Positions 1-37,933 of a DNA stretch of 37,933 bases are shown one piece after another. The stretch lies in sequence record DRR723986_4851, one strand, 5' to 3'. A program made the position numbers and the translations under genes. Position 1 is the first letter of the stretch; each line of letters opens with the position of its first letter. Below the pieces are notes generated by a model. That model was given only the letters and a program-made list of their open reading frames with translations. It ran no database searches and had not been told where the DNA came from.

Positions 1-26
1 CGGTTCGATTCTGTCTCCGGGCACCA
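1..26 (+). tRNA. 3' portion of a tRNA, probably tRNA-Leu (5' part outside window)
   Basis: (ga)CGG-TTCGATT-CTGTC T-arm, TCCGGGC acceptor 3' strand, discriminator A and encoded CCA. The implied 5' GCCCGGA is typical of tRNA-Leu. Anticodon not visible. Confidence 0.75.
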
Positions 27-37
27 TACACCTCCAG

Positions 38-66
38 AAAGCCTCACCAGCAAGCGGGGCTTTTTT
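38..66 (+). terminator. Intrinsic terminator downstream of tRNA
   Basis: AAAGCCTC(38-45)...GGGGCTTT(56-63) stem followed by a T run ending at 66. Confidence 0.65.
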
Positions 67-117
67 GTGCCCAGGATTCATGGCTTACTGCAGGCTCGAA
101 CTGCGCCGGAGAACAAG

Positions 118-510
118 ATGCCCCGGGGATCCTGCCTTTGCGAAGCGGTGACCTTCCGCTGGGAGCCGCCCAGCCTCTGGTGCTCGCACTGTCATTGCAG
201 CCTGTGCCAGCGCGCCCACGGCGCCGCCTTCGTCACCTGGATCGGAATGCCGGCGAACGCATGCACGATCGAGGGCCAGGCGTCGCTGCGCTGGTACGCC
301 TCATCGCCCGATTCCGAGCGGGGCTTTTGCAGCACCTGCGGTTCCACCCTGTTTTTCCGCTCCGCGCGCTGGCCCGGAGAACTGCATATCGCACTGGCCA
401 ATGTAAGCGGCGAAGCCGACCTGGCTCCCAGGCTGCACACCTACTGGGACAGCCGCGTGGCCTGGTTCGAGTTTACCGATGAACTGGAGCGCCGCTCAGG
501 TGAGGAATGA
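118..510 (+). CDS. GFA (glutathione-dependent formaldehyde-activating, CENP-V) family Zn protein
   Basis: GSCLC...CHCSLCQR...RGFCSTCGS motifs; ATG 118 preceded by GGAGA. Confidence 0.88.
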   Translation: MPRGSCLCEAVTFRWEPPSLWCSHCHCSLCQRAHGAAFVTWIGMPANACTIEGQASLRWYASSPDSERGFCSTCGSTLFFRSARWPGELHIALANVSGEADLAPRLHTYWDSRVAWFEFTDELERRSGEE

Positions 511-583
511 ACCGCAATCGCCTGTGCGCCAACGGATACAAACAGTTAAAGTAGGCCGATAACAACATTTGAGCGGGGCGGGG

Positions 584-1009
584 ATGTTCATCGTTTTCGT
601 GGTCAACAGTATCGTGGTGGCGGTGACGGTAATGATCCACTACGAGTTCCTGTACAGGTTCACCATCCTGATGCCGCGCCTCAAGATCCGCCATCGGCTG
701 CGCATCGTGATCGGGGTATTTGGCGCGCTGGTCGCGCACGCGCTGGAAGTCTGGATTTTCGCCTGTTCCTACTTCCTGATGAACCATTCCGACGACTGGG
801 GTTACCTGCAGGGCAACTTCGACGGCAGCCTGATGGACTGTGCCTATTTTTCCTTTACCACCTACACCACACTGGGCACCGGCGATATCGAACCCTTCGG
901 CGACCTGCGTTACCTGACCGGGCTGGAGTCACTCACCGGCCTGGTGCTGATTACCTGGACGGCGTCCTTCCTTTATCTGGAAATGACCCGCTACTGGGAC
1001 AGTGACTAA
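584..1009 (+). CDS. Small potassium-channel-family (Ion_trans_2) membrane protein
   Basis: TM helices and pore-helix/filter-like YFSFTTYTTLGTGDIEP; ATG 584 chosen over TTG 569. Confidence 0.8.
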   Translation: MFIVFVVNSIVVAVTVMIHYEFLYRFTILMPRLKIRHRLRIVIGVFGALVAHALEVWIFACSYFLMNHSDDWGYLQGNFDGSLMDCAYFSFTTYTTLGTGDIEPFGDLRYLTGLESLTGLVLITWTASFLYLEMTRYWDSD

Positions 1010-1093
1010 GACCACGGCACAGCCTGTGAGGTTTGCGATGCGCCGTTCGCCAGCGGCCGTCTACCGGGCCCTGAGCAAGCGCGGGAGCCGGGG

Positions 1094-1693
1094 ATGAAAT
1101 TATTGTGGGTAGCGATTTTCACCAGCGTTTTCGTATGGTCGGCGATTGCGCCAAAGGATTATTTAACCTGGTTGCTTGAAGTCTCCCCCGCACTGATCGG
1201 CTTTGCCGTGCTCGCCGCCACCTACTCGCGCTACCGACTGACCCCGATGGCCCACCAGCTCATCCTCGCCCACTGTGTGGTACTGATGGTGGGCGGTCAC
1301 TACACCTATGCCGAGGTACCCCTGTTCGACGGCCTGGGCGCCAGCCTGGGTTTCGAACGCAACAACTATGACAAGCTGGGCCACTTCATGCAGGGTTTTG
1401 TGCCGGCGCTGTTGGCGAGGGAAATCCTGATCCGTAACCAGGTGATAGCCAGCACAAGCTGGCGCGATTTCTTCATCGTCTGTTTCTGCCTCGCTTTCAG
1501 CGCCTTCTATGAGCTGATCGAGTGGCTGGTAGCCTTGCTGGCGGGCCAGGACTCGGAGGCCTTCCTCGGCACCCAGGGTTTCCAGTGGGATACCCAGACC
1601 GATATGGCGCTGGCACTGTTCGGTGCTATTGTCGCGCTGCTGCTACTGGCGCGTGTTCACGATCGACAAATGGCGGAGATTACATGGAACTGA
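1094..1693 (+). CDS. DUF2238 (YjdF-like) inner membrane protein
   Basis: WLLE, GGHYTYAEVP, RNNYDKLGHF, YELIEW, FLGTQG..WDTQ.DM motifs. Confidence 0.85.
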   Translation: MKLLWVAIFTSVFVWSAIAPKDYLTWLLEVSPALIGFAVLAATYSRYRLTPMAHQLILAHCVVLMVGGHYTYAEVPLFDGLGASLGFERNNYDKLGHFMQGFVPALLAREILIRNQVIASTSWRDFFIVCFCLAFSAFYELIEWLVALLAGQDSEAFLGTQGFQWDTQTDMALALFGAIVALLLLARVHDRQMAEITWN

Positions 1694-1956
1694 AGGCTTT
1701 CCTTACCGTATTCATCGCGGTGTTTATCGCCGAGTTGGGGGACAAAACCCAGCTCGCAACCATGCTGTTTGCCGCCGACCGGGAGGTGAGCAAATGGACC
1801 GTATTTTTCGCCGCATCGGCGGCCCTGGTGGTAGCGGCGGGCCTCGGGGTGCTGGCCGGCAGCCTGCTGGCCGAATACATGAACGAGAAAGTGCTGTCGG
1901 TGGTGGCCGGAACCGGGTTCATCCTGATTGGCGCCTACACCCTGTACCAGGCCTGA
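1684..1956 (+). CDS. Half-size TMEM165/GDT1 (UPF0016) Ca/Mn antiporter-family protein, 90 aa
   Basis: AELGDKTQ signature, 3 TM segments; ATG 1684 overlaps the end of the upstream gene and follows GGAG. Confidence 0.85.
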   Translation: MELKAFLTVFIAVFIAELGDKTQLATMLFAADREVSKWTVFFAASAALVVAAGLGVLAGSLLAEYMNEKVLSVVAGTGFILIGAYTLYQA

Positions 1957-1978
1957 GGCTTTCGAGGAGGACCACGTA

Positions 1979-2467
1979 ATGACGGGTATTGTTATCAGGC
2001 AGGCGCTCCCTGCCGATGCCGACTTGATCCTGCGCTTCATCCGGGAGTTGGCCGAGTATGAGAAAGCCCTCGATGAAGTAAAGGCCAGCGCCAGCCAGTT
2101 GGCGGGCGCGCTGTTCTCAGATAACCCCCGGGTGTTCTCGGTGATTTGTGAGGTAGACGGGGAGCCGGCGGGCTTCGCCCTGTATTTCTACAGCTTCTCA
2201 ACCTGGCTGGGCAGTCACGGCCTGTTCCTTGAGGATCTCTATGTCAGCCCGGCCTACCGCGGCGCCGGGGCAGGCAAGGCCTTGCTGCATCACCTGGCAA
2301 AACAGGCGGTGCATGAGGGTTGCGGGCGCTTCGAGTGGAATGTTTTGGACTGGAACCAGCCGGCGATTGATTTTTACGAATCCTTTGGCGCGCGGCCGCA
2401 GAGCGAGTGGGTCGGCTACCGGCTCACCGGTGATGCGCTGCAACGCTTCGCCGGGCTGGCGAGCTGA
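1979..2467 (+). CDS. GNAT N-acetyltransferase (diamine/spermidine acetyltransferase-like)
   Basis: IRELAEYEK, FSTWLG, FLEDLYV.P.YRG.GAGKALL, VLDWNQPAIDFY; GAGGAGG RBS at 1964-1970. Confidence 0.88.
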   Translation: MTGIVIRQALPADADLILRFIRELAEYEKALDEVKASASQLAGALFSDNPRVFSVICEVDGEPAGFALYFYSFSTWLGSHGLFLEDLYVSPAYRGAGAGKALLHHLAKQAVHEGCGRFEWNVLDWNQPAIDFYESFGARPQSEWVGYRLTGDALQRFAGLAS

Positions 2468-2468
2468 A

Positions 2469-2684
2469 TCAGCCGGGGCCGAGGTATTCGAAACGTGGCC
2501 GCGGCTCGCCATCGATCATGACGCTCTCGAGGAACATCGCCACTGGCCGCACCCAGAGACCACTGTCCCCATACAAGGGTGTATACACGACCAGTTCTTC
2601 CCCGGTTTCCGAGTGCCGGGCAAGCCCGGTAACCCGGTATTCTCCGCCCTTGAAGTGCCGATACCTGCCCGGTTTGAGATTCAC
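2469..2684 (-). CDS. DUF1653 domain protein
   Basis: PGRYRHFKGGEY, ARHSETGE..VVY..LYG, LWVRP..MF, PRF motifs; GTG start. Confidence 0.88.
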   Translation of the reverse strand: MNLKPGRYRHFKGGEYRVTGLARHSETGEELVVYTPLYGDSGLWVRPVAMFLESVMIDGEPRPRFEYLGPG

Positions 2685-2749
2685 TGCTGTGCCGCCTGTG
2701 CCTTGGGTGGGCCCAAGATACGCGCCAGACGGGCCCCGGTAAACTACAA

Positions 2750-2791
2750 AACTGCGCCGAAATGACCGGTAACTGCGACCAACAGACCGGT
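2750..2791. promoter_or_regulatory. 21-bp tandem direct repeat, putative LytTR-regulator binding site
   Basis: AACTGCGCCGAAATGACCGGT (2750-2770) / AACTGCGACCAACAGACCGGT (2771-2791), 17/21 identical; ends at the -35 position of TATAAT (2810-2815) upstream of the LytS/LytTR pair. Confidence 0.6.
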
Positions 2792-2822
2792 ATCCGCCCG
2801 CTTAACCCGTATAATGGCCGCC

Positions 2823-3920
2823 ATGCAATACCAGGACATCCTACAGAACAAGCGCTACCTCTTCTGGGCGCTGCAGCTTGCCGGCTGGAGCGGCTGGGCC
2901 ATATCGTTCTACCTGGGCGTAGTCCTGCGCGACAAGCCCCTGGAAAATTACGGCCTGTACCTCGCGACCATCGCCTTTATCGGCATGCTGCTAACCCTGG
3001 GCCTGCGCTGGCTCTATCGCACGATCTGGGACAAGTCCATCACCGTGCGGGTTGTCGCAATCCTCGGCGGTTCCTATGCCGCAGCTGTGCTGTGGATGCT
3101 GTCCCGATCCACCATTTTCTCCAATATCTATCCGGACCAGACCAAGTCCTACGCCGAAATGGGCGAGTGGACCTTCCTGTCCTACTTCGCCGGCGCCAGC
3201 CTGGCGTTCTGGGTTATGCTGGTGTGGAGCGCGCTGTACTTCGGCATTAAGTACTACCTGATGATGCAGGAGGAGCGGCAGCGCAGCCTCAAGGCTATGA
3301 ATATGGCGCACGAGGCACAGCTGAAAATGCTGCGCTACCAGCTTAACCCCCACTTCCTGTTCAACACCCTGAACGCAATATCCACCCTGATCCTTGACGG
3401 CAACAACAAGCTGGCCAACGTTATGGTGACCCGCCTGTCGCGCTTCCTGCGCTACTCACTGGATAACGACCCGATGCTGCGGGTCACGGTCGCCGAGGAG
3501 GTCGAGGCGCTGCAACTGTACCTGGACATCGAGAAAGTGCGCTTCGAGGAACGCCTGCGCCTGCATTTCTCGATCAGTCCGGAAGCCAGCGACGCCCTGA
3601 TGCCCAGCCTGCTGCTGCAGCCGCTGGTTGAAAACTCGATCAAGTACGCCATCGCCAGCGCGATTGCCGGCGGCTCGATCGCGGTAAGCGCTGATATAAT
3701 CGGCGGCGAGCTGGAACTGGTGGTGGCCGATGACGGACCCGGTCTGGACCTGCGCAACGGCCGGATGCCCAAGGGCGGCGGTGTCGGTCTTGCCAATATT
3801 CGGGAACGCCTCAGGGAAGTTTACGGCGAGAAGCAGTCTTTCCGCCTCGGGGCCACGGAACCGCACGGACTGACCATTACCATCCGAATACCGCTGGAGC
3901 ACGCGACAACAACAGCATGA
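2823..3920 (+). CDS. LytS/YehU-family sensor histidine kinase
   Basis: N-terminal TM helices, LRYQLNPHFLFNTLN H-box, LQPLVENSIKY, DDGPG, GVGLANIRERL. Alternative ATG at 2814 overlaps the TATAAT. Confidence 0.92.
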   Translation: MQYQDILQNKRYLFWALQLAGWSGWAISFYLGVVLRDKPLENYGLYLATIAFIGMLLTLGLRWLYRTIWDKSITVRVVAILGGSYAAAVLWMLSRSTIFSNIYPDQTKSYAEMGEWTFLSYFAGASLAFWVMLVWSALYFGIKYYLMMQEERQRSLKAMNMAHEAQLKMLRYQLNPHFLFNTLNAISTLILDGNNKLANVMVTRLSRFLRYSLDNDPMLRVTVAEEVEALQLYLDIEKVRFEERLRLHFSISPEASDALMPSLLLQPLVENSIKYAIASAIAGGSIAVSADIIGGELELVVADDGPGLDLRNGRMPKGGGVGLANIRERLREVYGEKQSFRLGATEPHGLTITIRIPLEHATTTA

Positions 3921-4726
3921 AAATCCTGCGATCAATCATCGTCGACGATGAAAAACTGGCGCGCCGGGGTCTGGCCCTGCGCCTGCAACACCTCCCCCAG
4001 ATCGAGCTGGTCGCTGAATGCAGCAACGGCGCCGAGGCCCTGAAGGCCGTCGCCGAACTCGCGCCTGATCTCGTATTCCTCGATATCCAGATGCCCGGGA
4101 TGGACGGCTTTGACGTGGTTAACGAGCTGCAGTCAGACACCATGCCCATGATCATTTTCGTGACCGCCTTCAATGAGTACGCGGTCGAGGCGTTCAAGGT
4201 CCACGCGGTGGACTACGTCCTGAAACCGATCGATGAGGATCGCCTGCAGGACGCGGTGGACCGGGCCATGGCCCAGCACGCACAGTCCGAGTCCATCGCC
4301 AGCAAGGAAAAGCTGGTACAGCTGGTCATGGGCATTACCGGTGCCAGTGCCAGCTCCGTGGAGGAAATGGCTGAGTCGGGTGAAGGGCCACGGAAATGGC
4401 CGGAGAAAATCACCATCAAGGACGGCAACGACATCCGCTTCATCAAGGTCGCCAGCATCCAGTGGGTAGACGCTGCGGGTGACTATATGTGCATTCACGC
4501 GTCGGGCAACACCCACATCATGCGGATCACCATGAAGCAGCTGGAAAACCTGCTGGATCCCGCTGTATTCCTGCGCGTTCATCGCTCGACCATCGTCAAT
4601 ATCAACGTGATCAACGGGGCCCAGAGTCTCGAGAACGGCGAGTACCTGCTGAACCTCGAAGGTGATGCGCAGGTCAAGGTCAGCCGCGGCTACCGCGACA
4701 AGGTGAAACAGTTCCTAACCGCCTGA
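3917..4726 (+). CDS. LytTR-family response regulator
   Basis: IVDDE, FLDIQMP, FVTAF, DYVLKP receiver domain; FLRVHRSTIVN, VSRGY LytTR domain; ATGA overlap with the kinase. Confidence 0.93.
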   Translation: MKILRSIIVDDEKLARRGLALRLQHLPQIELVAECSNGAEALKAVAELAPDLVFLDIQMPGMDGFDVVNELQSDTMPMIIFVTAFNEYAVEAFKVHAVDYVLKPIDEDRLQDAVDRAMAQHAQSESIASKEKLVQLVMGITGASASSVEEMAESGEGPRKWPEKITIKDGNDIRFIKVASIQWVDAAGDYMCIHASGNTHIMRITMKQLENLLDPAVFLRVHRSTIVNINVINGAQSLENGEYLLNLEGDAQVKVSRGYRDKVKQFLTA

Positions 4727-6898
4727 TCCGGGCTGCAGACTCACCCTACCGGCGTCGGTGACCCGGCCAATGATCGCGGCCGGATAGCCCGACTCGCGCA
4801 GTGCTGCCAGCAGCGCTGGCGCGCTATCCGGCGATATCCCGATCAATAGACCGCCCCCGGTCTGGGGGTCGAATAGCAGCGCCTCCCCGGACTCATCCAC
4901 TGTTGCCTGCACGCGATCGACCACGCTGCGCCTGTTGGCCTCATGCATTGTACTGCGGATACCCGCCGCCAGTGCTTCGCGCGCGCCGGGCAGGCAGGGG
5001 ATAGACGCCAGTTCCAGTTCGGCGCCCTGCTCCGGATCGAGCATCTCCAGCAGGTGGCCCGCCAGGCCAAAACCGGTAACGTCGGTGGCGGCACTGGCGC
5101 CGTGCTCCAGTGCCAGCCGGGCGGCGGCGGCATTGCTCTGCAGCAGGCTGTCGATGGCAGCCCTGACGTCGCGACCATCCGCCCGCAACTGCATATGGGC
5201 GGCAAATACCGCCCCACTGCCAAGCGGCCTGGTGAGAATCAAGCTATCGTCCGCCTGCAGGCCTCGCTTGGCCAGCCCCTCCGCCACCGGGACACCGGTG
5301 ACAGCGAATCCCAATTGCAGCTCGATTCCCTGCATGCTGTGCCCGCCCAGCAGGGGACAGTCCGCCTCGCGCAGGCTTTCCAGCGCTCCCGCCAGCACCT
5401 GCTCGAGATCACGCTCCAGCAGCGCCGGTGCAGCGAAGGGCAAGGTAACCAGGGCCAGGGCGGAATGCGGCCTGGCACCGCTGGCATACAGGTCCGACAG
5501 GGCATGATTGGCCGCTATCCGCCCCATCAACCAGGGGTCGGCAACCAGTCCGCGCAGGGCATCGATGCTCTGGCAGATGAGTTCCGAACCCGGTGCCGAA
5601 CGCACCGCGTCCTCGCCCGGACTTTGGCCCCGGGCATGCTCCGGGAACTTGCCGGCAAGCCGCTGCAGAACCCGGTGCAGCATGTCGGCTCCGACTTTCG
5701 CCCCGCAGCCACCGCAATGGGGTTGTGGTTCGGTAGGCAGTTCCGGCAGCCGATCCACCGCCCGCACCTTGCCCATAGACGGCAGCTCACTGAAGCGCTG
5801 CATGAATTCCCGGTCGATGCGGTCTTTCCAGCGCCACACCCAGGCACCTGAGGCGCTGAACGGCCCGCGATCCGCCGCCGCCTGCCGGTCACCCAGGGAC
5901 AGCAGCGACAGGAAGCGGCGCTGGGGCCGGTGCTCGCGCAGCTCCTGACCCAGCAGCAGGCGCCGCAGGTTGGCAGCGAGTACCGGACCCTGGCGTACCG
6001 CGTAGACACCCGCCTTGGGTCGCGGGTGATTCACCTGGGTTGCGCAGTCGCCAGCGGCAAAAATGCGATCATCATCCACTGCCTGCAAGGTGTCGCGGAT
6101 TGCGAGAAAGCCGCGCTCGTCGGTGGCCAGGCCTGAAGCGGCCAGCCAGGGTGCGGCACTGGCACCGGTACACCAGAACAACGCGTCAAAAGGCGTCGAG
6201 CCAGCACCGAACAGCTGCAGTTCACCGGCGCTGACCCGCTCAACCCTGGCCCCGCAGTGCAAGGTGACCCGGTGCCGGGCCAGGGCGTTTTCCACCACAG
6301 CCCGGGCGCGCCGGTTATAGTCCTGCAGAATCGTCGGTCCGCCACAATACAGGTCAAAGGCCAGCTCACGGTCGCGCAGACGATGAGCCATAGCCAGGAT
6401 CAGCTCGACGCCGCCGGCGCCACCGCCCACCACCGCCAGCCGCTGCCCGGGCACCAACCGGGATTCGAGGTTCTGCCAGCGCTGCCACAGCCCTGCAACC
6501 GGTTTGACCGGAACCGCAAACTCCCGCGCGCCCAGAACCGAATCAATCTCCGGCTGGGAGCCGACGTCGAGGCTTAGCAGGTCATAGCGCAGCCCGGGCC
6601 GGCCAGCCAGGGTCAGCTGCCGCGCTACCGGATCCAGTCCGGTCACTTCGGCACAGATAAAGCGCACCTGCGCCCAGGCACAGAGCCGTTCGAGGTCGAT
6701 GTGGGTTTCTTCGAAGCCGTAGTGTCCCGCCAGCAGGCCGGGCAACATCCCCGAATAGGGGGTATGGCTCGCAGGGGAAATCAGCGTGATCCGCAGGCCG
6801 GCGATCGGCCGCATTGCCAGCTTCCGCAAAACCAGGGCATGAGCGTGGCCGCCGCCGACCAGCACCAGGTCCTGCATCCATTCGTTAGTAGACAACAT
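4715..6898 (-). CDS. selD: Selenide,water dikinase SelD fused to an N-terminal FAD-dependent pyridine nucleotide-disulfide oxidoreductase domain
   Basis: N-terminal LVLVGGGHAH, TPYSGMLPG, RPKAGVYAVRQG, W.WKDRIDR.F; C-terminal HCGGCGAKVG, ANHALSDLYA, LLGGHS, TDVTGFGLAGHL, DPQTGGGLL; ATG 6898 overlaps the mnmH TGA (TGATG). Confidence 0.92.
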   Translation of the reverse strand: MLSTNEWMQDLVLVGGGHAHALVLRKLAMRPIAGLRITLISPASHTPYSGMLPGLLAGHYGFEETHIDLERLCAWAQVRFICAEVTGLDPVARQLTLAGRPGLRYDLLSLDVGSQPEIDSVLGAREFAVPVKPVAGLWQRWQNLESRLVPGQRLAVVGGGAGGVELILAMAHRLRDRELAFDLYCGGPTILQDYNRRARAVVENALARHRVTLHCGARVERVSAGELQLFGAGSTPFDALFWCTGASAAPWLAASGLATDERGFLAIRDTLQAVDDDRIFAAGDCATQVNHPRPKAGVYAVRQGPVLAANLRRLLLGQELREHRPQRRFLSLLSLGDRQAAADRGPFSASGAWVWRWKDRIDREFMQRFSELPSMGKVRAVDRLPELPTEPQPHCGGCGAKVGADMLHRVLQRLAGKFPEHARGQSPGEDAVRSAPGSELICQSIDALRGLVADPWLMGRIAANHALSDLYASGARPHSALALVTLPFAAPALLERDLEQVLAGALESLREADCPLLGGHSMQGIELQLGFAVTGVPVAEGLAKRGLQADDSLILTRPLGSGAVFAAHMQLRADGRDVRAAIDSLLQSNAAAARLALEHGASAATDVTGFGLAGHLLEMLDPEQGAELELASIPCLPGAREALAAGIRSTMHEANRRSVVDRVQATVDESGEALLFDPQTGGGLLIGISPDSAPALLAALRESGYPAAIIGRVTDAGRVSLQPGSGG

Positions 6899-7995
6899 CA
6901 GCCCTGTTGCCCCACTGCCCAGGCAACAACCGCGTCCTGGGACCCGGCGTACAGGCGTTGGCCGCTGCGCCGGGAGAGCTGGTAGTCGTACATGGGATCG
7001 TAGTAATCCGCGAGCAGCGTGCGGATCCACATCCGGTGCCCATCCGCTGGACCACCGGCGGCCTGTTCGTCGAACGCACGGTCCATCACCGCACTCAGCT
7101 CCTGTTGCAGGGCACCCCCGAGCCGTTTGCGAATCTTCAGCAGGTCACCCTGCAGGCGAGCGCGATGCTCCTGCGGGCCCTGCTCGCCAAAGGCCGCGCG
7201 GAACCGCGCCCCGAGGTCGACTATATAATCTTCCAGCACGGTCTGTACCCGGCTCTCCAGATCCTCCTCCACCATCAGCATGGGCGCCTCGACCATGCGC
7301 TCGCGCAGCTTGTCTGGCAGCGACAGGCGGCCGATGAGGCGGCCCTCGTCCTCCAGGAATACCCGCCGGTCACCGTCCACCAGCCGCTTGAGCAACGCTA
7401 TGCTCAGGGCGTTCTCGAAATCGATCTGGGAGGGCTGGGGTTCCAGCAAAAGACCAAATGCCGAGCCGCGATGCCGGGCCATGCCCTCCAGGTCCACCGC
7501 CTGCGGAATACGCTCGATTACCCGGGTTTTGCCCACACCGGTGCGGCCGCTGACCAGCACCAGCTCCGCCACCGCCAGCGAGCGCGCCAGCTCGTCGATG
7601 AGGAAGCGGCGCATGGCCTTGTAGCCGCCCCGCACCAGCGGGTAATCGACCCCCGCATCGCGCAGCCATTGCTGCACGGTCTGGGAGCGCAGGCCGCCGC
7701 GAAAACAGTAGAGATAGCCATCCGGATGGGCTTTCGCAAACGCCAGCCAGCGCTGCAGGCGTTGTTCGCGCAGGTCGCCGGCAACCAGGCGATGACCGAG
7801 CGCTATTGCCGCATCCTGGCCCTTGTTCTTGTAACAGATGCCGACCTCGGCTCGCTCTTCATCGGACATCAACGGCAGGCTGCTGGAAGAGGGAAAGGCG
7901 CCGTGGGCAAATTCAGCCGGCGCCCGCATATCCATCATCGGCGCATCCGCCAGGAACAGCGCGCGGTAATCCCCGGTGTCCTGGCGTGCGGTCAT
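6898..7995 (-). CDS. mnmH: tRNA 2-selenouridine(34) synthase MnmH/SelU
   Basis: Rhodanese DMRAPAEF, YCFRGGLRS, GGYKAMR; P-loop GRTGVGKT; HRGSAFG, QPSQIDFEN, YYDPMYDYQ. Confidence 0.95.
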   Translation of the reverse strand: MTARQDTGDYRALFLADAPMMDMRAPAEFAHGAFPSSSSLPLMSDEERAEVGICYKNKGQDAAIALGHRLVAGDLREQRLQRWLAFAKAHPDGYLYCFRGGLRSQTVQQWLRDAGVDYPLVRGGYKAMRRFLIDELARSLAVAELVLVSGRTGVGKTRVIERIPQAVDLEGMARHRGSAFGLLLEPQPSQIDFENALSIALLKRLVDGDRRVFLEDEGRLIGRLSLPDKLRERMVEAPMLMVEEDLESRVQTVLEDYIVDLGARFRAAFGEQGPQEHRARLQGDLLKIRKRLGGALQQELSAVMDRAFDEQAAGGPADGHRMWIRTLLADYYDPMYDYQLSRRSGQRLYAGSQDAVVAWAVGQQG

Positions 7996-8003
7996 CGAAT
8001 CCC

Positions 8004-8909
8004 CTATTCCGCCTCGCCGCCAAACAGCTCGATGATCCGGTCCTGCAAGCCGGTAAGTGCATCCGCCAGCAGGGCAAAGTCCGCATCCAGGCGCGCGGCC
8101 TCGTCCGCCTCGGGAATATCCTCGTTCTCTTTCATCAGCTCATCCGCAAATTTAAGGCGCCGCAGGCAAAGATCCTCGCCGAGCAGGAAAGACACCCGCT
8201 CATCCCAGTGCAGGGCAAGGCGCGCCACCTGCTTGCCGGCCTGTAAATGAGTGTCCACTTCTTCACTGAGCAAATCAACGCCGCGGCAGCGCACGACCCC
8301 GCCATCCTCACCCGGCTCGCGTAGTTCGATTTCTCCCCCCAGCTCGAAATCCTGCGGCAGGCTGCGATGCACCAGCCAGCCGGTCATGGTATTCGCCGGG
8401 GAGTTGTTTACCTGGGGCAGCAGCACGGGGAAGCTGCCGATGCAGTCGCGCAACAGGTTGAGCAGTTCCTCAGCCCGGTTGGCACTGGCCGCATTGACCA
8501 GGATCCAGTTACCGCGAGTATCGATGTAGGCATCGACATGGCTGCTGCGGGAAAAGGCACGCGGCAGGCAGTCCTGCACAATCTCATCCTTCAGCGACAG
8601 CCGCTCCTTGCGATAGACCTTGCGTGCCTGGTCAGTCTGGATCGCCGCGATACGCTCCTCCAGCTGCTCCCGCACTACGGTGGAGGGAAGCAGTTTTTCC
8701 TCCCGCCTGAGGCGCAGCAGCAGGCGACCACCGGCGGCATGCACCAGTGGGGCTCCCTCTTCGCCGACCGGGGGCACCCAGCCGAGGGAGAGCGGCTGGG
8801 AAGGCGTGCAGGGTTTGAAGGCGCGGGCACTGAGCTGCTCCGCGAGCTGCTCGGGTGATTGCTGGAACGGACTGGTCAGGCGATAGGCGCGAAGATTCTT
8901 GAACCACAT
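8004..8909 (-). CDS. rdgC: Recombination-associated protein RdgC
   Basis: MWFKNLRAYRL, SLGWVPP, REEKLLP..VV, LPRAFS, DADFAL, LFGGE. Confidence 0.95.
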   Translation of the reverse strand: MWFKNLRAYRLTSPFQQSPEQLAEQLSARAFKPCTPSQPLSLGWVPPVGEEGAPLVHAAGGRLLLRLRREEKLLPSTVVREQLEERIAAIQTDQARKVYRKERLSLKDEIVQDCLPRAFSRSSHVDAYIDTRGNWILVNAASANRAEELLNLLRDCIGSFPVLLPQVNNSPANTMTGWLVHRSLPQDFELGGEIELREPGEDGGVVRCRGVDLLSEEVDTHLQAGKQVARLALHWDERVSFLLGEDLCLRRLKFADELMKENEDIPEADEAARLDADFALLADALTGLQDRIIELFGGEAE

Positions 8910-9140
8910 AAAGTCGTACTGCCTTGGCGAAAAGCGCCGGATTGTAACCCAGACCGCCGCTGAACACAGTGCGCGCGCGGGACTGTCGTGCCGCTACCGG
9001 GTCTGGAAAAAGGGTAGGCGTGTTTAACTTATTGTGCCGCCGCGCTACGGGTTTCGTTGTCACCCCCATACCATCAGGGTTTAAATTTTCCTCCACTGCG
9101 GAACACGCCGCGTGGCAAAGCCATTTCCCGAGGTAACACC

Positions 9141-10631
9141 ATGACTGACGCCGACAAAACCAGCCCCTGCAAGCCACGCCACGCGCGGGATATTGCGGCC
9201 TGGGACATGGAAACTGACGTGGTGGTTATTGGTTTTGGCGGTGCCGGGGGCTGCGCGGCCATCGCCGCTGCCGATGCCGGGGCCGAGGTCATCCTGTTTG
9301 AGCTGGCCAGCGCCAGTGGTGGCTCGACCGCCCTGTCCAGTGCGGAGATTTACATGGGGGGCAGCGGCGGCACCCGGGTACAGCAGGCCTGCGGTTTCGA
9401 AGACAGCACTGAGGACATGTTTACCTACATGATGATGTGTGCCGGACCCCAGGCAGACGAGGCCAAGATTCGCAATTACTGCGAGAACAGCGCCGCCCAC
9501 TTCGACTGGCTGCTGGAGCTTGGCGTGCCCTTCAAGGACAGCTTCCACGAGGAGCGAGCCATCATGTGCCTCACCGATGATGGTCTGCTGTACACCGGTT
9601 CGGAGAAGGCCTACCCCTTCGCCCAGGCGGCGAAACCCTGCCCCCGCGGCCACAACCTGTATGTAGAGGGGGACAACGGCGGGCCGCTGTTCATGAAGAT
9701 CGTCACCGAGAACGTGGAGAAACGCCCGGCCATCACCGTGGCTTACGAAACCCGGGCGCTGACCCTGGTGGTAGACGACAGCGATGCCGTTGTCGGTATC
9801 GTGGTGCGCCAGGACCAGCAGGAGAAGCTTGTGCGGGCGCGGCGCGGCGTGGTGCTGTGCGCCGGCGGTTTCGTGATGAACGAAGAGATGATCCGCAAGT
9901 ACGCACCCAAACTCACCGTAGGCACCCAGCCCATCGGCAACCCCGGCGATACCGGTGCCGGGGTCCTGATGGGCATGGGCGCCGGTGGCGCGGCGGTAAA
10001 CATGCACGAGGGCTTCATCAGCCTGCCTTACTACCCGCCGGCGAGCATGACCTACGGTATCGTAATCAATGACAAGGGCCAGCGCTTTATCAACGAGGAC
10101 GTGTATCACGGGCGCCTCGGGGATTTCTGCCTGCGCCAGCAGTCAGACCGTATCTATTTCATCGTCACGGTTGAGCAGTACGCCGACTACGAGAAGGTCA
10201 GTTATCTTGGTGCCGAGGTTGCAGGCACCGGTGAAACCGTGGCGGAACTGGAAGAAGAGCTGGGCCTGCGCGCCGGAACCTTGCAGCAAACCATTGCGCT
10301 GTATAACGAAGACTGCGAGCGCGGTGAGGACACCCTCTACCACAAGGCGGCCGAGTGGCTGGTGCCGCTGGCCCCACCCCTGGTGGCGCTGGACATCACT
10401 CCGGGGCGCGGTGCCTTCGTGCCGTTTTTCACCCTGGGCGGCCTCGATACCTTGCCCACCGGGGAAGTCGTGGATGCACAGCGGGGCGTCATTCCCGGGC
10501 TCTACGCCGCCGGGCGCACCGCCTGCGGGGTCGTGCGCACCGCTGCCGGTTACAGCAGCGGGATGTCGGTGGGCGACGCCACTTTCTCCGGTCGCCTCGC
10601 CGGCGCCCAGGCCGCCAGCCGACAGTCCTGA
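9141..10631 (+). CDS. FAD-binding oxidoreductase, 3-ketosteroid delta4-(5alpha)-dehydrogenase-like
   Basis: WD.E.DVVVIGFGGAG, GGSTALS, Q.ACGFEDS, GVVLCAGGF, GQRFINEDVYHGR, FTLGGL, PGLYAAGR, GYSSGMSVGD.TFSGR; ATG 9141 after GAGGT. Confidence 0.75.
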   Translation: MTDADKTSPCKPRHARDIAAWDMETDVVVIGFGGAGGCAAIAAADAGAEVILFELASASGGSTALSSAEIYMGGSGGTRVQQACGFEDSTEDMFTYMMMCAGPQADEAKIRNYCENSAAHFDWLLELGVPFKDSFHEERAIMCLTDDGLLYTGSEKAYPFAQAAKPCPRGHNLYVEGDNGGPLFMKIVTENVEKRPAITVAYETRALTLVVDDSDAVVGIVVRQDQQEKLVRARRGVVLCAGGFVMNEEMIRKYAPKLTVGTQPIGNPGDTGAGVLMGMGAGGAAVNMHEGFISLPYYPPASMTYGIVINDKGQRFINEDVYHGRLGDFCLRQQSDRIYFIVTVEQYADYEKVSYLGAEVAGTGETVAELEEELGLRAGTLQQTIALYNEDCERGEDTLYHKAAEWLVPLAPPLVALDITPGRGAFVPFFTLGGLDTLPTGEVVDAQRGVIPGLYAAGRTACGVVRTAAGYSSGMSVGDATFSGRLAGAQAASRQS

Positions 10632-10642
10632 TCCCGGCGGGC

Positions 10643-10671
10643 TTGCCAGCCCGTCGGTGCACTCCTACCAT
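10643..10671 (+). promoter_or_regulatory. Putative sigma70 promoter for gloA and downstream genes
   Basis: TTGCCA(10643-10648)-17 nt-TACCAT(10666-10671); overlaps a hairpin at 10634-10657. Confidence 0.45.
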
Positions 10672-10724
10672 GGCGTTGGGCCCGCCCACGCGGGTAATGT
10701 TTGCGCCGCTACGGGAATTCCATC

Positions 10725-11174
10725 ATGAAGTACCTGCATACCATGGTTCGCGCCCGCGACCTGGACGAGACCCTGGACTTTTACTGCAACAAGCTCGGCA
10801 TGGTGGAAGTGCGCCGCTACGACAGCGAGGCAGGGCGTTTCACCCTGGTATTTCTCGCCGCTCCAGGGGACGCCGAGGCGGCTACCCAGGAGGGCGTCAG
10901 CCTTGCCCCGGTGATCGAGATCACCTGGAACTGGGACCCTGAAAGCTACGACGGCGGGCGCAATTTCGGCCACCTCGCCTACCAGGTAGAAGACATCTAT
11001 GCCCTGTGCCAGCGCCTGCTTGATAAGGGGGTGACCATCAATCGGCCGCCACGCGACGGGCATATGGCCTTCATCCGCTCCCCGGATGGCATATCCATCG
11101 AGCTGTTGCAGGCGGGAGAATCCCTGCCGCCGCAAGAGCCCTGGGCGTCCATGGAGAACAGTGGAAGCTGGTAA
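10725..11174 (+). CDS. gloA: Lactoylglutathione lyase / VOC family protein
   Basis: [57 protein letters not shown]. Confidence 0.85.
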
Positions 11175-11196
11175 GGAAGCAAGCAGCAACCCGGCG

Positions 11197-13545
11197 ATGA
11201 CCAGCAGCATCTCAACCCGCCTGGTTCTGCTGATCACCGCCTGTACCGCGCTGATCGTGGGGATCAGCCTGTTTATCGATTACCGTCGTACTGAACAGGA
11301 AATCCTCGAACGCTTGAGGTTACAGGCCTCGCAAACCATCGGCACCACGATTACCGACCTGGAAAACCTGCTGGATGGCGCCGAAAGCTCCGCCTGGTTC
11401 GTCGCCAACATCGTTTCGAGACAGCCCTTCGAGGAGCCCGAGCTCAAGCTGCTGGTAAAGGATATCCTGCTCAGCAATGACGCGATCTTCGGGGCGACGA
11501 TTGCCTTGAACCCCGATCATGCCGCCCAGCCGGCCGGCTACGCGCCTTACTATTTCCGCAAAGACGGCATCCTGCGCTTCAAGGACATGGTCCCCGGCGA
11601 GCGGGCCTACTGGGAACGAGACTGGTTTGCAGTCGCCGCGGCAGAAGGCCGAGCGGTTTGGAGCGAGCCCTACTTCGATGCCGAGGGCGGCGAGGTCCTG
11701 ATGACCACGTTTTCAGTACCAGTCTACCGATCCGGCAACCCCGGAGCACGCGAGCTGTTCGCCATCGTAACGGCGGATGTCGCCCTCGACGAACTCGACC
11801 AGTACATGCAAAGCCTGCGCCTCGGGACACACGGATTCAGCTTCCTGCTGTCAGGCAATGGCGCGGTGCTCAGCGCCCCGGATGACAATGACATCCTGAG
11901 ACACTACACCGAGGCGCTGGCAGGTCAGCAGGAAGCGACGCTCTGGAACACAATGCTCGGACAGGTGTCCGCCGGGGACGAGGTGTCACAAATCATCCCC
12001 TGCCCGGAGATTCCCGGCCTGTGCACCATCCGCATCCAGGCTCTCGCCTCTACCGGCTGGCCCGCGGGCGTGGTCTTTTCCCACGACGAGATGCTGCTGC
12101 CGCTGCAAACCTACCAGCGGAAAACGATTGGCATCACCGCCCTGTCGCTGCTGCTCCTTTGTGTGGGCATCTGGTTCATCGTTGGTCGGCTGATGCTGCC
12201 GCTGCGTCACCTGGCCAGCGCAAGTGACGCCATCGCCAGGGGCGAGCTCGATGCTCCGCTGCCCGAAGCGCATGGCAAGGATGAGGTTTCAAGCCTGGTG
12301 CGGTCGTTCAGCGCAATGAAAACCGACCTTGCCGCTTATATCGCCAACCTGGAGGCGGTCACCGCCAGTCGCAGCAAGCTTGAAGGGGAGTTGAACGCGG
12401 CGCGGGAAATCCAGATGGCCATGCTGCCCGGTGGCGGCCTGGCCAGCGAACAGGCTGAAGACTATGCGTTGTGGGCGCGAGTGCGCCCTGCGCGCAGTGT
12501 CGGCGGCGACCTGTACAGCTTCTTCCGAACCGACCGTCAGCTGTTCATCGCCGTCGGCGATGTGTCTGACAAGGGCGTACCGGCGGCCCTGTTCATGGCG
12601 CGGGCCATCAGCCTGCTGCAGCAACTGGGCCAGGAGGCTGCAGAGCCGGAGGCCGCTATCGCAGGGTTGAACAACGCGCTGACGTCAGGCAACGATAACT
12701 GCATGTTTGTGACCCTGTTCCTCGGGGTACTGGATCTGCACACCCACGAGCTGCTGTTTGCCAGCGCCGGGCACACGCCGCCGATTCTGGTCCGTGCCGA
12801 CACGGCAGCCGCAATCGCCCAGGACGATGGCCCCGCCCTGGGACTGGCGGAGGGGCTCGCGTTTCCTCGCAATCGCCTGCAGCTGGCGCCGGGAGACCGC
12901 CTGGCGATCTATACCGATGGGATCGACGAGGCCTTCGACAGCAATAACCGGATGTTCGGTACCGGGCGGGTTGTCGAGGCCCTGCAACAGTCGGCAGCGG
13001 AATCCGCCGCCGAGGCCGGACAGCAGCTGTTTGCCGCCGTCGACAGCTTCGCCGGCGATATGCAGCAGTCGGACGATATCACCCTGTTCCTGCTGGATAT
13101 CCCTCGCGCCGGCGCTGCACAGCGCTTCCAACAGTCCTTCCAGCTCGGCAAGGAGTTGAGCACCCGCGCCGGGAACTGGCTGGAACACCTGCTTGAACAG
13201 GCCGGCGTAGCCCCGGACGTTATCATGGAGATGGTACTGGTACAGGAAGAACTGGTAACCAATGTCCACAAATACGCGGGCCTGGCGCCCGGTGAGGAAG
13301 TGCTGGTCAAGCTGGAAGTCTTAGCGTCTGAGCTTCGCCTGGAGGTCAGTGATAGCGGCATCGCGTTCAATCCGCTGACCGACGGCCAACGCGCAGAGCT
13401 GGGGGCGGATATCGATCATGCCCGGGTCGGGGGTCTTGGTGTACACTTGATCACAAGGTTGACGGACAGCCAGCACTATTCCCGCGAGGGTGACCGCAAC
13501 GTGCTGCGGGTTACACGCCGCCTCGGTGCCGGGGCACAGGATTGA
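11197..13545 (+). CDS. Membrane Cache-HAMP-SpoIIE(PP2C) phosphatase fused to a C-terminal RsbW-type Ser kinase (HATPase_c)
   Basis: Two TMs around a dCache domain (WF...WSEPYFD), HAMP (DEV..L..SF..M), PP2C (AREIQ, VGGDLY, GDVSDKGVPAALFM, MFVT, SAGH, YTDGIDEA, QSDDIT), kinase (EELVTNVHKYA, SDSGIAFNP, GGLGVHLI). Confidence 0.9.
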   Translation: MTSSISTRLVLLITACTALIVGISLFIDYRRTEQEILERLRLQASQTIGTTITDLENLLDGAESSAWFVANIVSRQPFEEPELKLLVKDILLSNDAIFGATIALNPDHAAQPAGYAPYYFRKDGILRFKDMVPGERAYWERDWFAVAAAEGRAVWSEPYFDAEGGEVLMTTFSVPVYRSGNPGARELFAIVTADVALDELDQYMQSLRLGTHGFSFLLSGNGAVLSAPDDNDILRHYTEALAGQQEATLWNTMLGQVSAGDEVSQIIPCPEIPGLCTIRIQALASTGWPAGVVFSHDEMLLPLQTYQRKTIGITALSLLLLCVGIWFIVGRLMLPLRHLASASDAIARGELDAPLPEAHGKDEVSSLVRSFSAMKTDLAAYIANLEAVTASRSKLEGELNAAREIQMAMLPGGGLASEQAEDYALWARVRPARSVGGDLYSFFRTDRQLFIAVGDVSDKGVPAALFMARAISLLQQLGQEAAEPEAAIAGLNNALTSGNDNCMFVTLFLGVLDLHTHELLFASAGHTPPILVRADTAAAIAQDDGPALGLAEGLAFPRNRLQLAPGDRLAIYTDGIDEAFDSNNRMFGTGRVVEALQQSAAESAAEAGQQLFAAVDSFAGDMQQSDDITLFLLDIPRAGAAQRFQQSFQLGKELSTRAGNWLEHLLEQAGVAPDVIMEMVLVQEELVTNVHKYAGLAPGEEVLVKLEVLASELRLEVSDSGIAFNPLTDGQRAELGADIDHARVGGLGVHLITRLTDSQHYSREGDRNVLRVTRRLGAGAQD

Positions 13546-13567
13546 GACTACCAGGAACACATACGCC

Positions 13568-13942
13568 ATGGATCTGACCACCACTGTCACCGTCGATTCG
13601 GAAAATTCTGTCGCCCGGGTCTCACTCAATGGTGCGCTGAATACTGATACAGCGCCCGCATTCGAGGACAAACTGGCCAAGGTGATCGGCGAAGGTCACC
13701 AACTGATCGTGGTGGATATGAAAGACCTGGACTACATCAGTTCCGCCGGACTGCGGGTGATCTTCAAGGCCGCCAAGCAGACGAAGTCAGAAGGTCGCCG
13801 CCTTGCCGCCGCCAACCGCAAGCCGCATATCGACAAGGTGTTCGAGATTCTCAAGGCACTGCCGGATATGGCAGTGTTCGCCGATGATGCGGAGCTGGAC
13901 GCCTACCTCACCGCGATGCAGGACAAAACCCGCGGTAACTAG
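13568..13942 (+). CDS. STAS-domain anti-sigma factor antagonist
   Basis: L.G.L.T.TAPAF, LDYISSAGLRV with the phosphorylatable Ser; directly downstream of the phosphatase/kinase. Confidence 0.9.
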   Translation: MDLTTTVTVDSENSVARVSLNGALNTDTAPAFEDKLAKVIGEGHQLIVVDMKDLDYISSAGLRVIFKAAKQTKSEGRRLAAANRKPHIDKVFEILKALPDMAVFADDAELDAYLTAMQDKTRGN

Positions 13943-14640
13943 GCCTTCAGGAACGCAAGTATCCAGCGGCCGATGCGCTCGTTTTCCGGCACGGCAGCAA
14001 GCGAAGCCAATCCACTCTCGTAAACCTGCTCACCTATCGCTTCCCGGCGGAACTCAATAATCTCCCGCGAATAGCCGGGAACAAACTCCGGGTGGCCCTG
14101 AAACGTGAGAATGTGCTCGCCAAGCTGACAAACGGCGTTCTCGCAGAACTCGCTGCCCGCCAGCACCGTCGCTCCCTCGGCAGTCACCACCACCTGGTCC
14201 TGGTGACTGACCAGTACCTTGAAGTCCGCCGGGCCGTCATCGTACCAGTCCGGCTGGTGCTTGAACGTGTGGGTATGCACGCCGACGCCCCAGCCCTTGC
14301 TGGATTTTTCCGTTTTACCACCCAGCGCCTGGGCCACCAGTTGGTGGCCGAAGCAGATGCCAACCAGCTTCTTCTTGCGCTGATCCAGCTCACGAACAAA
14401 ATCCTCCAGCCGGCGAATCCAGGGCTTGTCGTCGTAGACGCTGCTCTTGCTGCCGGTGATCAGGTAGGCGTCGACCTCGTCGATGTCCGCCGGGTATTCG
14501 CCCTGTTCTACGTCGTAGACCACGAATTCCAGCGCCGGGTCGAGCTTGCCAAGCAGGGCGACAAACATATCAGGGTATTCGCCAAACTCCGGCACCCACC
14601 TGGCTTGTACTGCGTCTGTCTTGAGAATACCGAGCTTCAT
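13939..14640 (-). CDS. Class I glutamine amidotransferase-like protein (GMP-synthase-like, standalone)
   Basis: ITGS, GICFGHQ nucleophile, GWGVG, SHQDQV, FQGHPEF. Confidence 0.9.
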   Translation of the reverse strand: MKLGILKTDAVQARWVPEFGEYPDMFVALLGKLDPALEFVVYDVEQGEYPADIDEVDAYLITGSKSSVYDDKPWIRRLEDFVRELDQRKKKLVGICFGHQLVAQALGGKTEKSSKGWGVGVHTHTFKHQPDWYDDGPADFKVLVSHQDQVVVTAEGATVLAGSEFCENAVCQLGEHILTFQGHPEFVPGYSREIIEFRREAIGEQVYESGLASLAAVPENERIGRWILAFLKA

Positions 14641-14765
14641 GACCTGTCCCTGCCGCCGCTTCGCCAGCGGAAAAACCACCATCTTAGTGACGCGTCAGGC
14701 GGACTGTCCATACCACCATAGGGCAGGTCACAGGGCGCCGCTCGCACGGTAGCTGGCCACGGCGA

Positions 14766-14821
14766 TCGTCACAAAAGCGCCACAAAACCGTCATGATTCT
14801 GCCACAGCACTTGCCCACACT
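14766..14821 (+). promoter_or_regulatory. Putative tandem Pho boxes (PhoB) with a -10 element
   Basis: GTCACA 14768, GCCACA 14779, GTCATG 14790, GCCACA 14801, an exact 11-bp period; 10 nt after CTGCCAC (14799-14805) comes -10-like CACACT (14816-14821). Confidence 0.7.
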
Positions 14822-14827
14822 AGCGGC

Positions 14828-15358
14828 ATGGAAATACTGTCTGCACTGCAACAGTTCGACCATCGCCTGTTCGCCCGGGTGTTCAGGCAGGGCGAACGGC
14901 GTATGATCCGGCCGCTGGCCAGGGCCCTGTCGCGCTCTGGCGACGGCTATCTCCATCTCCTGGTACCCCTGCTGCTGTGGCTGCTCGGCGCGGATCATCT
15001 GGCGCAGTTCACCGCGCTACTGCTCGCCGCGCTGGTATGCGAGCGGGCCGTCTACTGGGTACTGAAGAACTCCCTGAAGCGGCGGCGCCCGCAGGAGTAC
15101 ATGCCAGGGTTTCGCAGCATCATTACCGCGTCCGACCAGTTCAGCTTCCCCTCCGGCCACAGCTCCGCCGCCTTTTTACTGGCAACCTCCCTGGGCCTGG
15201 TTTATGGCGGCCCGCTGATTGCCATGTACCTGTGGGCCAGTGGTGTTGCCATGTCCCGGGTGATCCTGGGTGTCCACTTTCCCGGGGACACGGTTGCCGG
15301 GGCGCTGATGGGCAGCAGCATCGCGCTGGTCATGGCGAGTCAACTGGGCATCAGCTGA
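14828..15358 (+). CDS. PAP2-family membrane phosphatase
   Basis: K(x6)RP (KNSLKRRRP), FSFPSGH, SRVILGVHFPGD. Confidence 0.92.
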   Translation: MEILSALQQFDHRLFARVFRQGERRMIRPLARALSRSGDGYLHLLVPLLLWLLGADHLAQFTALLLAALVCERAVYWVLKNSLKRRRPQEYMPGFRSIITASDQFSFPSGHSSAAFLLATSLGLVYGGPLIAMYLWASGVAMSRVILGVHFPGDTVAGALMGSSIALVMASQLGIS

Positions 15359-15359
15359 G

Positions 15360-16460
15360 ATGAAGATCCTGTATGGGGTGCAGGCCACCGGCCAGGGTCA
15401 CATCAGCCGTGCCCGGGCGATGGCACGAGCCTTCGCTGCCCACGACGTGGAAGTGACCTGGCTGTTCTCCGGGCGCCCCCGGGAGCGGCTGTTCGATATG
15501 GCACCCTTTGGCGACTACGCATATCGCCGCGGTCTCACCTTCACCACCCGCGCCGGCGGCATCCGCTACCTGGCCACCGTGCGCGATAACAATATCTTTA
15601 CTCTGCTGCGAGACATCCGAACCCTGGATCTGTCGCCCTACCAGCTTGTCGTGACTGACTATGAACCGGTCACTGCCTGGGCAGCGCGTCTGCAGGGCCG
15701 GGCCAGCATCGGCATCGGCCACCAGTACGCCTTCGGTCAGCACACGCCCGTCGCGGGCGGCGACTGGCTCTCCCGCCGGGTCATGCGCAACTTCGCCCCG
15801 GTAGATACTGCACTGGGTCTGCACTGGCACCCCTACGCCGACAATGTGCTCCCGCCTATCCTTGACCTGCCCAACCTGCCCCGGGTACAGGGCCAACACA
15901 TCCTGGTGTACCTGCCCTTCGAAGACCAGGATCGGGTCAGCGCCTGGCTACGCAGCGCGCCGGAGCAACAGTTCATCCAGTATGCCAACGGTCTGGCAGC
16001 CGCCAGCGGGGGCAATGTCGAGCGCCGCCCCGCCAGCACCGAGGGTTTCAAACAGCATCTCGCCAGCTGCGCCGGGGTGATCTGCAACAGCGGCTTCGAA
16101 TTGATCAGCGAATGTATCCAGTGGCGCAAGCCGGTGTTAACACGGCCCCTCGATGGCCAGATGGAGCAGTTATCCAACGCCCTGGCCCTGCAGCAGCTGG
16201 GCCTGGCGCGGATAACCCATGAGCTGTCAGCGCAGGTGCTGAACGATTGGCTGAGCGCACCAGGGGTGCAAGCGCCGCGCCAGTTTGGCGACGTTGCCGG
16301 TGCGCTGGCAGCGTGGCTGGCGGGGGGCTGCCAGGAACCGGTCAGCCGCATTGGCAGGCGCTTATGGTCGCTGCCGGAAACTCCCCCGGCGGGCGCCAGC
16401 GCTCGCAAGCTGCCACGGTCCAGTATGCCGAACCTTCTCGCTGAAGCGGCTTCCTCCTAG
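15360..16460 (+). CDS. MJ1255/VC2487-family glycosyltransferase (GT-B)
   Basis: MKILYGVQATGQGHISRAR, TDYEPVTAWAA, IGIGHQYAF, LVYLPFE, GVICNSGFELISE, PL.GQMEQ.SNA; starts 1 nt after the PAP2 stop. Confidence 0.9.
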   Translation: MKILYGVQATGQGHISRARAMARAFAAHDVEVTWLFSGRPRERLFDMAPFGDYAYRRGLTFTTRAGGIRYLATVRDNNIFTLLRDIRTLDLSPYQLVVTDYEPVTAWAARLQGRASIGIGHQYAFGQHTPVAGGDWLSRRVMRNFAPVDTALGLHWHPYADNVLPPILDLPNLPRVQGQHILVYLPFEDQDRVSAWLRSAPEQQFIQYANGLAAASGGNVERRPASTEGFKQHLASCAGVICNSGFELISECIQWRKPVLTRPLDGQMEQLSNALALQQLGLARITHELSAQVLNDWLSAPGVQAPRQFGDVAGALAAWLAGGCQEPVSRIGRRLWSLPETPPAGASARKLPRSSMPNLLAEAASS

Positions 16461-16520
16461 CGATATACTCGAGCCACGGCGATCACCCCAACCCGGTCGC
16501 CGCCGAAGGGAGCGAGTCTG

Positions 16521-18188
16521 ATGTCAAACCTGTTGCGTGCTGGCCTGCTGATGCTGGGCCTGGGGCTGAACTGCCTGGCTGTCGCCGCAGAGCGGCCGAA
16601 TATCATCATCATGCTGGCCGACGATCTCGGCTGGAACGACGTCGGCTACCACGGGGGACCGATCGACACCCCGTCGCTGGACCGACTGGCGGCCGAGGGC
16701 ATGCAACTCGACCGTTTCTATACCTCGCCGATCTGCTCCCCGACCCGGGCGGCACTGATGACCGGCCGGGACCCGATCCGGCTGGGTGTTGCCTATGCCG
16801 TCATCATGCCGTGGATGAACCAGGGCATTCACCCGGACGAGCGGTTCATGCCGGAGAGCTTCCTCAATGCGGGCTACCAGACCGCCATGGTGGGCAAGTG
16901 GCACCTGGGTCACGCGCAGCAGGACTTCCACCCCAATAACCGCGGTTTCGAACACTTCTACGGCCACCTGCACACCGAAGTCGGCTACTTCCCGCCATTT
17001 TCCAACCAGGGCGGTCGGGACTTCCAGGAAAACGGCGTATCCATCGAGAAGGAAGGCTACGAGACCTACCTGCTCGCGGATGAGGTATCGCGCTACATCC
17101 GCGAGCGCGACCGCGACAAGCCGTTCTTCGTCTACATGCCATTCATTGCGCCCCACACCCCCCTGGAGGCCCCGGATGATCTGGTGGAGAAGTACAAGGA
17201 CCTGGTGGATGACCGCGGTCCGACCCGCGCCGCCAACACCGACAACTCGCGGCGGATACGCCAGCTGACCATGCGCCCCAGCGCACGCCCGATGTTCGCC
17301 GCTGTGGTCGAGGCCATGGACCAGGCCGTGGGCCAGGTGCTGCAGACCCTGGACAGTGAAGGCATCGCCGACAACACCATCGTGCTGTTTTTCTCCGACA
17401 ACGGCGGGGCCGCCTACGCCTCGGGGGGCGCCGATAACACGCCCCTGCGCGGCGGCAAGGGTGAGGCATTCGAAGGTGGAATCCGGGTTATTTCCCTGCT
17501 GCGCTGGCCAGACAGGATTCCGGCGGCGAGCAAAATGGAACAGATAATGACAGTAATGGACGTATTCCCCACCCTCGCCGCAGCGGCGGGGGTCGATGCC
17601 ACCACCGAGCGGCATCTGGACGGCCAGGACATGTGGCCTGCCATCAGTCGCGGGGTGGCCACCCCGCGCAAGCAAACCGTATTTTTTGGCTCGGAAACGC
17701 CGCTGCACGGGTCCTTCTCGCTCACCGCCTTCAACGAGCACTGGAAACTGGTGCAGGAGATAGAGCAGGACAACGAGGGTAGTACGATCACCAATCACCT
17801 GTTCCGAATCAAGGACGACCCTTACGAGTACAACAACCTGGCACAGGAATACCCGGCCGTGGTGCGTGAGCTGAGCGGCGAGATTCGCGACTGGCGGGCG
17901 CTCTACCCGATTGCCGGGGTGCGCTCGCAGCTGACCCCGCCGCCCGGCTGGCGCGCGCCGAAAGACTGGGCAAGCTGGCCGCGACCAGTGGAAAGTCTGC
18001 GCGATGAATACGCCCGCGGGATGCCGCCAAGCTACGCGCGTAAAATTCTCGACCGCCAGCACGGCAGCCGCGGGCGGTTGATCTACGATTGCGAACCCAA
18101 CTGGTTGGCGGCGGGCTTCTGCACCAACAAGGAAGTGAATCTGGCCACGGAAGAGACCGAGCGCAGCATCCCCGCAGAAACCCCCTGA
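16521..18188 (+). CDS. Exported Cys-type (formylglycine-dependent) arylsulfatase, family S1
   Basis: Signal peptide, PNIIIMLADDLG, CSPTRAALMTGR, GKWHLG, APHTP, FSDNGG, GGK...EGGIRV. Confidence 0.92.
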   Translation: MSNLLRAGLLMLGLGLNCLAVAAERPNIIIMLADDLGWNDVGYHGGPIDTPSLDRLAAEGMQLDRFYTSPICSPTRAALMTGRDPIRLGVAYAVIMPWMNQGIHPDERFMPESFLNAGYQTAMVGKWHLGHAQQDFHPNNRGFEHFYGHLHTEVGYFPPFSNQGGRDFQENGVSIEKEGYETYLLADEVSRYIRERDRDKPFFVYMPFIAPHTPLEAPDDLVEKYKDLVDDRGPTRAANTDNSRRIRQLTMRPSARPMFAAVVEAMDQAVGQVLQTLDSEGIADNTIVLFFSDNGGAAYASGGADNTPLRGGKGEAFEGGIRVISLLRWPDRIPAASKMEQIMTVMDVFPTLAAAAGVDATTERHLDGQDMWPAISRGVATPRKQTVFFGSETPLHGSFSLTAFNEHWKLVQEIEQDNEGSTITNHLFRIKDDPYEYNNLAQEYPAVVRELSGEIRDWRALYPIAGVRSQLTPPPGWRAPKDWASWPRPVESLRDEYARGMPPSYARKILDRQHGSRGRLIYDCEPNWLAAGFCTNKEVNLATEETERSIPAETP

Positions 18189-18255
18189 GGGTAGCGCTTG
18201 GGCGGCACGGGCTTTTCGGTTAGCCTGTGCTGCCCGACTGTCACGGCTACCACCC

Positions 18256-20502
18256 TTGTTTTATCACCTGCTACTGACCGGCCTGCTGGCCCTGACACCC
18301 CTGATGGCCCACGCCGATGCCAGCTTCATCGGCAGCGCCAGCTGCGCCCAGTGCCACAGCACCGAATATCAGGACTGGCAGGGCTCCCACCACGACCTGG
18401 CGATGCAGCTACCCTCTGCCACCAGCGTGCTCGGCGATTTCAATGAGGCCAGCTTCAGCTATAACGGCGTTACCACCCGCTTCTACACCCGTGACGGCCA
18501 GTACTTCGTGCGCACCGATGGTGAGGACGGTAAGCTGACCGAGTTCCCGGTGCGCTATGTGTTCGGCGTCTACCCGTTACAGCAGTATCTGTTACCTCTG
18601 GATCGAGGTCGCCTGCAGGCGCTGAGCATTGCCTGGGATGCCCGGCCGGCGAGCGAAGGCGGCCAGCGCTGGTACCACCTCTACCCGGACGAGACCGTTG
18701 ACTACCGCGACCCGCTGCACTGGACCGGTCCCTACCAGAACTGGAACACTCGCTGCGCCGAATGCCACAGCACCAACGTCCAGAAAAATTACGACGCGCC
18801 GAGCCGCAGCTTCACCACCAGCTTTGACGAGGTCAATGTGGGCTGCGAGGGCTGCCACGGCCCCGGGTCAAACCACGTGCAGCTGGCCCGATCAGGAGGC
18901 CTGGACCAGGCGCCGCACCGTGGGTTTGAGCTGAATCTGGCCCAGCGCGGGGAATGGACCTTCGAAGGCCAGGACGGTATTGCGAGGCGCCGCAGTGCGC
19001 TGGATTCGGATACCCAGATTGATAACTGCGCACGCTGTCACGCGCGGCGCAGCACCCTCGGCGATTACCACTATGGTGCCGACCTGCTCGACACACACCG
19101 CCTGTCCATGCTGCAGTCGACCCTGTACCACCCCGACGGCCAGATCCTGGATGAGGTCTACGTCTACGGCTCTTTCGTGCAAAGCAAGATGCACCAGGCA
19201 GGCGTGGTCTGCAGCAACTGTCACGAGCCGCACAGCAATCGCCTGCGAGCCCCGGACAATGGCGTTTGCGCCCAGTGCCACCTGCCCGAGCGCTACGACG
19301 CCCCAACACACCATCACCACCCGGTGGCCAGTACCGGTGCCCTGTGCGCCAACTGTCACATGCCGGAGACCAACTACATGGGCGTAGACCCGCGCCGTGA
19401 CCACAGCATGCGCATTCCGCGCCCGGACCTCAGCCTGATGACCGGGGTACCCAATGCCTGCACCCAATGCCACAGCGAGCAGAGCGCAGACTGGGCCCTG
19501 GCCGCGCTGCGCTCCTGGGATGTGTCGTTCGGCGACAGTTCCAGCCACCCCGCGCGGGCTTTTCATGCGCTTGACCGCGGCGACAGTCGCGCTGTGCCGC
19601 GGCTAGCGGAGCTGGCGGCGGACACCGGCGCGGCGCCCATTTACCGCGCCTCTGCGCTGGAGGCCATCGGCCAGTTCGGCGCCCGCGAGACGGTGCCGCT
19701 GGCCCAGGAACTGCTGCAATCGTCGGATGCCATGCTCCGCGCCAGCGCGGTACGCAGCCTGCAGGGGCTGCCCGTGCCGCAGCGCTACAGCCTGCTGCAA
19801 GCGCTAATGGATGACCCGGTCACCACGGTGAGGATGGAAGTGGCTTCAAGCCTGGCATCGGTGCCCCTGGACCGAGTGAGCCCTGCCGAGGCGGAGGCCC
19901 TGCTGCAGCTGTTCGGGGAATACCGAATGCTGCAGCTGGAACATGCAGATATGCCATCGATCCAGATGCAGCTGGCCCTGTTCTACAGTGCCCGAGGGGA
20001 TTTCCCCTCGGCAGAAGCTGCCTACCGGGAGGCCCTTACCCTGAATCCGCAGCTGGTACCCGCGTACCTCAACCTGGCCGACCTGTTGCGCGGCCTGCAA
20101 CGGGAGAGCGAGGCAAGAGCACTGCTGGAACAGGCCATGGCCATCGCTCCGGAGAACGGGGCGACTTTGCATGCGCTCGGACTGCTGGAGACCCGCGGCG
20201 GGAACCGTGATGCGGCGCTGGACTTGCTCGGTCGCGCCGCCGCAGTGGAAAGCCAGGGCACCCGACACCGCTTCGTCTACGCCATCGCGCTACACGATCT
20301 GGGGCAGCCTGCTGAGGCAATCAGGCAACTGGAAGCCTTGAACCGCTCAGTGCCGGATAATGAAGATGTGTTATTAGCGCTGGCGAATTACAGCGCCGCC
20401 CAGGGGCAGAAGGAGCGCGCCCTGGCCTACGCCACGCGGCTGGTAGAACTGGCGCCGGACAACCGTGGCTACCGACAGCTACTGGGGCAGCTGGGTCGCT
20501 AG
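18256..20502 (+). CDS. Exported multiheme (8 CxxCH) cytochrome c with C-terminal HEAT/TPR repeats
   Basis: Signal peptide; CAQCH, CAECH, CEGCH, CARCH, CSNCH, CAQCH, CANCH, CTQCH; TPR-like AEAAYREALTLNP, AYLNLADL. TTG start uncertain. Confidence 0.88.
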   Translation: MFYHLLLTGLLALTPLMAHADASFIGSASCAQCHSTEYQDWQGSHHDLAMQLPSATSVLGDFNEASFSYNGVTTRFYTRDGQYFVRTDGEDGKLTEFPVRYVFGVYPLQQYLLPLDRGRLQALSIAWDARPASEGGQRWYHLYPDETVDYRDPLHWTGPYQNWNTRCAECHSTNVQKNYDAPSRSFTTSFDEVNVGCEGCHGPGSNHVQLARSGGLDQAPHRGFELNLAQRGEWTFEGQDGIARRRSALDSDTQIDNCARCHARRSTLGDYHYGADLLDTHRLSMLQSTLYHPDGQILDEVYVYGSFVQSKMHQAGVVCSNCHEPHSNRLRAPDNGVCAQCHLPERYDAPTHHHHPVASTGALCANCHMPETNYMGVDPRRDHSMRIPRPDLSLMTGVPNACTQCHSEQSADWALAALRSWDVSFGDSSSHPARAFHALDRGDSRAVPRLAELAADTGAAPIYRASALEAIGQFGARETVPLAQELLQSSDAMLRASAVRSLQGLPVPQRYSLLQALMDDPVTTVRMEVASSLASVPLDRVSPAEAEALLQLFGEYRMLQLEHADMPSIQMQLALFYSARGDFPSAEAAYREALTLNPQLVPAYLNLADLLRGLQRESEARALLEQAMAIAPENGATLHALGLLETRGGNRDAALDLLGRAAAVESQGTRHRFVYAIALHDLGQPAEAIRQLEALNRSVPDNEDVLLALANYSAAQGQKERALAYATRLVELAPDNRGYRQLLGQLGR

Positions 20503-20517
20503 GCCCGGGATCGCGGT

Positions 20518-21111
20518 TCAACCGCCAGTTACGGGACTGAATACCAGATTCAGGGTGACGGGTACCGCACCGCTGATGCTGTTGAGCCCGGCGATTTCCC
20601 GCAGGGCGGTAACCCCCGCCTCCAGGCCGAAGTTGGCGGCGTTGATGAGCACTGGCCGGGCGCTGACCACCCGCAGATGACCCCCGGGCTCCCCCATTAC
20701 CACTACTGGCACAACGAGCAGCGCATCCTGGCCGTGCAAGGACAGGCCAACCTGTACGTCTGCGGTGATAACCCCGCCCTGGCTTGCCGCCTCGATGATG
20801 CCGGGATCAACCTGCGCCGTCACATTCGCGGTCGGGAAACTGGCGGTCTCAAACAACAGCTCGCGCATCCGCTCGTTGCGGATGGGAATCAGGGTTTCGA
20901 CGCTGTCCAGGTCGATCCCGAGCTGGACCTTCCCATCGGCGCCGATATAGCCGACCAGCGAGCCGAAGCTGTGGGTCTCGGCCACCACATCGTTCTTGAT
21001 AGAAATAAAGTTGACGCTGGAGCGATCGTTGTCGATTTCCCACTGGGCGTGGCCGGCCAACGGCAGCAGGGCCAGGCAGATCGCCGCGGCAAGTTTCACA
21101 ATCTGGTGCAT
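20518..21111 (-). CDS. YceI-family periplasmic lipid/polyisoprenoid-binding protein
   Basis: Signal peptide, W.ID...S.V.F.S.KN, IDL.SVET.IPIRNERMR..LFE; GAGGGAGG RBS. Confidence 0.88.
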   Translation of the reverse strand: MHQIVKLAAAICLALLPLAGHAQWEIDNDRSSVNFISIKNDVVAETHSFGSLVGYIGADGKVQLGIDLDSVETLIPIRNERMRELLFETASFPTANVTAQVDPGIIEAASQGGVITADVQVGLSLHGQDALLVVPVVVMGEPGGHLRVVSARPVLINAANFGLEAGVTALREIAGLNSISGAVPVTLNLVFSPVTGG

Positions 21112-21170
21112 GGGTTTCCTCCCTCTTCGATGAATGGGACAGGCAATCCGGAACTGCAATTGTAGCCGAA

Positions 21171-23060
21171 TCAGGCTACCACATCGGCCAGGTCGCCTTT
21201 CTTCTCCAGCCAGGCCTTGCGATCGCCGGCCCGTTTCTTGGCCAGCAGCATGTCGAGCATGTTGTTGGTACCGTCCCCGGCATCCAGCACCAGGCGTACC
21301 AGGCGACGGGTATCCGGGTCCATGGTGGTTTCGCGCAGTTGCAGTGGGTTCATCTCACCGAGGCCCTTGAACCGCTGCACGTTAACCTTGCCCCTCTTTT
21401 TCTCCGCCTCGATCCGGTCGAGCACACCCTGTTTCTCGCCCTCGTCCAGGGCGTAGAACACCTCTTTGCCCACATCGATCCGGTACAGGGGCGGCATGGC
21501 AACAAACACGTGACCTGCGGCTACCAGCGGCCGGAAGTGGCGCACGAACAGAGCGCAGATCAACGTCGCGATGTGCAGACCGTCGGAATCCGCGTCAGCG
21601 AGAATGCAGACCTTGTGGTAACGCAGTCCGGAGAGGTCATCGCTGGCGGGATCAATGCCCAGGGCGATGGAGATATTGTGCACTTCCTGCGAGGCGAGGA
21701 TTTCCTGGGAGTCCACTTCCCAGGTATTGAGGATCTTCCCGCGCAGCGGCAGGATGGCCTGGAACTCCCGGTCCCGGGCCTGCTTGGCCGAACCTCCGGC
21801 AGAGTCTCCCTCCACCAGGAACAGCTCGCCCCGCTCCGGGTCTTCCCCCGAACAGTCCGCCAGCTTGCCGGGCAGGGCAGGTCCTGCCGACACTTTTTTA
21901 CGGGTGACTTTCTTGGCCGAGCGCAGGCGGCTCTGGGCATTATTGATGCACAGCTCGGCGAGCCGTTCCGCGTCACCGGTATGCTGGTTCAACCACAGGC
22001 TGAATGCATCCTTGGCCACCCCGGAAACAAAGGCTGCCGCCTCGCGGGACGACAGCCGCTCCTTGGTCTGGCCGGAAAACTGCGGGTCTTCGAGTTTAGA
22101 CGACAGCACATAACAGCAGCGCTCCCAGATGTCATCCGGGGTGAGTTTAACGCCACGCGGCAGCAGGTTGCGCAGTTCGCAGAACTCGCGCATCGCATCG
22201 AGCAAGCCGGTGCGCAGGCCGTTGACGTGGGTACCGCCCTGGGAGGTGGGAATCAGGTTGACGTAGGATTCCGCGATAACCTCACCACCCTCCGGCAACC
22301 ATTGCACCGCCCAGTCCACGGCCTCGGTGGTGCCGCTGAAACTGCCGACAAAGGGCTCCTCCGGGATGCAGGGAAAATCGATTGTGGCATCAGCCAGGTA
22401 GTCGGTGAGGCCGTCCTCGTAGTACCACTCGTCGGTCTCGCCCTTTTTCTCGTCCTTGAACCGCACTCGTAGGCCGGGACAGAGCACCGCCTTGGCGCGC
22501 AGCACATGGCGCAGGCGCGAAACCGAAAAGTTGACCGAGTCGAAATATTTCGGGTCCGGCGTGAACTGCACGGAGGTCCCGGTATTGCGCTTGCCGCAGC
22601 TGTCCACAACCTGGAGATCGGACTTTTTTTCTCCACCGGCGAAGTGCATTTCATACACACTCCCATCCCGGCGGATGGTGACCTTCAACGCACTCGACAG
22701 GGCGTTGACCACCGACACGCCCACCCCGTGCAGGCCGCCGCTGAACTGGTAGTTCTTGGAGGAAAACTTGCCCCCGGCGTGCAGGGTGCAAAGGATGACT
22801 TCGACCCCCGGCTTACCTTGTTCGGGGTGTATATCGACCGGCATACCGCGGCCATTGTCACCCACCGACAGCGACCCGTCCTTGTGCAGGGTCACGTCGA
22901 CCAGGTCGGCGTGGCCGGCCAGCGCCTCGTCGACGCTGTTATCGATGACTTCCTGGGCCAGGTGATTGGGGCGGGTTGTATCGGTGTACATACCCGGACG
23001 TTTGCGAACCGGTTCGAGACCGGTGAGGACTTCGATATCCTCGGCAGTGTACTGGCTCAT
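21171..23060 (-). CDS. parE: DNA topoisomerase IV subunit B
   Basis: EVLTGLEPVRKRPGMY, EVIDNSVDE, GGLHGVGVSVVNALS, EGDSAGGSAKQ, PLRGKILN, DADSDG.HI, QRFKGLGEM. Confidence 0.97.
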   Translation of the reverse strand: MSQYTAEDIEVLTGLEPVRKRPGMYTDTTRPNHLAQEVIDNSVDEALAGHADLVDVTLHKDGSLSVGDNGRGMPVDIHPEQGKPGVEVILCTLHAGGKFSSKNYQFSGGLHGVGVSVVNALSSALKVTIRRDGSVYEMHFAGGEKKSDLQVVDSCGKRNTGTSVQFTPDPKYFDSVNFSVSRLRHVLRAKAVLCPGLRVRFKDEKKGETDEWYYEDGLTDYLADATIDFPCIPEEPFVGSFSGTTEAVDWAVQWLPEGGEVIAESYVNLIPTSQGGTHVNGLRTGLLDAMREFCELRNLLPRGVKLTPDDIWERCCYVLSSKLEDPQFSGQTKERLSSREAAAFVSGVAKDAFSLWLNQHTGDAERLAELCINNAQSRLRSAKKVTRKKVSAGPALPGKLADCSGEDPERGELFLVEGDSAGGSAKQARDREFQAILPLRGKILNTWEVDSQEILASQEVHNISIALGIDPASDDLSGLRYHKVCILADADSDGLHIATLICALFVRHFRPLVAAGHVFVAMPPLYRIDVGKEVFYALDEGEKQGVLDRIEAEKKRGKVNVQRFKGLGEMNPLQLRETTMDPDTRRLVRLVLDAGDGTNNMLDMLLAKKRAGDRKAWLEKKGDLADVVA

Positions 23061-23132
23061 TCCTGGGGCTGGCTTCCCGCTGTTACTGGAGCGGCCATTG
23101 TACATCAGCGCGGCACGCTGTAACGGTCCGGC

Positions 23133-23960
23133 TCAAAGATATCCGCCGGATTCCAGGTCTGGCGCGAAGACGACATCGGTTACCCGGGAGACCCCGGTGT
23201 TGATCCGCCCGTCCGGATGCAACTCCAGCCAGCGGTAACCGGGTGCAGTGGCATCGGCCTTGAACTCTAGCTGCCCCGGCGCAAACTGGACGCAGGTGGA
23301 GGGGGAAGCCATCAGTGCCACCCCGTTGCGCTGGCGATTGATCTCCTGGTGGACATGCCCCCAGAGAACACCCCGCACATGATCGTGCCGGTCCAGGAAG
23401 GTGAACAACGCGTCCGCATCGACCACCATCTGCTCGTCCAGCCAGGCACAGCCCACGGCGACCGGTTGGTGATGCAGGCAAACCAGCACAAACTGCTCCC
23501 GGCTTCGCGCCAGCTGCAGGCAGTCGTTAAGCAGCGCCAGCTGGTCGGCACCCAGTTCTCCACCCACCTCGCCCGGCACCTGGGAATCCAGCATAACCAC
23601 CAGCCAGCGACCAAAATCCAGGCTTTGTGGCAGCCGCTCTTCGCCGGCGGCAAGCACCATGTTGGCGCGGTCATCGTGGTTCCCCGGCAGCCAGTAGTGG
23701 CGCTGGTCGATCTGGTTGAAGTAATCCACCAACCGGCGGTAGGCAGGCTCCGCGCCCTGGTCAGAGAGATCCCCCGTGCCCAGCAGCGCATCCACCTCTG
23801 GCCGCTCGCGCCGTACGAGGTCGACCACTGCCTGCAGCGAGGCGTCGGTATCTACATTGAGCAGGGTTCCCCCCTGTGCCGCACACAGGTGGGTGTCGGT
23901 CAGTTGCACCAGTTGCACCACGTCCGACCGGGGATTGATGTGAACAGAAGACAAGGTCAT
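23133..23960 (-). CDS. cpdA: 3',5'-cyclic AMP phosphodiesterase
   Basis: TDTHL, TGDLS, PGNHD, LHH.P, WGHVHQ, SPSTCVQF, PGYRWL; synteny with parE and yqiB. Confidence 0.92.
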   Translation of the reverse strand: MTLSSVHINPRSDVVQLVQLTDTHLCAAQGGTLLNVDTDASLQAVVDLVRRERPEVDALLGTGDLSDQGAEPAYRRLVDYFNQIDQRHYWLPGNHDDRANMVLAAGEERLPQSLDFGRWLVVMLDSQVPGEVGGELGADQLALLNDCLQLARSREQFVLVCLHHQPVAVGCAWLDEQMVVDADALFTFLDRHDHVRGVLWGHVHQEINRQRNGVALMASPSTCVQFAPGQLEFKADATAPGYRWLELHPDGRINTGVSRVTDVVFAPDLESGGYL

Positions 23961-23989
23961 TGGGACCGAAACCGCCGCCGGGCGCGCAT

Positions 23990-24442
23990 TCAGGCTCCCG
24001 GAGTGGGTGCCTGAACCTCCATTGCGCTGCGGCCATTGTCCAGGCAATGGGACAACCAGTCTGCGAGAAAATGATTCTGCTGGCTCTTCTCGTCCTCCTG
24101 GTACATCCGGTCATTGGGGTACTGATAGCGCGCCTGGACGCGGCCGTGGGACTGGAAAGAGCCCACTTCAAGCATGCCCGCATCGTGGTAGGCGCGCACC
24201 TCAACCCGCATCATGCCCAGCCACTCTGCTTCCGCATGGTGCTGGAACAGGCGGAAAATGGTGGTATAGCGGCTGCGCTCGACGACCTCCAGCCGGATCC
24301 GCGCGCTACCCACATGGAAATCGCGGCAGTTGCTGGTTTCGTAATCCGGAAACAATCTCAGGAGGCGCACATAGTTGGCTTCGCAGACTGCATGCAGTGC
24401 CGCAAGATTGAGTTTATAGGACTGTTTGGCAGCCCGTTGCAC
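23990..24442 (-). CDS. yqiB: DUF1249 protein (YqiB-like)
   Basis: CEANY..LLRL, RYTT, YHDA.M.EV, YPN..M.Q.DEK.Q.N.FL.DWL..CL; GTG start after GGGAGG. Confidence 0.88.
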   Translation of the reverse strand: MQRAAKQSYKLNLAALHAVCEANYVRLLRLFPDYETSNCRDFHVGSARIRLEVVERSRYTTIFRLFQHHAEAEWLGMMRVEVRAYHDAGMLEVGSFQSHGRVQARYQYPNDRMYQEDEKSQQNHFLADWLSHCLDNGRSAMEVQAPTPGA

Positions 24443-24657
24443 CGTATAAAAGCCTCCCACCCGGAAAAAATGCGACGAATTCACAATCGCGCTCGACGAA
24501 CGGCCACGCAATGCATGGACGCTAAGAGAGTGTAGCACTTAAGATCGCAGAAACTACCGGCAAATTGTACGTTTATCGCGGCGGCAACCGGCATGCGCCG
24601 ATGCCGCGACGCTGCTACACTCTCGTCGTTACGCCCGACACCTACAGGGGAAACTCA

Positions 24658-26073
24658 ATGAAATACAAAAGTGCCGCGCTGCTCGCGCTGACACTCGCCT
24701 TCACTACCTACGGGCTGCAGGCTGAATCACTCCAGGACATCTATGAACTGGCCCTGGAAAACGATGCCCAGTTGCGGGCCGAGGAAGCCCAGTACCGAGC
24801 CAACCTCGAGGTCGAAAAGCTGGGCCTTTCCGCCCTGCTGCCCCAGCTCAATGCTAACTACAGCATCAGCAACCGGGACACCGACACGGAAGGCAACAGT
24901 ATCGAAATCAGCCCCGAGGGTGGGCTGAACCCGATCGATACCTTTACCAACACCGACCTGGATACCGACGGCTACGAGGTCCGCGTCGACCAGGCGCTGT
25001 TCGACCTGCCCGCCTGGTTTACCTTCCAGTCCGGCAAGGAATTTACTCGTCAGGCAGAAGCCACCTTCGCCGCTAACCAGCAGAACCTGATCGTGCGGGT
25101 GACCGAGGCCTACCTGCTGGTGCTGCGGGCACAGGATAATCTCGAGGCCTCGAAAGCCCAGGAGCGCGCTTTCGAACGCCAGCTCGAGCAGACCCAGCAA
25201 CGCTTCGAGGTCGGCCTGATCGCCATCACCGACGTCTATGAAGCACAGGCGGCCCACGACCTGTCGCGAGTCAACCGCATAGTGGACGAGAACAACGTGG
25301 CGGTAGCCCTGGAGCGCCTGTCGGTACTTACCGGGCAGCAACACAGCAATCTGCACGTGCTGAAAGAAGATTTTGAAATCGGCCCGCCCGAGCCAGCGGA
25401 TCGCTCGGCATGGGTGGAATTTGCCCTGGAGAACAACCTGTCACTGGCGGCAGCGCGCTACGCCGAGGAAGCCGCGCGTCAGAGCGCCAAGGCCAACCAG
25501 ATGGAGCATGCCCCGCGGGTGAGCGGCGGTTATGCCTATTCCGACTTCTCCACCGAGGGTGACCTTACCCGGCGCCCCAACACGGAGTTCGACGTGCCGC
25601 CGGACCAGGACCAGGAGCAGGAAATCTGGCAGATCCGGGTGGACGTGCCGCTGTATTCCGGCGGCGCGATCAGTGCCAACCGACGCCAGTCTGCCCAGGA
25701 GTTCAACGCCGCCCGGGAGCAGCGTATTAACCTGTCGCGCAACACGGTCACCGAGGCCCGCTCACGCCACATGACCGTCATGAGCGACGTGCAGCGGGTC
25801 GCCGCGCGCAAGCAGAGTATCGTGTCATCGAAAAGCGCGCTGGATGCCACCCAGGCCGGCTACGAGGTTGGCACGCGTAATGTGGTTGACGTGCTGAACG
25901 CACAAAACACCCTGTTCGCCGCCCAGCGCGATTACGCCAACAGCCGCTACGACTACATCATCAACCTGCTGCGCCTGAAGGAAAACGCCGGCCTGTTGAA
26001 CCCGCAGGATGTCTACAACCTCGACTCCTACCTGGTTCCGCCGCCGCCGCCGAGCTCGACCGACAGCGAGTAG
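24658..26073 (+). CDS. tolC: TolC outer membrane channel
   Basis: Signal peptide, LLPQL, QRFEVGLIAITDVYEAQA, VPLYSGG, AGYEVGTRNVVDVLNAQ; divergent from yqiB-cpdA-parE. Confidence 0.93.
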   Translation: MKYKSAALLALTLAFTTYGLQAESLQDIYELALENDAQLRAEEAQYRANLEVEKLGLSALLPQLNANYSISNRDTDTEGNSIEISPEGGLNPIDTFTNTDLDTDGYEVRVDQALFDLPAWFTFQSGKEFTRQAEATFAANQQNLIVRVTEAYLLVLRAQDNLEASKAQERAFERQLEQTQQRFEVGLIAITDVYEAQAAHDLSRVNRIVDENNVAVALERLSVLTGQQHSNLHVLKEDFEIGPPEPADRSAWVEFALENNLSLAAARYAEEAARQSAKANQMEHAPRVSGGYAYSDFSTEGDLTRRPNTEFDVPPDQDQEQEIWQIRVDVPLYSGGAISANRRQSAQEFNAAREQRINLSRNTVTEARSRHMTVMSDVQRVAARKQSIVSSKSALDATQAGYEVGTRNVVDVLNAQNTLFAAQRDYANSRYDYIINLLRLKENAGLLNPQDVYNLDSYLVPPPPPSSTDSE

Positions 26074-26087
26074 GAACCCGGCCTGAT

Positions 26088-27377
26088 TCAGGAAGGCACC
26101 AGCCCGGCGATCAGCTGCATCAGCTGTTCCCGGGCGCCGCGGTTCTCCCTGACCACGCGCTCACCGGCCACGCCCATGGCTTTCCGGCGCTGGGGATCAA
26201 GCGCCAGTTCAATCAATACCTCTTCCAGTTCCCCCGCCTGCTCGAGCTGGATCATTGCCCCGGCTTTCACCAGCAGGCGGCTGATTTCCAGGAAGTTGAA
26301 CATATAGGGGCCAGCGATCACCGGTACGCCCCAGGCCGCAGCCTCCAGCGCGTTATGACCGCCGTGCTCGACCAGGCTGCCGCCGATAATCGCGATATCG
26401 GCCGCCCCCAGCAGCAGGACCAATTCCCCCATGGTGTCCCCCACCACCACGTCGATATCCGGGCCCGGAGTCAGGCCGGCGGAACGCCGTTGCACCTGCC
26501 AGCCGCTGCGCTCGCAGAGGGCAAAGACATCGGCGAAGCGCTCCGGATGACGGGGCACCAGCACCAGCAGTGCGCCTGACACCGTCTCCCGCAGCCGGGC
26601 GAACACCGCCAGTAACTGCTCGTCTTCGCCGGCATGGGTACTGGCGCCGACGATGATGGTTCGTTTATCGCCTTGCCAGGATTGCTCCAGCAGTTGGGCG
26701 CGTTCACGAACATCCGGATCGAGCGCAAGATCGAATTTGATACTGCCGGTGACGTGCAGGCGCTCCGGCGGCAAGCCCAGCGCTACCAGCCGCTCACCGT
26801 CGGCTTCTGCCTGACAGGCCACGGCGGAGAGCTGTTCCAGCATCGGCCGGACCAGCGCCGGAATCCGCGCATAGCCCGCGGCGGAGCGCTCTGATAGGCG
26901 CGCATTGGCCAGCATCACCTGACAGCCATGCACCCCGCAGTAATGCAGGAGATTGGGCCACAGCTCGGTTTCGATCAGCACCAGCAATCGCGGCTGCAGG
27001 CGACGCAAAAAACGATCGGTCGCGCCGGGCAGGTCCCAGGGGGCATAAACGTGAAACACGCGATTGCCAAACAGGGCCCTGACCCGCTCCGAGCCGGTCG
27101 GCGTGGTGGTCGTCAGCGCGAGCTGATAACCCGGGTAGGCATCCAGCAGGGCTTCCACCAGCGGCACCGCTGCCAGGGTTTCACCGACGGATACCGCGTG
27201 AATCCAGATCACTGGCCGGGTGGAGTCCAGTCCAGCGGAATCCCACAGGCCAAAGCGCTCGCCCAGCCGTTTCCGGTAATCGGGCGCGCGCCGGGACCGC
27301 CACAGCATCCGCAACAGGATGCCGGGAAGGAGCAGGTAGAACAGGAGACTGTAAAGCGCGCGGATAAACCGTTCCAT
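26088..27377 (-). CDS. waaA: 3-deoxy-D-manno-octulosonic acid (Kdo) transferase
   Basis: WIHAVSVGE, TTTTPTGS, ETELWPN, NARLSERS, GSIKFD, ASTH.GE, VPRHPERF, GDTMGEL, GGHNALE. Confidence 0.96.
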   Translation of the reverse strand: MERFIRALYSLLFYLLLPGILLRMLWRSRRAPDYRKRLGERFGLWDSAGLDSTRPVIWIHAVSVGETLAAVPLVEALLDAYPGYQLALTTTTPTGSERVRALFGNRVFHVYAPWDLPGATDRFLRRLQPRLLVLIETELWPNLLHYCGVHGCQVMLANARLSERSAAGYARIPALVRPMLEQLSAVACQAEADGERLVALGLPPERLHVTGSIKFDLALDPDVRERAQLLEQSWQGDKRTIIVGASTHAGEDEQLLAVFARLRETVSGALLVLVPRHPERFADVFALCERSGWQVQRRSAGLTPGPDIDVVVGDTMGELVLLLGAADIAIIGGSLVEHGGHNALEAAAWGVPVIAGPYMFNFLEISRLLVKAGAMIQLEQAGELEEVLIELALDPQRRKAMGVAGERVVRENRGAREQLMQLIAGLVPS

Positions 27378-27442
27378 CGGTCGAACTCGGGAAAGACCGC
27401 GCCAGAATACTCGTCCGGGCCTGTTGTTGCCAAGCCGGGGAC

Positions 27443-27471
27443 TTGCCCCGGCCCGGCAAAGGCGCTACTTT
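27443..27471 (+). promoter_or_regulatory. Putative sigma70 promoter for the MeT1-like gene
   Basis: TTGCCC(27443-27448)-17 nt-TACTTT(27466-27471), upstream of ATG 27504. Confidence 0.4.
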
Positions 27472-27503
27472 CGCCAGCCCTGCCGACCATCGCGAGACAC
27501 GAC

Positions 27504-28121
27504 ATGCTGCCGGAACTGCCCCCGGAACTGCTGGAAATCAAGGGCTTCCTCGCCCCCGGGGAGGCCCAGGCCCTCTATGACTGCGCACTGGCTACGGCAG
27601 CCCTGGGGCCCATCCTGGAGATAGGCAGCTACTGCGGTAAGTCCACCATTTACCTCGGCATAGCGGCCCGTTCACTCGGTGGCACCGTATTTGCGCTCGA
27701 CCATCATCGCGGCTCGGAAGAACACCAGCCCGGCGAATTCTTTCATGACCCCGAGCTTTACGATGCGAGCACCGAAGGGGTGGATACCTTTACTGAGTTT
27801 CGACGCAATATCCGCCGGGCGGGCCTGGAAGATACCGTGGTGCCTATCGTGGCCGGTTCAGGTGCAGCAGCGCGCAGCTGGCGCACCCCCCTGGGCATGG
27901 TGTTCATCGACGGCGGTCACAGCCTGGACGCCGCCCTGACCGACTACCGGAGCTGGGCCAGCCACATTCTTCCCGGCGGACTGCTGGCGATTCACGACAT
28001 CTATCCCGACCCGTTTACCGGCGGGCAGGCACCTTACGCGGTGTTGCAGCTGGCGCGCAACTCAGGCCTGTTCGAGGAACTGTCGCGGGTCGACAGTCTC
28101 GCGGTTCTGCGCCGCTGCTAG
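27504..28121 (+). CDS. Class I SAM methyltransferase (Methyltransf_24), homolog of mycobacterial MMP 1-O-methyltransferase MeT1
   Basis: GF...E, EIGSYCGKST, DHHRGSEEHQPG, WRTPL..FIDGGH, GG.L.IHD..PDP..GGQAP, matching the recalled M. hassiacum MeT1 sequence motif by motif. Confidence 0.85.
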   Translation: MLPELPPELLEIKGFLAPGEAQALYDCALATAALGPILEIGSYCGKSTIYLGIAARSLGGTVFALDHHRGSEEHQPGEFFHDPELYDASTEGVDTFTEFRRNIRRAGLEDTVVPIVAGSGAAARSWRTPLGMVFIDGGHSLDAALTDYRSWASHILPGGLLAIHDIYPDPFTGGQAPYAVLQLARNSGLFEELSRVDSLAVLRRC

Positions 28122-28133
28122 CGGCGACGGGGT

Positions 28134-29204
28134 TTAATCCACGCGCCGCTTGCGGGTGCCGGGAGCGGCCTCAAGCAGGCTGACCTCGGTGAACAGGCGA
28201 GCTGCGGCTGTGTGACCGGTAAGGGCATCGGCGGCCAGCAGGATTGCACCGGCAGTCCAGGTGGGTTTTTCGTCCGGCCACAGCAGGTCTTCCACCAGCT
28301 GGTAACCGGTCCAGTAGGAGCCGTCCTCCGCCTGCCACTGCTGGAGCCAGCTGTACAGTTCCACGGCACGGGCATGATCTCCCGCGGCCAGCAGGGCCAT
28401 CACCAGCTCACAGGATTCTGCCACCGTAAACCAGGGCTCTTCCACGACGCAGCGGCAGCCCAGGCCTTCCTTGACGAACTCTTTCCAGCGAGAGGCCAGC
28501 CGCGCTTTTGCTTCCGCCCCCTGGTAGACGCCGGTAAGCACCGGGTAGAACCAGTCCATCGAGTAGCGTGCCTTGCTCTCCCAGGTACGGTCGAAGCGCT
28601 CCGGCTTGCTGCGCAGTGCGCGCCCCAGACGGACCCGGGCGTCGAACCACTGAGGACGTTCCTCGCCCAGGGTGACTGCGATATTGTGGGCACACTCCAG
28701 GCTCTTGTAGATGGAACTGCAGCCAGTGACCAGGGCGTCGCCCTTGGCTTTGCCCTTGCCATCCACCGCCCAGTCGATTTCACCGTGGGATGACTGCAGG
28801 CCCAGCACAAATTGGATCGCGCGCTCGACCATCGGCCACAGTCGGCGCAGGAATTCCTCGTTGCCGCTGACTAGGTAGTGATGCCAGACACCGGTCGCCG
28901 AGTAGGCCACGAAATTGGTTTCACGCCGCTCGCGATTGTCGACAATCTCACCGCGATAGGATGCCCACCAGCTGCCGTCCTCGAGTTGCAGGGAAGCGAG
29001 CCAGTCGTAGGCTCGCTCGGCCGCCTCCAGTTCCCCGGCAATCGACAGGCCCATGGCGGCCTCGACGTGGTCCCAGGGATCGGTATAGCCACCTTCAAAC
29101 CAGGGGATTTCTCCGCTCGGCCGCTGTACCTGCAGGATGAAGTCCGCTGTGGGTCGAAGAAAGTCCTCGGGAAACAGCCCGCGACTCAGGTATAGACCGC
29201 TCAT
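28134..29204 (-). CDS. 'Prenyltransferase/squalene oxidase repeat' (alpha/alpha)-barrel protein, MmpH-like methylmannoside hydrolase
   Basis: Q.PSGEIPWFEGG.TDPWDHVEAAMGL, ETNF.AY.ATGVWHH.L, AL.TG.SSIY.SL, RYSMDWFYPVL, W.T.AE.CELV.AL, DGSYWTG, WP.E..TWTA.A.LLAADAL; ATGA overlap with the upstream gene. Confidence 0.75.
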   Translation of the reverse strand: MSGLYLSRGLFPEDFLRPTADFILQVQRPSGEIPWFEGGYTDPWDHVEAAMGLSIAGELEAAERAYDWLASLQLEDGSWWASYRGEIVDNRERRETNFVAYSATGVWHHYLVSGNEEFLRRLWPMVERAIQFVLGLQSSHGEIDWAVDGKGKAKGDALVTGCSSIYKSLECAHNIAVTLGEERPQWFDARVRLGRALRSKPERFDRTWESKARYSMDWFYPVLTGVYQGAEAKARLASRWKEFVKEGLGCRCVVEEPWFTVAESCELVMALLAAGDHARAVELYSWLQQWQAEDGSYWTGYQLVEDLLWPDEKPTWTAGAILLAADALTGHTAAARLFTEVSLLEAAPGTRKRRVD

Positions 29205-29920
29205 GCGGCTGCCTCCTTGTGAAAGTACAGGACCACGCTTTTGCCCAGCACCGGATTGAGCGCGCGTTCCAGCACGCGGGTGAATGCCGGGCGTTCCAGC
29301 AGGTCCCACACCAACAGTCGGTGATACTGCTTCACCAGCCAGTTACTGTCCTGGCTGTCCCAGAACAGGCACTTCAACCACCAGTAAGGTGCGTGCAGGG
29401 CGTGAGCCCAGTGCCGGTAATAGTGACGAAAGCCGAGTTGTTCGATCTCGCCCCGCAGCTCCTCGCTGCGGAAGATCCGCAGATGGCCACCGGGGACCAG
29501 GTGATAGGCATCGCTCAGCGACCAGCAGATTTTTTCGGGCCAGCGGCGGGGAACCGATGCACAAAACAGCCCACCGGGCTTCAATACCCGGCGGATTTCG
29601 GCCAGCGCGCCGCGATAATCGGGAATATGCTCGAGAACCTCGCTGCAGATCACCTTGTCAAAACTGTCATCGGCAAAAGGCAGCTTGAGGGCGTCGGCGG
29701 AGGCCAGGGTAAAGCTGCGGCCATCGCCGGAGGTATCACCCTGAAACTCGCGAAAGCGCTGGCTCGCAGTTTGCAGATCGTCCAGGCTCAGGTCGACGCC
29801 CACCGCATCCACCGCCTGTTCGTGATAGATGGAGATCACGTGGCGCCCCTCACCACAGCCGAGATCAAGCACGCGCTCGCCGGCCTGCAGCGGGAAATGG
29901 CGATAATCAACCGTTTGCAC
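29201..29920 (-). CDS. Class I SAM methyltransferase (Methyltransf_11), putative MMP 3-O-methyltransferase
   Basis: VLDLGCGEGRH, DAL.LPFAD.SFD.VICSEVLEHI, PEKICW.LSD.YH...GGH.RI, HAHALH.PYWWLKC-like, YH.LLVWD, LNP.LGKS; GTG 29920 overlaps the 3' end of the glycosyltransferase. Confidence 0.82.
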   Translation of the reverse strand: MQTVDYRHFPLQAGERVLDLGCGEGRHVISIYHEQAVDAVGVDLSLDDLQTASQRFREFQGDTSGDGRSFTLASADALKLPFADDSFDKVICSEVLEHIPDYRGALAEIRRVLKPGGLFCASVPRRWPEKICWSLSDAYHLVPGGHLRIFRSEELRGEIEQLGFRHYYRHWAHALHAPYWWLKCLFWDSQDSNWLVKQYHRLLVWDLLERPAFTRVLERALNPVLGKSVVLYFHKEAAA

Positions 29921-31148
29921 TGGCCAGCACCCGCCTGTAATAAGCCACCATATCCCGGGCACAGACGTCCCAGCTGAACTTTTCGATAATCCTGCTGCGC
30001 CCGCGCTGGCCCAGCTCCGCCCGCTGCCCCGGGTCGAGCAGCAGCTGTTCGATTGCCGCCGACAGGGCCTGGGCGTTCTTCGCCGGCACGATGACTCCGG
30101 CATCACCCACGACCTCGGGCAATGCGCCGCCATCGGTACTGACGACCGGCACCCCACAGGCCATGGCCTCACCCGCAGGCAGGCCGAAGCCCTCGTAGAT
30201 GGAGGGCACCACGGCGACCGTGGCCTCAGCGTAGTAGCGCACCATCTGATCAGTACTGATGCCGCTGACAAATTTGATTCGGTCCGCCAGACCCAGGCGA
30301 TCCACCAATTGCTCGGTCTTTCCGCCAGGCTGGGGCTTGCTGACCAGCAGCAGTTCCAGCTCCGGATGCCGCTTGAGCAGGTCTGCATAGGCCAGCAGCA
30401 GGTAGCGCAGGCCCTTGAGGGGTGCATCCGCTGATGCCGTCGCCATCAGGCGCAGGGGCTTGCGGGGAATATCGGGCCGCGGGCTGAAGACCTCCGTATC
30501 GATCCCGTTGTACACCAGATCAATACCTGCGGGCTGCAAGCCGAAATCCCGGGCAATGTCCTGGCGCGAGCAGTCGGACACGGTCACCACATTGTGCAGT
30601 TGCTTGACCACCCGCTTCTGCATATGCAGGAAAGAATGCCAGCGCCGGATCAGCAGGCGCTCGTACCCATGGCGCGCCGCCGCCAGGGCTATTCTCAGGT
30701 CACTGGTGATCGGGTGGTGTACCGTGGTCACCAGCGGCAGCCCCATGTCCTGCAGCTGCAGCATGCCGTAGCTCAGGCTCTGGTTGTCGTGCACCAGGTC
30801 GTAATCGTGACCGTGTTGGCGCAGGTATTTCACCGCCCTGCGACCAAAGGTGTAGGGTTCGGCAAACCCCCCGGTCAGCTTGCTGGTCCACTCGATCACA
30901 TTGCTCAGCGAACGCAGGTGCCGGGGGCGCAGCGACCCGAGGCCATTCTCGAACAGGTCCAGGCTGGGCAGCGTGATCAGCCGCACCCGCTCGTCCAGGT
31001 GCGGGTAGGGCGGGCCGGAAATCACATCTACCCGGTGACCGGCATCGACCAGGGCCTTGCTCAGGTACCGGAGGTAGACGCCCTGCCCGCCCCCATGGGG
31101 CTGGCTGCGATAACCCAGCAGGGCAATACGCAGCGGCTGCGCGGCCAC
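29907..31148 (-). CDS. GT4 glycosyltransferase, homolog of mycobacterial MMP alpha-(1,4)-mannosyltransferase ManT
   Basis: RIALLGYRS.PHGGGQGVY, SG.PYP.LD, PSLDL, GGFAEP.TF, VHDNQSL, T.HHPIT.D, ASAD.PLKG, PS.YEGFGLPA.EAMACG; start may extend to an in-frame ATC at 31223. Confidence 0.85.
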   Translation of the reverse strand: MAAQPLRIALLGYRSQPHGGGQGVYLRYLSKALVDAGHRVDVISGPPYPHLDERVRLITLPSLDLFENGLGSLRPRHLRSLSNVIEWTSKLTGGFAEPYTFGRRAVKYLRQHGHDYDLVHDNQSLSYGMLQLQDMGLPLVTTVHHPITSDLRIALAAARHGYERLLIRRWHSFLHMQKRVVKQLHNVVTVSDCSRQDIARDFGLQPAGIDLVYNGIDTEVFSPRPDIPRKPLRLMATASADAPLKGLRYLLLAYADLLKRHPELELLLVSKPQPGGKTEQLVDRLGLADRIKFVSGISTDQMVRYYAEATVAVVPSIYEGFGLPAGEAMACGVPVVSTDGGALPEVVGDAGVIVPAKNAQALSAAIEQLLLDPGQRAELGQRGRSRIIEKFSWDVCARDMVAYYRRVLASANG

Positions 31149-31478
31149 CGGGACCGCGTGCAGATCAGCCGCACCGGCTGCCGCTGCAGGCGTATCCGCC
31201 TGGATTGTGTCGGGATGCCTGATGGCAACCTCCTGTGCTGGTCAGGGAAATGAGGTACTGCGACAGAGCGCGGAGTGCTCGCGCCGATCGATCGCCGGAA
31301 TTACCCGGCGAAAGGGGCCCGATTCTATCAATGATTGGTCAAAATTCCACCCCACTACGTCCGTATAGTGAAACGGGTCACCGGCTGGGGCATCCACAGC
31401 AGCGCGCAGGACTGGGGATTAGGCAGCACCGGCGCGGAGCCCTATAATCGGCGGCTCACACCAGACCGACCCGATTCT

Positions 31479-32384
31479 ATGAGCACAACAGCCTACAAGG
31501 GCATCATTCTCGCCGGCGGCTCGGGCACCCGCCTGCACCCCCTGACCAGCACGGTGAGCAAGCAGCTGATGCCGGTCTATGACAAGCCCATGATCTATTA
31601 CCCGCTGGCCACCCTGATGCTGGCCGGCATCCGCGATGTGCTGGTAATCACCACCCCCCGGGACCAGGCCGCCTTCGCTGAGCTGCTGGGAGATGGCAGC
31701 CAGTGGGGCATCAATATCAGCTATACGGTACAGCCCAGCCCCGACGGACTGGCCCAGGCCTTCATCCTCGGCAAGGACTTCATCGGCAAGTCACCGGCCA
31801 GCCTGGTGCTGGGCGACAATATTTTCTACGGCGGCGGCTTCACCCAGAAACTCAAGAGCGCGGCCGCCCGCAGCAGCGGCGCCTCGGTGTTTGCCTACTA
31901 TGTGCAGGACCCGGAGCGCTACGGCGTGGTCGAATTCGACGCCGATGGTATCGCCAGGGATATCGAGGAAAAACCGGCGCATCCCAGGTCGCATTACGCG
32001 GTGACCGGGCTGTATTTCTACGACAATGACGTGGTGGACATCGCCAGGAGTATCCGCCCATCCCACCGGGGTGAGCTGGAAATCACTGACGTCAACAAGG
32101 TCTACCTCGAACGCGGCGACCTCGCGGTGGAAGTGATGAGCCGCGGCACCGCCTGGCTGGATACGGGGACCCACAACTCCCTGCTCGACGCTGCCAATTT
32201 CATCCGCGTGGTAGAGGAGCGCCAGGGCCTGAAAATCGCCTGCCCCGAGGAAGTGGCTTACCGCATGGGTTATATCAATGCCGAGCAGCTGCTGGCACTG
32301 GCAGCGCCGCTGGAAAAGAGCGGCTATGGTGGCTACCTGCAGGGCCTGCTGCGCGAAGACGGCGTGGTGTTCGATGAAAAGTGA
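31479..32384 (+). CDS. rfbA: Glucose-1-phosphate thymidylyltransferase
   Basis: [57 protein letters not shown]. Confidence 0.96.
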
Positions 32385-32922
32385 GGCGACTTCGCTGGCA
32401 GGCGTCTACCTGCTGCAGCCCCGCGTGTTCGGTGATGAGCGCGGCTTCTTCATGGAAAACTGGAACGCCAACACCTTCCGCGAGCTCGGCCTGGACCTGG
32501 ACTTCGTGCAGGACAATCACAGCCGCTCGGCGCGCGGCATCCTGCGCGGGCTGCATTACCAGACGCAGCATACCCAGGGCAAACTGGTGCGGGTCTCCAG
32601 TGGCGCGGTGTTCGATGTCGCGGTGGACCTCCGCCGTTCCTCGCCCACCCTCGGCCAGTGGTACGGGGTCACCCTGGACGCGGTATCCCACCAGATGCTG
32701 TGGATTCCACCCGGCTTCGCCCACGGCTTCCTGGTCTTGTCGGAATTCGCGGACTTCCAGTACAAGTGCACCGATTTCTACGACCCGGGCAGCGAGATCA
32801 GCCTCGCCTGGGACGACCCCACTGTCGGCGTAAGTTGGCCGCTACAGCCCGGGGAGCAACCCCGCCTTTCCGGTAAGGACAGCCAGGGCCTGGCCTGGCG
32901 GGATATTCCGCTGTTCGACTGA
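32374..32922 (+). CDS. rfbC: dTDP-4-dehydrorhamnose 3,5-epimerase
   Basis: [49 protein letters not shown]. Confidence 0.95.
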
Positions 32923-32923
32923 G

Positions 32924-33991
32924 TCAGGTGGTCTTCAATAGCGGACGCCACCAGTTCTCGTTGCCCAGGAACCAGTCCAGGGTCCGGGCAATGCCGGTTT
33001 CAAAGGTTTCCTTGGGCGTGAAGCCCAGCTCGCTGCTGATCTTGGCGGCGTCAATGGCATAGCGCCAATCGTGACCGGCCCGGTCCTCGACGAACCGGAT
33101 CAGCTCCCGGGCGCTGGTGCCCCTGGCAGGGGCCGCCTCCGGAAAGCGGGTAGCGAGGTCGCCGTCCTGCGCAAACCGCGCATCCAGCTGGTCACACAGC
33201 AGGCCGACGATATCGAGATTGTTCCACTCGTTGTTGCCACCGATGTTATAGGTCTCGCCCAGACGGCCCTGCAACAGGACCTTCTCGATCCCCCGGCAGT
33301 GGTCCTCCACATAAAGCCAGTCGCGAATATTGGAACCATCGCCATATACCGGCAGCGGCAGTCCCCGCAGGATATTGGTGATGCACAGGGGAATCAGCTT
33401 CTCCGGGAAGTGATAAGGCCCGTAATTATTGGAACAGTTGCTGGTGCTCACCTGCAGGCCGTAGGTGTGGTGGTAGGCCCGCACCAGGTGATCTGACGCA
33501 GCCTTACTGGCGGAGTACGGCGAATTGGGTTCGTACTTCTGCTCCTCGAAAAAGCCCGGCGCGTCCGGGGTCAGGGAGCCGTAGACCTCGTCGGTCGACA
33601 CATGGTGAAAGCGATGCTCACGCCCGGCACCGGTCAGCCAGGCTTCCCGCGCCGCCTTGAGCAGCACATGGGTACCCACCACATTGGTCTCGATAAATGC
33701 ATCGGGCCCGGTGATGGAGCGGTCGACGTGGCTCTCGGCCGCGAAGTGCACCACGGTATCAACCTGGTGATCGCGCAATGCTGCCAGCACGGTGCCATAG
33801 TCACAGATATTGGCGTGAATGAAATGGAAGTTGGCACGTCCGGCCAACGGCTCCAGGCTGGCGCGGTTACCCGCATAGGTCAGCGCATCATAGGCCACCA
33901 GCGTGTCCTCGGGGTGCGCCGTTGCCCAGTAGTGGACAAAGTTGGCACCGATAAAGCCCGCAGCACCGGTTACCAGTAGGGATCTAGCCAT
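32924..33991 (-). CDS. rfbB: dTDP-glucose 4,6-dehydratase
   Basis: VTGAAGFIG.NF, DALTYAGN, HFAAESHVDRSI, HVSTDEVYG, PNSPYSASK, SNNYGPY, RDWLYVEDH, GHD.RY. Confidence 0.96.
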   Translation of the reverse strand: MARSLLVTGAAGFIGANFVHYWATAHPEDTLVAYDALTYAGNRASLEPLAGRANFHFIHANICDYGTVLAALRDHQVDTVVHFAAESHVDRSITGPDAFIETNVVGTHVLLKAAREAWLTGAGREHRFHHVSTDEVYGSLTPDAPGFFEEQKYEPNSPYSASKAASDHLVRAYHHTYGLQVSTSNCSNNYGPYHFPEKLIPLCITNILRGLPLPVYGDGSNIRDWLYVEDHCRGIEKVLLQGRLGETYNIGGNNEWNNLDIVGLLCDQLDARFAQDGDLATRFPEAAPARGTSARELIRFVEDRAGHDWRYAIDAAKISSELGFTPKETFETGIARTLDWFLGNENWWRPLLKTT

Positions 33992-34865
33992 TTTCCTGTT
34001 CCTTGAATTGGGTCAGCATGGCGCGCAGCTGCTGCCGCCAATGGATCGGCGTGAGCTCCAGGTCACGCCAGCTGGCGCGCTTGTCGAGCACGCTATAGGC
34101 CGGTCGGCGCGCCGGCGTCGGGTACTCGGCGGCCGGGATCGGCCGCACCCGGGTCGGGTCAGCGAGCAGGCCCAGGGCCCTGCCCTCCTCCTCTATGGCC
34201 ACCGCGAAGTCGTACCAGCTGCACACCCCGGCGTCGCTCCAGTGATAGATGCCCCGCAGTTGCGGTCGTGCGACCAGTGCCCAGACCGCCCCGGCCAGCC
34301 CCGCCGCCCAGGTCGGGGTGCCCACCTGGTCATCGACAACCGACAGCTCCTCCCGCTCCGTCATCAGGCGCAACATGGTCTTGACGAAATTGGCGCGATG
34401 GGTGGAGTAGACCCAACCGGTGCGCAGGATCACCGCATCGTCGAGAAAGTCCCGGACCGCCAGTTCACCGGCGAGTTTGCCCCGGCCATAGGCTCCCAGT
34501 GGCGAGGGCTCCCGATTCGGCGAGTAGGGTTCACAGGCGGCACCGTCGAAGACGAAGTCAGTGGACACGTGAATCAGGCGCGCACCGATCTCGCGACAGG
34601 CACTGGCTAGGTAGCCCGGTGCCAGGGCATTTACCGCCGCAGCCTGTTGCTCCTCGCTCTCGGCCCGATCCACCGCCGTATAGGCGGCGGCATTGACCAC
34701 TACTGCCGGCTGTCGCGCCTGCAGGCACTCGCGCACCGCCAGGGTGTCAGTAACGTCCAGCGCATCGCGATCCAGGCCAGCGCAGTGCCAGCCCGCGGGC
34801 ACACTGTGCATCAGTTCCTGCCCGAGCTGCCCGCTGGCACCGGTTACCAGGATATTGGTCGACAA
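33984..34865 (-). CDS. rfbD: dTDP-4-dehydrorhamnose reductase
   Basis: VTGASGQLG, NAAAYTAVD.AE, HVSTDFVFDG, YGRGK, NFVKTMLRL, VVDDQVGTPT, YPTPARRP; TTG start with GGAGG RBS. Confidence 0.95.
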   Translation of the reverse strand: MSTNILVTGASGQLGQELMHSVPAGWHCAGLDRDALDVTDTLAVRECLQARQPAVVVNAAAYTAVDRAESEEQQAAAVNALAPGYLASACREIGARLIHVSTDFVFDGAACEPYSPNREPSPLGAYGRGKLAGELAVRDFLDDAVILRTGWVYSTHRANFVKTMLRLMTEREELSVVDDQVGTPTWAAGLAGAVWALVARPQLRGIYHWSDAGVCSWYDFAVAIEEEGRALGLLADPTRVRPIPAAEYPTPARRPAYSVLDKRASWRDLELTPIHWRQQLRAMLTQFKEQENG

Positions 34866-34939
34866 GTTGTTGCTTCCTCCACTGCCGGCTTACCGGGCGG
34901 CCATGATAATCGCGCCAGGGGCACGAACCCAAACCGGAC

Positions 34940-35809
34940 TCAACCGGAAGGCGCCACGTGCGCCATAATCCAGTCCGCCAGCTCACCCAGGACCTGCTGG
35001 CGCTCCGGCTCATTGAATATCTCATGATACAGGCCGGGGTAGAGCTCAAGCTGCTTGTCCGTCGAACCGATGCCCTCATAAAAAACCCGGGAACCCTCAG
35101 GGGGGGTCATCGCATCCGCATCACCGTGCATCACCAGCATCGGCAAGGTGAGAGCGCTGCGCCCGGCAGCTACCGCATCCATCATCGCAAACAATTCCGT
35201 TACCAGGCGCGCGCTGATCTTGCCGCTGTGTACCAGGGGATCGCTGACATAGCGCTGGACGACCTCCGGATCACGGCTGACCTCGGCTGCATCGAGTTGC
35301 AACACGCCCAGGGTGGGCCAGACCAGGGACAGACAGCGCATCAGCAGCAGGGTCAGGGCAGAGGGCGCTTCCGGCATTTGCAGTGCTGCCGCGGACAGGG
35401 CGGCGCCGGCAAACTCACTCTGGTGGTTCAGCAGGTAACGGGCGCTGATCAGCCCGCCCATGCTGTGGCCAACCAGGAAGCAGGGACTGCCGGGATACCA
35501 CATGTCGATCATGTCGCGCAGTTCATCCAGGGGGGTCATGAATTCCTCGGCGCTGCGGCAAAAGGCCCGGCGCCCCGGCGACAGTCCGTGGCCGATATGG
35601 TCCGGCGCAACGACCGCCAGCTCCCTGCTGCGCATGAATCGGGCAAAGTCACTGTAGCGGCCCGAGTGCTCACCGAGACCATGTACCAGCAGGATGACGC
35701 CCCGCGCCGCGGGTACTCGCCAATGGCGGTAAAAGACACCGCCCTGCAGCTGCCCCTCTTCCGCTTCCGCTACCTGTGGGGGCTGATCGTGTTCCTGGTC
35801 TGTATCCAT
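34940..35809 (-). CDS. Alpha/beta hydrolase, monoacylglycerol lipase/lysophospholipase family
   Basis: VHGLGEHSGRY, DHIGHGLS.G, GHSMGG nucleophile elbow, HGDAD, YHEIFNEPE. Confidence 0.9.
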   Translation of the reverse strand: MDTDQEHDQPPQVAEAEEGQLQGGVFYRHWRVPAARGVILLVHGLGEHSGRYSDFARFMRSRELAVVAPDHIGHGLSPGRRAFCRSAEEFMTPLDELRDMIDMWYPGSPCFLVGHSMGGLISARYLLNHQSEFAGAALSAAALQMPEAPSALTLLLMRCLSLVWPTLGVLQLDAAEVSRDPEVVQRYVSDPLVHSGKISARLVTELFAMMDAVAAGRSALTLPMLVMHGDADAMTPPEGSRVFYEGIGSTDKQLELYPGLYHEIFNEPERQQVLGELADWIMAHVAPSG

Positions 35810-35876
35810 CAATTCGCTATCTCCCGCTGGACCGCGGCTTACCCGCAGTCACCAAGCACTTGCGCCAGAAGGCCGA

Positions 35877-37007
35877 TCAGGCCGCTGGATCCGGATTCGC
35901 GGTGACCAGTGCCGCCGCGACTTCGTACATAGAATAGAGGTCCTTGCGTGATGCGTACACCAGGGCCCGGTCCTGGCACTGGTGCCGATAATAGCCATCA
36001 CTGACCCGCTCCATGGCGTCGGCAAGCGCGTCCTCGGTGCAGCGCTCCGCCAGCACCAAGCCAGACCCGGCATCGCGCACCTGCTGTGCATAACCGCAGT
36101 TAGCGGTAACGATCGCCGGCAGGCCTGCCACCAGCGCTTCCAGGATCACCGTGCCGCCAGGCTCATCGAGCGCTGGATGGACCAGGGCATCGGCAGCCAG
36201 CAGCAGGTCCGGCATATCCGGCCGCGGACCGAGAAACTGGACCGCAGACTTCAGCCCAGCACGCCCGGCCAACCGGCGCAGGGCGCGAGACCGATCGGCA
36301 CCGACTACCAGTAGCCGGGCTCGCAGGTCGGTTCGCCGTTCCAGCATCGCCGCCAGCGCGCGGATCGCCACCGCCAGCCCGCCGGCTGCGAAATCCGGCG
36401 CGGCAAACAGCAACAGCAGTTCGGTTGGCTGCGCAGCCAGCTCCGCACGGACGCGCTCGCGACGGGACCTGGCATCGGCAGGCCGGCAGTAATCGCGGCT
36501 GACGCCCGGTGGCAGCAGCTGCCAGCGCGATGAAGACCGCGGGTAATTGCGGGCATAGCCGTGTTGCTGGGCCTCCGACAGGAACAGGACCCGGGTGCGC
36601 GCATCGGCGCCAAAAGTTGCCTCTTCACAGGCCAGCAGGTACTTGAAGCCGCCGGAGCGGCGGGCGAGAGGCCCGACCCGCGGCCCGCCGGGATCCCGCA
36701 GGCAGGACTCGGTGGCAAAATACAGGTCCAGCCCGGGTAGCTTGTCAAAACCGATAACCACATCTGCTGGCTCCCGGGCCAGCTCCGCGTGCACAGCGTC
36801 GACGAATAGCTGCTGCCGGCGCTGCCGCGACAGGGCCCGGCAGGGCACCAGCCGCATTGCGACGCCGGCGAGTTTTTCGCCCTGCCAGGCGCTGCTGTAG
36901 ATTCGGCAGTCATGGCCCAGGCGGCGGCATTCCTTCAGCAGCTGGCGCAGGTGCCGCGCTTTTTCGGTGCCGGGCACATGGCGTTGGAGCAGGAAGGCCA
37001 GACGCAC
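35877..37007 (-). CDS. GT4 glycosyltransferase, divergent WaaG/RfaG-like
   Basis: M.LAF.L, WQG, V.GF.KLPGLD.Y.A, LPPG, HPA.DEPGGTVILEA.VAGLP, CGYA; downstream of ilvE as in Pseudomonas-type LPS core loci. Confidence 0.75.
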   Translation of the reverse strand: MRLAFLLQRHVPGTEKARHLRQLLKECRRLGHDCRIYSSAWQGEKLAGVAMRLVPCRALSRQRRQQLFVDAVHAELAREPADVVIGFDKLPGLDLYFATESCLRDPGGPRVGPLARRSGGFKYLLACEEATFGADARTRVLFLSEAQQHGYARNYPRSSSRWQLLPPGVSRDYCRPADARSRRERVRAELAAQPTELLLLFAAPDFAAGGLAVAIRALAAMLERRTDLRARLLVVGADRSRALRRLAGRAGLKSAVQFLGPRPDMPDLLLAADALVHPALDEPGGTVILEALVAGLPAIVTANCGYAQQVRDAGSGLVLAERCTEDALADAMERVSDGYYRHQCQDRALVYASRKDLYSMYEVAAALVTANPDPAA

Positions 37008-37015
37008 GGTCAGCT

Positions 37016-37038
37016 AGGGCCGGTTGGCATCCGGCCCT
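37016..37038. other. Stem-loop between ilvE and the waaG-like gene
   Basis: AGGGCCGG(37016-37023)/CCGGCCCT(37031-37038), 8-bp perfect stem, no U tract. Confidence 0.45.
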
Positions 37039-37041
37039 TGA

Positions 37042-37933
37042 TCAGGCGACGGGCTCCAGCCATTCACTGTTCTGGCTGCGGTTGCCGCGCACGCTGTCGA
37101 AATACATCGTCTGCAACTTCTCGGTCAGCGGGCCGCGGGAGCCGCTGCCAATAGTGCGCCCGTCGAGTTCGCGTATCGGCACAACCTCGGCGGCGGTACC
37201 GGTGAAGAATGCCTCATCGGCGATGTAGACCTCGTCCCGGGTAATCCGTCGCTCGCGGACGGTATAGCCGAGCTCCTCCGCCAGGGTGAAGACGGTGGCG
37301 CGGGTAATGCCGTCGAGACAGGAAGTCAGCTCGGGCGTGTAGATGGTGTTATTGCGGATGACAAACACGTTCTCACCGCTGCCCTCCGCCACATATCCCT
37401 CGTTATCCAGCAGCAGGGCCTCCTCGGCGCCGCTATCGAGAGCCTCCCGAAGGGCCAGCATGGAGTTGATGTAGTTGCCGTTGGCCTTCGCCTTGCACAT
37501 GGAAATGTTCACGTGGTGGCGAGTAAAAGACGAGGTGCGCACCTTGATGCCCCGGTCTCGGGCCTCCGGGTCCATATAGGAGGGCCATTCCCAGGCCGCA
37601 ACCATCACGTGGGTCTTCAGGTTGTCAGCCCGCAGGCCCATACCTTCAGAACCATAAAAACACATGGGCCGGAGATAACCCTCTTCCAGCCCGTTTTCCC
37701 GGACAACATCTTTCTGCGCCTGGTTGAGCGTCTCGCGGTCAAAGGGCATATCCATAGACAGGATGTGGGCCGAATTGAACAAGCGGTTGGTGTGTTCTTT
37801 CAGGCGGAAGATGCAGGTGCCCCGATCCGACGTCTTATAGGCACGCACTCCTTCAAACACGCCCAGCCCGTAGTGGAACGTGTGGGTCAGCACATGCACT
37901 TTCGCTTCCCGCCAGGGAACCATTTCACCATCC
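37042..37933 (-). CDS. ilvE: Branched-chain amino acid aminotransferase (5' end outside window)
   Basis: HYGLGVFEGVRAY, KAKANGNY, EGSGEN, LDGITR, ADEAFFTGTAAEV. Confidence 0.96.
   Translation of the reverse strand, partial: DGEMVPWREAKVHVLTHTFHYGLGVFEGVRAYKTSDRGTCIFRLKEHTNRLFNSAHILSMDMPFDRETLNQAQKDVVRENGLEEGYLRPMCFYGSEGMGLRADNLKTHVMVAAWEWPSYMDPEARDRGIKVRTSSFTRHHVNISMCKAKANGNYINSMLALREALDSGAEEALLLDNEGYVAEGSGENVFVIRNNTIYTPELTSCLDGITRATVFTLAEELGYTVRERRITRDEVYIADEAFFTGTAAEVVPIRELDGRTIGSGSRGPLTEKLQTMYFDSVRGNRSQNSEWLEPVA

Follow-up and report, generated by a model that had tools for sequence, protein, structure and literature searches.

Does a marine Gram-negative bacterium encode the methylmannose polysaccharide (MMP) of mycobacteria? 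For fifty years, work on MMP has treated it as a peculiarity of mycobacteria and streptomycetes connected with their lipid metabolism. Its classical role is tied to the lipid metabolism of mycobacteria, whereas Proteobacteria rely on type II fatty acid synthesis. The question is raised by four adjacent genes within a 37,933 nt stretch of DNA from sequence record DRR723986_4851, here called the window, whose source organism is a member of the Halieaceae, marine Gram-negative Gammaproteobacteria. A first, sequence-only reading had taken the four genes for an MMP-type set in a Gram-negative host. This identification is supported by matches of three of the proteins to solved enzymes, by the occupant of the pMeT3 slot and by synteny with a Mycobacteriales locus (L080), all sequence checks suggested with the first reading having turned out positively. 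Together the four genes probably make up a full and working equivalent of the MMP cluster of mycobacteria, with the mechanism carried over by analogy.

Layout and composition of the module

All four open reading frames listed for the interval 27504-31148 are intact and lie where the first reading had placed them (Table 1). The stop codon of the ManT-like gene (29909-29907) lies downstream of the GTG start of the pMeT3-like gene (29920), an overlap of 14 nt as read from the sequence, while the ATG of the MmpH-like gene (29204) and the pMeT3-like stop share the string ATGA, an overlap of 4 nt with AAGGAGG just upstream. The description of the minus-strand genes as a coupled trio is therefore borne out by their overlapping frames. 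The MeT1-like gene converges on this trio, its stop codon being 12 nt from that of the MmpH-like gene.

Table 1. Coordinates of the module and of its neighbor on the waaA side
Feature	Position	Strand	Details
waaA	26088-27377	-	ORF layout
Divergent intergenic region, waaA / MeT1-like gene	27378-27503	.	126 bp; ORF layout
MeT1-like SAM-dependent methyltransferase	27504-28121	+	205 aa; Pfam PF13578 (Methyltransf_24) E 3e-22
MmpH-like (alpha/alpha)6-barrel endo-alpha-1,4-(3-O-methyl)mannosidase (predicted)	28134-29204	-	356 aa; PDB 7qsj E 2.1e-97
pMeT3-like class I SAM methyltransferase	29201-29920	-	239 aa; Methyltransf_11 E 4e-23
ManT-like GT4 retaining glycosyltransferase	29907-31148	-	413 aa; Pfam Glycos_transf_1 + Glyco_transf_4

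The intergenic region between waaA and the MeT1-like gene is presumably the site of promoters. It holds a single weak promoter-like site (27433-27404, minus strand), and such sites are not more numerous there than in shuffled sequence. The module is native in composition, its genes having a GC content of 0.61-0.65 and a GC3 of 0.73-0.80, compared with 0.61-0.67 and 0.77-0.82 for tolC, waaA, rmlABD and parE. In the Halieaceae it is set among envelope genes, with waaA and tolC on one side and rmlACBD on the other.

Hydrolase and methyltransferases

Comparison with the MMP enzymes, proposed at the outset as a check, identified M. hassiacum MMP enzymes as the best solved relatives of three of the four proteins, each match extending over nearly the full length and lying well beyond what chance would give. 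The PDB chain matched by the MmpH-like protein is entitled 'Methylmannose polysaccharide hydrolase (MmpH)', and the second-best PDB match falls to an E-value of 4.8e-5. The window protein retains all 11 site residues that Maranha et al. 2023 name, namely the catalytic base Glu262, the acid Asp47/Asp50, and the subsite residues Trp49, Asn101, Phe102, Thr163, Met215, Tyr219, Glu265 and Trp315. The protein is predicted to be the recycling hydrolase. It had first been labeled an alpha/alpha-barrel 'prenyltransferase', of which the barrel stands and the name does not; 'prenyltransferase' is the automatic NCBI name for this reading frame, which belongs to the MmpH family of (alpha/alpha)6-barrel glycoside hydrolases.

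The MeT1-like protein aligns with the M. hassiacum structures 6g7d, 6g80 and 6h40 (E 9.4e-57, query residues 12-204 on chain residues 17-209), while the second-best PDB match has an E-value of 3.5e-6. Across 97% of its length it shares 54% identity with the product of the convergent gene in locus L080. The MeT1 motifs listed in the first reading are readable in the 6g7d alignment, and they fall within columns in which at least 95% of the rows share the window residue in an alignment of 53 rows from four phyla. The enzyme is predicted to be the 1-O-methyltransferase that caps the reducing end.

No close solved relative of the pMeT3-like protein is present in the PDB, the best matches (E 2e-15 to 3e-14) including 6uv6, a chain named D-glucose O-methyltransferase. 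Between manT and mmpH, 70 of 80 related loci carry a pMeT3-like gene, and the window protein shares 50% identity, across 100% of its length, with the product of the L080 gene at this position. It is predicted to be the 3-O-methyltransferase of the mannose units; pMeT3 is still described as putative even in mycobacteria (Maranha et al. 2023, PMC9883506).

Distribution, gene order and phylogeny

Of 151 sampled Halieaceae genomes, 146 encode MmpH and 148 encode MeT1; across the class, MmpH was detected in only 10 of 401 sampled genomes. The module is a family trait of the Halieaceae and not a one-off acquisition. Outside the family it extends to other Cellvibrionales, SAR86, Alphaproteobacteria and Thermodesulfobacteriota, and is kept in small genomes of 0.9-2.1 Mb. 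The view that such gene sets are known only from Actinobacteria thus fails at the gene level, given its presence in nearly all sampled Halieaceae and in several proteobacterial classes. The authors of the 2023 MMP paper (PMC9883506) mention proteobacterial MmpH homologues only in a reply to a reviewer.

A synteny survey, also suggested earlier, covered 80 loci and the window (81 sources in 14 lineage groups). The order and orientation ManT>MeT3>MmpH<MeT1 are identical in the window and in locus L080, and all four window proteins are about 49-54% identical to their counterparts there. The only families common to all 14 groups are MmpH (80/81 sources), ManT (72/81), MeT3 (70/81) and MeT1 (55/81); the other families reaching more than six groups are solely antisense shadow reading frames of these four genes. 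In delta, Cellvibrionaceae and Microbulbifer loci, the gene directly after mmpH encodes a hexapeptide acyltransferase. The waaA neighbor recurs in 15 of the 81 sources (12 Halieaceae, 2 Spongiibacteraceae and 1 SAR86).

An unrooted tree separates Pseudomonadota from Actinomycetota by one branch (SH-aLRT 99 and 100). Because this branch is well supported, there is no sign of transfer from Actinobacteria into this lineage, and the unrooted tree is compatible with an old transfer and with descent plus loss alike. The module had been thought an old, ameliorated acquisition; its native-like composition agrees with that proposal, while the acquisition itself finds no backing in the tree.

Proposed pathway

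The activities of MmpH, ManT and MeT1 of M. hassiacum and a self-recycling model have been described (Maranha et al. 2023, Commun Biol 6:108, PMC9883506). By analogy, ManT would lengthen short alpha-1,4 oligomannosides, with a nucleotide sugar, most likely GDP-mannose, as the mannose donor; the pMeT3-like enzyme, with SAM, would methylate the 3-OH of the added units; the MeT1-like enzyme would methylate the free 1-OH at the reducing end; and the MmpH-like endo-mannosidase would cut mature chains into oligomers that prime new ones. The product is most likely a cytoplasmic, self-recycled 3-O-methyl-alpha-1,4-mannan. Its role would most likely be to sequester hydrophobic acyl chains, and, as in M. 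smegmatis, it may possibly aid growth at low temperature; an MMP-negative mutant grows slower at 15 C (Maranha et al. 2023, PMC9883506). The module itself is probably an old core trait of the Halieaceae that has been kept vertically. For this family the existence of the polymer, its place in the cell and its binding of acyl-CoA are deduced from the genes, and no chemical evidence of an MMP polymer from any Proteobacterium was found in the literature searched.

ManT, donor recognition and the identity of the glycan

The assignment of the GT4 protein to ManT holds over nearly its full length, with PDB 7qsg matched at E 2.4e-106 (query residues 6-410 on chain residues 27-433) and the next match at 2.3e-30. 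This entry is titled 'D-inositol 3-phosphate glycosyltransferase'; we read it as the M. hassiacum ManT described in Maranha 2023, and its numbering fits at an offset of +26. To our knowledge ManT is the only known alpha-1,4-mannosyltransferase, and the window protein is predicted to have this activity. Eight of ten ManT residues are identical (G15, H142, K240, E313, G314, F315, L317 and E321), the exceptions being L291, which is Ile297 in the window, and D293, which is Thr299 and is directly followed by Asp300. The residues of the two proposed guanine contacts, Leu291 (main chain) and Asp293 (side chain), which would select GDP-mannose, are thus both changed. All 16 Actinomycetota rows have Asp at position 293; of the 40 other gammaproteobacterial rows, 26 have Thr there and 2 have Asp, and the proteins with Thr carry an acidic residue one position later.

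The donor of the window ManT could consequently differ, and with it the product: the same logic of extending, methylating, capping, cutting and re-extending could yield a chemically different methylated glycan, altered in donor or sugar, chain length or methylation pattern. We consider this unlikely. Besides the Thr at position 293, the identity of only 43-54% to actinobacterial proteins speaks for it, as does the acyltransferase gene that follows mmpH in some lineages. Taken with the acetylated form of MMP reported from Streptomyces griseus (PMC9883506), that acyltransferase indicates that the product varies within the family. Against a different glycan, the mannosyl contacts E313, G314, F315 and L317 of ManT and all MmpH subsite residues are identical, and an acidic residue is directly adjacent at position 300. 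GDP-mannose supply was checked in relatives of the window organism, and two Halieaceae genomes with the module encode a full-length ManC (GDP-mannose pyrophosphorylase; TIGR01479 scores of 732 and 728 bits, cut-off 373). Moreover, the contact of Leu291 and Asp293 with guanine is a proposal from superposition and not from experiment (PMC9883506), so that the Thr lowers certainty about the donor and does not exclude membership of the MMP cluster. A 3-O-methylmannan remains the preferred product.

Cellular location

A heuristic Kyte-Doolittle hydropathy scan detected no signal peptide or membrane segment in any of the four proteins, in agreement with the first reading. The highest 19-residue means are 0.87-1.28 and the highest N-terminal 12-residue means 0.53-1.45, compared with N-terminal means of 2.55 for WaaA and 1.92 for TolC as positive controls. 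Among the families common to at least three lineage groups (eight scanned against Pfam, four unscanned), none was recognized as a transporter, flippase or lipid-carrier glycosyltransferase. Likewise, the stretch from 24.5 to 35.8 kb in the window encodes neither an ABC transporter or flippase nor a ligase or polyprenyl-phosphate glycosyltransferase. With neither export signals nor a transporter detected alongside the module, we expect a small, soluble polymethylated mannan that stays in the cytoplasm.

These observations bear directly on whether the module could instead decorate the envelope with a methylated mannan on the LPS core, O-antigen or capsule. The setting invites such a reading, with waaA divergent at 126 bp, tolC and rmlA/C/B/D flanking the module and the waaA neighbor recurring elsewhere. 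Methylated mannose also caps some O-antigen polymannans (E. coli O8/O9a). Yet the four proteins appear cytoplasmic, export functions were found neither in the surrounding region nor among the families shared across lineages, and an export pathway has no place for a cytoplasmic endo-hydrolase. In addition, Microbulbifer, Cellvibrionaceae, alpha, delta and actinobacterial loci keep all four genes together without envelope-gene flanks. We regard envelope decoration as very improbable.

Salvage, that is the uptake and remodeling of methylated mannans of other organisms, could be suggested by the hydrolase and by the Cellvibrionales being known polysaccharide degraders, but it is hardly credible for a hydrolase without a signal peptide, with no transporter or TonB-dependent receptor found among shared neighbor families, alongside three biosynthetic enzymes out of four and in a module retained by genomes as small as 0.9-2.1 Mb.

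Comparison with known systems

Among the closest known systems is the MMP cluster of non-tuberculous mycobacteria (manT, pmeT3, mmpH, meT1; M. hassiacum, M. smegmatis). The window shares with it all four genes, their order and orientation, the MmpH residues Glu262 and Asp47/Asp50, the ManT residues Gly15, His142, Lys240, Glu313 and Glu321, and the lack of export signals. It differs in its Gram-negative marine host, in the Thr at ManT position 293 and in its waaA/tolC and rmlACBD setting; the proteobacterial sequences form their own clade, and the product is not known to have been isolated from this group. Streptomyces and Embleya loci carry the ManT-MeT3-MmpH trio at 43-54% identity to the window. 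However, MeT1 in Streptomyces is several kb from mmpH or not in the locus, whereas the window has the compact mycobacterial layout, without the acyltransferase. The polymannan systems of E. coli O8/O9a likewise combine GT4-family mannosyltransferases with SAM-dependent methylation of mannose. In contrast to the window, they require both an ABC transporter and a membrane-associated terminator, and they are not known to include an MmpH-type hydrolase or MeT1; no ABC transporter or terminator was found in the window at 24.5-35.8 kb or among the shared families.

Implications

Taken alone, the window is one more carrier of a known gene cluster. The change from Asp293 to Thr in proteobacterial ManT provides a natural experiment on donor recognition. 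If the same self-recycling polymer is indeed made by nearly all Halieaceae and by streamlined plankton such as SAR86, its function would be independent of type I fatty acid synthase and of mycolic-acid biology. Genetically simpler, non-pathogenic hosts would then be at hand for the study of MMP, and common marine bacteria would hold an uncounted pool of methylated sugar, which, speculatively, might be a source of the O-methylated hexoses in marine organic matter. We tentatively suggest, while holding the idea to be open to considerable doubt, that MMP-type mannans, instead of being peculiar to Actinobacteria and bound up with type I fatty acid synthase, may be an old, self-propagating cytoplasmic glycan core to abundant marine Gram-negative bacterioplankton (Halieaceae (OM60/NOR5), SAR86 and other Cellvibrionales), serving general acyl-chain handling, for example in the cold.

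Gene organisation of the module

The four genes of the module and other features of the window are listed in the table below. Within the minus-strand trio, the GTG start of the methyltransferase gene overlaps the stop of the GT4 gene by 14 nt, and the ATG of the MmpH-like gene, preceded by AAGGAGG, shares the bases ATGA with the methyltransferase stop. These overlaps make the trio translationally coupled, in agreement with the sequence-only reading. Promoter and terminator scans of the window from 26 to 32 kb gave site numbers no higher than those in shuffled sequence.

Features of the window discussed in the text
Feature	Coordinates	Strand	Remarks
GT4 glycosyltransferase, ManT-like, 413 aa	29907-31148	-	ORF intact
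Class I SAM methyltransferase, pMeT3-like, 239 aa	29201-29920	-	ORF intact
MmpH-like protein, 356 aa	28134-29204	-	ORF intact; NCBI pipeline name 'prenyltransferase'
Methyltransf_24 protein, MeT1-like, 205 aa	27504-28121	+	ORF intact; convergent, 12 nt from MmpH-like gene
Hydrolase_4 gene (lysophospholipase/monoacylglycerol-lipase type)	34940-35812	-	Adjoins rmlD
Class IV aminotransferase gene	37042-37923	-	
771-aa ORF	4715-7030	-	Pyridine-nucleotide-disulphide oxidoreductase domain fused to AIRS/AIRS_C, selenophosphate-synthetase type
748-aa ORF	18256-20502	+	Multihaem cytochrome c motifs, then HEAT and TPR repeats

The module sits in a core-chromosome gene order: parE, metallophosphoesterase, DUF1249, tolC, waaA, module, rmlA, rmlC, rmlB, rmlD, alpha/beta hydrolase. 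Halieaceae, Spongiibacteraceae and SAR86 all have loci with a class IV aminotransferase gene close to the module, which fits a shared ancestral chromosomal position.

Identity of the encoded proteins

When the window proteins were searched against all PDB chains, three of the four matched the enzymes for 3-O-methylmannose polysaccharide (MMP) of Mycolicibacterium hassiacum and little else. The best matches were 6g7d for the MeT1-like protein (E 9.4e-57; next match 3.5e-6), 7qsj, which is MmpH, for the MmpH-like protein (E 2.1e-97; next match 4.8e-5) and 7qsg for the ManT-like protein (E 2.4e-106; next match 2.3e-30). Because its residue numbering agrees with that of the paper at an offset of 26, 7qsg was taken to be the ManT described by Maranha et al. 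2023. Judged by these sequence matches to solved structures, the question of the predicted folds is decided. The MeT1 motifs named in the sequence-only reading were seen in the 6g7d alignment; at their positions the window residue is shared by at least 95% of 53 rows drawn from four phyla.

The pMeT3-like protein has no close solved relative among all PDB chains (best E 2e-15), and its matches include a chain named D-glucose O-methyltransferase. The slot between manT and mmpH that its gene occupies is filled in 70 of the 80 loci compared, these being the best 80 of at least 600, and the protein shares 50% identity over 100% of its length with the product of the same slot in L080, a locus from Mycobacteriales. 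At that locus ManT, MeT3 and MmpH are encoded on one strand with MeT1 convergent, exactly the order and orientation of the window, and identities to the window proteins are 49% for ManT, 50% for MeT3, 49% for MmpH and 54% for MeT1. The four genes are orthologues of the mycobacterial cluster. A complete mycobacterial-type set had been reported at first sight of the window; that observation is confirmed, and the matches support its interpretation.

NCBIfam has no model for MeT1 and gave only weak sub-threshold GH15-like matches for MmpH, and Pfam gave only a sub-threshold GH95 match for the MmpH-like protein. Some homologues have already been named 'MMP endo-(1,4)-3-O-methyl-alpha-D-mannosidase' by JGI's pipeline. 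Four longer homologues, P0156 (590 aa), P0183 (606 aa), P0187 (740 aa) and P0175 (519 aa), match MmpH over their C-terminal ~330 residues; each probably carries a further fused domain, which may be a methyltransferase or a glycosyltransferase.

Conservation of active-site residues

Residues of the MmpH and ManT sites were taken from Maranha et al. 2023 (PMC9883506). All 11 of the named MmpH residues are identical in the aligned window protein: Glu262 (the base), Asp47, Asp50, Trp49, Asn101, Phe102, Thr163, Met215, Tyr219, Glu265 and Trp315. At position 50, Asn is found in all eight alphaproteobacterial rows (L038, L042, L043, L046, L048, L049, L051 and L064). The Asp50Ala variant of M. hassiacum MmpH is reported to have lost most of its activity (PMC9883506). 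The alphaproteobacterial Asn fits Asp47 being the true catalytic acid.

The window ManT keeps Gly15, His142, Lys240, Glu313, Gly314, Phe315, Leu317 and Glu321; Leu291 is replaced by Ile, and Asp293 by Thr299, with Asp300 adjacent. Asp293 is proposed by the authors to contact the guanine of GDP-mannose (PMC9883506). In the 71-row alignment this column holds Asp in 16 of 16 actinobacterial rows; of the 40 gammaproteobacterial rows, 26 have Thr here, 4 Asn, 3 His and 2 Asp, and the residue that follows is usually Glu or Asp. By alignment, the replacement is a lineage-specific change of the predicted donor pocket. Among the features tested, it alone argues against simply equating the window ManT with the mycobacterial enzyme, and it makes the nucleotide donor somewhat uncertain. 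A full-length GDP-mannose pyrophosphorylase is encoded in two Halieaceae genomes carrying the module.

Distribution among genomes

Among 5169 homologues, the nearest show 75-91% identity; those with names belong to Halioglobus, Parahaliea, Seongchinamella, Kineobactrum and other Halieaceae, which places the window in this family. Of 151 sampled Halieaceae genomes, 146 encode MmpH and 148 encode MeT1 at E<=1e-30, and 3 lack both; the module is retained family-wide. In the gammaproteobacterial class sample MmpH was found in only 10 of 401 genomes. Seven of these ten carriers measure 0.9-2.1 Mb (G172, G195, G277, G360, G373, G405 and G551): their assemblies may be incomplete, or else streamlined genomes have kept the 3.6-kb module.

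Scanning a single genome for each species recovered at least 600 sites that encode a relative. The best 80, being those nearest to the query and not an even sample, include Gammaproteobacteria (Halieaceae, Spongiibacteraceae, Cellvibrionaceae, Microbulbifer and SAR86), Alphaproteobacteria (Parvibaculum and Rhodobiaceae), Thermodesulfobacteriota, Streptomyces, Embleya, Dietzia and a Mycobacteriales MAG. In ten of these loci the trio is not contiguous: contig ends interrupt five, MeT3 gives only a short match in one, and the remaining four, all deltaproteobacterial, show MmpH alone. In each of five genomes with no MeT1 at the locus, the gene lies elsewhere (5 of 5).

Within the literature searched, which excludes subscription journals, nothing relevant was found on MMP in Proteobacteria, Gammaproteobacteria, Halieaceae or Cellvibrionales, and no methylmannose paper since 2019 concerned Proteobacteria judging by title and abstract opening. 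Neither Proteobacteria nor Gram-negatives are mentioned in the main text of the 2023 paper by Maranha et al. (PMC9883506); its authors refer to proteobacterial MmpH homologues only in a reply to a reviewer and leave them outside their study.

History of the module

A tree of concatenated ManT, MeT3 and MmpH (71 rows, quick search, LG+G4, SH-aLRT only, midpoint root) placed 48 Pseudomonadota and the window on one side of a branch with support of 99. The 16 Actinomycetota are set apart by a branch of their own (support 100), as are six delta-type rows (100). Alpha- and Gammaproteobacteria lie apart, families cluster, and the window falls among Halieaceae. The tree of MeT1 is weaker, and the label changes that it needs are the minimum. 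GC (0.61-0.65) and GC3 (0.73-0.80) of the module match those of tolC, waaA, rmlABD and parE, bearing out the earlier impression by eye that its composition is that of the flanking genes.

From the tree grouping and this native composition it follows that the module is old and native in the Halieaceae lineage. A recent transfer from Actinobacteria was rejected given the native composition, the family-wide presence and the separate clades of the phyla. Of the old acquisition first proposed, the age stands; nothing points to a transfer from Actinobacteria into this lineage. Being unrooted, the tree does not separate ancient transfer from loss.

Neighbouring genes and location of the product

The neighbours of the module in the window include the envelope-type genes tolC, waaA, rmlA, rmlC, rmlB and rmlD, raising the idea that the module makes an envelope glycan. 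To survey neighbours, all ORFs of the best 80 of at least 600 loci and of the window were clustered (81 sources, 14 lineage groups). Only the four MMP genes are common to all 14 groups. The other families in more than six groups are antisense shadow ORFs of MMP genes, and those in more than three add a single enoyl-CoA hydratase cluster. The waaA gene is a neighbour in only 15 of the 81 sources (12 Halieaceae, 2 Spongiibacteraceae and 1 SAR86), and the families in at least three groups included no transporter, flippase or priming glycosyltransferase. A hydropathy scan, with the nearby-encoded WaaA and TolC as controls, detected the anchor of the former and the signal peptide of the latter; in the four module proteins it found neither a signal peptide nor a membrane segment, and the sequence-only reading had likewise seen no evident signal peptide. 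Without export signals or shared export or priming genes, and with an endo-hydrolase present, the module is more likely to yield a cytoplasmic product than an envelope glycan.

The enoyl-CoA hydratase gene (L044:12410-13351 cluster; 6 sources, 5 groups) is found no more than 7 kb from the module in several lineages that are not related. It weakly suggests a connection with fatty-acid metabolism, and the cluster may mix paralogues. A hexapeptide-repeat acyltransferase gene directly follows mmpH in three lineage groups (L060:7953-8753 cluster; 6 delta, 2 Cellvibrionaceae and 3 Microbulbifer loci); none is present in the window. This arrangement recalls the acetylated MMP reported for Streptomyces griseus (PMC9883506).

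Neutral-lipid storage was considered as a general explanation. In the class sample, with G403 unscored, the WS/DGAT domain (PF03007) was present in 2 of 10 genomes with MmpH and in 17 of 390 without it (one-sided Fisher p 0.077, uncorrected for kinship). The link was dropped because the domain is absent from most small-genome carriers. The genome of Seongchinamella sediminis (G001), which has all four module genes at locus L003, gives six separate matches to PF03007, the wax-ester synthase/DGAT catalytic domain.

Proposed mechanism and role

Transferred by homology from the characterised enzymes, the mechanism would be as follows. ManT would extend oligomannosides of at least 4 units, pMeT3 would methylate O-3, and MeT1 would cap free reducing ends. 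MmpH would cleave mature chains into primers, such that polymer would propagate from pre-existing polymer. In Halieaceae we infer these enzyme activities, a methylmannose product and its location in the cytoplasm. M. smegmatis without MMP is reported to grow more slowly at 15 C (PMC9883506). The MMP system was known before; its host range as found here is new.
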